From assembly GCA_964234715.1 (NCBI GenBank), contig OZ174278.1: a stretch of DNA of 64,000 nt. One strand, 5' to 3'. The translations under genes and the position numbers were made by a program. This DNA is from Podarcis melisellensis. Its lineage: Eukaryota. Position 1 is the stretch's first letter, and the number at the start of each line of letters is the position of its first letter. The notes beneath the pieces are model-generated. The model did no database searches and was not told where the DNA came from. It worked only from the letters and a program-made list of their open reading frames with translations. Below, in pieces: positions 1-64,000 of the stretch.

Positions 1-2299
1 CAAAGTTGTTGATCACTCAGGGGCACCCACGACCAGCTGGTACTGTAGATCATGATTGACCCATTTGACAGCCCTGGTTTAGAGCATTTATCATATATGG
101 GGAATAATTGAAAATAATGGTTTTCAGATATTCTAGTTTTCAGTTTGTTTGTTTTTTTTAAAAAGACATTTTCATGTAAACTCTGGCATGTCTGCAATAC
201 AACAACTACTGCATTTTTCAGAGGATTCTGGTGAGTTTTCTAGGGTAACTCTCAGTTTTCACATAACTCTGGCCAGGCCTCTACTGCTGCTCATGTGTGA
301 AATGAGTCTGTGCCCTAGGGCAAAATAAACGCTCTGCTGAGGCAACGTATTGCAATGGAAGATCAGCAGCGATGAGCAAGCTGTCTTTCACAGAAGCTTG
401 CCTGTCATACATTTTCAATTATGGAACCCCTGGTGAGCTTTTGAGGAACCTGGCATTTGCACCTGACATCCTTGAGCAGTGGTCAAGACCTTCCTTTCGG
501 CCCAACACTTGTGAGCAGCACCAGGTGGCTGAATCTAGCTACGCTTTTAATTTCTTATAGTGCCACCAAGCTTGCTGTTCTAGGCATTGTGCAAAATTGC
601 AAGGGTAAAAAGACTTAGCTGGCAAGTGGTGCTTGGAACTCTACCATCACAGTCAGGGTCCATTGACAGAGAAAACAGGGCCCAACTTCAGATGCTTTGC
701 CCAGGTCTGCCCCCAAACCTCCAGCCAGGTTTCTTAAACCTTAGGTTGCCCTGGAACCTGTTTTGCTAGCCGCTTGCAGAGATATGAGCTTGGTAATGCT
801 TCATCATGGTATGATTCAATATTTCCATAATAAACAGATACCCATTAACAGTGCCTCGTTTTCTAACGTCCGAGAACAAGCTGTCGTAGATTGCTCTATG
901 CGAAAGCCCATATGTGTGAATTTGCCATCACAGTTCTCCTGAGTAGTGCCAGAGAGGCTGACTTCTGTTTGCAGTATTGCCTAATCTCTTTAATCAGTGT
1001 TGACTGTAAAATGATGGCAGAGATCCTAGTTTAGCAGTGAAGTTTCAATGAATCACTAGCGCCAATAGCTTGCAACTGGTTGGTAACAGAGAGGGACAGA
1101 GAAGAGTATATAATCTCTTGCAGGCAAGGAGGGGAGTCTGTTAAATGGCTTCCTGATTATTTGTGTGTGAGAGAGGGATAATTCTGGTTGAGAAATGGGA
1201 TAGATGTGTTTTCTAAATGCTTCTGACTGCAAGGCAGTTAAATTTTAATTACTTTGGTGATGGCCACTGTGGGTGGATGGCTGAAGGCAAGACGGCACAT
1301 ATGCAGGATATGACTGCCATCATGTTTTTCTGCAGTTTGGAGGCAGTGCCAATATTTTTTTCTCCCCCTCACTGGTATCACATCCATTAGCTAAGCCTCA
1401 TTGCTTTTCCAGTAATCCCTGTGGCCGTTTGTAGACGCTTTATAAACAGCGGCCTGCAATTTTTGACTGGCATTGAAAGCTGAGTATAAAAAAAAGTGAT
1501 TTCCATGTTCATCCCCATCACCACCTCCACCTGCCTTTCCAGCAGAGAGTTAAATGACTTAGACTTACTTCACAAGGCATGCTGGGTGCCCTATCTTTGC
1601 ACCCCGAAGGCACTCTGCAGCCCCCACCAAGGAAGGAGGAGTGAATGAAGCTGTACATTCGGAACAAATGGAGGGAGCATAGACCTACATCAGGAAAGGG
1701 CTGCTGCTGGTCGAATCAACCTTAGCTGATGGTTGAAGTGGGAACCAAAAGCTGCCATGGGGTGGAGCAGGGGAACAGGACCTGTTGTGAACCACAGCAG
1801 GTAGCTGCAGAGCTCAGGAGGCCCCAGAGGGCAGCCCCCACCATTTCCTCCCTAGGGGTGGGAGGAGGAGACCAGCAGCGCCTGCTACTCGCCAATAAGC
1901 CACTGTAGAGGTGGCACTGGGAGGCTTCTGAGGAGGTGGCAGATCTAGAGCTGCTGCCTATGTGGATCCTGCTGCCCGAGGCGGTCACCTCACCTTGCCC
2001 CATGGGTGGGCCGGCCCCATTTGCAAGTTTGGCCATTCCGAGGTAGAGTGGACTGGGCAACCTGTGACCAAGCGACCCCAAGCCCTGCTCACAACCTTGG
2101 AGGTTGGCAAGGGGTAGGGATCATTGGTGCACATGTGTTTGGGATGAACCCGCCCCAACAACTGTAACGTTGGGTGTAAGGGTTCTTTGCTTGTCGTGCT
2201 CACCTGAGAGGGGTGATGTAGTTGTTATGGCGAGAGCGAAATGTTGACTCCTGTTTAGCATGATGATGGAAAAAGGTAGGCCTTCTAGCTTACTCAGTA

Positions 2300-2495
2300 C
2301 AGTCGTACCTCAGGTTACAGACTCCGCTAACCTGGAAGTAGTACCTTGGATTAAGAACTTTACCTCAGGGTGAGAACAGAAATCACGTGGCACCGGGAGG
2401 CCCCATTAGCTAAAGTGGTACCTCAGGTTAAGAACGGTTTCAGGTTAAGAACGGACCTCCGGAACGAATTAAGTTCTTAACCAGAGGTACCACTG
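2300..2495. mobile_element. Tigger-like MITE
   Basis: TA|CAGTCGTACCTC...GAGGTACCACTG|TA. Confidence 0.8.
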
Positions 2496-3000
2496 TACAG
2501 TGTTCACCATTTGCATGTCAGCTGGCCCCCTGGGACTTCTGTTTCCTTGTCTGGCATAGGGATGGCTACTATCAGTCCGGTATTATCCATATTCTGATGC
2601 AGAGGAATAGAAGGCGAGCTGTTATTTGTTTGAGGCACATATGTGGCAACCTGCCAACGATTTATTAAAGTCTCATGCTGACACTGTGTTGCAAATTTAC
2701 TGTCACTGAGAGTTTTTGTCTGTTCAACCAAGCCATGCGCTTCAGCACTAGTGATATTCTGTGCAGAAATGAACCCATGCCTTATATGCCTTTTGTTTTC
2801 AAAGTGTGAGTTCAAGTGCTTGTGATAACTGCTGCAGATGTAGTAAGTGACGTGATTTCAAATACTGTAGTCTTGTCTGCTTTTGGATAACCCAAAACTA
2901 AAATGTGACCATTTTAAAATGGAAAGTGTGACATGAAGCATGTTTTGAAAGAAAGTCATCCTTTGGTATTTTACTCAATCACTTTGGGATATATGTTCAG

Positions 3001-3005
<5 letters not shown>

Positions 3006-3057
<52 letters not shown>
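3006..3057. repeat. (TA)n microsatellite
   Basis: Direct reading. Confidence 0.98.
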
Positions 3058-3060
<3 letters not shown>

Positions 3061-3956
3061 AAGAAGCTCCTCTGGTTCTCCCTATACTGGAACAGATGAG
3101 AAAGAAGGAAGATACAGCCACGATCTGTCTTGTGGATGCAGACTTTCTCTTGCCTTTCCTGATTTTCCTGGATTCATTTTGTTTCCAAGTTTAACACCAG
3201 AAAGTAAAACTCTGACACAAAACAGCGAAGCAAAATAGGGAAAAGTGCCAGGAGAGAAGCATCTAGATGATTTTTGTTTTTTAAAAAATAAAAATGGTCT
3301 AAACCTACGTAATTGTCATAGTTATATTTTTTTAATTCTCTCTCATGCCTGGGTCTGTTTTGATTTTTTAACAAAAGAAATAGTTTCCTTGCGGAATCCA
3401 CCAAGTTCCTGCTAGTCCTGCATTCTGATTTTTAACAGGCCTCTATTGCTTTTGCCTTTGGGAAGCTCAAAGCATAGTTGTGATGATGATTTTTTTTGCT
3501 TGGTATTTGAGCATCAGAATCTGGTACTTGAAGGCAAAAGTCCTCTTGGCCAACCTTCCCTGACCTGATACCCTCCAGAGGCTGCTTGACTACAGACTGT
3601 GTCTGATAGGAGTTGGAATTGTATCTCTAGGGCTGCTGTATCCTGTCGTTGGTTTATATTAAGAACACAAGCACAACCACAACCATGATGCTGCAATTCA
3701 AGGTTTAAAAACAAAAGAGAGTCATCAGACCATATCTAGCTTCTGTTAAATCTCCTGAGTTGTTATGGCCCAAACATTTGACGGGCACCATGCTGGGGAA
3801 GGCTGCACTTGGCTATCTATATTGTATTATACTTATGCTTGTGAAGCCCCTGATAGCGATTGGCTGAGCTTGTGGGATGGTACGTTATGTTCCTGAACAT
3901 TCCAGTTACTCGATAAGCAAAGCTGTCAGAATGTTTGCAGTCCATCTTCATGAGGA

Positions 3957-4361
3957 AATAATAATAAATTTTATTTATACCCTGCCCTCCCCAGCCAAGG
4001 CCGGGCTCAGGGCGGCTAACAACCAATAATAAAAACAAGTTGAATGAATACAACTTAAAAACAAGATTAAAATACAACATTAAAACATTAAAATGCAGCC
4101 TCATCACAGGAGGAGAAAGGAAAAAAGAAAGAGGGGGAGGGAATCAAATTGACTCCAAGCCAAAGGCCAGGCAAAACAACTCTGTCTTACAGGCCCTGCG
4201 GAAAGAAATCAGATCCTGCAGGGCCCTGGTCTCATGAGGCAGAGTGTTCCGCGAGGCCGGAGCCACTGTTGAAAAAGCCCTGGCTCTGGTTGAGGCTAAT
4301 CTAACTTCCTTAGGACCCGGGACCTCTAGGGTGTTGCTATTTATGGACCTTAAAGTCCTCC
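3957..4361 (-). mobile_element. L2-clade LINE 3' end (second family); a short tail copy lies at 18488-18586
   Basis: - strand reads RAFSTVAPASRNTLP-like peptide; shared gccgggctcagggcggctaac 3' motif. Confidence 0.75.
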
Positions 4362-5014
4362 TTAAGGAAAGGGAAAGTTGTCTGACTGGAATTAAAGCTT
4401 CAAATGGATCCTCGGAACAAGAGGAGCTTTATGAGGCAGCATGAGGATGCAGAACAGTTTCCAGAAGATAGGAAAAGGAAGAGGAAGAAAGCCTGGAGAT
4501 ATGGCTGTTGAAAGAATTATCTTCTACAATACATACTGATGTAAAATCAGTGGCTAATTCTTTGGCTGCAAGCTTCTAGTCAGGATCAATGGCTGCTGAT
4601 AAACCTGTGCTCCATGAATTTGTTAAATTCTTTTTGAAGTAATCTAAGCTAGTACTTATCATTACATCTTATGGTAGTGAATACAAAAAAATCGACTGGA
4701 GAAGTACTTCCGTTAGTTGCTGATGATCAGTTTCATTGAATGCCTTGGAATCAACACGGCTTCTGCAAAGGGAAATCCTGTTTCACAAAGCTTTTAAGTT
4801 ATGAGTGTCAACACTTCCAAAAAGCTTTTGACAAAGGCCTTCTCTGGTGAATAAATTTAGCAGCCATGGAATAAGAATTTAAGTAATGTAATGGATTAAA
4901 AAATGAAACAACTGAAAGAGTAAATTGTCAGTTCTCCTAATAGAGAGAAGTGGGACCTGTAAGGATCTGCCTTAAGACCAGTGCTATTTTTGTAATACAT
5001 AAATAATATAGAAA

Positions 5015-5357
5015 GAAGAGTTGCTGAAAGAAAAACAGACATTATTTATGTATGCTACAACAGCGGCAAGAATTTTAATACCACAAAACTGGAAGACTGG
5101 AGAAGTACCATCAAAAGAAGAATGGCAAGAAAAGTTGATGAACTATGTAGAGTTAGCAAAGTTAATGGACAAACTGCGTGAAAAGGACAATAGTGATTTT
5201 GAAAAAGATTGGGAACGCTTTACAATATATTTGTACAAACAACAACAAAAATGGACGTTGGCAGTTTGTATCATATACAAACAGCCGAATGTATCATTTA
5301 ATGTAATAAACCAGAAATGGAAGAAAATCAATAAAAATTCTAGAATAAAGGTTGAGC
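5015..5357 (+). mobile_element. L1/Tx1-type LINE ORF2 C-terminal fragment
   Basis: LFMYATTAARILIPQNWKTGEVPSKEEWQEKLMNYVELAKL..DWERFTIYL resembles squamate L1 ORF2 ends. Confidence 0.7.
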
Positions 5358-5380
5358 AGTAAGGTTTCAGGTTACGTTAA

Positions 5381-5735
5381 GGGACGCGGGTGGTGCTGTG
5401 GGTTAAACCACAGAGCCTAGGACTTGCTGATCAGAAGGTTGGCGGTTCGAATCCCCACGACGGGGTGAGCTCCCGTTGTTCGGTCCCTGCTCCTGCCAAC
5501 CTAGCAGTTTGAAAGCATGTCAAAGTGCAAATAGAGAAATAGGTACTGCTCCAGCGGGAAAGTAAACGGCGTTTCCATGCGCTGCTCTGGTTCGCCAGAA
5601 GTGGCTTAGACTTGCTGGCCACATGACCCGGAAGCTTTACGCTGGCTCCCTCGGCCAATAAGGCGAGATGAGAGCTGTGACCCCAGAGTCGGTCATGACT
5701 GGACCTAATGGTCAGGGGTCCCTTTACCTTTACCT
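5381..5735 (+). mobile_element. Sauria SINE
   Basis: GGGACGCGGGTGG.GCTG head, GGTTCGAATCC B-box, (ACCTTT)n tail; TSD agtaaggtttca at 5358-5369 and 5736-5747. Confidence 0.92.
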
Positions 5736-7007
5736 AGTAAGGTTTCACAATGCTTAAAATGGACTGCAAGGAGCTCCAAAGTAACACATCCAAAATGTTT
5801 AATTGGGCGGCATTTAACATCATTGCAGCTTGTGTCTGGGAGCTGTTAAGTAAATATAAAATGACAAGATCCCCTACCATCCAATAAAAGCTTTTGGAGT
5901 TAAAACTGAGAGCGACTTATCAGATATTGGATCTTGGGGTTGTGGTGGACAGCTCATTGAAAACTTTGATGCAATATGAGGAGGTGTGTGGAAAAGGTAA
6001 ATTCTGTGCTAGGGATGTTTGGTATGCAAATACCTGTAAGAGCGCATCTCAATAGAAGTCTGCCCACGTCTTGAATTCTTTATAGGTTTTCTCCATTCTA
6101 CACAGGTAGGTAAACTGTATTCTTTGATGACATGAGGTAGAGCCTTCTTTGTAGTAGCACCTCACTCTGTTATTTTCAGTTGCCTTTTATTTATTTTGGA
6201 TGGCGCATTCTTTGGTTTATTGCTTGTTGTATGATGTGGCTGGTTTGTTTTATTTTTCTATACCGTGACCTAGTATTGGTTTAGAATGAAGGATGAGTCA
6301 TTAATATTTTAAATTAATTAATAAGTATTAGGAAAGAAAATGACCAGGATCACAAAGCCTTTTTGTAAATTGGTGGTGTGGTGACATTGGTAGCCATATG
6401 TACGGTTTGGGTTTCTACACCTCAAAAAAAAAAATATTGGCGTAAGTGAAACAAAAAATAAACTCAACTAAAAATGATAAATGGGAGCATATTTCTTTCC
6501 CATGTTACAGAATTCAGGTATTTTGGAAAATATTTGTCCAACCATTGTTGTCCTATACTAATTTTAATGTGTCCATGGATCCTCTTGTTTGTTAACTTAG
6601 ATGTAACTTAGCCTTAGCCCCCAGAAGGAAACACAAGGTAATATTAAATGGGCTGAGTGGTTGCTAGACTGCCTTATATGCTCATCACTGGAAACACAAG
6701 GAGATAACTACAAAACAGGTATGACGGGGGTAATTGTGGGAGACTCTTGTTAGTCAAACTGATGGCATTTGGAAAATCTTCAAATGCATTTGAATGTGAT
6801 ATTCTGCTTATTGTAAATGTTCTTTATATTACATAAAGCTTTAGCTTTTGTATGTTTTGATTCTGCTATCAAATGAAATGTAAAAACAACAATTAATTAA
6901 TTAAAATAGATCAAGGAGTTAGAATAGCCTCCCTACATAAAAAGGCCACAGCCTTTTGGACTCCCCAGTAAAAAATAAAAATATTTTGTTAAGGGAGAAC
7001 ATGAAAT

Positions 7008-7591
7008 TGTTACCGGAAAAATCCGAGGGCTCCCTTGGACAAAAAGTAAAGACACCAACCAGAGTAAATTGAAGCAAATCAGCAGCCTGTAGGCTTGGTC
7101 TTTATTGAAGAAAGACTGTCGCGACAGGGTGCTCCCCTCACTTGCAGGTGAGAGGAAAGACCCAGAAAGATGGTGTGCAAGACCTTATAAAAACTTTTGA
7201 AATTCCCACCCTGTAGGTCAAGCCCACCCCCAGAAACATCATGCATACATTACAGAAAGGAGGGGTTGAGGGGGGGAGTTGTGGTGGTAACCTGAGTGTC
7301 CTGTCACCTGGCTGATTCCCTTCTCTCCCCCTCCCCACGAGTCACTTCCAGGAGACAAAGGGGAGTTGGCAGTTTCCTGCCCCCAGAGGGAAGATCTGAT
7401 CATTGTCCTTTGTTTCAGTCCATGCTGAATCCACTCCCATATGCAAGTTCTTTGTGATCTTGATTGTCTTCTGTCTAGGACCATCAGGGTTGGCATAGCA
7501 ACTGGGCAGGACTCCTGTGGATGTGCTGGGATGGTGAAGGGATTATGGCTGGCCCGTATCAAACCATCCCCATTTTGTAGTCCTTCCTTCA
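7008..7591 (-). mobile_element. Possible solo LTR
   Basis: TG...CA termini, TATAA and AATAAA on the - strand, interrupts the CR1; no clear TSD. Confidence 0.45.
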
Positions 7592-9163
7592 TGGAGTAAA
7601 ATAAAAGTGGAACAGTGCAAATCCGATGTATGGTTGATTTTCTATGAATTTATAACAGAAGTGTAGCGTATGTAGTGTGTGTGAAGTTTGTACAAACTGA
7701 ATGATGGGGGGGGGGTTTCCTGCTACAAAATAAGATCATATAAACTGAGCGGTGGGAATAAGGAGAATGCACCCACTCATCAGACTAGGGTGATCCCATT
7801 GAATTTGATTGACAGGAGAGGCAAAAGGAAAGTATTTATACACAACATAGAATCAATCTATAGAATTGGCTGCCAGACGTTGTGGTGACAGGCACTGGCT
7901 TCAATGATTTTAAATAGGGGTTTAGACACATTCATGGAAAAGAATAGATCTTAGCCACAGGGTGGGGGGAGCGAAATGCTGCATGGATGGCTTGTTGCCT
8001 TTATTTATTTTATCCAGAGCATTTAGTCCCTGCTCTTCAACCAGAAAGGCTTTCAGAGCCACTTACAAACTAATGCAACAACACAGTCCCCGCCTCAGGC
8101 TTGTGATCTTAAAAAGATATGGCACAAAAGGAAAAGGGGATGGAGAGGAAAGATGAAAGCAAACTAACTTAGGCACCAAATTCTAGGTCTTGCTAAGTTC
8201 TTACTGTGCAAAACTTGGGTGGGTGTGCAGCTTGAGGTCTTTCTGCAAGCTTGCTTACCACAGCTAGAGTTGTTGTTTACCATCCTGGCAACTTTCAGTT
8301 TGCAGGACAGAAAACCAGTTCAATAAATGCTGGACAGGATGAGCTGTTGTTCTTTTGCAGCAGGGCTCTTCTTGTGTCCTTAATCCTGTGCAGAAGTGGA
8401 AGTAAGGAGAGAAATTGGTATAGCTGTTAAATAAACCAAAGCAAGGAGGTTGGGGGGAGGTTATGATAGGATGCCCCTCACTTATATATCTTTAATGCTA
8501 ACTTCAAAGCAGACTTCTTAGTTGGCCGTTCCATGGTATGAGCTTCACACTTGCTAAATGCACCCACTTAGCTGTCAAATTTATACATCTTTGTGACTCT
8601 TCTTCCCCCCACCTCCTCCTTCTAGGAAAATGAACTAATATAAATACTTGAAGAATGTGACCAATTACTGACTCATCTAGTGAAATGGGAATAAAAGCAA
8701 AACTTGTCTTAATCATTCATTTCTTGGAACCGTTCACTTCCATGCAATCAAAAGTGATGGCTTCTGCTGGGGGAAAAATTCCAGAGGATGGTTTACCTTT
8801 GCTTTTTAAAGAGTGCTTACTGCCAGAGGCTTTTTGTATGTGAGTGACAGTGTACTACTTGATGCTTCTCAATTCACATGGACACTGTCAATCTCCTGTA
8901 CGATCCCTACTCATTTAAATAGACTAAAATAATCCATAGAAGAAGCACAGCAACGGGCATCAAAGCAGCTGCCGTAATGTCAAACCTGGTTCACTTTATA
9001 TCTCCTGGATGAGGTGCTTTTCTCTTTCACTGCTTATGTAGGACCAGCTCTACCATTTGGCAATGTGCGGCAGCTGCCTCAGGTGGCAGGAGCAGGGAAA
9101 GAGGCTGATGTGCTTGAGGACAGAGCTGTGAGTTTCCTGTGTCCTGTCTTGCATGCCTACACT

Positions 9164-9546
9164 GTGGTGCTGAAGTCTAAACCACTGAGCCTCCTGGGCT
9201 TGCCGATCAGAAAGTTGGCGGTTCGAATCCACTCGACGGTGGTGAGCTCCTGTTGCTCCGTCCTAGCTTCTGTCGACCTAGCAGTTTGAAAGCACACCAG
9301 TGAAAGTAGATAAATAGTTACCGCTGTGGCAGGAAGGTAAACAGCGTTTCAGTGCACTCTGGCACTCGTCCCAGTATCCTGTTGAACCAGAAGCAGTTTA
9401 GTCATGCTGGTCACATGACCCGGAAAGCTGTCTGGACAAATGCCTTCTCCCTCGGCCTGAAAGCGAGATGAGTGCCGCACCCCATAGTCACCTTTGATTG
9501 GACATAATCATCCAGGGGTCCTATACTCTTTACTTTTTACCTTTAC
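9164..9546 (+). mobile_element. Sauria SINE (older subfamily)
   Basis: Same head, core and tail motifs, more diverged. Confidence 0.85.
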
Positions 9547-12438
9547 ACTAGCCTGCTGTCACCGAGTCTGTCAGGTTGTGTTTTGTATTAATATGGGGAC
9601 CTTTGAACCAAAAATCAGCATATAACTCAACCTTAGCTTATTGTTGTTGCTGTGCCTTGAGCTGGAGCAAAAGCCAAGATTATTCATATTTACCTGAACA
9701 TATGACTGGAAGGTAGATTTCGCAGTGTGTGCATATACGTCACAGCCCCCACCCAGCCACTCATTTGCTTAGTTTCCTTCTTAGATTGTATTGTAGATTA
9801 TTCCAGCCAAAGCTATTTGTAGCTTGTGGAAAATGTAAGCTGTTCTCGTTAGTCTTCATGCACCTACTTCTGATGTGGTAAGTTGGAACTTGTTTTTGTC
9901 TGGATGCAGGTTATAAATAGAACAAAAGGCTCATTTTCAGAATCTTTACTGACATTAGGGCAGCCGAGAACTGCAAAATGCTTTGAAGATTGGCTGGCAG
10001 ATTTCAGATCAAGAAATTTAGGAAGCATTTGGGAATGCAGGCCTTTTTTGGATTGAAGCTTTCTGACGGCAGGTTGTTTTTCTTTTTTTTAACGATCTGC
10101 TTTAAAGCCTCCGCTTTGCATGTCATAACTACTACAGGTTTCCAAGATACAGAATAATGATAATTTTTAAAATGTGGGCTGGAGTGTAAATAAGTGATGG
10201 AAAAAAATCTGTTCTGTTTCAGCTGTATTATATAATGAAATTGACCTAGGTCAGCAGCCTCCACAGGAGCTCTGCGTCTTGACTTCCCCAGTTGCTGCCA
10301 ATTGCATATGTCTCTATGACTGTTTTGCTAGAGGAAGCCCCCACTCCAACCTTCTGCTTCCCCAAAAACAGCTACATTGGTTGCCAGAGTCCTGTAAGTG
10401 ACCCTCTGCCATTAGAATGTTTCTGAGAATTCTCTTGCTATAGGAACTCGGCTGAAGCTAAAGTGGGGCTCATATGCCAGGTTTATTGCAGGAAGTTGAT
10501 TCATGTATGCAATGGAGCTGGTGGAAATGCACCATATGCCATGGTTCAGGACAGTTTGCAATTTTAGGACCATAAAACCAAATGCAAATTAACAAGAAAA
10601 CGGAAGCCAAGGGGGATGCAGAGCATAAAAGAAGGGGTTCACCTACTTATTAAACCTGTCAAGTCAGAATCATCATCATCATGTGTAGGTGTTGGAAGGC
10701 CAAGGGAGAGGGATTCTAATGGGCTTCCTTAAGTGCAAGGAGCGCTGCCATTTTAGCATTGCCACAGAGAAAAAACCCTCTGTGTCCCAGGTAGTTGCAC
10801 TATTGCAGCATGGAAAATAAGTTCTGAAGCAGATCTTGGGGAATAGGAAGGAACAGGTGGGCTGCTATAGGAACGCACACACAGAGAGAGAATCCCTTAG
10901 GTATAATAGACCCAAGCCATTTAAGACATTAAAAGTTGATCACCAGGATTTTGGAAATGAATCAGCAGCCACTGCTACTTTTGTAGAATGGGTCTGCTAT
11001 GCTCCCATAAAGGAGCACCTACTGCTATCAGTCTCCTTGCTGTGTTATGGACCAACTCACATTCCTAGAGACTCTTCGAAGTGAGTCCTATGTAGAGTGA
11101 ATTGCTGTAATACAGATGTGGGTGTGACTGAGGCATGTAAGACACCTTGCACAGGCCAGAGACCCCGCCTTCAGGTGTGTGCGTGTATGTTTTGCAACCA
11201 AGCACCACCAGGAAGGGCAAAGCACAAAGAGAAAATTGAGCAAGAAGGTGGCGGTTGTGGTATAATGTTGCCCTATTGGTATTGACTTATGACAGGGCCT
11301 TCTCGCTGGCAGCTCCCTGCTTGTAATATGCCCTCCCTCACGAATGGCTTTAAGGAGAATTCTGAAGACATTCCTCTTTGCTTAGGCATTTGGTAGCTGA
11401 GAGATACTGTGAGGGTATGAAATGTTTTTAAATGTTTTTAGATGTTCCCCCCAAAAATTCTACATTCTTAAACTGGGGGGAAATATGCCTATTTTGGTAG
11501 TGGTTAAATGAGCAAAATGTGTGTCAGACCAAATGGACATGGATGGGAGGAGGCAAAAGATGGCACAAGGAAACAGCTGTCCAATGTTCTGCAAATGTGA
11601 TGTCATCCTGTTTATGTTTTGGACCCTGGCTAAGCTTGGCAAGGTAAAGTTTTGTCTTGCAAATATTGTGGAAATGTGATTTCTAGAGTGATGGCATTTG
11701 CATTGGTTCCATACGTTTTCAGTATATGTTGCTTTAGTCTACAATGAATAAAAATAGAAAACCGTTGAGGTTGGTATTAAGAATAATTATCAGATTGCTT
11801 CTTTTCATTTTAGCACATCTTTCCCCCCTCTTTTTTTCAGTCTCCTCTATTTCTGTGTATAATATTACACTGTTAATGGATAGTTGCCGTTAACACAGAG
11901 AGCAGAATGTGTAATTTGTCCTCTCTCTTACTGCAAGATTGTATTTCTCTGGCATAATAATAAATATGCATTTGCTGACTTTAGCATATTACAGTTCCTT
12001 ATTTTATCCTTTTCGGTTTGCGAGATCCATCATTTGGTTTGTTACAGAATTGATTTCAAGTAGCAAATTGTCATTTTAATTTCTGCACAGTTAATTTTCT
12101 GGAATATTGAATTTCTTGCCTCTACTTGTAGCAATTATTCTGTATTGTGCATTTTATGAATATATTTACAGGTAGATAATTTTATTTACAGATGTTCAAG
12201 GGCAAGTGCTTCTTTTTTTAAGCATCTGCAAGTGACAAGAGTTGGCTGGGTATGGTTGTTTGAACCTATACAGCAGTATAAAAATGCTGGTTGTGAAATT
12301 ACTAGTATGTTTTTCTCCCAGGTTCCATACAAGGATATAAATTATGTCTCCGAGCTACCTTTGTTAGCCCCTTAACAACAGATTGTGGTCCTTGATGGAT
12401 ATAGGCATCATCATTCAAAGATGTACACAGTGGTCCCA

Positions 12439-12930
12439 CAGCTAGACTGGTGACTGGGAGTGGCCGCCGGGACCACATAACACCGGTTCTGAGAGATCTG
12501 CACTGGCTCCCAGTACGTTTCCGAGCACGATTCAAAGTGTTGGTGCTGACCTTTAAAGCCCTAAACGGCCTCGGTCCTGTATACCTGAAGGAGCGTCTCC
12601 ACCCCCATCGTTCAGCCCGGACACTGAGATCCAGTGCCGAGGGCCTTCTGGCGGTTCCGTCATTGCGAGAAGTGAGGCTACAGGGAACCAGACAGAGGGC
12701 CTTCTCGGTAGTGGCGCCCGCCCTGTGGAACGCCCTCCCATCAGATGTCAAAGAGATAAAGAATTACCTGACATTCAGAAAACATCTTAAGGCAGCCCTG
12801 TTCAGGGAAGTTTTTAATATGTAATGCTGTACTGTTTTTAACACTGATTGGGAGCCGCCCAGAGTGGCTGGGGAAACTCAGCCAGATGGGCGGGGTATAA
12901 ATAATAAATTATTATTATTATTATTATTAT
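12439..12930 (+). mobile_element. L2-clade LINE 3' end (ORF2 C-terminus, 3' UTR and (TAT)n tail)
   Basis: DHITPVLRDLHWLPVRFRARFKVLVLTFKALNGLGP..RAFSVVAPALWNALP is the characteristic L2 ORF2 C-terminus. Confidence 0.92.
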
Positions 12931-14751
12931 GGATGCTGGTAAACATCTGGATGGATGTATTAACTACAAACAGATGTGTGTGTTCATGCAAGCAGAAATC
13001 TCTTGCTGGATCAGGGAGTTAATGTCTGAAAGTCTGACAATTTTGTATTGCCATCAGTTCCCCCAGCAAAGCTGCTCTTCAGTTTTTAACATCTGTTCCA
13101 ATCTGGAGATGAATTGGTCACATCTATGCCATATGTTTAAAACGCACTTGTACCACTTTAAACAGTGGTTCTTCCCTCAAAGAATTCTGGGAACTGTAGT
13201 TTGTTAAGGGTGCTGGCCTTACAGAGAGCTACAGTTCCCGGCACCCTTAACAACCTACAGTTCCCAGGGTTCTCCATGGTTGTTTAAAAATGGTATAAGA
13301 GTGCATTAAATGTGTGGTGTGGACCAGAGCCAGATTATATGAAAGCTGAACAAAAATGACAATTAAGATTGTTGCCTGTGTGTCTGAGGTGAACTTGGAC
13401 TGCAGGGAGGAGGGTCAAGGCCTCTTCCCTGAAACCATTCCCATTTACAAGTGTCTGGAACAGACTTTGCTCCCAACCTGGTGAGACTATGAGAGGGAAA
13501 CTTCAGTCTCTCCTGTATAAAATGAGTGACTGACATTCACTCTACTGGAAAACGGGAAACAAGAGAGGTGATGTCTGACACTGGAGGATCCAAAAAGCAA
13601 ACACACTTTTTAAAAACAAGCATTTTTTGCTTGTCCTTCTCCCTCAATCTAGTCAGGCCCCAGGCCGTTTTCTGATGAGGAATCCTCTGGCTGAGATATG
13701 ACAAGCAACATCACTAACATTGTTTGCCTGTTGACATCTAAAAACTATATTGGGCAAACAGTTCAGAACTAAGCATTGGTTGGTGTTCAGGTGGCTGCCT
13801 GGAATTGGCTTTCTGCCTTGCTTCCACTTGGTAGGCCAGGTTAAGAGAAGCCAAGAATAAACTATAAAAACTTTCCAGTGGTTACTTTTCCCAAAATAAC
13901 TGATGCGGTGTAGGTTAGTGACCATGTGGGTGTCAAGGAAGAAAAGATAAGTCAAAGAAAACGTCATTGACTCGTTCTCTCGCTAGCTAGTATTGCCGCC
14001 TCTTTTTAATAGAAATTACATTTGCCAATGTCTTTTCTGCCATAATGCAAAGGAAAGTTAAAAGTGCTGCTAATATGGCATTAAAACTGACCTGAAGTAA
14101 AAATTAAGTTTCCAGCCAGCCAGGGGCATTGATGGAGTAGCCTGACCCTTGATGTTTAGCATCAGGTCCTGAATCTCCTATAGATTCCACCTTTTTTAAA
14201 AGACGAAGGCTCTTCTGTCTTCTGATTTACTTGGCTTTTGGGGCAGTTGCATGCACTGCTAAGGGGAGTGCTGGTCACTCCCCAACCACCTGTATCTTCA
14301 CAGTTAGGACCAGCAGGACATAGCTGAATTCCTATAGCTGAGTTCTCCAGCGCATGGTTGGAGAAGCAGCAACTCTAATTTTGTGCTTTGCCAACTCCTT
14401 GTAGCAGCCATGTTGTGTTATGCCATGTCCCAGTGGCACACATGTTGTGACTTGCATCCCTTCATTCTCTTGGGTGGAATCTAGACCCATATAAAAATAT
14501 ATTGAATTTACCATAGCTCACCATCACCATCTAGTGCCACATTTGTATGATGTACTGTACAACACACTTAAAACGTTTTATTTGCAGATGTATAGCTAAG
14601 TCCTAAGACTTCAAAATGTGCCCACTGGTCAAAAACAGCGGGCAACTCCTGCTATACATATGTTTGTTTGGAAGTGAGCGTTCGGAGGGTTACAAACGTA
14701 GGCTTTTATCTTTCAGTTACCCATAACTTGTCAGATAGTGCAAATAAATTA

Positions 14752-14918
14752 CCATACTTTTCCGTGTATAAGACTAGGTTTTTTTACTCTAATGTTAAAA
14801 AACGGGGGTCGTCTTATACATGGATAGTGCATGGAGGGGGGAACGTTCTTAAATTTGAGTCCTCCCAACTAGGGGGGCATCTTATACACGAGGGCGTGTT
14901 AAGCACGGAAAAATACGG
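14752..14918. mobile_element. Tc2-like MITE (short)
   Basis: TA|CCATACTTTTCCGTG ... CACGGAAAAATACGG|TA. Confidence 0.75.
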
Positions 14919-17291
14919 TACTTCTGGTGGAGTATCCTATCTGTATTCAGTAGGAAATAACTGTGTATCCCTTGCTACATGTAACTGATGGAAAATGTTG
15001 CATCGCCAAGAAGGGATAATGTACTTCCCAGTTTGAAAACAACACAGCTCTTCTGCTGCTTTGGTTTCAGTGGCTGGTAGAATACTTCTTGGCAAAACTA
15101 CCCCTTTCATTCATACTTAGGTCTTCAGCAAGGGAGACTGTGCTGCTGGATAGGGAGAAGATTCTGCACAAGCGGCGTCCTAATGCTGTCCACACATGAA
15201 TTGTTCAAGGTGTTGTCTTGCTTGACACTTAAAAACGAAACGAAGCCAGCTATGGAGATTGTCAGGATGGCCAGGTTTTGCGGAATGGCAAACTCCCTTA
15301 ATCTGTCTACTTCTGAGCATTAGAGAGAGGTGCATCATGCAGCCTTTGAATTAAGAAATACATATTTTTAAAGAGTCAATCGGTGACGGGGTATTTTTAT
15401 GAGATGAGGGGAAGCTTGGTGGTGTTTGTCATAACGCTTTCACTGTGTGTGAGAGAGAGAGAACAAGAGAGAGGGAGATTCTTGGATTGGAACGGCACAC
15501 TGTGGGAGTACTCGGTCTTTAATAAAGAAATAAAATAATAATGGCTTATATCTTGAGAACTCTGTTTTACGTGCGCAACTGGAATTCCCCTCTCTCCACG
15601 GTTTCTACTACATCTCCTCTTTCCTTCCCTCCAAAGCCACTCCTGGGAAGGTACCCTTCAGGACAGTGTGGGCTGCTCCATGGCTGAAGTGATGTGCTAG
15701 GCTGGGAGTGGAAGTGACCTCTCCCTTGGGTACAGTGCCTTCTGCTCGTCCAAGGGACATGAGGTCCAAGACAATATCCCTCCCATTTTATACAGCATTT
15801 CAAAAAAAGCAAGAGCTTAGAACATAGGAAGCTGCCTTAATACTGGGTCACACCATCAGTTTATCATCAGACTCAGTATTATCTACCTTCACTCCAGATA
15901 GGGGACATTCCCAGCCCTACATAGAGATGTTGGGGGTGGAATACAGAAGCCCTCTGCATGTAAAGCAGATGCTCTGTAGGCTCACCATTGAAAGAATAAC
16001 TGAAGAAGAGGAGTATATTTCAAAGGGGTAGAGGATTAAGGGACTATGGAGGAAACAGTCTTCGGGGGGGGGGGAGCAAGGTCTTCAGTTGCTAATTATT
16101 ATTACTATTATTAATTTTAATTTATTATTATAAAAATAATTCAACATTAATACATACATGTTACGAATATACAAACATACATTTCATACAATCCTTAAAA
16201 ATATTCATACATACCCACAAATACTTCATTTTCCCACCACCACCCCTCACCCCACCCTTGTGATGAACTTCCAATCTACTCAGTTGCAATTTCTTTCCAC
16301 TTCTATTACTTTCTTTCACACACTTTTAAACCAATTTTCTGCTTCTGTTTCTGTTACACAATGTGATGTGTAATGTGCTTCAGTTGCTAATTAAATCTAT
16401 AAAGATGAGGATGCCCATATGCTGAGAGGCAGGCGAGGCCATAGGAATGGAGTGGAAAGTGTGAAAGGATGGAGCCAGAAGGGAGAGAAAATCTTCCTTT
16501 AATCACTTGCAGTCCATTTGCATTTTGCCCATAAAACGCCCTTCCTGTGAGTGAGGAGTAATGCTTCAGTATCTTTGCCATGTGCATCAGTCCAAATGCA
16601 TGCACCATTTCCAGGCTATGCAGCGCTGGCAATGCCAAATATATTACATTAATATGTGAAACTCCTTTTGAAAGTGTAACCATTTTTTCTTGCTGTTCCC
16701 CACCCCCATGCAGTCGGAGTTTCTTACCCTCTTTTGTGCATCACTGTGAGGCTGCCTTTTCTAATTTCCTTCCTCTTTATAACTGTTACTCACTATCTTT
16801 TCCGCTAAATCTCCACCTCTTCTGTCCCCTGGTGATGATTACTTGTCAGCTCTTATTCCCGTATCATGCAACGTGGTGCCCCAAAGTGATCTGCAGAGCC
16901 GACCCAAGTCATTTTGCTGCCTGAGGCTAAGGGTAGAATGGCAACCTCCCTTGCCCCATTCCGTATACAGATATTGACTGGGCTTATGGTTATATCTTTC
17001 TTCAGCACTGATAATAGGATATCATTCACTGGTGCACCTGAGGGGCAGCAGGCTAGCTTCGGAGGCAAGCGCAATGTAAGTTGTGTGGACCCACACAGCA
17101 ATATCCTTCAGCTGATGATCATGGCTGGTCCTCAAGAGGAACGGCCACAGGACTGACATGACCCGTCGTTATCTACTGCCTGAGACAGTTGCCTCATTTT
17201 GCCCAATGGTTGTGTTGTCCTTGGTGGTCTGTAGGGATTGTGAGGTAGTGTGGAAATGAAGTTTTGTAATAAAAAAGTATAAAATAAAAAA

Positions 17292-17620
17292 GGGACGCGG
17301 GTGGCGCTGTGGGTTAAACCACAGAGCCTAGGACTTGCCGATCAGAAGGTCGGCTGTTCAAATCCCTGCAACAGGGTGAGCTCCCGTTGCTCGGTCCCTG
17401 CTCCTGCCAACCTAGCAGTTCGAAAGCACGTCAAAGTGCAGGTAGATAAATAGGTACCGCTCTGGCTGGAAGGTAACCAGAAGCGGCTTAGTCATGCTGG
17501 CCACATGACCCAGAAACTGTACGCCAGCTCCCTCGGCCAATAAAGCGAGATGAGCGCCGCAGCCCCAGAGTCGGTCATGACTGGACCTAATGGTTAGGGG
17601 TCCCTTTACCTTTACCTTTA
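17292..17620 (+). mobile_element. Sauria SINE with internal deletion
   Basis: Near-identical to 5381-5735. Confidence 0.92.
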
Positions 17621-20600
17621 ATAAAAAAAGTAAGGGTGTGGTGTTTAGGCCATTGCTTCTAGAAAGGTTGCTCCAGAATGCCCTAGAACCATGTGGTCAT
17701 ATCTCCAAAGTTCAGGTGCGCCTTTATGAGCAGATGCTCTGTTGGTTTTAAACTAGGTTAGTGAGCAAGTCGTTCTGAATTTCCTTTTGGTTTCAAGAAT
17801 GCATTGGTTTCCTTTTTAATCATAACCACAACTGCTTCTTGATGCATTTTTTCCACCAGTGTGCCTTCTCCTTGGGGCACCTTCCTTTGAACTTCCTGAA
17901 AATCAAACTGGTTTCTAAAAACTGCCTTCTAAAAGAAGAACGTTTGTGTGGTTGGTAGTATAAAGGTGGCATTTAGATACACGTCTCCTATATTTTCCCC
18001 TATGTGGTTTCCAAATGAAATTATGTATAGTCTGTTATGGGTGGAAACTAGCAGGTTAGTTTCCTGCTGGGCTGGGAACAAAAAATAGTGTTCTTGAGTC
18101 CGTGGCTGGGGGGGAAAACCTTATATTGAAAGGCTTGACCTTTCTGAATTACCCATTGCACATGGGGTGTGACGCGTGTGTGTTGAGGAGTTTTATGTTG
18201 CAAGGGCTGTTGTAGCAATAAGGAGCACTTCTGGATGCTAACTGCACAGCCACTCAGTGTATCCTTCTTTCCATGGGATCCCTGTCAGTGATGGCCACAA
18301 GAAAGAATGAAAAGAGAAGGTTTTGTCTCCCAAGTGCAGTGCTTTACTCTTCTCTGTCTTGGAGTGAATGACAGCCCTTCATTCACACAGGAGGAACCAC
18401 AATGGCTGGCTAAGGAGTATCATTGAAACATTTTTTCAGAGAGATCCTGCTGTTGATAACTGGGTGAATGCCTTCCTCCCTAGCCTAACAACAACAACAA
18501 CAACAACTTTTCTTTATACCCCGCCCTCCCTGGCCAGAGCCCGGCTCAGGGCGGCTAACACCAGTAAAATTACAGTAAAAACATAATAGGAGTATTATGA
18601 GTATGGCAGCGGAGAAGAGAATATGTATAGATCACATGGAGCAAAACTTTCTGCCCCGTGCAAAAACTTTGCTACAGGTGTTTTTTTTTTTGCCAACTGT
18701 TAGGGTTTCATATCTTACCAACTGCTTTATCTTACCATCCATGAGGGTGCTGGCTCTGCCTGTCATTGGCTCTGGCTCCAGTGACTGCTGGTCTCCCTGT
18801 TTTCTGCCCCACCGGTTTCAATGGGTACCAGCCTCCACTGTGATTTTCTTTCGAAATTGTGTAAGGAGATGGGTGGATGGTATCACTCAGGGCTAGGTGT
18901 CCAGGGGTCAGCTTGGTTAGGCTCCTGATGTCAAGAGCTCCCTTGATCTACTCCTGCTCTTCTGCAGTGACACCTGCTTGCTTACCTGCCCTTTTACAGC
19001 AGTAGCCCCCCTGTTTTCTGGCCAGTTCTCCTTCTGGTAGGTGGACAAATGGTAGCAGCAGTGAGGAGCAGCTTTAGTTGGCAACAGTGGCAATGAGGAG
19101 AAAGAGATCTCCTCTGGGAGACTAGACTTTACACTGTGTGTGTGTGTGTGTGTGTTTTGTCCAAGATTCCCCCCCCCCCCCATAAAGCACCACAAAGCAT
19201 CCTGGAGCCAGTAGCAGTCTTGCTTTAGACTGCAGGTGGTTGTGTGTGTGTGATTCCTCTACTCTTCCCACATGAAGTTCCTGCAAGTAGACACTTGCCC
19301 ATAGCCTAATTCATCTGTGGTGCTATGTGCTACTTGCAGGGAGTCTTTTGGTTTTTACATGGAAAGCATTCAAAATATGTGATCCCCACCTGCAAACTGA
19401 AATGGATGCAATCCATTCTGCCACTGGAGCACTTTCCAGTCTCATTCTGCGGTGTGTCTAGATCTGGCCTAATGCACCTGTCCAATGATAATGGCAAGAA
19501 ACTTGGGAGACGTTTGTTGACATACTGAAAGTGGATTTCTGTGGAAGCAGTCCTGCTCTAAGCGACAGTGCTTTTATTAAGGTTGGGTAACCCAGTAATT
19601 GCCCAGCCAATGTAACCTAGTTTTAAAGCTATTCCTACACACACTTTGTTACAAGGCTTTTGAAGGCACAAGTGAAATGGAGGGCCATCTAGGAATGATA
19701 AATGTTATACAAATATGTGGTTTGTGTGTTTCCTGAATGTTGCATGGAATCCTGCTCAGCCTTTAGAACCAGAGAAGGAAGAGTAAAGGACAGGTTATAA
19801 TCAGGAGATGAGTTCATCTTCATTTTGAAGAAAGTGGTAAGAATTTAGGGAAGGAGAAGAGGAGGTGTTTTTAAATATATATATATATCCTGGAATATAG
19901 TTAACTAAGGGAGGTATAACATACCTTTTGTTGAGGGTTGCACTTTTCCTTTTGAAACACTAGAATTTAGGGCATTTGGTGAAACTGGCTGGCCAAGGAT
20001 TTGGGGTCAACAGCAAAAATAAAGCAACCATGAAATGAATTGTTAACTTACGGAATTAATTACAACATGGTGCACTAGTGCAGTGATGCTTGCTTAGGTG
20101 GCTTACATAAGATTTAGTGAAGTCATGAAGAACAGACCTGCCCATCAGCTGCTAGTTATGAACGCTAGAGGAAACAACCTCCATGTCTAATGTCAACAGC
20201 ATGTCCTGGGTATTCTTGGAAACAGGAGCTATGGTGGTTTGTTTTGTCAAAACTTTCTATCCCTCTTTGCCACACTAAGCCAGTTGTCTCTGTCCTGCCC
20301 TGATTATGAATTCCCAAGGATATCTGAACTAGATGGAATTTGGGCATGGTCTCCTAAATGTAGTTTCTGTTACAGGAAGTTCCCACAGCTTTTTAAAAAC
20401 TGGTTTTAAATAATTCAGCCAAGGGTTTTTTATATATTTCCAGCATGACTATTCCCGCATTGATTTTGTGTTGGAAACTTGTTCTATGGCTTAATCTCAA
20501 CGCTGCACGGTTATGCCTGGTGGTATCTCCTCTGTGTCAAAAATCTGCATCCTTATGCATAGTTGCATTTACTGAAGGCTGAATGAAATCATAGGATTTA

Positions 20601-20953
20601 AACCCAGGGAACCAACCCATATGGTATCTGATAATGCCATTGCGTGGAACTGGGTTTCGCTTGTCAGCTTTTCTTCTTTTGACCTGGCCTAGTTTGTGTG
20701 GCGGTGTGGTTTTTTTGCGTGTATAATCTCCCAAATGATCTGAAGTCAATTTTGACTGTCAAACTTTATTAATATTCTTAATCGTGGTCTTTTTTTGTTT
20801 TGTTTTTTTGCCTGACATCATTTTCCCTTTTAAGCAAGATATAAAGCACTCCTGGGTTCTTCAAAATGGGGACATGCACAGAGTCCTGTTGAGGTAATTG
20901 GGACTGACATACAGATAGATGTTTCTATGGGTGGAATTCTCAGCTGTAACTAG

Positions 20954-20954
<1 letters not shown>

Positions 20955-20987
<33 letters not shown>
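20955..20987. repeat. (TG)n microsatellite
   Basis: Direct reading. Confidence 0.97.
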
Positions 20988-20989
<2 letters not shown>

Positions 20990-21014
20990 GGAAATTCTGA
21001 CCCAAACATAATTA

Positions 21015-22975
21015 CAGTGGTACCTCAGGTTAAGTACTTAATTCGTTCCGGAGGTCCGTACTTAACCTGAAACTGTTCTTAACCTGAAGCACCACTTTAG
21101 CCTATGGGAGCTCCTGCTGCTGCTGCGCCGCTGTTCTCATCTGTTCTCATCCTGAAGCAAAGTTCTTAATCTGAAGCACTAATTCTGGGTTAGCAGAGTC
21201 TGTAACCTGAAGCATATGTAATCTGCTTTTTGAATAATTTTTATTAAGTTTTCCAAATTAAAACAAATAAAATCCAATTCATAAACTTTTTCCAATATCC
21301 AGGACTTCCCCTCCCCACCCCCTCTTGTGTTCCAAATCTTCCAAAAAAGCAATGATATTCAACAAATTCTTATTCCCAAAATACACTCATCATCAATAAC
21401 TCAATTTATCCAAATTTCCATCCCCTAAGGTCGACCTATTCCCTTCCACGAGTTCCCCCCTTTCAGATATAATACAGATGAAAATAGAATAAAAACAAAC
21501 AATAATTTTACAACCTTTGGATTCCAAATTTCCCTCCCCTCTTTCCCTGTTGCGTTCCCCCTATCCCTCCACTTCTAGTGTCTTCCTGATGAACCCACCT
21601 TTCACTAAACCCACCTAAACCCACATCCCTCTGGTTCTTTACCGGTCTTTTTTTTTTTTTAAATGGCATATATTAAACTTCTGGCATTTTTAAAATTACA
21701 GATGTCCAATCATAGAAGGAGTCTATCAAAGGGGGCCCATTTCTTCTATCCAGATTTTTATATCCAGGAGTATAAACTCCAATTTTATATCCATAAGCTT
21801 GTCAAATCTGGATATCCCAAATGTTCCCACATTCTGTCCAGTTCTTGTTGTTTCCTTGTTCTTGTCAATCACTCTCCTCCTTTTTACTTCCCTGTTCCCT
21901 CACAGAAATGTTCTTTTTCCAAAAGCTTCTAGTGTCTCTACAGAGGCTTGTTATTCAGGAGCAAAACATTACATCATGTTCCTTTCATTTTTCAACAGAT
22001 TAATCCATTGTTTCCAGTAAAGTGTAGGCCTCTGTAGACAAAATAATGTTCCATTTCTGCAGTTTCCCAGGAGATTAAAAGTTCTATCCAACTGTTCAAG
22101 TTTCCCGTCGAAAACACATGCAATGTCCCTCAGCTCCTCTAGGTGGATTACAATAACAAAGTTCCCTTCCAGATCACATCCGCCAGTCCAAATAACTTAT
22201 AAATCCTTATTTGAAACAATTTATCTCCAATTTATAACAAATGTAGCCGGCAAAGTCCTCATAACAAAATCTCAATTTCATTCTTCCGTTTTGACAGCTC
22301 TTTGACAGCTGTCAAAACCTCCGTTGTTCTTCTCCAGGCATTTTCACGAATCGCTCCAGGGATTCCGGGGGGGTTACTTTTTAATACAAATTCCACTTTT
22401 CTCCTCCAGCTCAATCTTATAAATTTCCCTCGCGAAGTTGCTAGTTCGGCAAGATAAGGTTCTTCTCGATCTTAGTTATCCAGTCCTTTGTTTTGGCTCT
22501 TCTACAATTCGGGGGGGGGGCTGACTTCCTTTTTTCCACCTCCCCCGTTCGCTCCAAATTCTAAAAATTTATCCCTCTTTTTAGTCCATATTCCAATTAC
22601 TCACGGGTTCTTCTTTTGGGTCCAAATTTTCAATAGAAGAAGTCAGCGCTCTCCGCCGGATGGCATGCGGCTGCGCTCGGCAGGGATAGCAGAGGACTCA
22701 AAGCACCACGCTCCTCCCCGGCACCCGATCCGTAGCCTTTAAAAAGGCTCCTTCACGAATCGAGAGGGCGCTGACGGTGCCAGCCGAGTCTCCATGTCCA
22801 CGGCCTCCGTGGCCGTGGTTTTTAAGGGTCCCCGCATCGCCGGTGCGGTAGGACCCAGCCCCTGCCGAGCAGGCTCCCTCCGGAGCTCGGAGGGAGCCCG
22901 CCATTCGGCGATGGCGCCGACCCGGAAGTCTGAAGCATATGTAATCTGAAGCGTATGTAACCCGAGGTACCACTG
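21015..22975. mobile_element. Tigger-like MITE (same family as 2300-2495) split by a retroelement
   Basis: TA|CAGTGGTACCTCAGGTTA ... TAACCCGAGGTACCACTG|TA; halves at 21015-21225 and 22930-22975. Confidence 0.85.
21226..22929 (-). mobile_element. 1.7-kb L1-like non-autonomous retroelement retaining both 5' and 3' ends
   Basis: 19-bp TSD ctgaagcatatgtaatctg (21207-21225, 22930-22948); - strand starts ACTTCCGGG...ATGGCG in a CpG-rich 5' region and ends with AATAAA plus an A-rich tail. Confidence 0.75.
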
Positions 22976-25661
22976 TACTTCATTATGATAATTTAAGTCA
23001 TAACTTCCTGATTGTCTGCAAAAGAAAAACTAAAGAAAAACTCTTTTATTTGCAAACATGCTTGTATTATTTCCACCAGTTATGCCTTGGTAGTTTACAC
23101 TGGTTATTTAATTTCTATACAACTTTATATTTAAAAAATCTCTAAGCAGTGTACAAAAAACTGAAGCAGCAACAGACAACTTAAACAAAAAATTACCAAA
23201 AAAACCCACAGCTACATATAAAAATGTTACAGTAATACAAAGTTATATATGTATCAGATCATTTTCCTTCTGACACACCCTCACTCTCAGCCTCCTGGTT
23301 TCTCACCAGGCAGGGTCCAAACAAACACTCAGCTCACTCACAAAAGTCTCACAACAAGAAGAGTGCCTGGAAACAGCAGACATCGTGCTTAGTCTCTAGA
23401 CTTGCTTTTTATGGGCAGGCCCAAGGTGGGTGGTACATCCTCAGGCTGCCCACAACAATGTCCCATTCGGCTGCTCTCTCCACACCCAGTTCCCAGTCCA
23501 GTAGGCTTGTTGGGTTTCCCAGGAGGTCCAGAGGATGGGAAGAGGGACCCCCTCCACTCACAGCTCTTTCTTCACTCCCTGTCCTTTCCTCCACCTCCAG
23601 CTGCTTTCCATATTGCATCATATTTTTAAAATTTTGTACTGCACAGATTTGTTCATGCTTTGTCATGCAGACATACCTTCCAGCTGCCCTAGGTCACCTG
23701 AGATTGTCCCAAATGTCTATTGATAATCAATCTGGCACGTTTTCCCATGCGACTCCGCTCCTTTTCTCAGAAGCTCCTTTGCCTTTTCTAATCGTAGCAG
23801 GGGGGTTGCATGGCGAGGAAAGACTGTGCAGGATTAATAGCAAGGTGAAGGCTGGGGAGAAATTAATAATAAGGATCAGAGGACTTCTAAACATGTACGG
23901 AGTTCCTGTCCTTGAAGGCAAACAGAAAACAAAACACCTGGGTACTGCTTATGGAATTGTGATAATAGATTAGGAAATTGCTTTCTGAGAAAACATGGTG
24001 TACAAATTTTGTTTCCCAGTTGGGGCATAGGTGGTTGAGGTGAGGAAGATTAGCAAAGCGTTGGAGTTTTTTCTTTCAGTGTGGTAGAGGACTTGACTTG
24101 CTCAATTGAGCCATCTGGTCTGTCTTAGTGACTCACTTGGTTTAGCAATCTTTGCAGAAAGTATTTCATTCAGTCCCATTTTCGGCTTGTGACATGTTAT
24201 CCTCTGGAATTGTGGGACCCATCCCTTACTTCTCCCCATGAATGTCACTGTTTTCATCTGTCAAATGCTGTAGGACAAGTGAAAACACGCAACGTAATGG
24301 ACACATCCAGTTCTGGTGCCATTTTAAACAGTTGCGGTTTCTCCCAAAGAATCCAGGGAACTGGGATTTAGTTGAGGGTGCCGAGAGTTTTTAGGAGACT
24401 CCTCAGAGAACAATGTTCCCTATCATTATTTGATTATTCTCTATAATATTACACAGTGTTGCCAAAAGTCTTGGTGTGGCCCTACAACTCCCATCGACCC
24501 CAGCAAGTATGGCCAGTAGAGTTCAGGGATGATGAGATGAGAACTGTAGTCGCAACAATATTTGGAAGGCAACAGGTTCCCCACTTCTGGTGTAGACAAA
24601 GGTTGATAGACCCTAGTTCTAGCAGTAGAATGTAAGAAGAACCACCTCATTGGATCTGGCCAGTTGCCCACCCGGTCTACCATCCTGTTCTCACAGTGAC
24701 CAACCAAATGCCTCTGCAGTAGCCAAAGCAGGATATAAGAGCAACAGTACTTATCCCCACTTGTGGTCCCCAGTAACTGGAATACAGGGGTGTGCTATCT
24801 CCAAAATCATGATTGGTATGATCTGCTACAAAAAACCCCACCTATTTGGGCATTTTGCTTAATGCGGGAGCAGGGATGTGCAGAGTGGATGCCCCCTGCC
24901 CAACCTTCATGGAAGGAGCATGGCAGTCTGTAATGAGAGAGACCCCACACAGAGTCTTTACTGAAGCCTCTGTTACTACAGATGGTTTCGCTCTGTGTGT
25001 GAAGGCATATCCCTACTCATGTGTTCGTCAACACGGTGTGTAAGAAGGCCCAAACAAGGGCTAAAATGGACAGTCAGTACGTTTATCACAGCTTTGCAAG
25101 AACGTTTCATTTGGTGAATGCAGGATAGCCTAGTTTAACAGAAAAGCATTTCAATACAGCATTGAATGGACAGAATTGAGGGCCTCAAACAGCTACAGCA
25201 TTGTTCAACAGTATATAGGATTGTAATTGTTTAAGGTACGACAATAGCATGTCATTGACTTTGAATTAATTGGCTCCTAAGCTCGTCTTTCACTTTTGTG
25301 TAGGCTTACAATGGCCCAGTTCAAACATCGCAGCAAAACCAATTTTGCAATTGCATAAAAAATAAAAATTAATGAGCGATTGTTCTGGCTGCAGAGAGGG
25401 AACTAGTAATTAGAGCCCCCACCCCATTGCTGCCATCGCTCTGGGGAACAGGGTCAGTTCAAGGATTTGTGGTGAGTGAACAGGAAGAATCTAATTAGCA
25501 ACTTTAAAGGAGCAAAGAGGAAGCTGCTGTCTAAGAGAAGGAAGAAGCAGGACCTTTAGAACAGAAGTTAGAATTGGGTCTTGCCAATGTGAGGTGGACA
25601 TTGTTGGATATTTATGAGGAAAATAAGGCTATATTAAATACTGTGTGGAGCCACCAATTTA

Positions 25662-27043
25662 CCGTATTTTTCGCACCATAGGACGCACCGGACCATAGGG
25701 CGCACCCAGTTTTTTGGGGGGGAAATAAAGGGGAAAAAATTATTTCCCCCCCCCCAGGCGCGGGGCTGGGGCGGGGGAAGCTCGAGCTTCCCCCGACCCC
25801 AGCCCCCAAACAGGCAGCTCTCCGCAAGCAGCGGGAGCGCTCCCGCTGCTTGCGGAGAGGTCCGCGAAGCCTGGACGCGCTGAGCTCAGCGCGCCCAGGC
25901 TTCGGCATGCAGGCACCTCTCCGCAAGCAGCGGGAGCGTTCCCGCTGCTTGCGGAGAGGTCCGCGAAGCCTGGACGCGCTGAGCTCAGCGCGCCCAGGCT
26001 TCGGCATGCAGGCACCTCTCCGCAAGCAGCAGCGGGAGCGTTCCCGCTGCTTGCGGAGAGGTCCGCGAAGCCTGGATGCGCTGAGCTCAGCACGCCCAGG
26101 CTTCGGCACGCAGGCACCTCTCCGCAAGCAGCGGGAGCGTTCCCGCTGCTTGCGGAGAGGTGCGCGAAGCCTGGACGCGCTGAGCTCAGCGCGCCCAGGC
26201 TTCGGCACGCAGGCACCTCTCCGCAAGCAGCAGCGGGAGCGTTCCCGCTGCTTGCGGAGAGGTCCGCGAAGCCTGGACGCGCTGAGCTCAGCGCGCCCAG
26301 GCTTCGGCACGCAGGCACCTCTCCGCAAGCAGCGGGAGCGTTCCCGCTGCTTGCGGAGAGGTCCGCGAAGCCTGGACGCGCTGAGCTCAGCGCGCCCAGG
26401 CTTCGGCACGCAGGCACCTCTCCGCAAGCAGCGGGAGCGTTCCCGCTGCTTGCGGAGAGGTCCGCGAAGCCTGGACGCGCTGAGCTCAGCGCGCCCAGGC
26501 TTCGGCACGCAGGCACCTCTCCGCAAGCAGCGGGAGCGTTCCCGCTGCTTGCGGAGAGGTCCGCGAAGCCTGGACGCGCTGAGCTCAGCGCGCCCAGGCT
26601 TCGGCACGCAGGCACCTCTCCGCAAGCAGCGGGAGCGTTCCCGCTGCTTGCGGAGAGGTCCGCGAAGCCTGGACGCGCTGAGCTCAGCGCGCCCAGGCTT
26701 CGGCATGCAGGCACCTCTCCGCAAGCAGCAGCGGGAGCGTTCCCGCTGCTTGCGGAGAGGTCCGCTGCTTGCGGAGAGGTCCGCGAAGCCTGGACGCGCT
26801 GAGCTCAGCGCGCCCAGGCTTCGGCATGCAGGCAACTCTCCGCAAGCAGTGGGAGCCCAGCGCTGGGCTCCCGCTGCTTGCGGAGAGGTGTGCGAAGCCT
26901 GGAGAGCTGAGGGGTCGGTGCGCACCGACCCCTCTCACTCTCCAGGCTTCAGCGAAAGCCTGCATTCGCACCATAGGACGCACACACATTTCCCCTTCAT
27001 TTTTGGAGGGGAAAAAGTGCGTCCTATGGTGCGAAAAATACGG
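25662..27043. mobile_element. Non-autonomous Tc2-like (Tc1/mariner superfamily) DNA transposon carrying a hairpin tandem array
   Basis: TA|CCGTATTTTTCGCACCATAGGACGCAC ... GTGCGTCCTATGGTGCGAAAAATACGG|TA perfect TIRs with TA TSD. Confidence 0.88.
25818..26890. repeat. ~99-bp tandem repeat, 10 units plus a partial one, each built from two palindromes
   Basis: Unit ctctccgcaagcagcgggagcgttcccgctgcttgcggagag-gtccgc-gaagcctggacgcgctgagctcagcgcgcccaggcttc-ggcacgcaggcac; units start at 25818, 25917, 26016 and so on. Confidence 0.97.
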
Positions 27044-27201
27044 TAAATCTGTTTCTGGGTTATTGTGGAAAAGCAGTGACTTAGCACAGCAGTTCCAAAA
27101 CCTTTCTCCCTACCCAGGAGTTTTGAAAATGGCTGAGGGTCTTGGTAGACCATTTAAGGCCCCCCCTGCATATTGTAGCAATTGTAATGCACTGTGCTAT
27201 A

Positions 27202-27461
27202 CAGTCATACCTTATGTTACGTCCGCTTCATGTTACGTTCTTTCAGGTTACATCCCGCGGTGATCCGGAAGTACCGGAAAGGGTTACTTCCGGGTTTCGC
27301 CACTCGCGCATGTGCAGAAGCGCAAAATGACATCACACGCATGCACAAAAGCGGGGAATCACAACCCGCGCACATGCAGACGCGCCACTGTGGGTTGCGT
27401 TCTTTTCATGTTGCGAACGGGCCTCCGGAACGGATCCCGTTCGCAACCAGCAGTATCACTG
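27202..27461. mobile_element. Tigger-like MITE
   Basis: TA|CAGTCATACCT ... CAGTATCACTG|TA, degenerate TIRs. Confidence 0.7.
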
Positions 27462-27710
27462 TATACTGTATGGTTTCTAACTGCATTTTTATTTTTTGAG
27501 AGAGTTGGACTTGTCCTAAAAAAGTTAATGAACCACTGACAGAGGGCTCTGTCTTCCAGATAAATAGTGACCATCCTTATTTCATACATTGTGATGCATC
27601 AATATATTGTGATGTTGAAAACCAGATATGGCCCGACCCTAGAACCTGGAGGCAGTACTGCAGCAAATTTGCTCAAGAGTACCCATGTATTACTTATATA
27701 TGTTCTAAGG

Positions 27711-27846
27711 CAGGCTTCCTCAACCTCGGCCCTCCAGATGTTTTGAGACTACAATTCCCATCATCCCTGACCACTGGTCCTGCTAGCTAGGGATCATGGG
27801 ATTTATAGGCCAAAAACATCTGGAGGGCCGAAGTTGAGGACGCCTG
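27711..27846. mobile_element. hAT-like foldback MITE; decayed relatives near 24470-24590, 35360-35445, 37495-37620, 47620-47750 and 56035-56140
   Basis: CAGGCTTCCTCAACCTCGGCCCTCCAGATGTTTT ... AAAACATCTGGAGGGCCGAAGTTGAGGACGCCTG long terminal inverted repeat. Confidence 0.7.
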
Positions 27847-29153
27847 TTGTAGGTGGCTAGTAGTTTATTAATGTGCTTCTCCTGAGTTGTTTGTAAACAC
27901 AGAAATTCATATATAACAGCACTTTTTGTAGGGATTATTTTCAAGAGAACAAATCCTCCCTTTCCCCCCAAGGTAGCATTTCTTGCAAGGGAAATATGAC
28001 TGGGATTTTGTAACACAGGAGTGGTAAAAATACTACATATATTTAGGTGTCAGCCTCACATTTAAAAGTGCCATCTGTGCCATGTTGGAAACAAATATTT
28101 ATGTGCCAGATACGAGGGGACCATGGCAACTAGGCCCCTGGGATCTCTCGAGTTTACTGCAGTGCAAATATATGTATTATTATATATTATTATTTAAGAA
28201 AGGGCAAGCAACCAGGGAAAAAGCATTCTGTCTTGAGAGTGAGGTTTGGTAATAGAAATTTAGAATATGGAAAGTGATAATTCCTTATCCAGTTTTAGCT
28301 TGAGCCATAAATCTGGTTCACACAACATGGTGAACCAAACTATGGCTTCCCAAGATTGCACAGACTCCCAGAGAGGAGCTCACAGCTGCTTTGATCCTAC
28401 CCGGTTCTTTTTACAGTTGTGCTGAGCCCAGCCAAGGTAGAGTTGACCTGACCTTGGAATAAGGCAGTTTCACATGAGCAGTTTACACTCAAGGGGGGGG
28501 GGTATCTCTTTGAACAGAAGCAGCTGCTGTGACCTTCCATGAGCAACACTTCTGGCATTATGCTGCTCAACTACCGGTATGTAGGCCATTGGTGTGAGCA
28601 TTTAGTTGCACAGACAAAGCCTGTAAAAAAATGTTCTCACTGGCTCTGACTAGGGTGTTCACTGTTCACAAGCTCTGCTTGTTCCAGCGCACCAACATGT
28701 TTTTCAGTGTCAACCCTTGGGTATATGTCACTTCTGGGAAGCGGCATCCTTTGCCGTGGATTATGCAGATCAGAGGCTTCCTTCATGAGGCTTCATGAAG
28801 CTACTCTTCTAACCACAGGTTCATTTTAAAAAAAGGGAATTTCCATTCAAATACAGGTGCCTATGTATGGTGTATATGTTAGGGTGTATATGTTAGGGGC
28901 TGCCACCCTGGTTGCTTTGCTCACCCACCCTAACCCCCTTGTCCAAACCACCCCTCTTCCCTTTAGAGCCCACCCAAACCAAACTAAGGGTTGCTTCTCT
29001 CTTTCTTGAATCTGTGTTTTTTAACAGCTGTGCAGCATACAGAAATTCTAGAGGTGCAGCATTTGCTAGCGTTGGAATGTGCTTATTGGGAAAGCACACC
29101 TGTAGAATTTCTTAACACCAACCTGTGTTTTTTTTAAGGCAGAGCCACTGGAT

Positions 29154-29161
29154 GGGGGGGG

Positions 29162-29218
<57 letters not shown>

Positions 29219-29240
29219 AGGAGGAGGAGGAGGAGGAAGG
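29154..29240. repeat. G-run / (GA)n / (GGA)n homopurine tract
   Basis: Direct reading. Confidence 0.97.
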
Positions 29241-29548
29241 GAGGAACTGGGTGTGAGGTGTACAAGTTTGAGAGGAAAGTGGCAACCTTCAAGTTACACC
29301 TTCTGACTGGAAACTCAGCATCATAGATACAGGCATGTGTGGCCAGGACATGATTACGATTGCTAGATGGTGAAGGAGAGGAAGAAAATACTGAATATAC
29401 TGCTTAGTTTCAGATGTTCCAAATTTAAGCTTTGCACACTAGAAGCAGATTCTGGACCTAAGTCCTGAATGTGCCGGCTAAATTTATTGCTGTTCATTTA
29501 ATATATTGTGAGCCTCTTTGGACACAGTCTTTCACAAAAGGGGAGCAT

Positions 29549-29583
29549 ACAAACAAACAAACAAACAAACAAACAAACAAACA
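29549..29583. repeat. (AAAC)n microsatellite
   Basis: Direct reading. Confidence 0.95.
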
Positions 29584-30299
29584 GATGATGACAACGATGC
29601 TGTTTCTGAGACTGGGATAGCTAGCTACTCATTGGCACATTTTGCAAGTAAAAGCACTTATTGTGGATTCAATGAATTTTGCATGTTAGGACACTTCCTT
29701 TGGAGTGCAATGCAAAATATATCCATTTTAAGTTTAAATAGCACAAGCACTGTGTGCTTTTTGCAGTTGGTTTTCCTGACGGAAACTGGCAGGTTGTAAC
29801 AAAGTAATCTAAAAGGATTATGTTACAGGTTTGAATATATATCGATTGGGGTTTAGGTACAAAACTTGCATCAGTGGTTGCTGAATGCAGGTGTCATCTT
29901 TGGATTTTGATGGATAACAAATGCTTACAAACACACAAAATTTTCATGGTTGGTATGAAATGCATACCTGCACATATTAGCAGTACTGTACTTTCTGGTG
30001 GGTGTGCAAAGAGTCCCAGGTAAACTAGTTTGGATTACACTTGTTGTATAGTGAGAACTGCAGCCAGTCTGAATATATAACAACACTGTTGTGTTCATCC
30101 CATCATTTGTAAAGTTTTGTGTTTGCTTTAAAATCTGTGGGAGTTTTTCTGTTGACTTTAAAAGGAAGTATGTTTTGTTCAACATGTTTGTGGAAATAAT
30201 GAACATAGCAACCATAAATATATGTACTTACGGCAGGAAACTTCAGGGTGAACAAGGTAACTTAAGGGTGATTTTTTTTTTAGCTGGTTGAATGACCGA

Positions 30300-30865
30300 A
30301 CCCGAAGGTGCCACAGGGTTCTGTCCTGATCCTGTTGTACCTTTTATTTATTAACGACTTGGCGATGGAATTGAGAGGATGCTCATCAAATCTGCTGGTG
30401 ACACCAAACTGGGATGGTTAGCTAATGCTGCAGAAGACAGAATTAGGATTAAATGTGAATTAAACAGAATGGAGAAACGGGCCCAAGCTAGCAAAATGAA
30501 TTTCAATAGGAACAAATTAAGATTCTACACGTAGGCAGGAATAGCCAGCTGCACAAATATAAGATGGGGAACACCTGGCTTGCCAATAGTACATGTGAAA
30601 AGGATCTGGGGTCTGAGTAGATCACAAGCTTAACATGAGTCAACAGCGTGATGCAGCAGCTAAAAAAGTTAATGCTGTTCTAGGCTGCATCAGCAGAAGC
30701 TTAGTGTCCTGATCAAGGGAAGTTGTAGTACCTAGCTCTGTTTTGCCTTAGTCAGACCACACTTGGAGTACTGTGTATACTTCTGGTTGCCACAATTTAA
30801 GGATATTGACAAAGTAGAACATGTGCAGAGGAGGGCAATCAAGATGATCAAGGGTCTGGAAACCT
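30300..30865 (+). mobile_element. CR1 LINE RT fragment
   Basis: Decayed VPQGSVL / FINDL / K.A.DTKLG / EKDLGV..DHKLNMSQQ.DAAAKK.NA.LGCI motifs. Confidence 0.85.
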
Positions 30866-33404
30866 TTTAGTTGAGAAGGTAACGGTTCAAACCACGCTTT
30901 ACAAATATGCTGGATAGATTTGAGAACCAAGAGAGCTGTAGCAATATATTGGATTTGATCATCTTTTCCCCGCTTGCCTCTTTATTATCATTTTCAGAAA
31001 TTCTGTCGGTGAGGGAAATTCAGCACATATCAAACAGCCCCGAGTCTAGGAGTGGGTTCTCATATTAGTTGGATTTCAGATGGAACGGCTCAGGCAGCAG
31101 CAGGAAAAACGCTAATGCTAATTACCTGCTGCACCAAATAGGGCTACTAGGATGTTTTTCGATTGTGAGTGGAGGCTGGAACTGCAGAGGTTCTGCTCAG
31201 TAGGATCATCTTCTGACTGCAATTAGAAGTCTCGAGGTAAGAATGCCTGTTGGGTACAGATAAAAGAATAGGCTAGTAAAGAGCAGGATTTCATATTTGA
31301 TTGCTTTTCATCAGACGATGTCAGTCTCTGTGCTGCTTGGTGTTTTTGCTGAGCAGCCTCATGGCTGCCCAGAATGGCTTACAGAGTATTGCACAGCTAA
31401 CGGCTTGTGCGAAGGGGAGGGAAGCAAAACAGGCACGTCCATTCACTAGTTTCCTGTATTATATAATCCTCCGTAGCCATGTTAGAGATAAGAGAGTGGC
31501 CAGCTGCTTGTTATTAAGACTGCAAATTTGTTATTGTGCCTGGTAGTAATTCAGCCCTTTGGGAGGCTCTGTAGTTCTGAAGTCAAAGAGTCAAACCCAT
31601 GAGAGTCTCTTTTTAGTTCTGGCAGTTCTTTGGTAACACGTTGATCCCGTACTGTATTTCAGATTGTTGGTTTGTCCTTAGCAAGTTGCCTGTACCGATG
31701 ATCTTATAAGAGATCAGTACATTATTGTTATTTCAGGAAAAGCTGGAGTACAGGGATTAATTTTTAAACACGTTGCCCTCCTCCCTCACACCAGAATATT
31801 TCTTCAGCAACAGATGTATTTATTCAATCAGAGCTAATGCTCGCACTAATAATAGACATAGGTATATTTAATTTGACTTGAAGTGTCTGTGATTATAGAA
31901 TTTGAAGCGGTGGGGGGGGGAGTCTTTTAAAATGAGCTTATTTAGAAGTGGAAAGGTTTACTGGGAAGTGACAGCAGGAAATAGATGTAGCCTCCATGCC
32001 CTATTTGAAGAGTGGCTGGCACTGGGAAAGCTGTGTGTGTGTGTGTGTGTGTGTGTGTCCCCACTTGTGTGTGTTTGGGGGCTCTTAATTGTTTCGGCAT
32101 CTTCTCCAGTCGTAATTGCGCTTCAGTGGGAAAATGGGCTCTTTGGGGATATCTGGTGTCCCTTTCCAGAAATCTGTTGATTGCTAAGTCACTGTAGTAG
32201 TTTTATTAACTCCTCGTTCTCTGCGCCAGAAGTTCTCTGCACCTCTCTCTTCCATTTTGGGTCATAATAAGTGAGATTTAGACCCCATCTCCCCTATGAA
32301 TTTAAAACAGTATCATATCAGTTTAAACAGTCATGGCTCAGAATCCTGAAGAATGTACCGTAGTTAAGAGTGCTGAGAGTTGTTAGGAGACCCTTATTCT
32401 CCTCAAAAAGTTACAATTCCCAGAGTGGTTTAACAATCAATCCCTCTTTGCAGGGAACTGTGGGAATCCTAGCTCTCTCTGACTTTGGGATTACCTAGAA
32501 TTACTAAGACCATTAAAAAGCAGGCCAGCATGTCATTTGATTGTAAGCTGTTGTTAGTGCACACACAAACAGCTTTCTAAACTTCCTCTGTCAAGGAGTG
32601 TCGCTTTTAAGAACTCCAATCGTTTAAGTGCTGGTTTCCGTTTTTTTCAGAGAAAATCCAGTAATGGAACAATAATGATTTAGAGCCATTCATCTTAAGG
32701 CTCAAAGAAGAAACACATTTCTACTAATGTCTCCTAGTTTCACAACACTTAAGAAAGTCCTTTTAGTTTCCTGATCTGGTGTAAATTTGGCTTGTATATT
32801 TATGCCTAGATGGGCAATGACACGATTTCTTTCAAGTAGAGAGCAAAAGCAATTTTTCATATTCTAGAGAGCATAGTTACAAGAGTGGCCAGAGCGGATC
32901 ACAGTATAGACAGAGGCAAAATATCGATTGTCTTGGCATTTTGACAAGCCAGGTAGCACTGTCAGAATTTCCATCCCAGGATTGGGTGCATGGTGACTGA
33001 CAGGGTGTGGTTGGCTTGGTATGCTATTGGTATTCAGGCTCCTCTCTAGCATGGGATTCCTGACCACATGACAGCCTCTCTGAGCTCTAGTCTAGAGATA
33101 CTTCCAGAAGTTTACCTGTACTCCTGTGTCTACAGCCCTAGTCATGTGTGGCATGCTAGTTCATTCGTTATGCTTAAGGAGGTGTTAGAGAAGCCTCCTA
33201 TTTTTTAAATCTTACGCAAACCACTCTTGTTTTGTATTTATCAAGCATCTGGAAACACTGGGGGTAACTCTCCTAAGCTTGATTTGTTTAAACCAGCATT
33301 GGTGTCCCAAATGATTTTGCTGCTACTGCTGTAAGTTGATATTAATTAATTTCATACGGGTCTTTGTTTTTGTTCACTGTGTTGTTTGGGTTAGATGTAT
33401 TGAG

Positions 33405-33560
33405 GAAGGCCTGTAGTTCAGTGGGAGAGCATTAGCCCTGCATGCTGAAACTCACAGGTTCAATCCCTGGTGTCTACCAGTAGAGCTGGGAAATGCCTGC
33501 CTGAGACCCTGGAGAGCTTGCTTCAGTTTTCAAGAGCTGGATAAACATGGTCTGATGTGT
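33405..33560 (+). mobile_element. Decayed tRNA-derived SINE (Squam3-like); - strand relatives near 15830-15980 and 43900-44000
   Basis: tgtagttcagtgggagagc A-box ... ggttcaatccc B-box. Confidence 0.6.
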
Positions 33561-33612
33561 TGTGATGTAACACAGCTATTGCATATATTTATATATTTAT
33601 ATACTTATATTT

Positions 33613-33968
33613 GGGACACGGGTGGCGCTGTGGGTCAAACCACAGAGCCTAGGAATTGCTGATTAGAAGGTCGGCGGTTCGAATCCCTGTGACGGGGTGA
33701 GCTCCCGTTGCTCGGTCCCAGCTCCTGCCAACCTAGCAGTTCGAAAGCACATCAAGTGCAAGTAGATAAATAGGTACCGCTCCAGCGGGAAGGTAAACGG
33801 CGTTTCTGTGCGCTGCTCTGGTTCGCCAGAAGCGGCTTAGTCATGCTGGCCGCATGACCCGGAAGCTGTACGCCGGCTCCCTCAGCCAATAAAGCAAGAT
33901 GAGCGCCACGACCCCAGAGTCTGTCACGAATGGACCTAATGGTCAGGGGCCCCTTTACCCTTTACCTT
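33613..33968 (+). mobile_element. Sauria SINE
   Basis: Full length; tatacttatattt duplicated on both sides. Confidence 0.92.
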
Positions 33969-34017
33969 TTATACTTATATTTATATACTTATATTGTGGG
34001 GTCTTTTCCCTTCTCTG

Positions 34018-34067
<50 letters not shown>

Positions 34068-34410
34068 TTTATTATTTATACCCCGCCCATCTGGCTGGGC
34101 TTCCCCAGCAACTCTGGGCGGCTTGCAACAAAATATTAAAATACAGTAATGCATCAAACATTAAAAACTTCCCTAAACAGGGCTGCCTTCAGATGTCTTC
34201 TAAAAGTCTGGTGGTTGTTGTTCTCTTTGACATCTGGTGGGAGGGCGTTCCACAGGGCGGGTGCCACTACCGAGAAGGCCCTCTGCCTGGTTCCCTGTAA
34301 CTTGGCTTCTCGCAGTGAGGGAACCACCAGAAGGCCCTCGGCGCTGGACCTCAGTGTCCGGGTATAACGATGGGGGTGGAGACGCTCCTTAAGATATACT
34401 GGACCGAGGC
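34018..34410 (-). mobile_element. L2-clade LINE 3' end, same family as 12439-12930, with (TTA)n tail
   Basis: Reverse complement of 12570-12930. Confidence 0.9.
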
Positions 34411-35032
34411 TGTCTCTCTCCTCTAGAGGAATCTGGCAGCAGCAACGGGGAAGAACAAAGGTTATACCTCTCCCTTAGCCTCCCAGGTGCTCTGGCTGTT
34501 AATGCTGATCTTAATTTCTTTTGCAGCAGTTCGCCCTCCACATTTTATTTGAGCGCACAAAATAAACTCCCTTAAGATTATTTTCTTTTGCCGTTATTTC
34601 TCCCTAGTGGAGCACGCCCCACATTTTTGTTCAAGAATCAAGTGCTTCTACTCCCGTATGTAGTAATTGGTGAAAATTGCACATATGTAAAAGAAATCAA
34701 ATCCTGATTCTTGAGATGTGCGGAGATCACCACTGGAAGTACTGAAGCATAACATTTTAAGCAATATTTATTATAGTAATATGCCAATCCATTAATGAGG
34801 CAGAAAACATGATTTGCTACTTTGCGTGCAGTCACTGCACAGAAGACGTAACTCTGTTGGTTTTGTTTCCTCAGCAAGTCTTTGTCTCGCCTACTTCAGA
34901 GCACCTTTTAAAGCCAGGGGGATAATGTGAACAGTTGGCACTTGGGTCGGGGTTTGTCTAGTTTCCAGACATGATGAATGCTAATGGCCACTTTTGTTTG
35001 CATAGACCAGGGGTGGGGAACCTGAGGCCTTC

Positions 35033-35034
<2 letters not shown>

Positions 35035-35084
<50 letters not shown>
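35035..35084. repeat. (TTA)n microsatellite
   Basis: Direct reading. Confidence 0.97.
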
Positions 35085-37088
35085 GGAACCTTTCGGGGGA
35101 GCAGAGACAAAAGTGGACCAGATAATGGCAGTCACTTGCCTTTGTGTAGTAGGCTGCATTATGCAACAGTCGGAAGCGCATGTATGTGTGCACCCCATTC
35201 CTCTCCATTCCTGCAGCCAAGAGACATGATCAGGGTTCAGGGACCCGCTCCAGCCAGGCAAAAGCACTCAAGGAAGGTGTAGGCCCACACTGCTGAGAAG
35301 TGTGACCCATTGAAGGGATATAGGATAGGACAGGGATACCAGTTGCTATTGAACTGCAACCCCCATCAGCCAGCACGGCCAATGGCCAGGTGTGATGGGA
35401 GTTGCAGATGAATGACATCTGGAGGGCACCAGGTTGACTAACCCTGGATTAGGGAGCGTGTCCCAAGGACAACATGGAGGAAATGAGGACCCAGGCCTGA
35501 GGTGTTGTCCCACCACATGCCTCTTAAAAAAGGGGTGGTGCAGATTAATGTCTAGTTCAAATCTCATCTCCAGTATAAACACACAAGGTGTTTATACACT
35601 ATAAACTCACAAGACATATAAATACACTGGCAGGCCACTATTTCTCATCTCTAGAAGGAAGGTATAAGAATAATGTGTGCAATTTGTGTTCAAGCACTTG
35701 CAGTGCAAAATAGAAAAACTCAGTGGTTTTCTTTTTAAAATAGAGTATAGCCATAAGAATATTCAGTGGACTGTGTTAGGAGTTTAACTGGAAAGCAAGC
35801 ATCAGTGGGAATTCTGGAAGCTGGGAAAAGAGTACAGAGCTTGGCCCTATGTCTTTCCCCTTAAACTTCCTACTTTTTGCAAGTCAGTGCCCACAAGCAT
35901 TCTTGTGGCTTTAAGAACTTGCTCATGTAAGGGTCACTGCACTTCTCTCAGGTCATTGATGAGGCTGTGGCTCAGCCTTCAAAAAGAGTTGATTGGGTAG
36001 AGTGAGGAGCCAGGAATGAGAGATAGTTACCTAGGCAACCAGTATATCAGTCAGGTATCCTTATTCCTGCATGGACACTTCCTGCTACTTGTGGACTCTC
36101 CCTCAGCCATTTCCTACCCCCACACAGAGAAGCAGTCTGTGGCAGCACTGGGATCAGTGATGTGTGTTTTATGGGGGGTGGGGGAACAACCACGCAAATT
36201 AGGATTATTTGCATTGGAAATTTTTCTGTTTCCCTGGAGAGTGATCTAGTCTAGCATGTTTATTTTGTATTTGGTAAACAAAGCAACAACATAAAACTTT
36301 GCAAAGCTTGCTTAACATTGTTTCTTCAATCAGCACCTATTCATTGTTGCTAATGAAGCGATGAAATGGCAAAAAAATTAAAAATGTCCAAGATAAAATA
36401 AGTTGCTAGAAAATGCTCTGGCTCACATCTTTGACTGGGGTCATGGCTGAGACTCGTGATCTTCTAGAACTTTTATAGATTTGATCTTAGCAGCTCCAGA
36501 ACTTGATGCCTGCCCCTATGGAATAAGAAAGACAACTTTGTGATAGGGATGCAAGCAAGGTTTAGCCCAGTGCTGTACTGTATTTGGGGACAGAAGTCTT
36601 TAACAAAGATCTCTTCACAGTTGAGATCTGATTATTGGATGGACCTCAGAATAGATGTTGCACCATTCTTTAAAGCACGGGATTTTATTGGTTGGGGAGA
36701 AGTTTCATTGTTGAACATTCACTCATCTGTCATTCTGATTACTCTGAGATAATAAAGAACATAAATCCAAGTTAGCTCCATTTTTCTTTCAGTTCCTACT
36801 TTCTCCATGCGTGCAAAAGATCCATTTCAGTATTTGGTTTTAAAAGCCCTGAAAGACAGGAGCTATATTGGATAATACAGGGTAAAGTCACTATCATGAC
36901 CTCAGGGTCCCACTGTGGAACTGGAGGAAGAATCAGAGAGAACTGTGCTGGAAACTCCAGCACAGAAGGCCATTCTGCCAAAACCTTCCAGGCCCAAGGA
37001 GGTCACATTGCCACCCCTCTGCCTTTGAGGACTCCCGGTCTCAGAAGCTGCATCAAAGCTATCTTGCCCATGTCATAGGATTCAAAAC

Positions 37089-37241
37089 ATACTCACCTGG
37101 CAGTGGAAAATACATTGTTCATGAAGGAAGTTTTCCCAGGGGAAGGCTCATCCATTGCAATTTGGTGTGCTGGTCCTTGCAGTTTCCTCAAATGTGGGGA
37201 AACTTTGTGGCAGTGCAGGATTGTGTTTGTGTTTTCCCCTG
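37089..37241 (+). pseudogene. U1 snRNA pseudogene
   Basis: ATACTCACCTGGCAG...TTTTCCCAGGG..AGGCT.ATCCATTGCA...AAATGTGGG..AAC..TTTGTGG.AGTG...TTTCCCCTG is collinear with U1 but has many substitutions and a deletion before the Sm site. Confidence 0.9.
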
Positions 37242-40200
37242 GGTTTTTTTAAGGACCCCTTTAACCAGAGGAGCAGCTCCCACTGGTGGTGATAGAACTA
37301 ACTACCCAGCAGCCTCTATTAAAGGCTCAGTCTGGGATAACTTGTTTGCTGAAACAACAATCTAAATTTGCTTCAGCTTGAGCTGTGTATTGAGTTGTCC
37401 GTCTTGAACACCTCATCTTGGACTTGCTTTCTACCAGAACCCTTACCTGTAACGGAACAGTCATTTGTTATTAATAATGAGGGAATGCTTTGAGCAGTGG
37501 TGGGGGAACCTGTGGCCCTCCAGATGTTGTTGGACTCCTGTCAGCTTCAGCCAGCATGGTCAATGGTCAGGGTTGGTGGCAACTGTATAATTCCTGAGGA
37601 CCACAGGTTCCCAATCCTTGGTTTAGAGTCTGAATAGCCAACAGTTCATTATATACTTTATGCAAAATGGCAGAAGCACTACAGAGCATCTACAACCTAG
37701 TTTAAATCAGAAAGTGCTTACTGTAGTGTGGCCTAGGGCAGATGAAATGTTCCCAATCTTCTAACTGTACTTAAGGGAATAGGAGTGTGCTGTAGACTTG
37801 CATGCGCTGTCCTCTCGCACAGAAATCCCCCGCCCTTCCATGGTTTGCTTTTGAACCATGACGTGGCCTTATGTCTTCTATAGCACTAATCAGAATATTC
37901 TATCAAGCATTGAGGAAATAGCAGGACTTGAACATTTTTATTAGGTAAAAATCCCCTGGTAAATGTCCTAGCATGTTTGTTCTGCATTAACCTTTCTACT
38001 CTAATAATCCCTAGCAAGAATGCGTTGGGAGGGAGGGGTACACTGTTGCATTACTAATGAAAACCACACTTGTGATGTTGCTGAAATCCTGGCAGTAGAA
38101 GTGCTTTAATTTGGTCTTCTATTTTTATTCTAAGTCTTGTGGTCTGGGTTGTGCAATACATTAAATTCAGGCAGAAAAGGGATCAAGGCTGCAAGGTGCT
38201 GGTGACTTGGAGAGACGTTGTGAGAAATGTATCTAAGCCTTAGGCTTCAGAAGAATGTGCCGTTACTAGGGAGTAAGCCCAACTACAAACCCTATGACGT
38301 GGTTTTGCATAAATAGGATTGGGAAACTCACTGCCTGTCTTGACTCTGGAAATTTACATATGCTGTTCTGTATTGGCACAGTGTCAGCGCCGGAAGCTGT
38401 CATGGAGACATGATGTGCATTTTTGCTGTCACATTGTTTTATGCTACCAAGTGCATTCATTGCCTTAAGTTGTGCTTTTAGTTTTGTGACTTGCAGCTTT
38501 CACTCCTAGTAGCAGTATAATATACTGAAGCAGCACCTTGGCTGTGATTTTTAGGCTAATAGCCACAGTTCTATAGATATAGTTGCCCTGGCAAGTACAT
38601 CTTTTAAGATCTCTTCCGCTTCCCCAGAATGTTGAGCGGGTGGGGATTTCTCCAGACTTTGCCCGAATCTTGGAGCTATCAAGCTGTTCCCCAAATGTCT
38701 CCAAAGCTAGGGCAACAGGGGTGTCCCCCTCCCACCGCAACTCAGAGCTGGGAAGGAGGATAGATCACCCCATTGGTTGTGTTGACCTTGAAGGTTTTCA
38801 AGTACTTCCAAGAGCCTAGTCCACATTACATTAGTCGTGCATAGGCCATATTACATCACCTGCAAACTCCACCAATCTCTATATGCTTCTCCCCTGTAAA
38901 TTCAGGTTTACTTGATCTGGAGATAATCCAACAAGTTGGGGAAAGTGGAACTCCAAACCTCTCAACTTCAAAGACTATTTGTTTTGGTGTTTTGGTGTGA
39001 CTGTATCAATTGTCACTTTCTGCTACTCCCCTTTCCGTGCCCGTTACTTCCTTAGTGCTTTCATTTCATTTCCAACCATGCTGTAACTATTTAATATGTA
39101 CTTCTTCTGATCCCTCAGAAAACTGCCCAAGCAAACCACACTAAATATTTCTGCCACAGATATTGTGCAGCAATCTGAAAAGTGTGTGTTGAGAATGCAC
39201 AACTGCATTCATTTCTTTTCCAGCCAACGCACTCCTGAAACAGAGATTGTAGCTTTATATGTATGGGTGTATATTATTTTGATCCCTCAGATTTGCACAG
39301 ATCCAGAAAACTGCAAAAGTATGTGCTGAGAATTTTCAATTACCTTACTGTGTGCAGTTCAGCACTTCCTGACTGGGCATTTTTTTGGGTGGGGGTATTG
39401 GTGTTGGGGGGGGAGCAATCTGTCTGCATACCCTGTCAGTACTATCTGTGCAGTGAAATCAGCAATTTAGAAAGTGGGGGCTAACACAAAAGGGAAGAAG
39501 TACTAGTATGAATTTGAATGGGAAAAGTAGATTAACAGGTAAATACTGTGTCTGGTGGGGTGTGTGTGTGCCTATGTCCAAAAGAGAAGGAAATACATTT
39601 TAAAAACAGAACGCACACAACTTCCCCCAAAATGTGTGAAACCTTTTTCTCAGAGTTAGGTTATCTCCACTTTTCACAAGGTGCCGTATTTGGAATGTAA
39701 ATAACCACAGCATTTACTTTTAAGGAAATCTGCACTGCAGCATTGCAGATATACTTGCAGCTTGTCTTTGGCAGGGTGAAGGCAGCATGTGGTATTTAAT
39801 TTATTGATCAGGGCATTGATGTTTTACGAAGTGCATGTTGGCACTTTCAGCAGCATATTCAGGGAGAGCTGGAGATGATTTACCCTGTGAAACTTTAAGC
39901 TATCCAGAGAATACACATATAAAAATCTTTGCGAAAAGGCAAGGAATGGTACTCCATGAGAGTTAATTGTAACTGGAGCCAACTCCCTCCTGCAATATAG
40001 GGATAATATTGCTGCCCTACTTTTAGAGAGCGCGATCACACTGAGATAATGTGTGTGGAGCACTTAGAATGCTTGATGTGTGGTTTTAAATGCTAAGTAA
40101 GCATCAAGTAGTCTGCACTGGTACTTATTGCTTCTGTTCATTATATTAAAGCACAATGGAAACTCATTTGAATAAATGGTGTTTGAAATCATATTCACAT

Positions 40201-42078
40201 TGCCCTCCTGAAAATGGCCTTTTCCCCTTGATATAACAGACTACAAGTCATCCGTTCAGCTTGCCAGGTTGACTGATCATGGAACATTGCTCCATGCCAC
40301 ATCAGGGAATTTTCCACACAATTAGAATCATACCACACAGGGCACCTTACCTGGCATGCGCATATGAAGGTAGCCCAGCAGCCCACTTCCTGTTGGAGAG
40401 TACTGTACTTAATGTGATCGAGTAGTTTTGCAGGAGAGAAGTGTTGGGTGAGGGAGGTTTCTTAGCCCTTCGCAGGCCAGCTGCTTTTTCCTAAACACCC
40501 CACCCCCAAATACTTGTACCACAGGTTTATTTTGCAGACATGAGTCTGGAATCATGCAGTGGTAAAAGCAAATTGGGTGGGTGACCAATATGGCAAGAAT
40601 TAAATAACCCCCTTTCCCACAGTTCTTTGCTGCAGAGCTAGCCTTTTTGGGCTTCTGTTACACATGACTGTTGCCTGCCTTGCTTGCAATTTTGCCCTAA
40701 GCCTGTTATGGGTTAGGTTTAGGTTTGTTTCATTTATCATTGTGTAGTCAGGGATTATGCAGTGTTTCTGGTGTATTTTAGCTTACAGGCCTCCTGCAGT
40801 GTCAAGTCCCTTCAGAATGGATGGGGAATATATATATAGGGGGAATGGGCTTACTACAGAGTTGTTGGCAGACAACATTCACGCTGCTTTCTTCCAGCTA
40901 AATGTCAGGAGTAAGCGCCTGGATAATATATGCTCCAGTACACAAGTTAGGGAACACTTAACTTATCAAGAACAAGGAACTGAAATGGATTACTCCACGG
41001 GCAAAGTGTACAGAATCCTTTTGTTGGTTTCACTCCCAAACAAAGTCTAGCCAGAGTCCCAAGGCAAATTGCAAAACTTGGGTTCTGGGATGAAACTGAG
41101 AAGTGACTTCTTAATGCTTTGGTTTTGAATACAAGTCTGATTCTCTGTGAATCTAACTTTTTGAAGACTGAAAACTCGGTTTAGGATTGAAACATGGGGC
41201 AGGGATGCCAGACACTTGTTCAGTGATGGCCACTCCCTCAGCCATGTACCATAAGGCATTTAAAGCACATGCTTATTTGCTTAATAAAAAATTGTATTTT
41301 CTTTAAGTTGGGTATAGGAGTCCTAACATAATCACTGCATATGCTGGCTTTAAGGGCGAGAGGGGAAGCAAATTCATGACAACAAATGAATTTCTTTCTG
41401 TAATGTGATGCTCGGTTGTTAAGTAATCTGGACAGTTCTTGAACTTTGCAATTTCCACATGTATTATATATACATATGTACATACATATAAAATAAAGGT
41501 GCCCAGTTTCCTAAAGATCAGAAATATGTTTTGTAGCTTTCACTGAAATGGGAGAGTAGACTTCAATATACTCATATTTTTTCCTTTCCCCTTTTTAAAA
41601 TTGGTGCATGTCACGTGACCCTCATGTGCTCAAGAGATTTCACTTCCTTCTCAGAGCAACTCATCCGGAAATGTCTGTGGAAAGGATTTCCTACAATACT
41701 TAACTAGTGTTTAAGGCTGCCACAGGAAGCCTCTTGTTGTTTGCAGATACTGACTTCCAGAAGCAATACTTTAGGAGCTGGAAAGGGTCTTGATTTAAAA
41801 GTAATCACATCATTGAATTCCTTGTCAAACTGAGGAATGGCTTGGCAGCTTCAAAAGTACTTTTTGTTTCTTCTTAAATTCATTAATTGGATCAAATGTT
41901 TATCAACCCAAGGGAGCACTTCCCAGTACCAACAAAGAAGTGTTGAAATTGCACCCTTTTGATACTTTTGGCGTAGGCTAGCTTGTAAGTGGCATTCTAA
42001 TAAGCTGATATTTTTACAGTATTTTCATGAAGTTCAACAGATGAGCATTACCAGGAGATCCCTTTTCTTATTTTTCAG

Positions 42079-42238
42079 GTTCTGTGACCATTCAGCCTGG
42101 GAGGAACAGCGGTGTGTCACCCGTGGAAAACAAATTAAGGCAACATGGATATCTCGATTCTACAGCTATATTGAACAAGTACAGAATTTGGTACTAGTTA
42201 TCCTAGGATTTTTAGCTTTTCATTGGAAACCTAGAAAG
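42079..42238 (+). other. Candidate INPP4A 5'-UTR exon
   Basis: Strong acceptor ccttttcttatttttcag|, non-repetitive sequence, canonical donor AAAG|gtaagc at 42238; a shorter exon ending at 42139 would need a GC donor. Confidence 0.45.
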
Positions 42239-43468
42239 GTAAGCTTCTAGTTTTTAAGTTTGTGGCAAAACTGAAATAAAAAAACATTATGTTTGGGCAA
42301 TTTCTGGTGATATCTCAGTAGGTGTATGTGTATTGAGCAGAGATTTTCAGTCAGTGTGAGACTGCAGGGAAGTTCTGCAAATGTCTTCAGAGATGAGAGT
42401 GTCTTTCACCCTACCATATGTAGCAGTCACAAAATAGCTGCATTTGTTGGATTCACATAATTTATATAGGTTGCACTTTTTAAAGCACAGTCTATACCCT
42501 TTGTTTTAGTAACAGCTATCATAGGATATTTTAGAGATTCAAAAACCATTGAAGATGCATTTAAGACAAGCAATTGTGATAGAAAACTAACTGTTTATAT
42601 CCAAAACTACCGGTAGGTCTGTGGGTTGGATGTTCCCTATCACTGAGGTGCTGTTGACTACAATTCTTGTTTTGGGTTTTAACTGAATCCTGGGGCACAC
42701 TCCAAATACACATGGTGTGAAAGTTAATTTGAACATGACTGGCAAGTGTATTATGTGAAGTAAATGTGCACCCTAGAAAATGCCCCAGAATCCTCTGTGG
42801 CGCTTGGCATTCCATGACTGTCAAGCAGGGGTCTGTGTGGAAAATGTTTTCTATAAATGGAAAGTTTGCAAACCAGTTGCTTGCTATTTTAAAAGACCTG
42901 GGCCATTAAGCTTCCTACAGCTTTCCCTTTCCATTTTGTTCCTTTTGTGGTTTAAGTTAAGCAGATGCTAGAAATAGATGGTGCTTCGGAACACAAGGAA
43001 ATGAAGTCAAAACAAGTCCTCTTGAGTATACATTGGCCCAGTTCATATGATAATTCAAGGCTATGAAGCCTTGAATGAGTGTTAGGGCCAAGCATGCCTC
43101 ATTTATCCAGAATGTAGGACAGGCAGCAAGTTATTGTATTCTCTCCCCAGCCCTCAAGAAGTGAAACTGAGGCATTCTGGAATTCCTGGGTCAGGCAGGA
43201 GAACTGTGAAGACAGCAAGCATGAGACAGCCCACCAAATGGTTTCTTGGTGACTGGAATAAGGATTTCTGCTTCAGCTAGCAAAGTACCAGGGGAAGTAG
43301 GAACTGAAGTAGAGTCTTTAAAATGACATTTGAACAGCTGCAACCAGCTGGGACCTCTACTTCGGCAGGAAGGTGTCCAAAGAAATGGGAACCAGGGGTA
43401 TTGAAGGAAAAGCAGGGAAGTCAGACCCCTGGAATCTGACTGACAGCATGAGTGATTCAGCAGAAGCG

Positions 43469-43600
43469 CCTTATTTTTCCGTCTATAAGACGCCCCCACG
43501 TATAAGACGCCCCCTATTTTGGGGGGACTTAGATTTAAGAAAATGGAGATGTATCCATGTATAAGACGCCCCCTAATTCTTGACATTATTTTTGGACAAA
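43469..43600. mobile_element. Tc2-like MITE fragment
   Basis: ccttatttttccgtctataagacgccccc with three TATAAGACGCCCCC repeats; one end only. Confidence 0.55.
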
Positions 43601-45098
43601 AGCTTCATAGCAGATAGCAGAGCTGTCATTCCTCATTTCCTATCCTTGGTATGAGAACACTTTGTGTGGTCCACCCTGATAGGATTAATATTATTTTTTG
43701 GTACTTCTTCTTCTAGTTTGATTAGAGCAAGACTTGAATAGATTGTAGAAAGCTGTACCCAGTGCATTTGACTGGCAACACCATCTCAGTTGAGATGACC
43801 AACTTATTTGGCTGCTTTTTCCATCAGGTCTCAAGCACCCTCCATGCAAAGTGAACCAAACTGGAGCCATTTTTTAAAAACCACATCAATAGTATTGGTG
43901 TGGAACGTCTCCCAGGCTCATCACCTACTAGACAGGGTCTAGCCAGCCTGGTACACATCCCTATCTGGAGAAGTCAGAGATTGAACCTGGGACCGTATGC
44001 ATTGCATGTTTTATAGACAGTTGCTCTAGGCATTTCCTTTTTGTGGTCCACCTCTCAACTCTAGGAATCAACTCGTTATCATTTTAACCCTTCCTTTTCC
44101 CAATTGCATTTCCTTTTTATCCATCCACCCCCCCCCATTGCAGCAGGCGAAGGGAATATGTAACTCTTTCCCTCACACCACAATTCCATTGAAAACCATC
44201 CCTTCTAACATTGGGAATGGGGGGAAAGAGTGACTGCTTGCTTGACTACACAATGCTATTTTGATTCCAGAAGTCTGGAAGCAGAGTCACTAGCTTGCTT
44301 GTGGAACAGCAATGACCAGTTGCTTACTAAATCATCCACACCTGGAAGTACCCTTTGACCCAAGTTTCCAGTTCATTCTCCTTTCTCTGTAACTTGTTTC
44401 ACTACTGTCACTTCTTTTATGGAGTAAACTTGGTGACGAGGGATGGGATTGCTGAATGTGTTGTGCATCTGCACCCCAGTCACTCCTTACCGGAGGCTTT
44501 TCTCAGCCTCCTCCACCCCTCTTGTTACCACTGCCTTGTACCATGAGTAAACAGGCTTGCTGGCAGGAGAAACTGAGTTAATAAGAGAATAAACTGAGAT
44601 AATAAACTGACGTCAGGTGAATGTAATAGGAGGGCAGCTATATGTTTAGTGTCACAGAAGGGAGAACAGCTCTTTGTGAGTGTTGGTTGGTTGTTTGAAA
44701 GCAGAGGTGTTTATAGGCTGGTGTGGTGCTGGATATGAGAGCAATCCTTAGCCTCTGAGTCACAGGAAAAAGGGCATAGTGTGTTCTACTTAGATCATGG
44801 GATTTGAAATCTGAGTATATTTTTGCTAAGTAAAAACCCCGAATGTCTAAAAATACCATGATAGTTTGTTTTATAAGGCATGGCCAGGATAACATGTCCC
44901 AAGTCCTAGAAGGAATAAAGAAGAAAAGCATAGTCATGAAAAGTTGGACTGCTGCGGTTTTCTATATATAACTGGAATGAACTGGGTTTGAGGGGTAGTT
45001 TCATAAATATGGATGCAAAGATGCATTTCGCTTCTTGGCATTGTTAACCTCTCAAGTTGAGCAAGAGGTTCTTTATGCATGCATATATATATATATAT

Positions 45099-46035
45099 TT
45101 GCTTTCGTAGATTTTCACGGGTACAGGAATGCAGGTTTTGGTGTCCTCGGGTGTCTTCCCGTGTAAAAGTTGGGGTGTCTAGGCGACGTTTCGACGAGGT
45201 CTCACTCGTCATCTTCAGGCTGGTGCTTTCGGCTTCTTGTTACTGGAACAGAGCAGGATCTCAGTGTTTGAGTTCCTATAAATACTGTTGAGGGGGTGTG
45301 GTGTATAGCCTCCAATGTTCTGGGCAGAGAGGAAGTTCCCAGGCTAGTGTGCCTTTTCTTCTTTTGTTCCTTAATTACTTGAGGGATATCTTGAGTGATT
45401 TCTTGAGTGATATCCTGAGTACCACTTAGGTGGGTCATTAGGTGTGGATTAGTTGCTAAAGTCTTTGTGTCTTGACCTCTTGAACTTTGTGAAGAGTTTT
45501 TCTGAGAAGATGGCTGTACTGCACTTAGTTGTGCTCTGGCTTGGCTTCGTGTATAGGGGCGAGCTGTGGTTTTGTGGCCTGTGTCAGCCAGATCTGTGTA
45601 GGGATTGCAGGGGGGTGCAGCATCCGGAGGTGCCACCATGGTTTGGCTACTGGATGGTGTCTGTAATTTATCTGTGGAGAGGGTCTGGGTTTGGGTCTGA
45701 GACTTTAGCAACTAATCCACACCTAATGACCCACCTAAGTGGTACTCAGGATATCACTCAAGAAATCACTCAAGATATCCCTCAAGTAATTAAGGAACAA
45801 AAGAAGAAAAGGCACACTAGCCTGGGAACTTCCTCTCTGCCCAGAACATTGGAGGCTATACACCACACCCCCTCAACAGTATTTATAGGAACTCAAACAC
45901 TGAGATCCTGCTCTGTTCCAGTAACAAGAAGCCGAAAGCACCAGCCTGAAGATGACGAGTGAGACCTCGTCGAAACGTCGCCTAGACACCCCAACTTTTA
46001 CACGGGAAGACACCCGAGGACACCAAAACCTGCAT
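45099..46035. mobile_element. 5'-truncated Penelope-like retroelement with inverted pseudo-LTR arms (45129-45464 / 45700-46035), inserted in a (TA)n tract
   Basis: 336-bp inverted repeat with 235-bp spacer, (TA)n on both flanks, hammerhead core in each arm; this architecture is typical of Penelope-like elements. Confidence 0.8.
45946..45979 (+). ncRNA. Minimal hammerhead ribozyme-like core (Penelope type); mirror copy on the - strand at 45185-45218
   Basis: CUGAAGA-U-GACGAG(ugagac)CUCGUC-GAAA-C-GUC: CUGANGA box, 6-bp stem II, GAAA box and GUC cleavage triplet. Confidence 0.75.
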
Positions 46036-48034
46036 ATATATATATATATATATATATATAGGGCCACATTTCCTTCTAAGAAACCTTCCAAGGGCCACAT
46101 GCCAAAAGTGTACAGGAGGCTAGCTCCTACACATACACTTAGTACCCTCTATCCAGACAAGCTGGAGGTGTCTGAGGACACATTACAGCCAGGCAAAAAC
46201 ATCGTTGGGAAGCATAAACAGTGAAGGGTGTAACCTGGGAGAGATCCAAGGGCCAGGTACAGAGAGGCCTGGGGGCCACATTTGGTCCCTGGTGCTGAGG
46301 TTCCCCATCCCCAGTCATGGATGCCATGACTTAAATCTTAATCTGAGCTACAGAAATGCAACACTTCCTTGAAGAATGAGACTGGTCTATTTTAAAACGG
46401 CTTAGCTTCCCTTAAGATTTCTACAAAATATTTCTTCATAGCTGGATTCTGTGAATTCCCCTGAAAGTTACCCCTGAGTAGTTACTTTTAATTCTGGCGG
46501 TTAAAAACAAATGCATGGCTGGAAAGTTGCACAAAAGAATGAAGCACCTTAAATGTTCTTTAATTACTATGTCTTTGTTCACGTTTAAAATATATTTCCG
46601 TTTTAAAAGCTAGCTATTCCAATAGTTTCAGCTTCTTCTTCTTCTTCTTCTCCTATTTATTTAAAATCTCCATCCATCTGGTGAGAATAACTCATATTCT
46701 GGATTTATGCTGGAGTGAAATCATCTCATTTGCCAAGGAGGCAATTTGTTATGGTGGGAAATCATTGTGTTGTGATAGTGGTGTAAGCAAAATATTTGTT
46801 CTGGGCAAATAGTTTATAATAGTATTAATTAGAACAGAAATACCCAAACTATGTGCCAGAGCACAACAGTGTGCCAGGAGAAAACTGCTCTTGTGCGGAA
46901 AGACTAAAAATCCATTACTGGATCAATTCCCGTCACTTGACACACAAGTGGCCTCTTTGACGTGAAGTGCCCTCCATCAGCGAGGGACATAGTTCAGAAT
47001 GGTGGGAATTCATGGTATAATTCAGAAACCAAACCTCATCCTGAATATATACAAGGGAATGCTATATTTTATGAACATTTATTATGGTTACTTCTTATAC
47101 TTTGTGCCTTTAAAAAAATAAAAACAAAAAACAGAATGGCTCTAAATTAGTCATCTTCTAAATGCATATAATGGAATCTCTTTGAAAACCCCAATTTCAC
47201 ACCTGACGCTATAACGGCAGTTAAGCTCACAGCGATAAAGGCATGTGATATGATTGGAAGACTAAATAGACATGTGTATTTAAAAATCAATATCAATTTT
47301 GAATGCTCAGACTCAGTAATTCATTGTGTGTGTTTTTTTTTCAGATGGGAAAATAAAGCTGCCTTTAAGAAATGCAAAATACCATGCTCTCACCCAAGAA
47401 AACAACAGCCTGCTGTAAGTAAAAAGATGTTTGGTGTAAAATGTCACACACATTATGAAAATTTACTACAATAGGCAGCTTCTTGTAAGCTGAATCATAA
47501 CTCGGAATTCAAGTGGGTGAGACTTGGAATTTTAATCACATTTAAATTTTGCAAATCTTTTGAAATTGTTTTGTTTTTGTGTGTGGGGAAAAAAAACTTG
47601 TTAGAGATTATAACTTGCTCAACTTGGTGACCTCCAGATGGTGTTTTGACTAGAACTTCCATCAGCTATAGCCAATATGACCAACGTCAGAGACGGTGGG
47701 AGCTGTGATCCAAAACTTCTGAGGGATAACATATTGGCCAAGGCTGCTCCAGGGTGTGGCTCACCCAACACAATACTGATTCTTTCCATAGGGATGATCA
47801 AACACATGAATGGATACTCAGACAGACATTTTGATCCGTAGGTCACCATTGGTCTTGCTTGGATGCGACACCATGGTTTAACATTAACAAATATGAGCCT
47901 AGGGCTGACATGCTCTTTCCTATATCTCTTCTGGTGCAGCCACAAAGAGGAGTTCGGAATATTTTACATAAGTTTTTGATTAACCACAGCTTGGCATAAC
48001 ATCCAATCCCAAACAAATGTGTGGTTAATCTTTA

Positions 48035-48388
48035 AAGGTAAAGGTAGAGGGACCCCTGACCATTTGGTCCAGTTGTGAACGACTCTGGGGTTGCGGCGCT
48101 CATCCCGCTTTATTGGCCAAGGGAGCCAGCGTGCAGTCCGGGTCATGTGGCCAGCATGACTAAGCCGCTTCTGGCGAACCAGAGCAGCACACGGAAATGG
48201 CATTTACCTTTCCGCCGGAGTGGTACCTATTTATCTACTTGCACTTTGACATGCTTTCGAACTGCTAGGTTGGCAGGAGCTGGGACCGAGCAACGGGAGC
48301 TCATCCCATCTTGGGGATTCGAACCGCCGACCTTCTGATCGGCAAGCCCTAGGCTCAATGGTTTAACACACAGCACCACCCACGTCCC
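48035..48388 (-). mobile_element. Sauria SINE
   Basis: Reverse-complement copy; TSD tggttaatcttta. Confidence 0.92.
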
Positions 48389-48998
48389 TATTGGTTAATC
48401 TTTACTATTGTTTAAATAAGCCAGCTTGAAAACATAGTTTATTCATTTGGCTCGTTTCAACAAACGCTAAAGATAAACCATCATGTAAGGGTTGGACGGT
48501 ACACTAAACTGGTTAATCTAAAAGGGAGGTGGAAGCTTCAGATCTTCCTAAAGCTGTGGCAGAAGAATGGAGCAGTTGAGTTTGAGGCTCATTGTTAGTA
48601 TAAAACATGGTCTGAACATAGTCAACGTGTGTGACACTGCCTGCTTGTCTGGAGCAAAACCATGTAGTACTTTGTGCAAATTCTTTGACTGCAGCCGAGA
48701 ATCAAGACGCTTCCTAAATGGGTGTTTTTCATTGACATAGGCAGCTTCAGGTTATGTAGATTAGACCATAGCCCTCTTCTGGCATTTCAGCCTGGACACA
48801 TAAGGGGAAAACACCTACGAAGGGATCATAAGGGGGGAGAAGGTGAGTGGCACCAGACGTGTCTGCTCCACCCTCAACCTTCATATTTTTAGGTTAAAAG
48901 TCTGAAGCAGGCTTGTGTGTTTTTCTGAATGTGCTTGCAGGCCTCCTCATAATTGTGAACCCTGATAAACTATTATCATTTTGAAAGCTTCTAAAATA

Positions 48999-49167
48999 CC
49001 GTATTTTTCGCTCTATAACACACACCCGACCATAACACGCACGTAGTTTTTAGAGGAGGAAAATCTGTAGGCATGCCACCCGTAGGCATTTCCTCCATAA
49101 CACGTACAGACATTTCCCCTTACTTTCTGGGAGGAAAAAAGTGAGTGTTATGGTGCAAAAAATACGG
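48999..49167. mobile_element. Tc2-like MITE (short, array-less relative of 25662-27043)
   Basis: TA|CCGTATTTTTCGC ... GGTGCAAAAAATACGG|TA; shares the gaccata and catttcccct subterminal motifs. Confidence 0.8.
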
Positions 49168-49440
49168 TATATGGTGAGGTCTGCTGAAGCAAATGGTCGC
49201 CTGTTAAAATGGTAAATTAATTCTTCTTTAACGCTACCATTAAAATCATTTGAGCCTTTGCTGTTAAAATCAGCATTTAAACGAACCTACTTTGGAACCT
49301 ATTTCAGATTGTGTTTTGTTTTCATTCTGCCTTAGCCTGCTGTCATAAGGGCTGCAAGTGAAGACGACGCTCTATTTTGGTCCTTCATCAAGGCTTTGCT
49401 GTGATCAAACAGTGAAAAGAGGCGTCTTCCCCATGACAAC

Positions 49441-49546
49441 ATGTCAGCAAAAGATATCAGCCCCCGCCATGGTGCAAAATCCCGCACTGTGCAGCGGGCC
49501 TCAACTATTGATGTCACGACTGACATGTTAGATTTGTCTCTGGCAG
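49441..49546 (+). CDS. INPP4A: INPP4A first coding exon ([36 protein letters not shown]); exon probably begins at 49336 after cttAG
   Basis: Translation resembles the vertebrate INPP4A N-terminus as I recall it ([36 protein letters not shown]); donor GCAG|gttagt; 106 nt, phase 1. Confidence 0.93.
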
Positions 49547-50059
49547 GTTAGTATCTTTTCTTCCTACATGTGTCCTCATGGTTGTGTTGAATTCTTAATT
49601 TGTCTTGCTTTTCTGTTTGAAATTCTAGTTTTTTAGACAGTCCCCTCCCCCTAGCACCCAGTGCCGGTAATGAAAAGATTAATTTGGGAACACACACACT
49701 ATTTGTTATATTTGTATTTTTTCCCCATGTTATAAGCAGCGGGCACGATACAAGGACAGTAGATTTGGGAGCAGTATAAATAAGAGACAGAAAAGTGTTA
49801 AAGAGACAGAAAAAAGAGACCAGTCAACACTGAATTTATGTTGTTATGAACTTTTGTACCATTGTCAGTTCTTCCCATAGCATTGCCTTAAAATTTTTGA
49901 ATGAACAATTTTGCATCAGAACCTGTAGATTGGTCTTTCATCCAGATAATTACTTCATGCATGATCAAATGCTTTTATATGCTTAATATGATCTTTGACC
50001 ATTTTTCTTTGAACACTGTTAGGCCTTTTATTTTCTCATTCATTCTGGAAGTGCTTTGA

Positions 50060-50070
50060 AGTGAGTGAGT

Positions 50071-50133
<63 letters not shown>

Positions 50134-50134
50134 C
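50060..50134. repeat. Compound (AGTG)n(GT)n(GA)n microsatellite
   Basis: Direct reading. Confidence 0.96.
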
Positions 50135-50358
50135 ACGTGAGAGAGGAAGCCTGTGTGTGTACCTACTATTTAAGATACAGAAGATTGACATTCTAGGTGA
50201 ACTATTTACATAGTTATTTGAATAAGTGTTTACTTTTTACTTTATTTACCCCTAAATTCTCCTTGCTTCCTTATGGGAGTGTAAGACAATTTTAAAAGGA
50301 GCAAATTGACTTAATCTGTATATCTTTATAAGCTTATGCTAGTCTTTGTACTTTGCAG

Positions 50359-50403
50359 GTAACAGCCAAGATCCGGATGAGCCAATATTAGAATTCAGTT
50401 TAG
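50359..50403 (+). CDS. INPP4A: INPP4A coding exon 2 (GNSQDPDEPILEFSL)
   Basis: ttgcag| acceptor, |gtgagt donor, 45 nt, phases fit both neighbours. Confidence 0.95.
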
Positions 50404-50679
50404 GTGAGTAGTTCCGTTGTCTGGAGAGGTCACTTCCTGATTTGCATGGAGAAGCCATTTTCAAGGGAGCCCAGCGACCGAAGCCCGCAGTTGTATTGAG
50501 GCAGCACTGGGTGTTGACATTTTGCGCCCCTAACCATTTTGTGTCTGGGCCTCCCCGTGGCCCTTTCCCACACTGTGCCACTGAGGCAGACAAGTGAAAA
50601 ATGGGCATTCCCTTCCCCTTTATACTTTGCATATATTTGTGTGACATGGTGTGTAAGCCGTATTGTTTCTTTCCTATAG

Positions 50680-50798
50680 CTTGCAGCGAGCTCCTTACCC
50701 CATCGCTAGATAGAAAGCCAAATAGTTTTGTAGCAGTGAGTGTAACTACACCACCTCAGGCATTCTGGACAAAGCATGCTCAGACAGAGATTATTGAG
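50680..50798 (+). CDS. INPP4A: INPP4A coding exon 3 ([40 protein letters not shown]), C2-domain region
   Basis: cctatag| acceptor, |gtaagt donor, 119 nt; peptide visible in ORF 50601-50858. Confidence 0.97.
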
Positions 50799-50910
50799 GT
50801 AAGTAATACTACATTACCCGCTGTGCCAGCCACAGCACCACCAGTTAATCTTAGCTGATACCAAGTTTTCCAAACGTAACTTTTTCTCTCCTTTTTTTTT
50901 TTAATTGCAG

Positions 50911-51027
50911 GGAACAAGCAACCCAATCTTTCTAAGCAGTATTGCCTTTTTTCAAGACTCTCTTATTAACCAGATGACACAAATAAAACTTTCTGTATAT
51001 GATGTTAAAGATAGATCTCAGGGAACT
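50911..51027 (+). CDS. INPP4A: INPP4A coding exon 4 ([39 protein letters not shown])
   Basis: Polypyrimidine tract plus ttgcag| acceptor, |gtaagt donor, 117 nt. Confidence 0.97.
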
Positions 51028-51197
51028 GTAAGTCTGATTCACCAAATGTCTTCTCTGTCATTCATGTACAGTGTAAACAAAATGTTGCATTTGGTCTAAG
51101 GGTACACTGCCTGTTCTGCCCCTTGAAGGCCAGCACTAACAGTGTAATCCTAACCTTATCTACTCAGAAGTAAGTCTTGTTGAATTCTGCGAGGCTT

Positions 51198-51431
51198 AGG
51201 TAAAGGTAAAGGGACCCCGACCATTAGGTCCAGTCGTGACCAACTCTGGGGTTGCGGCACTCATCTCGCTTTATTGGCTGAGGGAGCTGGCATACAGCTT
51301 CCGGGTCATGTGGCCAGCATGACTAAGCCGCTTCTGGCGAACCAGAGCAGCGCACGGAAACGCCGTTTACCTTCCCGCCAGAGCGGTACCTATTTATCTA
51401 CTTGTGACGTGCTTTTGAACTGCTAGGTTGG
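51198..51431 (-). mobile_element. 5'-truncated Sauria SINE inserted in a short foldback repeat
   Basis: aggtaaaggtaaagggacccc tail; flanks taatcctaac...gttaggattg are inverted. Confidence 0.85.
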
Positions 51432-52012
51432 CTTACTCTGTGGGGCTTACTCCTGGCTAAATGTAGTTAGGATTGCTTTCATAGTGCTGGGCTCAGGAAC
51501 TTGAGGCTTGAGGGCCAAATCCAGCCCTCTCCATCCAGCCCTCAGGAGTGTCTGCAGGCCATGCCTCTCCTCCACATCACATCTGTCACTGGCCATGTTT
51601 TTAGGCCTCCTTCATGTGCTTTTGCTTGGCTGGATTGTGTCCTTGAACTGTGACAAATCCTCTTGCCTGGATTCAAGATGGAGAGTGGGGTTTGTATAGA
51701 CATTTTAGCGAGGCTAAAACATAGGCCACTGTACAAAGTAAGAGCCATATCTGTTGCCCCACCCACTATTTTGCCCCTGGCTCCACCCACCACAGGTATG
51801 TAGTGCCTGGAAAGTTGCCTGTGAAGGAATTTGGCCCTTAGGTTAGAAAAGGTCCCCACACCACAACGCCTTAGGAGATAGTATTGTTAAATGAGCATTC
51901 TAAACATGTGCTTGAAGATGCTCATTTTGGGCGACATCCAGTGATTCCCTTCCTCTGATGGAGAGTGGGAATCTGTGGATCCAACTGATTAAAAATAACC
52001 ATGCTTGTAGTT

Positions 52013-52014
<2 letters not shown>

Positions 52015-52058
<44 letters not shown>
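52015..52058. repeat. (TC)n(AC)n microsatellite
   Basis: Direct reading. Confidence 0.96.
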
Positions 52059-52506
52059 TGCCAAATTGTAGTTTATAAAACTAGCCAAGGCTTGGTGTGA
52101 TGTCTGAATTGATAAAATATGGTATGTATGTAATCGTCTAGCAAAGCATAATCCCAAAGCCGTGCTTTTGACATTGCAGCCATTGTTCTGTCTCTGAAGA
52201 CTGTTGAATCCTAGAGACAGAAGTGAACTTATGAACCTGAATACTGCACTGATAGAAAATGAAGGCAGACAAACCACTCTGAATTGTGATTTGAGTCTTG
52301 CAGGCTTTGGAAAGTCAAGCTATCATTCTGAACGATTGCTAGTGCATTCTATATTCTGGCACGATGTCAGTACTGAGCCAGAGAAAGTGAGAGGCTTTGG
52401 TTTGAGACATCACCTTGAAGCCATAGGAATGAGCTTTGTAAATAGAAATTAGAAACGTAATTAGGATTAAAATGTCCTCTGCATTGACAATACTTGTCTT
52501 TTCCAG

Positions 52507-52586
52507 ATGTATCTATTGGGTTCTGTGATGTTCACTGTAAAGCAGCTACTTAAGGAGAGGAACCATAGGTTGCATTTAACACTAAG
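52507..52586 (+). CDS. INPP4A: INPP4A coding exon 5 (MYLLGSVMFTVKQLLKERNHRLHLTLR)
   Basis: ttccag| acceptor, |gtttgt donor, 80 nt, phase 2. Confidence 0.95.
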
Positions 52587-53898
52587 GTTTGTGCTCCATT
52601 TTTGTTCATTTGAAAAGAATCAAGCTTCCACATCTTTGTGTACTATTGGAAAACTAGGCCATTTAACTGCACGATTGATGCTGTTTAAACTTGGGTCCTT
52701 TATTGCACCCGAGTTCAGAAAGTGAAGTGTCCAGGCTTTTAGGGCTATGAATGCTCAACAAGACCTTTTTTAATTTTGTGTTGTAATGAAATAAATATTG
52801 GAACTTCAAAGTTTCCTCTTATCTCGAGTGACTGTAAGACAATTTAATGTTTAGCACATATCTTGCACAGGGCAGAGACTTTCTGGTAATTCTTGTTAGT
52901 AGAACTTTGGTAAAGTAGAATATTTGTCTTATGATTTTCCCCACCCAGCATAAAAACAGAGACTTGAACACCAACAAGTAACCTCAGGAGTCTTTTTCAT
53001 GTGTTACTTGTGCGGTGGGGCAACCATTGAGCTAAAGTATTATTTTTAATCTTCAAAACCCTATTCTTCAAAATTGTATGTGTTCCAAATCTGCACTTAT
53101 TAAAGTTCTGTGGGTTTTTGTGTTTTGTTTACACTTAGAAATGAAAGCCAATTTCAGGGCATGTCAGAAAAGCTAATTTATATGTGTATCAGTAAGCCAG
53201 CTCCCAGATTCTGAAGGAATATAAAGATGTAAATGCAAAACATTGGTAATGATTCTGTTTGGCAGAGCTTGCATAGATCACAATGACAAGGCAATTGCAT
53301 CTGGCAAAGTCAATTACATACATGCATATAAGTTTTCAGAAGTGTCCTTCTGCACTTCAACCTCAACCTCACTTTTTTTTTTTTTGAATTTTGGCTTAGG
53401 CCTTTGGCTTAATGCCAAAGCAGATGCAACTGCATTTGCTAGTATCCCTTCTCCATTACATGTCTCTCCTGTTTTCCCCTTCTCTTCCCGCTTTGTTGCC
53501 TGCCCTGTATTTGAAATGCGTACTGTAAACTCCTTGGGACAGGGACCTGTGCGTTTTGCTTCTGTAAGGCCTGTAAAGCACTACAAAACTAGTACTGTAA
53601 GCTCCAAGGGCTGAGAGGATGATTTTACCCAACCTTGGATCGCGAGAGGTTACAAAATACCCAAGGCTACACATATCCATGCATTTAGCATCTTTCTTAT
53701 ATTTTAATATTTTTATATAGCAGGTCAAGTGTTGGATCCTGATCTTTTAGTTTGAGTCTCCGTTTATGTAGCTAGAAAGAGTTAACGACAGAGGAAGCTG
53801 TAAGAATTGGGGTCTATAGCCAGGTGGCATAGTATGTGCAACAGCAACCAATCAATAGTCCTAGCTGATGGATCGCAGCAATGATGTGTGTGTTGCAG

Positions 53899-54010
53899 AT
53901 CTGCTGAAAGTGATCGTGTTGGTAACATTACAGTCATAGGATGGCAAGTGGAAGAAAAAACAGACCAAAGGCCTCCAGTTACCAGGTCTCCTGACACCAT
54001 CAATGGAAGG
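53899..54010 (+). CDS. INPP4A: INPP4A coding exon 6 ([37 protein letters not shown])
   Basis: ttgcag| acceptor, |gtgagt donor, 112 nt. Confidence 0.96.
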
Positions 54011-54668
54011 GTGAGTGAATATCTTGCCCTCCTTCTCAAGACAATGCTGGAAATAAAAGATGTGATTGATGATCTCCTCACCACCTTCTTTTACACTTTC
54101 CCCAACCACCCTCAAGGACAATTCACACTGTGTTGCTGTTCTTTTAACCCATGGGGCTGTTCAGACCTTACTTGGGTGCAAGCGTTCAGGGGGCAAGCAT
54201 AATGTACATAGCACAGCAGCCAGTCTGATGACTGCAGTAGTTGTGCCACTATAATATCAGGAAGTATCTGGGATTTTATTCCATGCTGATCGGCATCTCA
54301 TTGCGGAACGATAATTTCAGAAGCGTGTTTCTTGTCGTCAATTTTTATTTTTCTCAAAAGATGCGGTGATCACCTGTCAAGATCACCTGTCAAGACTAGA
54401 GAGAGAGAGTCCATGAATTCCACTGGGTATTATAAAAGATTAGCACACTGACAGGTGGCAGAATATACACAAATATCGCTCAGGGTTTCTTTATGCTGTA
54501 GCTGCGTGTAAAACATCCCTGAATGCTACACATTTATCTGATAGCAGATCTTGTTGAAAATGTCTCAGAAGTAAACAGTCCTCTATAGGTCAGTACATTT
54601 TATTTAAAAAAAAAATCAGTGATGAAGCATTGCGTTTTATGTATTAATACTATTCTCATTTTCTTCAG

Positions 54669-54759
54669 ACTGTGCTGTCAGTTGATGAAAGTTTAACAGA
54701 ATCTTTAGGAATCCGATCCAAGTATGCTTCATTACGGAAAGACGTGTTGTTAAAATCCG
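54669..54759 (+). CDS. INPP4A: INPP4A coding exon 7 ([30 protein letters not shown])
   Basis: cttcag| acceptor, |gtaagt donor, 91 nt; not in the ORF track, read manually. Confidence 0.95.
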
Positions 54760-55299
54760 GTAAGTACCTACCTGTGCTGCTCATTGATATTTCTGGATCC
54801 CATATAGCTCAGTGTTCCAGCAAATGACTTCCTAATCTTCAAATGTATGCTGAGTCAGTCTTTTGACTGCACTAAACAAATTGGGTGTATCTGCATTTGT
54901 TTTAACTGATGTGTCATCTTGACGACATGCATATAAGTAGATGGGGACAGGGGTGCACTGCTGATCTGAGTTTAAGAGCATAAGAACACAAGATGAGCCT
55001 TCTGGGTCAAACCAATGGCCCATCTGGTGTTCTCACAGTGGCGAGCCAGAGGCCAGTGGGAAACCTGCAAGCAGGACCCAAACACGAGAGCCCTCTCCCC
55101 TCCTACGATTTCTAGCAACTGGTATTCAGAAGCATTAGAGACTTTGGTTGCAATTTCTGATCAGTTGTATTAGACTAATATAGTGTTTAGTGACATTGTT
55201 ATTGGCCATCGTGTTGTGTTATTTTGTTCAGCTCCAACTGAGCAGAGCAGAGCAATCATGGGTGGTAGTCATCAATTGCCCTCTCTGGCATGAATTGCT

Positions 55300-55678
55300 T
55301 AATCTTCTTTTAAAGCCATCTAGATAGGTGGCCATCACTGCCTTAATATCTTCCAACATTTAGCTGCATTGGATGTCTATGAATTCCAGTGTTACGAGAA
55401 AGTGAAAACATTTTCTCGATCCCCTATGCCATGAATAATTTTATGAACTTCTGCCATGTCGCCTTGCACAAGCCTTTTCCCTAAGCTAAATATCCCAACA
55501 TCTCTCCTTATAAGGGAATTGCTCTGTCCTTTATTATCATTTTGGATGCCTTTTCCTGAACCTTTCCACACTCTACAATATCTTTTTTGAGATAAGGCAA
55601 CCAGAACTGTCCTTTCTTCATGATCCCTTGCAGTGAAGTCTTCACAGCTGCTGCACACTGGGTTGAAATTTTCATAAA
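55300..55678 (-). mobile_element. CR1 LINE 3' fragment
   Basis: MKISTQCAAAVK..QFWLPYLKKDIVE..KVQEKASKMI in ORF 55508-55777. Confidence 0.8.
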
Positions 55679-55680
55679 AC

Positions 55681-55720
<40 letters not shown>
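55681..55720. repeat. (GATA)n microsatellite
   Basis: Direct reading, 10 units. Confidence 0.97.
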
Positions 55721-55721
<1 letters not shown>

Positions 55722-56933
55722 ACAAGCAGTACTAGCAGAGTTGCAGCATAAAGTTTTTGAGGCAAAATGTCTTGCAAGGTTTCCCCCCAAAAACATCACT
55801 GGAAGCAAAAGTTAGTTTTCAGGAGCAACCATTGATATGTTGTGTGATCTAGAGAAAGCGTGTTTGTGTGTTGCTTAAGTGCTTCTCTGCATGCACAGGG
55901 AGGCATGCCGTTTTTTGCTCACAGTTGCAGTGCCATGTGTCGTATGAAACACGTCTCTGGAAGGGCTTCTGTTAGCAGCACATGGCAGCCCACATTCACA
56001 AAGAGCTGCAGGAGGAGGAAGGGAAGTCCTTAGAGCAGCCTTACCTAAACTGGTTTTGGACTACAATGCCCATTAGTCCCAGTTAGCAGGTCAGTAGTTG
56101 AGGATTAGCATTTGGAGGGCACCAGATTAGGGAAGGCTGCCCTAGTGAATGCGCATAAACCTTTGGATCTCGGCCACCGTTGTATCACTGGCTGAAGACA
56201 GAGGCAGCTCACAGCACTGGGAAGACACTTCCAACTCTCTTCTAGAAAGATATATCCACAGCTGTTTCTGTTGTAACCAGCAGATGGAATGCTGATAAAT
56301 CTTTTTGTGCCTCTCCCTGCTTGTTTTGTTTCCCAGCCATAGGAGGAGGCAAACTGCCCTGCAGCCCAGCTGCCTAAGATAGGCAAAGGGTTGTGCTGTG
56401 AGCTCCCTTTCCATATCACATCTGTCTTCAGTCATGTTTCGTCAGCTGCGGATGCACTTGTAAGAATGATGCAACAAAATAATTGTGTGTGTGTCCAAAT
56501 AATTGTGTACTCCATTGAGACTCTTTTCTATATAACTTCGTCATGTGAACTCATTCTGAGTGGCTTGCTGCAGAGTGGCAAACTAAACAGAATTGCTTAT
56601 TTTTCAGTGTTTGTTGGACACAGAGCATTACTCATCCAGACTCTTATCTAGCATCATCTATGCTGTTGCTAATAAAGGCTTCCTTTCACCAATATCTATG
56701 ATTATGGTAGCACTCTCCTTGGACATCAGTGCTGGGAAGCTAAGACACTACTTGGAAACGAACAGCCACACAATTTATGTGATTGTGTGCAGGAGAAAAG
56801 TCCAGGCCACGTCACGTGGATGAGGCTTGGATTGTGGGATCAGGATTGCCTGCAAAAGTGTGGTCCCGATAAAGCTCATTATGAAGCTGTTGGGCATCTG
56901 CGTTGTAACCCAAATATACATGTCTATGACTAA

Positions 56934-57274
56934 GGGACGCGGGTGGCGCTGTGGGTTAAACCACAGAGCCTAGGACTTGCCGATCAGAAGGTTGCCGGTT
57001 CGAATCCCCGCGATGGGGGGAGCTCCCGTTGCTCGGTCCCTGCTCCTGCCAACCTAGCAGTTCGAAAGCACGTCAAAGTGCAAGTAGATAAATAGGTACC
57101 GCTCCGGTGAGAAGGTGCACTGCTCTGGTTCGCCAGAAGTGGCTTAGTCATGCTGGCCACATGACCTGGAAGCTGTACGCCAGCTCCCTCGGCCAATAAA
57201 GCGAGATGAGCACCGCAACCCCCAGAGTCGGCCACGACTGGACCTAATGGTCAGGGGTCCCTTTACCTTACCTT
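56934..57274 (+). mobile_element. Sauria SINE
   Basis: Full length, same family. Confidence 0.92.
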
Positions 57275-57539
57275 TGTCACTAGTCTAACATTTTTAATGC
57301 ACATTTTTTAAATTAAAAAAATGCAGTATATGGAAAAGTGATTCAAGAATTGATCAGACCTCAATTTCTGCTTTTGCTGTGGTTGTTTGAATATGTGCAC
57401 TGGGTGGGGGTGGGGAATTAACTAAGTGTAATGCTGTTACATTAATCTTTTGTATGTTTCGGTGTAATAGGCCATTTGTGATCTCTGAGCCTCTTAACAA
57501 CTTTGGTGTTAGGGGAATGGAGTTTGTATTATCTGGTAG

Positions 57540-57713
<174 letters not shown>

Positions 57714-58770
57714 TAACCCCACCACCACCACAGTAGTCCCTATAAAAATGCTTTACACCTATGCTTTTGAAGTTGTAAAGAAAACAATATATTGTATGCA
57801 GCTTTGTTGTAAATACCTGCCCTCACAGCTCTGCATTTCTGACCCACTCTCCTGACCTGCCTTGCAAAATCTTTTGAAGGAGTATTGCTAGGAACGCCAA
57901 AGTCCCAGTGGCATAGACCCATTTTATGAACTTGCAAATTTAGGCTGATTTTTCCAAAAATCAACAACAAATTCTGGTTTGGGCTGCCTGAACTGTCATG
58001 GATTGTTTTCAGCCTAGTTAACTGTTAGGATGTGATTCCCTTCTGTCTTCCTGTGACTGAAAGATGTTACCAGCTGAACTGAATCAGGGCTTTGTCAGTT
58101 TATACTATCAGATAACTTTTTGATAGATATAATGATAATCTGGCTAGCTCAAGTGGAGTCAGGACTCAGGATAAACCGAGTATGCCATGAGAAGTGCTGC
58201 TGTTGCTATTACATTATTCAGCCACAGTTCTATAAAAAGCCAACCTCAAGCTTTGAGGTAAATCTTTAATGAGAACTGGTTCCCATGGCCTTTTACTGTT
58301 TTGAAGCTCCTGGCGTTACACAGCCTAGTTGAAAAGTTATTTTAAAGGTGATGAAATATTATTATATTTGAAACTCTGATTTCTGCATACATCATCTGCT
58401 GCCCATGTGGCTTGGCTGTTACTATGGTTTGTTGGACCTCAATTCATTTCGAGGTCACTGGCTACTTGACTCCTTTCATAGTAAGTAGCCTTGTATTGGG
58501 TTAGGAAACAAAATTAGGGCAATGGCAAAAATTAGGAGGCATCTACACAAAAAACATATAAAGCTCAATGAAGGTATCACAGGAAACTCTCTTTGGACAC
58601 ATCAGTTTTCACTGATTTGAAGAGAAGCAAATATTGCTGATAAAAACATACTTGTGGGTTTGTGTCCAGCTTAATCCTATAGTCAGTCATAGTCACTGCT
58701 CTGTATCGGCCAAGAAACATTTCCCGCTGTTCTTCCACACCTCTCTGTATATTTTTTCATTTTATATATA

Positions 58771-60889
58771 CAGTGGTGCCCCGCTAGACGAATGCCTCGC
58801 AAGACGAAAAACCCGCAAGACGAAAGGGTTTTTCGGTTTTTGCGACGCTTCGCTAGACGATTTTCCCTATGGGCTTGCATCGCAAGACGAAAGCCCATAG
58901 GGAAATCTCGGGGACCTTTTTTTAAATGCTGGCGGTGGGGAGCAAAGCCTTCCCCCCCCTCCGGACTTCAGAAGAGGTCCAGGAAGGCCGGCGGGGGCGA
59001 AAGGCTTTGCTCCCCACCGCCAGCATTTTAAAAGCGGTCCGGGATAGCAGGGAAGCGCTTCCCGCTATCCCGGACGGCTTTTGAAGGCAGGCAGGGGGGG
59101 CAAAGACTTTTGCCCCCCGCCCGCCTTGGGAAGAGGTCCTGGACCTCTTCCCAAGGCGGGCGGGGGGCAAAAGTCTTTGCCCCCCCTGCCTGCCTAACCG
59201 GGGGCTTTTAAATCCCGGGAGAGCGGGAAGGCAGCGCTGTCTTTTCCGCTCTCCCGGAAAGGCAGGCAGGGGGGAGCAAAGACTTTTGCCCCCCGCCCGC
59301 CTTCGGAAGAGGGCCAGGACCTCTTCCCAAGGCGGGCGGGGGGCAAAAGTCTTTGCCCCCCCTGCCTGCCTAACCGGGGGCTTTTAAATCGCCCCGGGAC
59401 TGTCCGGGGCGATTTAAAAGCCCCCGGACGGCTTTTGAAGCCTCCCCCCCCGCCCGGCTTCGGGGCATCATCCCGATGCCGGGCGGTGGGGCAGGAACGC
59501 CTCCCCCAGCCGCCCGGCTTCGGGGCATCGTCCCGATGCCGGGCGGTGGGGCAGGAACGCCTCCCCCAGCCGCCCGGCTTCGGGGCATCGTCCCGATGCC
59601 GGGCGGTGGGGCAGGAACGCCTCCCCCAGCCGCCCGGCTTCGGGGCATCGTCCCGATGCCGGGCGGTGGGGCAGGAAAGCCTCCCCCAGCCGCCCGGCAT
59701 CGGAACGATGTCCCGAAGCCGGGCGGCCGGGCGGGAAAGCCTCCCCCCCCCCCGCCCGGCTTCGGGGCATCGTCCCGATGCCGGGCGGTGGGGCAGGAAC
59801 GCCTCCCCCAGCCGCCCGGCTTCGGGGCATCGTCCCGATGCCGGGCGGTGGGGCAGGAACGCCTCCCCCAGCCGCCCGGCTTCGGGGCGTCGTCCCGATG
59901 CCGGGCGGTGGGGCAGGAACGCCTCCCCCAGCCGCCCGGTTTCGGGGCGTCGTCCCGATGCCGGGCGGTGGGGCAGGAACGCCTCCCCCAGCCGCCCGGC
60001 TTCGGGGCATCTTCCCGATGCCGGGCGGTGGGGCAGGAACGCCTCCCCCAGCCGCCCGGCTTCGGGGCATCGTCCCGATGCCGGGCGGTGGGGCAGGAAA
60101 GCCTCCCCCAGCCGCCCGGCATCGGAACGATGTCCCGAAGCCGGGCGGCCGGGCGGGAAAGCCTCCCCCCCCCGCCCGGCTTCGGGGCATCGTCCCGATG
60201 CCGGGCGGTGGGGCAGGAACGCCTCCCCCAGCCGCCCGGCATCGGGGCATCGTCCCGATGCCGGGCGGTGGGGCAGGAACGCCTCCCCCAGCCGCCCGGC
60301 TTCGGGGCATCGTCCCGATGCCGGGCGGTGGGGCAGGAAAGCCTCCCCCAGCCGCCCGGCATCGGAACGATGTCCCGAAGCCGGGCGGCCGGGCGGGAAA
60401 GCCTCCCCCCCCCGCCCGGCTTCGGGGCATCGTCCCGATGCCGGGCGGTGGGGCAGGAAAGCCTCCCCCAGCCGCCCGGCATCGGGGCATCGTCCCGATG
60501 CCGGGCGGTGGGGCAGGAACGCCTCCCCCAGCCGCCCGGCATCGGGGCATCGTCCCGATGCCGGGCGGTGGGGCAGGAAAGCCTCCCCCAGCCGCCCGGC
60601 ATCGGAACGATGTCCCGAAGCCGGGCGGCCGGGCGGGAAAGCCTTTGTCCCCCCTGCCTGCCTTCCCAGGGGCTTTTAAATCGCCCCGGACAGCGGAGAA
60701 GTCCTCCGCTGTCCCGGGCGATTTTAAAATGCCGCCCGCCAGAAGAGGTCGGGGGAAGGCTTTTTCCATAGGAACGCATTAATTGATTTTCAATGCATTC
60801 CTATGGAAAACCGTGCATCGCAAGACGAAAAACTCGCAAGACGAAGAGACTTGCGGAACGAATTAATTTCGTCTTGCGAGGCACCACTG
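58771..60889. mobile_element. Non-autonomous Tigger/pogo-like DNA transposon with a palindrome-rich interior and a 60-bp array, in the intron between coding exons 8 and 9
   Basis: TA|CAGTGGTGCCCCGCTAGACGAAT ... ATTTCGTCTTGCGAGGCACCACTG|TA TIRs, TA TSD, repeated subterminal CGCAAGACGA motifs. Confidence 0.88.
59451..60644. repeat. 60-bp GC-rich minisatellite, 20 units, with higher-order structure
   Basis: Unit cgcccggcttcggggcatcgtcccgatgccgggcggtggggcaggaacgcctcccccagc aligns row by row in the 60-nt display. Confidence 0.97.
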
Positions 60890-62980
60890 TATCTCCCTAA
60901 GTTGATTGGTAATAATTTTTAGCTTGTTCACTGTTGTTATCTGAGCCTTATTTGGACGTTCAGGTTCCTCACATGATTTGAAATGTGTGAGGGAGAGGAG
61001 GGAATACACTGTCTGTCCCCGCCCCTGAATCATATCCCCTGGCTCTCCATGTGTCCCCCATTTGATAAACTAAATTGATCCTAAATTGCATGTGGAACTT
61101 CAATAAGAACAGCAGGCACCCTGCTGCAGATGTTCTCCTTCCAACCCAAGGAGGATGGTGGGTCAGGATGGACACAGGTGTCACTGGGAACATTGAGCAT
61201 TACTCTGCTCTTCTTCTTATTGTGTATGGAAGAGAAGTCCTGAATAGGGCACTTTCCCATGAGTTTTGGACAAGTATCTTTGAAATATTTCTTTTTAAGA
61301 GTTAGGAAGGGCTGTGTATCTGTGAACATGGCAGAGAAGCAAACCTCCTGGCAATGGGTTGGGAAAAGAGAAGAGTGGCACAGTCTGGGAATAAGGTTTT
61401 TGGAGTGGCCCATGGCTCTTCAAGCCCCAAACCTGCTTATGTTTCAGCAGCAGTTTTTAAAGTAGATGACTGCATCATGGTGCTGGCTTGTTTCTCCATC
61501 CATCCTCCTCTTCTTTCTAGTCAAATGTTATGCCTGTGTATGAAATCCAGCAGTATTTGGGCATATCTAGTGTGCAGGGTGGAAAGGTACAGACACATTT
61601 CCTAATTATGCATAGCAGAACATTTAGGGGTGAGTGGGAAGTCGGGCTTAGTCCGGTGGGCTTTGTAGAAAAAGGAAGCTTTGGATACTAGTAATGATCA
61701 GTGGTCCTAATTCTTCAGTCGTGAAGGGTTATGCATTGACAATATACTGACATTTGCACATTTTGATTCCCAGTAACACAGATGTATTGAAAGCATTTCT
61801 CAAATCTTACTCTGCATGTGACATTTCAAAAAGGCTTAAATGAGTTCATTGGCATCACAAGCCAAAGAGGAATGAGAAGAAACAGGATTTGCAGAGGAGG
61901 GAAATGACTCAGGGAGGGTTGCTGAGTTTGATGGACCCGCATGAGTGAGAAGTGATCTCTTCCAGTGCTTGACACAGAGCCAGTCACTCTCGTTTTCACC
62001 CCTCCAAAGAATGTGTCACTTACAATAGCAAACTCGGAATTGATTTAGTTTCCATAGGCAGAGTGCCATCAGATGGCTAGGTTTTAGGCAGGCCTGTGTG
62101 GAGCTTGTCTGAGGCCCAGGGTGCGGGTCTTCTTAGAATAAAGTTATAAACTGAAACCAAAAAGCAGTCAGTTCCGGGCAGGGTTTAGCTCCCTTCCCCC
62201 AGCCCTTTGGCCAGCTTATTCCTCCAAGTCCTGGGGCAAGTGTATCTGGCTGCCTGCCCCCTTGCACAGGCCTGGTTTCAGGGTCCCTCCAATTCTCTTT
62301 CCTTTCCCCTTTAAAAAGGTGAAACCTCTCCTCCTGCCATTTTCAGAATAGCAAAATATGCTCACATGGCTGCTATAGGTACCTCTGCATGGCAAGTTAG
62401 GTTGTTGGCCTGGCCTGTGTTCCAGGTCGCATTTGATGGCATGCAAGTAATGTCTAGTTCTACCCATTGCTGTGCTCTGTAATGATGCTGAGCTGTGGCT
62501 ATGGTGCACATGAAAATATTGTGCTGTTGCAATGCTTCAATTTTAGCACATGTGCCACAGAAGTGAGGCCAATCCAGCTGGAAAACCAAACGGAATGCTT
62601 TCTGATGATATAATAATCACACAAGCATCAACACTGCATGTTTCCTGTTCCTAGGATCAAACTTAAAGGCATTTGTAGAATTAGGGTTTTGCGCTTCTTC
62701 CCAAATGTGGGGAAACCTGTGTGGTTAGCCTCCATGAAGTCACACAAGAGATGGCACAACGCACCAAATGCGTTAGAATGAACCTGTAATTTTGTCTTGT
62801 TTAAGGCAAGTATAAGCATTGGCTGTGGTCTTTCGTGCAGATAGTATATTGTTCTGTATGACTGTCAGGTGTAACAGTGCCACAACATCTTTTTTAAAAA
62901 AACAAACAAAGGAAACCAGCCCAAACTTGACTAATGTCTCAAAATGGCCCTGATGTGCTTGAGGAAGGGGCAAGTAATAG

Positions 62981-63202
<222 letters not shown>

Positions 63203-64000
63203 TGACATCTTTACCACCGCCTCCATAATACAGAATGCATGTTTGGAACTGTGTTTGTATGATTATTTTTAAAACACCTGATGTAATGTATGATTCAGCT
63301 GTTCTCTAGAGAAAAACGCTTAAACTGTGGGCACATCCTATTTGCACCACAGATGTAGTGCCTGGGCATGGAGCATTGGCACTAAAAAAGTTCTGTTTCA
63401 CTCTCCCTTCCACCTCCATCTGTGCCCAGACACATGTGTGGGCAACTGGGTAGGACATAAGGAAGTGCATGCAGGACCAGCCCTAGCACTAGGCAGAGGG
63501 AGACAACCACCTCAGGTGGCAGATGCTAGGCGAAAGCAGTAGTTCCTGGCTCTGCCTCCTGAGCATCCCCAACCCTTCCCCTTTGCTGCCACTCATCTCC
63601 TTGTTCCCTTATTTACCTTGCTTCAGAGCATACTATCCTGTCACCGGAGCTGCAGGGTTTAACTGCCAGTCCAGTAAGCTTCTGTATGTGAAATGGGGAA
63701 AGAATGTTCTCTTATCCTTCCCTTCAGAAAGAAAAACATATTGGGCATTTTCCCTGCAACCCTATCTAGCCCATCCTTCTCTGTTCAGTGCAAGTAACTG
63801 GAGGAAAGGCTAGCTTGAAGATCTAAGAGATTTTCCATTCCCCGAATGTGCATCTGTTTATACCTTGCCTTTTGATGCAAACGCCAAGGCAGCTCACAAG
63901 GAACAGTAAATTTCAAACAACTGGAAAGTGACACCAAAACCACAAGGGAAAACCAATGACAGCCGATGAAAGCAGCAGCAGAAAACCATTGAAAGAATCC

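Follow-up and report, generated by a model that had tools for sequence, protein, structure and literature searches.

A stretch of 64,000 nucleotides from contig OZ174278.1 of Podarcis melisellensis, referred to here as the window, contains a TA-flanked element with terminal inverted repeats (TIRs) whose interior holds ten tandem copies of a double hairpin. The locus raises two connected questions, namely whether the element is a genuine and recent transposon insertion, and whether its array of hairpins was taken up from elsewhere or grew within the element itself. The best reading of the evidence presented below, to which we assign a probability of roughly 85%, is that the element inserted very recently and belongs to a high-copy, non-autonomous TIR family of Podarcis wall lizards that targets TA (Tc1/mariner/pogo sensu lato) and that its array was amplified in place. 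The superfamily is putatively assigned from the TA duplication and the TIRs only.

The element measures 1,382 bp and lies between TA pairs at window positions 25660-27045. Its features are listed below in order of position, with strand given where one applies and the basis of each assignment in brackets.

25660-25661, no strand: left copy of the TA target-site duplication (sequence; empty-site joint from 25659 to 27044 with 2-nt ambiguity in four runs)
25662-25688, plus strand: left 27-bp TIR (inverted-repeat match; the inner 17 nt, 25672-25688, are the repeated motif)
25689-25705, plus strand: second copy of the 17-nt motif in direct orientation, with 2 mismatches (position kept in the short relative)
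25716-25755, no strand: G-run/C-run hairpin in the left arm (sequence and whole-element fold)
25762-25806, no strand: GC-rich palindrome centred on CTCGAG (sequence; gapless core 25768-25799, stem 16)
25810-26827, no strand: ten ~99-bp units in tandem, in each of which a 42-nt hairpin (a) is followed by a 40-nt hairpin (b) centred on GAGCTC (Tandem Repeats Finder (TRF), dissection, folding, and composition)
26743-26784, no strand: 19-bp duplication within unit 10, with CCGC microhomology at its bounds (TRF, period 19 and 2.2 copies; unit dissection)
26828-26959, no strand: diverged 11th unit of 132 bp, read as the native module (stem comparison; array-less contig in run X1)
26967-26983, plus strand: further 17-nt motif copy, lying inward of the right TIR and inverted with respect to it (short relative arranged likewise)
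26990-27014, no strand: small hairpin separating the inner motif from the right TIR (sequence and fold)
27017-27043, minus strand: right 27-bp TIR (inverted-repeat match)
27044-27045, no strand: right copy of the TA target-site duplication (sequence; contigs of many other copies diverge directly behind 27045)

The two TIRs are complementary at 27 of 27 positions with 0 mismatches (0 matches were expected in shuffles), and at up to 3 mismatches the 27-bp TIR was matched at only two places across the whole window. The 17-nt motif occurs four times, twice in direct orientation at the left end, once in the right TIR, and once inverted to the inside of the right TIR, and the right end of the element can fold on itself through these inverted copies. 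The motif may represent a transposase binding site. The target duplication is a 2-bp TA at both flanks, and a single TA is retained at the empty site in the four runs described below. Duplications of 3 bp (TTA versus TAA) or 4 bp are inconsistent with the flanks of the element, from which PIF/Harbinger, piggyBac, and hAT-type duplications were also ruled out. A search of the element against Pfam returned no credible domain and no transposase of its own. The claim of a preliminary description of this locus, that perfect 27-bp TIRs with a TA duplication enclose ten units, was borne out by TIR matching, TRF, and unit dissection.

Contigs of four public sequencing runs were compared with positions 25000-27700 of the window. 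Two of these runs (X1 and X4) belong to organism A and come from different samples and studies, one (X5) belongs to organism B, and one (X11) to organism E. In all four, a contig passes straight from 25659 to 27044, leaving out 1384 nt and overlapping by 2 nt; in X4, X5, and X11 a single contig runs through both flanks across this empty site. The X1 contig shows 0 differences from the window over 357 nt, and the adjoining X1 flank contigs show 0-1 differences. Relatives thus lack the insertion, as does at least one allele in the run that is closest to the window. This empty site proves a real transposon insertion and fixes its boundaries and the TA independently of the inverted repeats, which upholds the earlier claim of a mobile, non-autonomous TIR element with a TA duplication. 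Excision was rejected as the source of the bare TA, given that a footprint-free TA common to organisms with differing flanks represents the ancestral empty state. Among the contigs listed for the four runs, none bridges a junction between flank and TIR, and the filled allele is represented by the window assembly only. The depth of the X1 empty-site contig (65.7, compared with 115.1 and 95.2 for the neighbouring contigs) hints at heterozygosity but is an unreliable guide to it, as there is one depth figure per contig and flank words common to both alleles should not be halved.

The insertion is very recent, because its TIRs are identical, an empty allele with identical flanks exists, and its CpGs are intact. 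The exact empty site in the closest genome suggests that this Podarcis family moved very recently, with the array included.

Two further observations were made around the insertion site. An unrelated TA-flanked MITE with CAGT-type termini is present at 27200-27463, 155 bp downstream of the element; each of the four runs shows a contig depth of 10^5-10^6 over it, and its left edge is a point of divergence for many contigs. In X1, X4, and X5, a contig at single-copy-like depth has a 21-nt match ending at 25528 and then resumes at 27199, where the downstream MITE starts; this joint may represent a paralogous or rearranged locus. Elsewhere in the window, a tRNA-related SINE-like repeat is present in five copies that are 66-96% alike (5378-5731, 9196-9358, 17289-17613, 33610-33962, and 56931-57269).

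The abundance of the family was estimated from the same contigs. Depth summed over the element ends was 10^5-10^6 in all four runs versus 9-115 in single-copy flanks, which places the end bins at 10^3-10^5 times single-copy depth; summed contig depth is not a copy number, and these values are read as orders of magnitude. On this scale there are ~10^4 family ends per genome under all three organism labels (an order of magnitude from contig depth), and depth over the units, at about 10^3 times that of single-copy sequence, amounts in the summed array bins to ~10^3 unit-equivalents per genome at ≥90% identity. Because ~10^3 units stand against ~10^4 ends, only a small fraction of copies can have arrays. 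Exactly behind 27045, dozens of contigs depart from the sequence of the element and run on into unrelated DNA. The TIR and a CpG-degenerate version of it had no match in metagenome contigs. No description of the family was found in the searchable literature, where the TIR string was encountered only in two unrelated C. elegans papers.

Two related elements were identified within the window:

48997-49169, plus strand: old short family member of 173 bp, TA to TA, with neither hairpin modules nor array (matches the element ends only)
14750-14920: TA-flanked 171-bp MITE (sequence comparison; the first 13 nt of its termini, TACCGTATTTTTC, are those of the family)

The first of these aligns at ~79% with only two parts of the large element, its initial ~66 nt and its final ~84 nt, and has its 17-nt motifs in the same layout. 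A short relative without an array had been placed at 48999-49167 by the preliminary description; the relative exists, with its TA-to-TA span corrected to 48997-49169. The second has a different subterminal motif, which is repeated inside in inverted orientation, and on this comparison it is probably from a sister family that a related transposase mobilises. At 1,382 bp the large element exceeds the usual size of a MITE (under about 800 bp), and the basic form of the family is 173 bp.

The array was first delimited by Tandem Repeats Finder, which reported a 99-bp period, 9.6 copies, and 97% matches at 25811-26765. When the start of the first hairpin was used as the anchor, units were found to begin at 25810, 25909, 26008, 26110, 26209, 26311, 26410, 26509, 26608, and 26707; the count of ten is read from the window assembly, and the short-read contigs of the public runs collapse the array. 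An extra AGC is present in units 3, 5, and 10 (a unit with the AGC alone is 102 bp), and unit 10 reaches 121 bp through its extra AGC and the 19-bp duplication. Units 6-8 are identical to one another, unit 3 has two CpG transitions in hairpin b, unit 4 has one C>G change, and a C/T difference at the unit junction is seen in units 1, 2, 9, and 10. The AGC gains, the CCGC-bounded duplication, and the block of identical units have the appearance of ordinary slippage scars. Two palindromes per unit had been described earlier, and this was confirmed with sizes of 42 nt and 40 nt, the second being centred on GAGCTC. A single unit folded as single-stranded DNA has a predicted energy of -53.5 kcal/mol, versus -24.2 ± 2.5 for shuffles (z = -11.7). 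By a conservative scan, gapless hairpins occupy 69% of the interior, versus 7% in shuffles and 0-14% in other segments of the window.

The sequence directly downstream of the array bears on where the units came from. Further palindromes had been noted at 25762-25806 and 26894-26950 on either side of the array. Both are real, although the second is part of an 11th unit that had gone unrecognised. This unit keeps to the register of the array, and its linker, the outer stems of its two hairpins, and the order of these parts are those of the array units. Its first hairpin (a') equals hairpin a of unit 1 with a symmetric central addition of 5+5 nt. Its second (b') agrees with hairpin b in the outermost ~10 bp of both arms and in the block GCTGAG, and its centre is a different 26-nt perfect palindrome. 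In X1, a contig goes from 25806 to 26829 across five other letters, and thus corresponds to a left arm and an 11th-type unit without the array. Unit number therefore varies among copies of the family, from ten in the element at 25660-27045 to none in this X1 copy. The linker between units resembles the backbone sequence of the short relative at 48997-49169. By these stem comparisons, the 99-bp unit is evidently a shortened version of a native two-hairpin module and not foreign DNA. The array evidently grew in place from that module, because the 11th unit has its stems and an array-less copy carries such a unit alone.

Since the array is open in several frames, it could also be searched for as protein. 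A word-indexed search gave one hit, a hypothetical protein of P. lilfordi. An exhaustive HMMER search gave 13 proteins, seven of which were taken as genuine (P0001-P0005, P0010, and P0012). With two further members of the cluster of P0002 (P0014 and P0015) added to the five direct hits from P. lilfordi, seven 'hypothetical predicted proteins' of this species correspond to translated 99-bp arrays with 33-aa repeats (P0001, P0002, P0003, P0005, P0012, P0014, and P0015). Their loci lie on contigs of 137, 90, 72, and 42 Mb, which are of chromosome size, and on three small scaffolds. P0001 and P0014 have about seven 33-residue repeats each; across the P. lilfordi arrays, the partial gene models take in between ~2 and 7 units. 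Frame +1 of the array and P0001 are 69% identical over 213 aligned residues and keep the same register, and when single units are compared by eye ~28 of 33 residues match. P0012 repeats the long-centre version of the first hairpin. Judged from these translations, arrays of a sister variant of the unit are apparently present at several P. lilfordi loci, and the proteins annotated there appear to be spurious gene models at no fewer than seven (at least 7) loci. In P. muralis, the C-termini of P0004 (PBXIP1) and P0010 (SUSD3) are the translated right arm of the family, that of P0004 including an 11th-unit-type second hairpin; these C-termini represent either exonised transposon copies or an annotation artefact. 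Palindromic or tandem interiors are therefore not peculiar to the element in the window, as the array-less X1 copy has the module and P. lilfordi has arrays. Because the units already differ from one another, the insertion is very young, and arrays are found at many loci, the array was probably already present when the element inserted at 25660 and was carried in by transposition.

The alternative that the array was captured, that is, that a pre-existing minisatellite, satellite, or CpG island was taken up by the transposon in a Pack-MITE-like manner or by template switching during gap repair, draws on the sharp difference in composition between the array and the AT-richer arms. We regard capture as improbable, since the diverged 11th unit ties the array to the right arm in the same register (with a' being a plus a symmetric centre), a copy with an 11th-type unit alone exists in X1, and the linker between units resembles the backbone of the short relative. 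Comparison within the 64-kb window also showed no match of the unit or interior to a host gene or to any other sequence of the window, and no long array outside a transposon shell was seen there. The term 'cargo' used in the preliminary description is consequently misleading, as the unit derives from a native module that still adjoins the array and an array-less copy exists. An even less probable explanation is that the insertion is real and the ten units are an assembly artefact, produced by over-expansion or mis-collapse of a repeat. The short-read contigs leave room for this, given that they cannot span the array, that depth in its middle bins is near zero, and that contigs pile on the first unit. 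The units nevertheless bear distinct and ordered variants (AGC, CpG changes, C>G, and the 19-bp duplication), which would be unusual for artefactual inflation, a 1-kb array is well inside long-read length, and arrays of ~7 units were assembled independently in P. lilfordi.

A third alternative is that the array, with its palindromes, is maintained by selection, whether because it works as a regulatory element or mobile CpG island or because hairpin or small RNAs arise from it. In its favour, the array is 71% G+C over 1 kb with a CpG o/e of 0.98 (versus 0.31-0.39 in the flanks and 0.38 in the window), its perfect hairpins give sub-threshold hits to generic miRNA-precursor models of Rfam, and right arms of the family lie inside two P. 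muralis gene models. The miRNA-precursor hits, however, occur on both strands, as is expected for any perfect palindrome, and none reaches a gathering score. Three other genomes lack the copy, as does one allele almost identical to the window, which leaves no conserved role for it here, and the two CpG transitions of unit 3, both in hairpin b, lie on unpaired partners and show no compensation. Selection of this kind is accordingly held to be very improbable. A structured RNA was rejected (no Rfam family at gathering score; best 82.7 bits versus 168), as was a coding repeat protein (the Pfam 'Pericardin_rpt' hit has no stretch passing alone). The four long ORFs found across both strands arise because the GC-rich repeat is stop-free and has a length that is a multiple of three, and they amount to no more than its open frames. 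Most substitutions between units are CpG transitions, in a small sample made up of the C/T difference at the unit junction in units 1, 2, 9, and 10 and the two changes in unit 3, and this pattern fits methylation-driven decay that has just begun and not protection from methylation. The barely decayed CpGs had been taken to mean an expansion that was very recent or unmethylated; recency is supported by the empty allele, the identical TIRs, and the intact CpGs, whereas an unmethylated state has no support, and the dominance of CpG transitions among unit differences points to youth and not to protection. The data show no function of the array, and we propose that it may be a by-product, moved along with the element and spreading CpG-rich hairpin minisatellites through the genome.

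Under the preferred reading of an array amplified in place, a short shell of ~173 bp would have been the starting point. By gaining GC-rich palindromic modules in a chain, one lineage would then have reached a length of ~368 bp, with a left arm, one two-hairpin module, and a right arm, and in the lineage of the element at 25660-27045 a centre-shortened module of 99 bp would subsequently have multiplied in situ until ten copies stood in tandem. Amplification would likely have proceeded by replication slippage, unequal exchange, or repeat-number change in double-strand-break repair. Hairpin-forming tandem repeats are subject to slippage, unequal exchange, and repeat-number change, and the symmetric loss or gain of centres is an expected product of hairpin or cruciform processing at unstable palindromes. 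Repeat-number change during double-strand-break repair was reportedly described in yeast by Paques, Leung and Haber in 1998. The finished element would have been cut out and pasted into a TA, presumably in trans by a transposase recognising the 27-bp TIR and the 17-nt motif (two per end), and we hypothesize that array length may be linked to the cycle of excision and gap repair.

A stronger version, in which the growth of GC-rich palindromes is a directed, transposition-coupled process in lacertid DNA transposons, appears unlikely; a candidate route for it would be fold-back or hairpin-primed synthesis combined with repeat-number change while the excision gap is repaired. If it were true, chains of hairpins would arise convergently inside unrelated MITE families (such as those at 25660-27045 and 58771-60889), wall-lizard genomes would be receiving ~10^3 CpG-island-like, cruciform-prone minisatellite units through a transposase that is still active, and symmetric gains and losses of hairpin centres would record hairpin processing in vivo.

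With in-place amplification retained as the preferred reading, the family provides a natural series that runs from the 173-bp shell through the one-module form to arrays of 2 to 10 units. This series could be used to study the birth of minisatellites inside transposons as well as the tolerance, centre-shortening, and amplification of long perfect palindromes. Cut-and-paste transposons showing present-day activity are uncommon in amniotes. Lacertid repeat libraries should include the family, because its arrays and arms have already been annotated as proteins in P. lilfordi and P. muralis.

The 'MITE-to-satellite intermediate' named in the preliminary description is an established concept, but no long array outside a transposon shell was seen for this family. 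A second element built like the one at 25660-27045 is present within the window itself. The element at 58771-60889 has a TA-flanked TIR shell, GC-rich hairpin modules, and an array of 60 bp x 20 with a CpG o/e of 0.88. Its TIRs are unrelated (they begin with CAGTGG), and no similarity to the element at 25660-27045 was detected. Membership in the Pack-MITEs, which likewise have a TIR shell and a large non-transposase interior, was rejected, since Pack-MITE interiors are host gene fragments and the lizard interior is apparently the element's own module and matches no gene. A foldback element was also rejected, as the arms are 27 bp and the interior palindromes are local and not arm-to-arm.

MITEs with internal tandem repeats and a palindrome in the repeat unit are a described kind (PMC3879986; review PMC9659126). 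The closest likeness is to the DTC84/pearl elements of bivalves, in which the palindrome in each repeat was proposed as a hotspot of array-length change (Satovic and Plohl 2013, PMC3879986). Like the lizard element, DTC84 has a non-coding, high-copy shell round a short array of core repeats that varies in copy number, with a palindrome per repeat, and its flanks act as a 'cassette' for repeats (PMC3879986), in which the two are again alike. DTC84 differs in its AA duplication, its short inverted repeats only, its linked microsatellite, and its ≤5 repeats; the lizard element, from a vertebrate host, has a TA duplication and perfect TIRs of 27 bp, and its ten units are each taken up almost entirely by two long near-perfect palindromes. 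For miDNA4 of Xenopus tropicalis (listed as Tc1-mariner) and Xmix/Xstir of X. laevis, a review describes a satellite monomer born inside a MITE and then tandemly amplified (PMC9659126). These frog elements have no sequence relation to the lizard element, and according to the same review their repeats also form satellite DNA arrays (PMC9659126). The lizard family is set apart from known tandem-repeat MITEs by its shell of TA and 27-bp TIRs, its two-palindrome units, and its CpG-island-like composition. The element is a well-documented example of the class of tandem-repeat-carrying MITEs and not a new kind of system; what is new is the exact empty site found in X1, X4, X5, and X11, the array-less variant and native 11th unit that explain the origin of the array, and the mis-annotated Podarcis proteins.

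Follow-up and report, generated by a model that had tools for sequence, protein, structure and literature searches.

Flipped hairpins and a module-level higher-order repeat in the cargo of a lizard MITE

Studies on tandem-repeat MITEs, including DTC84 of the clam Donax trunculus and the pearl/CvA elements of oysters, describe an ordered central array in which the terminal variants are fixed and the number of middle units varies (PMC3879986). The palindrome within each DTC84-type repeat has been proposed as a hotspot of this length change (PMC3879986). In addition, the mutations documented for template switching include spacers that became inverted between two short inverted repeats (PMC8604942; PMC8794818). 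Here we describe a MITE of the lizard Podarcis melisellensis in which an array of 60-bp hairpin units lies between flanking modules, and in which the unit number varies among four modules of one and the same copy. Some of the hairpins are flipped at regular places, giving the order A4B-A6B-A3B-A3B. This order is a module-level higher-order repeat in four tandem copies, not periodic flipping. The MITE lies in a window of 64 kb, by which we mean the whole stretch of DNA analysed, consisting of CpG-depleted vertebrate sequence without N runs. The coordinates of its features are collected in Table 1.

Table 1. Positions of the MITE, its palindromic cassettes and the parts of its hairpin array, numbered along the window
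Feature	Coordinates	Strand	Remarks
Non-autonomous DNA transposon (MITE)	58771..60889	.	2119 bp; TA at 58769-58770 and 60890-60891
Left terminal inverted repeat (TIR), CAGTGGTGCCCCGCTAGACGAA	58771..58792	+	0 matches expected by chance
Right TIR	60868..60889	-	2 mismatches against left TIR
Subterminal 11-mer, CGCAAGACGAA	58782..58891	+	4 copies at left end; 3 more at 60819-60878
Cassette P1, palindromic	58912..59040	.	inverted repeat I6; left arm homologous to the array's stem-spacer-stem segment
Cassette P2, palindromic	59085..59195	.	inverted repeat I3; 55-nt arms 100% complementary
Cassette P3, palindromic	59270..59371	.	direct duplicate of P2; 176 bp spacing, 97% identity
60-bp hairpin array	59440..60644	.	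20 units, four tandem modules
Module M1	59440..59738	.	A' A A A B, units 1-5
Module M2	59739..60160	.	A' A a a a A B, units 6-12; private changes in units 8-10
Module M3	60161..60400	.	A' H A B, units 13-16
Module M4	60401..60640	.	A' H H B, units 17-20; 2/240 sites differ from M3 (60460, 60541)
B (inverted) core, unit 5	59699..59717	.	
B (inverted) core, unit 12	60121..60139	.	
B (inverted) core, unit 16	60361..60379	.	
B (inverted) core, unit 20	60601..60619	.	right flank runs into homolog of P2/P3 right arm
Hybrid core, unit 14	60241..60259		same core as unit 18
Hybrid core, unit 18	60481..60499	.	A at position 1, rest A-type; B-type AAAGCC spacer before
Hybrid core, unit 19	60541..60559		same core as unit 18

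The element, its insertion site and its surroundings

The element is a young, non-autonomous, TA-targeting cut-and-paste transposon. Its TIRs, its TA TSD with a precise empty site and the lack of transposase coding make it a Tc1/mariner-type MITE. The 22-nt TIRs occur nowhere else within the window. Copies of the subterminal 11-mer were found seven times against 0.27 expected and are possibly transposase binding sites. The ORFs of the element contain no transposase domain, with no Pfam family reaching its cutoff, and an autonomous partner with matching TIRs is absent from the window. Pfam returned only a sub-threshold SPRY match on the ORFs of the array. These ORFs (up to 469 aa, on both strands and in several frames) were considered as genes and rejected, being merely stop-free readings of the GC-rich 60-bp repeat. 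Such spurious ORFs of 334-469 aa fill 59370-60782 in several frames of both strands, and they are a likely cause of false gene calls in automatic annotation.

The evidence for the empty site consists of contigs of public runs (Logan) compared with the window. In contigs of runs X2 and X15, position 58768 is joined directly to 60890, so that 2121 nt are skipped and a single TA is left; a contig of run X3 skips 2124 nt at the same site. In run X1, one contig of 5370 nt bridges the empty site and leads from the left flank straight to the right flank. The empty site is therefore found in three runs other than X15, namely X1, from the same species, and X2 and X3, from two other species. In X15, which is also from the same species, a left-flank contig ends exactly at 58770, and a second contig starts 28 nt before the insertion site and continues into the right flank. 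This contig break, taken together with the empty-site contig of the same run, suggests a heterozygous insertion that was split in the de Bruijn graph. The insertion is apparently still polymorphic, and the precise empty site in other runs marks it as young. On the ends of the MITE, short contigs accumulate in their thousands from each of the four runs; in several species, therefore, the family is high-copy. Patterns for the array unit and for the TIR had no match in metagenome, viral and prokaryote contigs, collections that contain no lizard sequence and thus have no bearing on the family.

The MITE stretch is GC-rich and has kept its CpGs, with a GC content of 0.57 and a CpG observed/expected ratio of 0.7-0.8, against 0.2-0.3 in the surroundings. 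An apparent coding exon lies on the + strand at 57565-57712, preceded by AG and followed by GT. Given this apparent exon, we place the MITE in the intron that follows. The insertion thereby brings strong hairpins totalling more than 1.8 kb into an intron, with palindromes of at least 100 nt among them, and it is therefore a candidate site of fragility, of array-length polymorphism and of long double-stranded structure in the pre-mRNA. Just upstream of the exon lies a tRNA-derived SINE of the squamate type (56920-57275), and a perfect (GATA)10 microsatellite occupies 55681-55720. The same window also holds a second, unrelated MITE with different ends (25662-27043). It is GC- and CpG-rich as well, and it contains a tandem array whose unit of ~99 bp consists of two near-perfect palindromes.

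A search of 58700-60950 with Rfam at permissive thresholds gave 188 hits, all far below the gathering scores and mostly to unrelated miRNA-precursor models on both strands. We discarded them as generic hairpin matches, which illustrate how such hairpin cargo may be mistaken for miRNA precursors.

Units, modules and the higher-order pattern

TRF reports one array in the element, with a period of 60, 20.1 copies and 91% matches. Anchoring the units on the stems CGCCCGGC...GCCGGGCG gives 20 units, spaced by 60 bp except for 62 bp between units 5 and 6. Anchored in this way, the units fall exactly at the coordinates that a sequence-only reading of this DNA had reported. They lie at least 680 bp from the left end of the MITE and ~245 bp from the right end. 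Its A core is the 19-nt TTCGGGGCATCGTCCCGAT, and units 5, 12, 16 and 20 (stem anchors at 59691, 60113, 60353 and 60593) carry the B core ATCGGAACGATGTCCCGAA instead. The core arms are perfect 9-bp inverted repeats, CCGCCCGGC and GCCGGGCGG. Compared with the A core, B differs at 7 of 19 positions; compared with the reverse complement of A, it differs at two, as the same reading had stated (G6A and C13T), and matches at 17 of 19. The A core is a quasi-palindrome in its own right, which leaves seven core positions that are informative about orientation, and B has the inverted state at six of them.

All differences between the two cores are substitutions, which is what an origin of B from A by ordinary point mutations would leave behind. 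However, seven random substitutions reach a distance of two or less from the reverse complement with a probability of 2.4e-6 by analytic calculation and 6.5e-6 by simulation. This explanation, which the sequence-only reading had named as one that would refute its view, is rejected: with P ~2e-6 for seven random substitutions restoring the reverse complement at six of seven informative sites, we regard point mutation as next to impossible.

Over the whole unit, A and B differ at 11 of 60 positions, and B differs from individual A or H units at 9-12. In the frame spacer-stem-core-stem, the B units 5, 12, 16 and 20 are identical to each other over 60 bp, with no difference. They share a right flank with 3-4 changes, and the unit that follows shares a poly-C flank. 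The spacer GGAAAGCC precedes B in four of four cases, as had been observed before, but it is not specific to B because it is found after each B and before unit 18 as well. The left flank of B is the A left flank CCTCCCCCAGCC and not the reverse complement of the A right flank CCTGCCCCACC, which eliminates fold-back duplication of a whole unit as the source of B. A-type units and B units stand in a ratio of 16:4, and B occurs only as the final unit of a module, with its own flanks.

As assembled, the array has the order (A' A A A B) (A' A a a a A B) (A' H A B) (A' H H B). The A' units (1, 6, 13 and 17) have a poly-C left flank in place of CCCCCAGCC; units 6, 13 and 17 each come after a B, and units 13 and 17 are identical. 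The modules comprise 4-7 units, and their final 99 nt are the same in all four. M3 and M4 have 238 of 240 positions in common (99.2% identity). Both of their differences are states already found elsewhere in the array, and therefore they fit an exchange of units better than new point mutations. About 9% of the possible substitutions recreate an existing state, so that two such hits would have a probability of ~0.01 on a rough estimate. The internal junctions between a B and the next A' (...GGGAAA/GCCTCCCCCCCC...) all have the sequence of the right end of the array, ...GGGAAAGCC, joined to its left start, TCCCCCCCC..., and AAGCC is present at both outer borders. Judged on the sequence, these junctions are the signature of a tandem duplication of whole modules at the AAGCC microhomology.

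The sequence-only reading had recognized the A4B-A6B-A3B-A3B pattern, which is indeed present in the assembly, and had taken it as a direct record of template switching or hairpin-primed replication; on this view, cores would flip repeatedly and the four B units would stand for four events. The orientation relation itself speaks for such flipping, and the units fold into strong hairpins. However, independent flips would not share the two non-inversion changes, the 3-4 changes of the right flank, the AAAGCC spacers and the poly-C flank of the next unit. In addition, a pure inversion of A is seen in none of the 20 units, and the array is internal, with no replicon terminus. Recurrent flipping is therefore very improbable. 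Its hairpin-primed, parvovirus-type form, which would call for a terminal hairpin and a mixture of both orientations, is not supported by an array that is internal and chromosomal, with the two forms at 16:4 and in fixed positions. Template switching fares better in part: the B core is the inverted A core between 9-bp arms, and a single such event is possible, but the array records at most one inversion. With no difference among the four B units over 60 bp and with the same special flanks around each, the inverted core arose once; a single origin followed by module duplication is very probably correct, whichever of the two routes to that origin discussed below was taken. As a caution for other arrays, a periodic variant does not mean repeated mutation unless the flanks differ; here, one event was copied four times.

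The check on the array order was limited to Logan contigs of ~80-90 nt, which span at most one or two units, and the order rests on the assembly. Contigs of this length cannot cross more than 1-2 units, and this leaves room for an artefact in which mis-assembly of the 1.2-kb repeat would have produced the unit order, the unit number or the B units. Against this, contigs of run X15 match a B-to-A' junction and the last B with its right flank (records 11 and 12), and a contig of run X1 covers the same junction (record 4). The bins over the B units have depth in the two other species as well, and the B flanks are consistent and structured. We consider a mis-assembly highly unlikely. The private variants of units 9-10 have contig depth in run X15 only, which weakly supports this allele. 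Contig depth, with B bins much deeper than A bins in species B and a mixed picture in species C, was also considered as a guide to the ancestral orientation; it was dropped because contig depths are not rankable and multi-mapping contigs are placed only once.

Units 14, 18 and 19 had been described as hybrids with a perfected stem, and quasi-palindrome correction had been named as a signature of template switching or hairpin-primed replication. Their core ATCGGGGCATCGTCCCGAT is the A core with a single T1-to-A change, which does close a T.T mismatch, and the predicted DNA fold improves from -26.5 kcal/mol in an A unit to -29.5 kcal/mol in a hybrid. An exchange between B and A units explains the hybrids as well as such a correction does, and both routes are possible. 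Unit 18 has both left-hand markers of B (the AAAGCC spacer and the A at core position 1) together with an A-type remainder. It is a candidate product of a B x A exchange, since an exchange within the shared TCGG would yield exactly this make-up.

Origin of the inverted core

The part of the MITE to the left of the array (58771-59450) folds at -339 kcal/mol with z = -28, and nearly the entire interior of the element folds. This part contains the palindromic cassettes P1-P3. The centre of the P2 palindrome is only 1 nt long. Perfect palindromes of this length are usually unstable. Each arm of P2 contains one sub-hairpin (59094-59118 and 59162-59186), and the cores of the two are exact reverse complements. 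The same design is seen in both P2 and P3, where runs of G and C enclose a small hairpin in each arm and the left core CAAAGACTTTTG matches the right core exactly when reverse-complemented. Flipped hairpin pairs thus pre-exist in the MITE, simply because both arms of a larger palindrome contain a hairpin.

The array is related to these cassettes. Its A-to-B spacer aligns with the left arm of P1 at 23 of 26 positions and scores 35, where shuffled sequences reach no more than 23. Of the two spacer variants, AAAGCC is closer to the P1 arm than AACGCC (score 35 against 30, with the same shuffle maximum), which suggests that AACGCC is derived and spread with the amplified A units. We also scripted a construct that runs from the left border of the array to the middle of the unit-1 core and continues from the middle of the unit-20 core to the right border. 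This construct aligns to P2 and P3 with 86% identity over ~130 columns; the A' side corresponds to a P-type left arm and the B side to a P-type right arm.

According to the model that we favour over an inversion in place, A would be the hairpin in the left arm, and B the hairpin in the right arm, of a single ancestral cassette with dyad symmetry, which was later duplicated as a module; we hold this to be about evenly balanced between right and wrong. The array is the cargo of a MITE whose interior is made of a few GC-rich hairpin modules that were duplicated repeatedly. Its 60-bp unit alternates between a core hairpin (K, the 9-bp stems with the 19-nt core) and a spacer hairpin (S), both of them homologous to parts of P1-P3. 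An AnB block is a complete module: it opens with a P-type left arm (poly-C-GCCCGGC + TTCGG...), continues with K+S units in variable number and closes with a P-type right arm (...CCCGAA + GCCGGGCGG...GGG-AAAGCC). The A-type cores would lie to the left of the dyad axis of the module and the single B core to its right, so that A and B would differ in orientation because the ancestral cassette has dyad symmetry. The sub-hairpins in the arms of P2 and P3, as exact flips of one another, follow the same design as A and B. Because each stem is palindromic, neighbouring hairpins serve simultaneously as direct and as inverted repeats. The left-hand K+S unit could then be amplified by slippage, by unequal exchange or by break-repair synthesis, and the spacer would change from AAAGCC to AACGCC in the amplified copies. 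Finally, the whole module would be duplicated in tandem between AAGCC microhomologies until four copies were present. The order of these events, the ancestral orientation and the process behind them (slippage, unequal exchange or repair synthesis after excision) are what we infer from the present arrangement.

This cassette model accounts for the fixed position of B beside a P-type right arm and for its P-type right flank. P2 and P3 share the identical design, and they are themselves a 176-bp tandem duplication. On the other hand, the identity of the B and A left flanks limits the inversion on that side to the core and its 9-bp arms, and the model needs a later homogenisation of the flank. It also takes the ancestral state from paralogous cassettes inside one element, and it takes the unit order from the assembly.

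In the main alternative, the last unit of a pre-existing A array would have had its core inverted in place. A single template switch or a recombination between the 9-bp arms would have inverted its 19-nt core, two substitutions would have followed, and the module would then have been duplicated. This explanation predicts perfect arms around the core and a left flank of B that is unchanged, exactly as found, and loop inversions of rRNA hairpins are documented. However, a core of 19 nt is long compared with the spacers of 2-5 bp inverted in yeast and with the rRNA loops, which are typically of 4 and at most of 7-8 nt. Moreover, B always adjoins a P-type right arm, the A19 state matches the P-type arm, the right flank of B is P-type and not A-type, and two extra substitutions are required. 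We regard an inversion in place as possible but rather unlikely, and prefer the cassette model.

A stronger idea is that inversion and duplication are linked and ongoing. The A/B and B/A' pairs fold at -65.5 and -63.7 kcal/mol, about 8-10 kcal/mol better than the A/A pair at -55.3 kcal/mol. Each A/B or B/A' pair forms a near-perfect hairpin of ~100 nt, and such pairs dominate the centroid of the whole-array fold. An inverted core might thus create a near-perfect palindrome of ~100 nt, at which stalling of replication or cutting would occur, and the repair would duplicate modules. We think that this is unlikely. If it were true, the hairpin cargo of active lizard MITEs would propagate itself while generating higher-order repeats and making introns structurally polymorphic, and A and B would interconvert at a measurable rate across the family.

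Under either origin, the locus is a small and clean case of a higher-order repeat born inside transposon cargo. It is a palindrome of palindromes, in which one set of short homologies serves as both direct and inverted repeats, and amplification and inversion share the same substrate.

Comparison with known systems

Like DTC84 and pearl/CvA, the lizard MITE is non-coding, has short TIRs and a TSD, and carries a central tandem array; in those elements, the copy number varies and the variants are ordered (PMC3879986). In contrast to those elements, its TSD is TA instead of AA, and it has no microsatellite tail. In addition, the lizard unit is a hairpin throughout, one of its variants is core-inverted, and its array repeats a larger palindromic module.

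The B core resembles the product of a template-switch inversion, as a segment between perfect short arms that has turned into its reverse complement and is visible as a cluster of substitutions. It differs from the documented cases in its length, with 19 nt here against 2-8 nt, and in its two extra changes. The terminal hairpins of parvoviruses and poxviruses also exist as two reverse-complement isomers, flip and flop, between the same stems (vaccinia: PMC8956199). However, those hairpins are at the ends of linear replicons, they arise in each round of replication, and both forms occur. We tested the lizard array for a terminal position and for interchangeable orientation and found neither, and the similarity is a resemblance only.

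As in satellite higher-order repeats formed by unequal exchange, the blocks of the array are more alike than the units inside a block, as the 99.2% identity of M3 and M4 illustrates. Unlike in satellites, the blocks number only four and vary in length, they lie within a mobile element, and their boundaries coincide with the arms of a palindromic cassette. A parallel in the window itself is the second MITE. Its TIRs and units are different, and its hairpins are near-perfect palindromes, so that a flip would be invisible in them. Nevertheless, both elements are built in the same way, as a shell of TIRs around a tandemly amplified, GC-rich hairpin cargo.

Follow-up and report, generated by a model that had tools for sequence, protein, structure and literature searches.

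Within the window analysed here, a 64,000-nucleotide stretch of DNA from the lizard Podarcis melisellensis, positions 58771-60889 hold a 2,119-bp element that is flanked by TA and bounded by 22-bp terminal inverted repeats (TIRs), and whose sequence reads as that of a non-autonomous transposon. The left TIR, CAGTGGTGCCCCGCTAGACGAA, lies at 58771..58792 on the plus strand and the right at 60868..60889 on the minus strand, and a pattern scan of the 64 kb with CAGTGGTGCCyCGCwAGACGAA returns these two matches only, against 0 expected by chance. The TA dinucleotides outside them, read from the sequence at 58769..58770 and 60890..60891, form the left and right copies of a putative target-site duplication; in their AT-rich (tatatata) context they are consistent with such a duplication without proving it. 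Close to the left tip, three tandem copies of a 16-bp motif, TGCCyCGCwAGACGAA, occupy 58777..58824 of the plus strand (period 16), one copy more than at the right end, and these are probably transposase-binding repeats. The CGCAAGACGAA motif that they bear has seven matches in the window, all of them within the two ends of the element, against 0.27 expected. Each end also carries a subterminal palindrome. The left one, ccctatgggc...gcccataggg (58860..58906), has a loop containing a CGCAAGACGAA motif, and the right one is ttccataggaa...ttcctatggaa (60762..60810). TIR, 16-bp motifs and subterminal palindrome are together termed the shell, which is labelled CAGTGGTGCC for the family of this element. 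This anatomy is directly observed, and the TIRs and repeated CGCAAGACGAA motifs lie where the initial annotation had placed them or within a few bases.

The interior is dominated by palindromes. H1, of about 105 nt (58924..59028), belongs to an inverted-repeat pair over 58912-59040 whose 58-nt arms are 88% complementary, and is followed by H2 (59029..59083), which has the core ccgggatagc...gctatcccgg at 59039-59073 and ends in the linker GGACGGCTTTTGAAG. H3 (59085..59195) is a 111-nt palindrome with 55-nt arms that are 100% complementary, each containing a small nested hairpin. Beyond H4 (59215..59257), the inverted-repeat search finds a second copy of H3, termed H3', at 59261..59371; the right arm and linker are identical in the two copies, and all four differences fall in the left arm of H3'. 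After H5 (gggggcttttaaatcgccccgg..., 59376..59425) the linker GGACGGCTTTTGAAG appears for the second time, at 59428, and on the far side of a tandem array lies H5'' (60669..60730), which has the outer stem of H5 plus a 17-bp palindromic addition at its centre. Every long inverted repeat of the element is either a local palindrome or lies inside the array. Hairpins cover 63% of the interior, whereas the remainder of the window has a cover of 2.5% and dinucleotide shuffles give 6.8%, with a maximum of 13%. Folded as single-stranded DNA, the left palindromes score z = -31.8 and the array z = -11.9. The initial description of an interior made almost entirely of GC-rich hairpins is thus borne out, as are its stacked palindromes (to within a few bases), its palindrome of about 110 bp present twice and its further terminal palindromes, which are H5'' and the right subterminal one.

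The array itself, reported earlier as 20 hairpin units, is recovered at 59440..60644 with a period of 60 bp, 20.1 copies and 91% matches. Each unit consists of a 37-nt hairpin and a small second hairpin of 23 nt. Four units (5, 12, 16 and 20), designated B-type, carry a flipped hairpin and are identical to one another; by inspection, the B hairpin agrees with the usual A hairpin at 30 of 37 positions as it stands, but at 35 of 37 once A is reverse-complemented. The last nine units form a 240-bp higher-order repeat, with 98% identity at a shift of 240 bp across 60112-60651 as against 88% at a shift of 60 bp. The last B unit continues unbroken into the tail of a third H3-type right arm (60645..60668), and from there into a linker and the H5-like hairpin. 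The linker GGACGGCTTTTGAAG stands upstream of both H3 (59068) and the array (59428), and the array unit aligns to the core of H3 with a score of 47, the maximum among 500 shuffles being 43, although apart from the right boundary the likeness is weak. Homology between modules and the higher-order repeat are both direct observations. Since the unit and the right boundary are homologous to the 111-nt palindrome and the linker is common to both, the array appears to be derived from the element's own H3, which argues against its being foreign cargo. It also appears to grow by block duplication, given the higher identity at the 240-bp shift and the identity of the four B units, and the hairpin flip would be a single event that duplication later spread. 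The number of units at this locus could be affected by assembly.

The element is non-coding. Its open reading frames are nothing but translated repeats, and a Pfam search gave no accepted domain, the only match being a sub-threshold one to SPRY. An Rfam search of both strands returned 88 sub-threshold matches of hairpin type and none at the gathering score. A word search of proteins with the 79-aa shell reading frame found no match, and in an exhaustive protein search with the 469-aa array reading frame 28 of the 29 matches were unrelated proteins with 20-residue periodic repeats (19-40% identity), the other being the Podarcis muralis protein described below. Pattern scans gave a single TIR match in metagenome contigs (L001), rejected as a chance match in a GC-rich bacterial coding region; no TIR match was found in viral contigs, and no array-hairpin match in genome or viral contigs. 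With a GC content of 0.70 and a CpG observed/expected ratio (o/e) of 0.88 over 2.1 kb, rising above 1.4 in the element ends, the element has the sequence properties of a CpG island (GC >50%, CpG o/e >0.6, length >200 bp). As the CpG o/e in the flanks is only 0.17-0.31, the CpG of the element is undecayed, and this copy is therefore likely to be young or unmethylated, youth being further supported by the perfect palindrome of H3.

A second element in the window, at 25662-27043, has the same design, as the initial annotation had noted: a TA-flanked TIR shell, labelled CCGTATTTTTCGC for its family, encloses a GC-rich hairpin interior with a tandem array of 99-bp double hairpins. The reported lack of sequence similarity between the two also stands, their longest shared match being 12 bp (E = 0.14). 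Six TA-flanked TIR elements were found in the window. Four of them are without a hairpin-rich GC interior, and two of these four belong to related TIR groups. The segment at 48999-49167 is a shell of the 25662-27043 family without cargo, and two others, 2299-2497 and 21015-22975, are array-free miniature inverted-repeat elements (MITEs) that have related TIRs and share CAGTGGTrCCTC and TTAATTCGTTCCG with the element at 58771-60889. A possible relationship of the GC-rich right part of 21015-22975 to either cargo was rejected, its scores being not above those of shuffles. The window has two long-period tandem arrays and two GC-rich kilobases, all of which fall within TIR elements. When the two interiors were compared by BLAST with the remaining 60 kb, only shell ends were recovered and no solo module.

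One independent further copy was examined, in the form of a predicted protein whose gene model may, through splicing, bring together pieces that lie apart in the DNA. The protein is A0A670HXA1 (P0001), a UniRef entry for an ARHGAP20 gene model of Podarcis muralis, which reads through a shell of the 58771-60889 family. Its residues 699-719 correspond to the left end up to and including the TIR tip (21 aa, 90%), and the protein terminates exactly at that tip. Residues 480-491 match an H3 arm and linker (83%) and residues 531-640 comprise about five units of the 60-bp type, compared with the 20 of the present array, subject to the same reservation over splicing. Between these, residues 493-530 correspond to one full unit of the 99-bp double hairpin of the 25662-27043 element (76% over 38 aa, E = 2e-16), and nothing of the TIR belonging to that element is seen around it. 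The peptide NAFLWETVH (residues 471-479) corresponds to the right end read on its plus strand, the opposite strand to that expected, and is out of line with the other matched stretches, so that it does not support reading the protein as one complete passage, right to left, through a copy about 0.75 kb long. A protein word search with the C-terminus of A0A670HXA1 returned only the protein itself. The gene model thus appears to contain a second copy of the family with a different mix of modules. Since both types of cargo occur inside one shell, the cargos are not independent, and since the 60-bp unit type recurs in another copy, the array would have been inherited with the family and not built at each locus. 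The earlier suggestion that two unrelated families converge on hairpin arrays is weakened by the presence of 60-bp-type units and a 99-bp unit in one reading frame, and a shared or exchanged pool of modules seems to fit better.

The ends of the element are plausibly of Tigger type. Its transposase family, which we take to be pogo/Tigger-like, is inferred from the shape of the TIRs, from their resemblance to known Tigger ends and from the related MITEs in the window; neither a transposase nor an autonomous partner was found in the 64 kb. The element had been called a MITE, and this holds insofar as it is a TIR element without coding capacity, but it is not miniature: MITEs are usually under about 600-800 bp, whereas this element is 2,119 bp long and would be about 0.9 kb even without its array. 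The description non-autonomous element with a MITE-like shell suits it better.

The initial annotation did not recognise this as a described system, but MITEs that carry tandem repeats are already known. These include DTC84 of Donax trunculus, pearl/CvA of oysters, Xmix/Xstir of Xenopus and miDNA4 (PMC3879986; reviewed in PMC9659126). As in the present element, they are non-coding and have short inverted ends, a short target duplication and a central tandem array (PMC3879986; PMC9659126). The number of their core repeats varies between copies (PMC3879986; PMC9659126), as may also be true of the lizard family. The flanks are considered to act as a 'cassette' for the repeats, and these elements are a possible seed of satellite DNA (PMC3879986; PMC9659126); in DTC84 every core repeat contains a palindrome that has been proposed as a hotspot of change in array length (PMC3879986). 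The lizard element differs in several respects: its whole interior, and not the array alone, consists of long GC/CpG-rich palindromes (63% cover), each repeat unit comprises two hairpins and has its origin in a larger palindrome that the element itself contains, and one type of unit is a flipped hairpin. Moreover, it packs up to 20 units into 2.1 kb where the described elements usually have no more than six, and its target duplication is TA, with a Tigger-like TIR, instead of AA. Unusual as it looks, it is a variant of the repeat-carrying miniature transposons already known and not a new kind of system.

Among the pogo/Tigger-derived non-autonomous elements of vertebrates, the TcMar-N families of Anolis, with Tigger3/4-like ends, likewise have TA flanks and no coding capacity, and the CAGT..CCTCG at the start of their TIRs gives way to short direct repeats of a 9-11-bp motif (PMC3014272). 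That survey makes no mention of hairpins, palindromes or internal tandem arrays in the TcMar-N families, and a literature search found no paper on hairpin-array MITEs in lizards. Foldback elements such as Tetris of Drosophila virilis are also DNA transposons whose repeats form extensive secondary structure and can seed tandem arrays, and have long TIRs of tandem subrepeats through which the two halves pair (PMC4079207, PMC9659126). The present element is unlike these, in that its TIR is 22 bp, its ends align over only about 40 bp, its halves are not complementary and its palindromes are all local.

The palindromes carry signatures that suggest template switching as their origin. Switching between the arms of an inverted repeat is documented to homogenise the arms, invert the spacer and enlarge the repeat (PMC8604942, PMC8794818, PMC13100816), and the element shows all three: arms made perfect in H3, an inverted loop in the B unit and, in H5'', a palindrome lengthened symmetrically. 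Such quasipalindrome mutagenesis is described as a point-like process in yeast genes, RNA genes and promoters, and is not known as a builder of kilobase-scale hairpin interiors of transposons, a role which is read here from end products. The fold-back or template-switch synthesis invoked by the initial annotation thus finds support in the perfect 55-nt arms, the differences confined to one arm, the 17-bp symmetric addition and the flipped loop; its proposed setting, the repair of gaps after excision, is considered below.

Taken as a whole, the data are best explained, with a probability of about 0.7, by a young copy of a family whose array arose from its own module, with palindromes shaped by template switching and modules drawn from a shared pool. 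The stretch would be one young copy of a multi-copy, non-autonomous transposon of the Tc1/mariner superfamily, with pogo/Tigger-like ends, in a lacertid-type lizard, its short ends presumably being recognised by a transposase supplied in trans. The interior would travel with the family and evolve fast, as a chain of GC/CpG-rich palindromic modules with TTTTAAA-type linkers between them. The core of H3, that is its central hairpin and one small arm hairpin, would have been tandemly amplified to give the 60-bp array, which unequal exchange or slippage of multi-unit blocks then enlarged. A hairpin-loop inversion would have produced the B unit once, with block duplication spreading it, while template switching within a strand or between arms may have made, perfected, flipped and lengthened the palindromes. 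Transposition would disperse the arrays, the mix of modules differing between copies, and modules common to at least one other TIR family would mean that the two arrays of the window come from a common pool. Dispersal by transposition and ordinary unequal exchange may explain most of the pattern.

How modules cross between shells is a matter that we infer, and here the readings diverge. The initial annotation held that two unrelated TA-targeting families gained hairpin arrays independently, through a lineage-specific process of fold-back or template-switch synthesis in post-excision gap repair that builds CpG-rich palindromic minisatellites de novo. This would accord with the absence of DNA similarity between the two cargos, the confinement of arrays and GC-rich kilobases to TIR elements, the cargo-less shell at 48999-49167 and the resemblance of the palindromes within palindromes, one-arm differences and flipped loop to products of template switching. 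Template-switch and quasipalindrome mutations are more frequent when breaks are repaired (bioRxiv 10.1101/2023.08.09.552703), and one proposal has MITE families arising from abortive gap repair accompanied by template switching (PMC3814204). We nevertheless consider independent gain unlikely: A0A670HXA1 has both cargo types in one shell, the recurrence of the 60-bp unit points to inheritance with the family, four of the six TA-flanked elements are without such an interior, and no observation here links the mutations to excision instead of ordinary replication.

Alternatively, the modules might be mobile in themselves, as small units able to enter or displace each other at linkers of the TTTTAAA or GGCTTTTGAAG type, much as double-hairpin elements or GC clusters do in fungal mitochondria; the TIR shells would then serve as frequent landing sites and vehicles. 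The 99-bp-type unit of Podarcis muralis does sit without its usual TIR in a CAGTGGTGCC shell, directly after a conserved linker where the present copy has H2; a discrete palindromic insert separates H5'' from H5, and recurring linkers delimit the modules. Such mobility seems very unlikely, however, as BLAST found no solo module outside the two elements in 60 kb and hairpin cover there is low, neither target duplications nor defined module termini were seen, and inter-element recombination or template switching explains the same data. The palindromes and array could in principle have been created or inflated in assembly, through long reads that are fold-back chimeras or a shorter repeat put together wrongly, perfect long palindromes and GC-rich arrays being classic trouble spots for assembly. 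Yet both ends, the TA flanks and the order of modules fit together, structured variants and a clean higher-order repeat occur within the array, and an independent assembly and annotation of another lizard contains the same shell and unit type, so an artefact of this sort is highly improbable. Alongside the preferred reading of a family-borne array with a shared module pool, a broader but rather doubtful proposal is that GC-rich hairpin modules are exchangeable cassettes, for which conserved linkers are the points of transfer from one TIR shell to another, unrelated one. Transfer would occur through template switching while DNA is repaired or replicated, or because the modules are small mobile palindromes, and lizard MITEs would be both nurseries and vehicles that seed the genome with CpG-island-like palindromic minisatellites.

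If the family-level picture is true, kilobase-scale, CpG-island-like and cruciform-prone arrays would be spreading into introns, as potential fragile sites, replication barriers, new promoters and exonised sequence. One such element already appears to supply about 240 residues of the predicted ARHGAP20 protein of Podarcis muralis. For annotation, the arrays would be interiors of transposons, and not genes, miRNA clusters or free-standing satellites. The elements may also offer a natural series in which palindromes are born, perfected, flipped and converted into tandem arrays, and through which transposons would seed satellite DNA.

The element at 58771-60889 is 2,119 bp long and is bounded on both sides by a 22-bp inverted repeat, CAGTGGTGCCyCGCwAGACGAA, with a TA dinucleotide adjoining each copy. 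The pattern has two matches in the 64 kb, both of which are the element's ends, with none expected by chance. All seven copies of the motif CGCAAGACGAA lie within about 120 bp of those ends (0.27 expected); on the left the motif lies within a 16-bp unit present as three tandem copies, and the right end is one copy short of this. A short subterminal palindrome is found inside each end, at 58860-58906 on the left and 60762-60810 on the right. No ORF of the element contains a Pfam domain, the long ones being translated repeats, and no family reached its gathering score in an Rfam search, which returned nothing beyond generic hairpin-type matches, these being on both strands. The sequence has the anatomy of a non-autonomous Tc1/mariner-superfamily cut-and-paste transposon. 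The element fails the size criterion for a MITE, and its 22-bp TIR and lack of complementarity between the halves rule out a foldback element.

The ends run CAGT..CCTCG and then short direct repeats, resembling pogo/Tigger ends, from which the putative Tigger label comes. Three smaller, array-free MITEs in the window (2299-2497, 21015-22975 and 27202-27462) have a similar end architecture. The first two, Tigger-like and flanked by TA, have the TIR CAGTGGTACCTCnGGTTAAGnAC..TTAATTCGTTCCGGAGGTCC and carry no array, and because CAGTGGTrCCTC and TTAATTCGTTCCG are common to both of them and to the studied element at its right end, the TIR groups are related. The third, a 261-bp MITE flanked by TA (CAGTCATACCTTATGTTACG...), contains repeated ATGTTACG motifs and adjoins the window's second TIR element with a hairpin array, at 25662-27043.

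On folding as single-stranded DNA, all of the sequence between the ends of the studied element resolves into a chain of local hairpins. From left to right these are H1 (58924-59028), H2 (59029-59083), H3 (59085-59195), whose 55-nt arms are 100% complementary, H4 (59215-59257), H3' (59261-59371), which is a second copy of H3, and H5 (59376-59425); the array (59440-60644) follows, leading directly into an H3-type tail (60645-60668) and then H5'' (60669-60730). The left palindromes have a folding z-score of -31.8, and the array has one of -11.9. The initial annotation had described the TIRs, motifs, palindromes and array, which are borne out in every particular, and had rightly given the 25662-27043 element the same design. 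Hairpins (stem of 10 or more, no more than one mismatch, loop up to 14) cover 63% of the studied interior and 81% of the other, as against 2.5% of the remaining window and 5-7% (maximum 14%) of dinucleotide shuffles of both interiors, an enrichment over background in keeping with that annotation. Within the window, kilobases above 65% GC (1-kb scale) and tandem arrays with a period greater than 3 occur only in these two elements. The CpG observed/expected ratio is 0.88 over the whole studied element and above 1.4 at its ends, far above the 0.17-0.31 of the flanks, from which it follows that this copy is either young or unmethylated, or both.

Other inverted sequences in the window include a compact palindromic element at 27711-27846 (58-nt arms, 86% complementary, 20 nt apart) and an inverted repeat of 336 nt at 45129-46035 (100% complementary, arms separated by 235 nt). 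Inverted microsatellites occur as two pairs, (GT)n(GA)n versus (TC)n(AC)n at 50075-50118 and 52015-52058 (44 nt, 100% complementary, 1.9 kb apart) and (ATA)n versus (TTA)n at 34018-34067 and 35035-35084 (about 1 kb apart); they may mark the termini of inverted duplications or of microsatellite-tailed elements.

Each unit of the studied array consists of a 37-nt hairpin, formed of CCGCCCGGC-t-TCGGG, a 7-nt loop and CCCGA-t-GCCGGGCGG, and a 23-nt G-run/C-run mini-hairpin. The linker GGACGGCTTTTGAAG is found before H3 (at 59068) and before the array (at 59428), the last unit continues unbroken into the H3 right-arm tail, and after this tail come the same linker and H5-type hairpin as are found downstream of H3'. 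When the unit is aligned with the H3 core (the central palindrome and one nested arm hairpin), the score is 47, compared with 43 at most among 500 shuffles, a result that is weak alone. Taken together, the shared linker, the unbroken junction and the core alignment indicate that the array occupies the place of the body of a third H3, and the most fitting interpretation is that part of an H3-type palindrome was tandemly amplified, not that foreign DNA was captured.

Units 5, 12, 16 and 20 are of a second type, termed B, with the hairpin in the flipped orientation; by inspection, 35 of the 37 positions of the B hairpin agree with the A hairpin in reverse complement, but only 30 with the A hairpin itself. 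The four B units are mutually identical, the same A variant stands before each, and comparison of 60112-60651 with itself gives 98% identity at a 240-bp shift versus 88% at 60 bp, all of which points to a single flip followed by growth of the array through duplication of multi-unit blocks. Such block growth is ordinary minisatellite and satellite dynamics. The right arms and linkers of H3 and H3' are identical over about 75 bp, all four differences falling in the left arm of H3', and H5'' is H5 with a symmetric 17-bp palindromic addition at its centre. Polymerase template switching between inverted-repeat arms is documented to lead to perfected arms, inverted loops and symmetric growth (PMC8604942, PMC8794818, PMC13100816), and to judge from the end products it would be the source of the perfected, flipped and enlarged palindromes here.

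The initial annotation placed such switching in gap repair after excision, as a general process that builds the arrays. The proposal has precedents, in that break repair raises quasipalindrome mutation (bioRxiv 10.1101/2023.08.09.552703), and it has been suggested that MITE families arise by template switching in the course of gap repair (PMC3814204). The sequence gives nothing that separates switching in gap repair from that at ordinary replication, and arrays inside transposon shells, that is, the short ends, are explained by dispersal through transposition together with unequal exchange. Nor is hairpin cargo general among TIR elements here: only two of the six TA-flanked ones in the window carry arrays. 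The element at 21015-22975 has a GC-rich right part with a few short hairpins (overall hairpin cover of the element 6%), but no relationship of that part to either cargo could be demonstrated. A 169-bp TA-flanked MITE at 48999-49167, with no hairpin cargo and decayed CpGs, matches the ends of the 25662-27043 element (78% identity over 64 bp at the left, 79% over 82 bp at the right) and represents an older shell of that family, one that lacks cargo.

The studied element is thus real, young (or unmethylated), non-autonomous and Tigger-like, with an interior of hairpin modules that include a self-derived 60-bp minisatellite of 20 units. MITEs with central tandem arrays are a described kind, among them DTC84 of Donax, pearl/CvA of oysters, Xmix/Xstir of Xenopus, miDNA4 and several insect elements (PMC3879986; review PMC9659126), in which the flanks are described as serving the core repeats as a 'cassette' and the palindrome in each repeat as a rearrangement hotspot (PMC3879986; PMC9659126). 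The studied element operates as these do, but differs in that its interior is almost all long CpG-rich palindromes, its unit is a double hairpin from a larger palindrome, a flipped-hairpin unit type is present, and array and element are larger (20 units, 2.1 kb). A literature search found no paper on such hairpin-array elements in lizards, and a survey of Anolis DNA transposons makes no mention of them.

A protein search gave one real relative, P0001, an ARHGAP20 protein predicted in Podarcis muralis (UniRef A0A670HXA1); pattern scans of microbial, viral and metagenome collections gave one match only, bacterial and due to chance. About 240 C-terminal residues of P0001 (~480-720) are a translation of transposon hairpins and extend out through the TIR. 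Residues 699-719 correspond to the left end of the studied element, via the doubled 16-bp motif to the TIR tip (..FVLRGTTV; 90%), residues 676-716 to its left subterminal palindrome (56%), residues 480-491 to an H3 arm and the GGACGGCTTTTGAAG linker (83%), and residues 531-640 to about five 20-residue (60-bp) units of its array type (49-68%), in which the hairpin loop is flipped relative to the spacer when compared with the A units. Residues 471-479 (NAFLWETVH) match the opposite strand of the element's right end. Rather than real protein sequence, this C-terminus is likely to be an exonised element or an artefact of annotation. The linker is followed by H2 in the studied copy and, in the P. 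muralis copy, by residues 493-530, which represent one full 99-bp double-hairpin unit of the other window element (25811-26765; 76% over 38 residues, E = 2e-16); no trace of the TIR of the 25662-27043 element accompanies this unit in P0001.

That the two cargos lack sequence similarity, as first claimed, is right within the window, where the longest common match is 12 bp. The accompanying claim, that two unrelated TA-targeting families had converged on such interiors, is weakened: both cargo types lie in one shell in the P. muralis copy, albeit in a gene model whose separate pieces could be joined by splicing, and hence the two arrays would not be independent inventions. From these sequence matches, the hairpin modules of the two arrays appear to come from one shared pool, whether they were exchanged between elements or passed on by descent. 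The wider idea is that hairpin modules may be exchanged between transposon shells.
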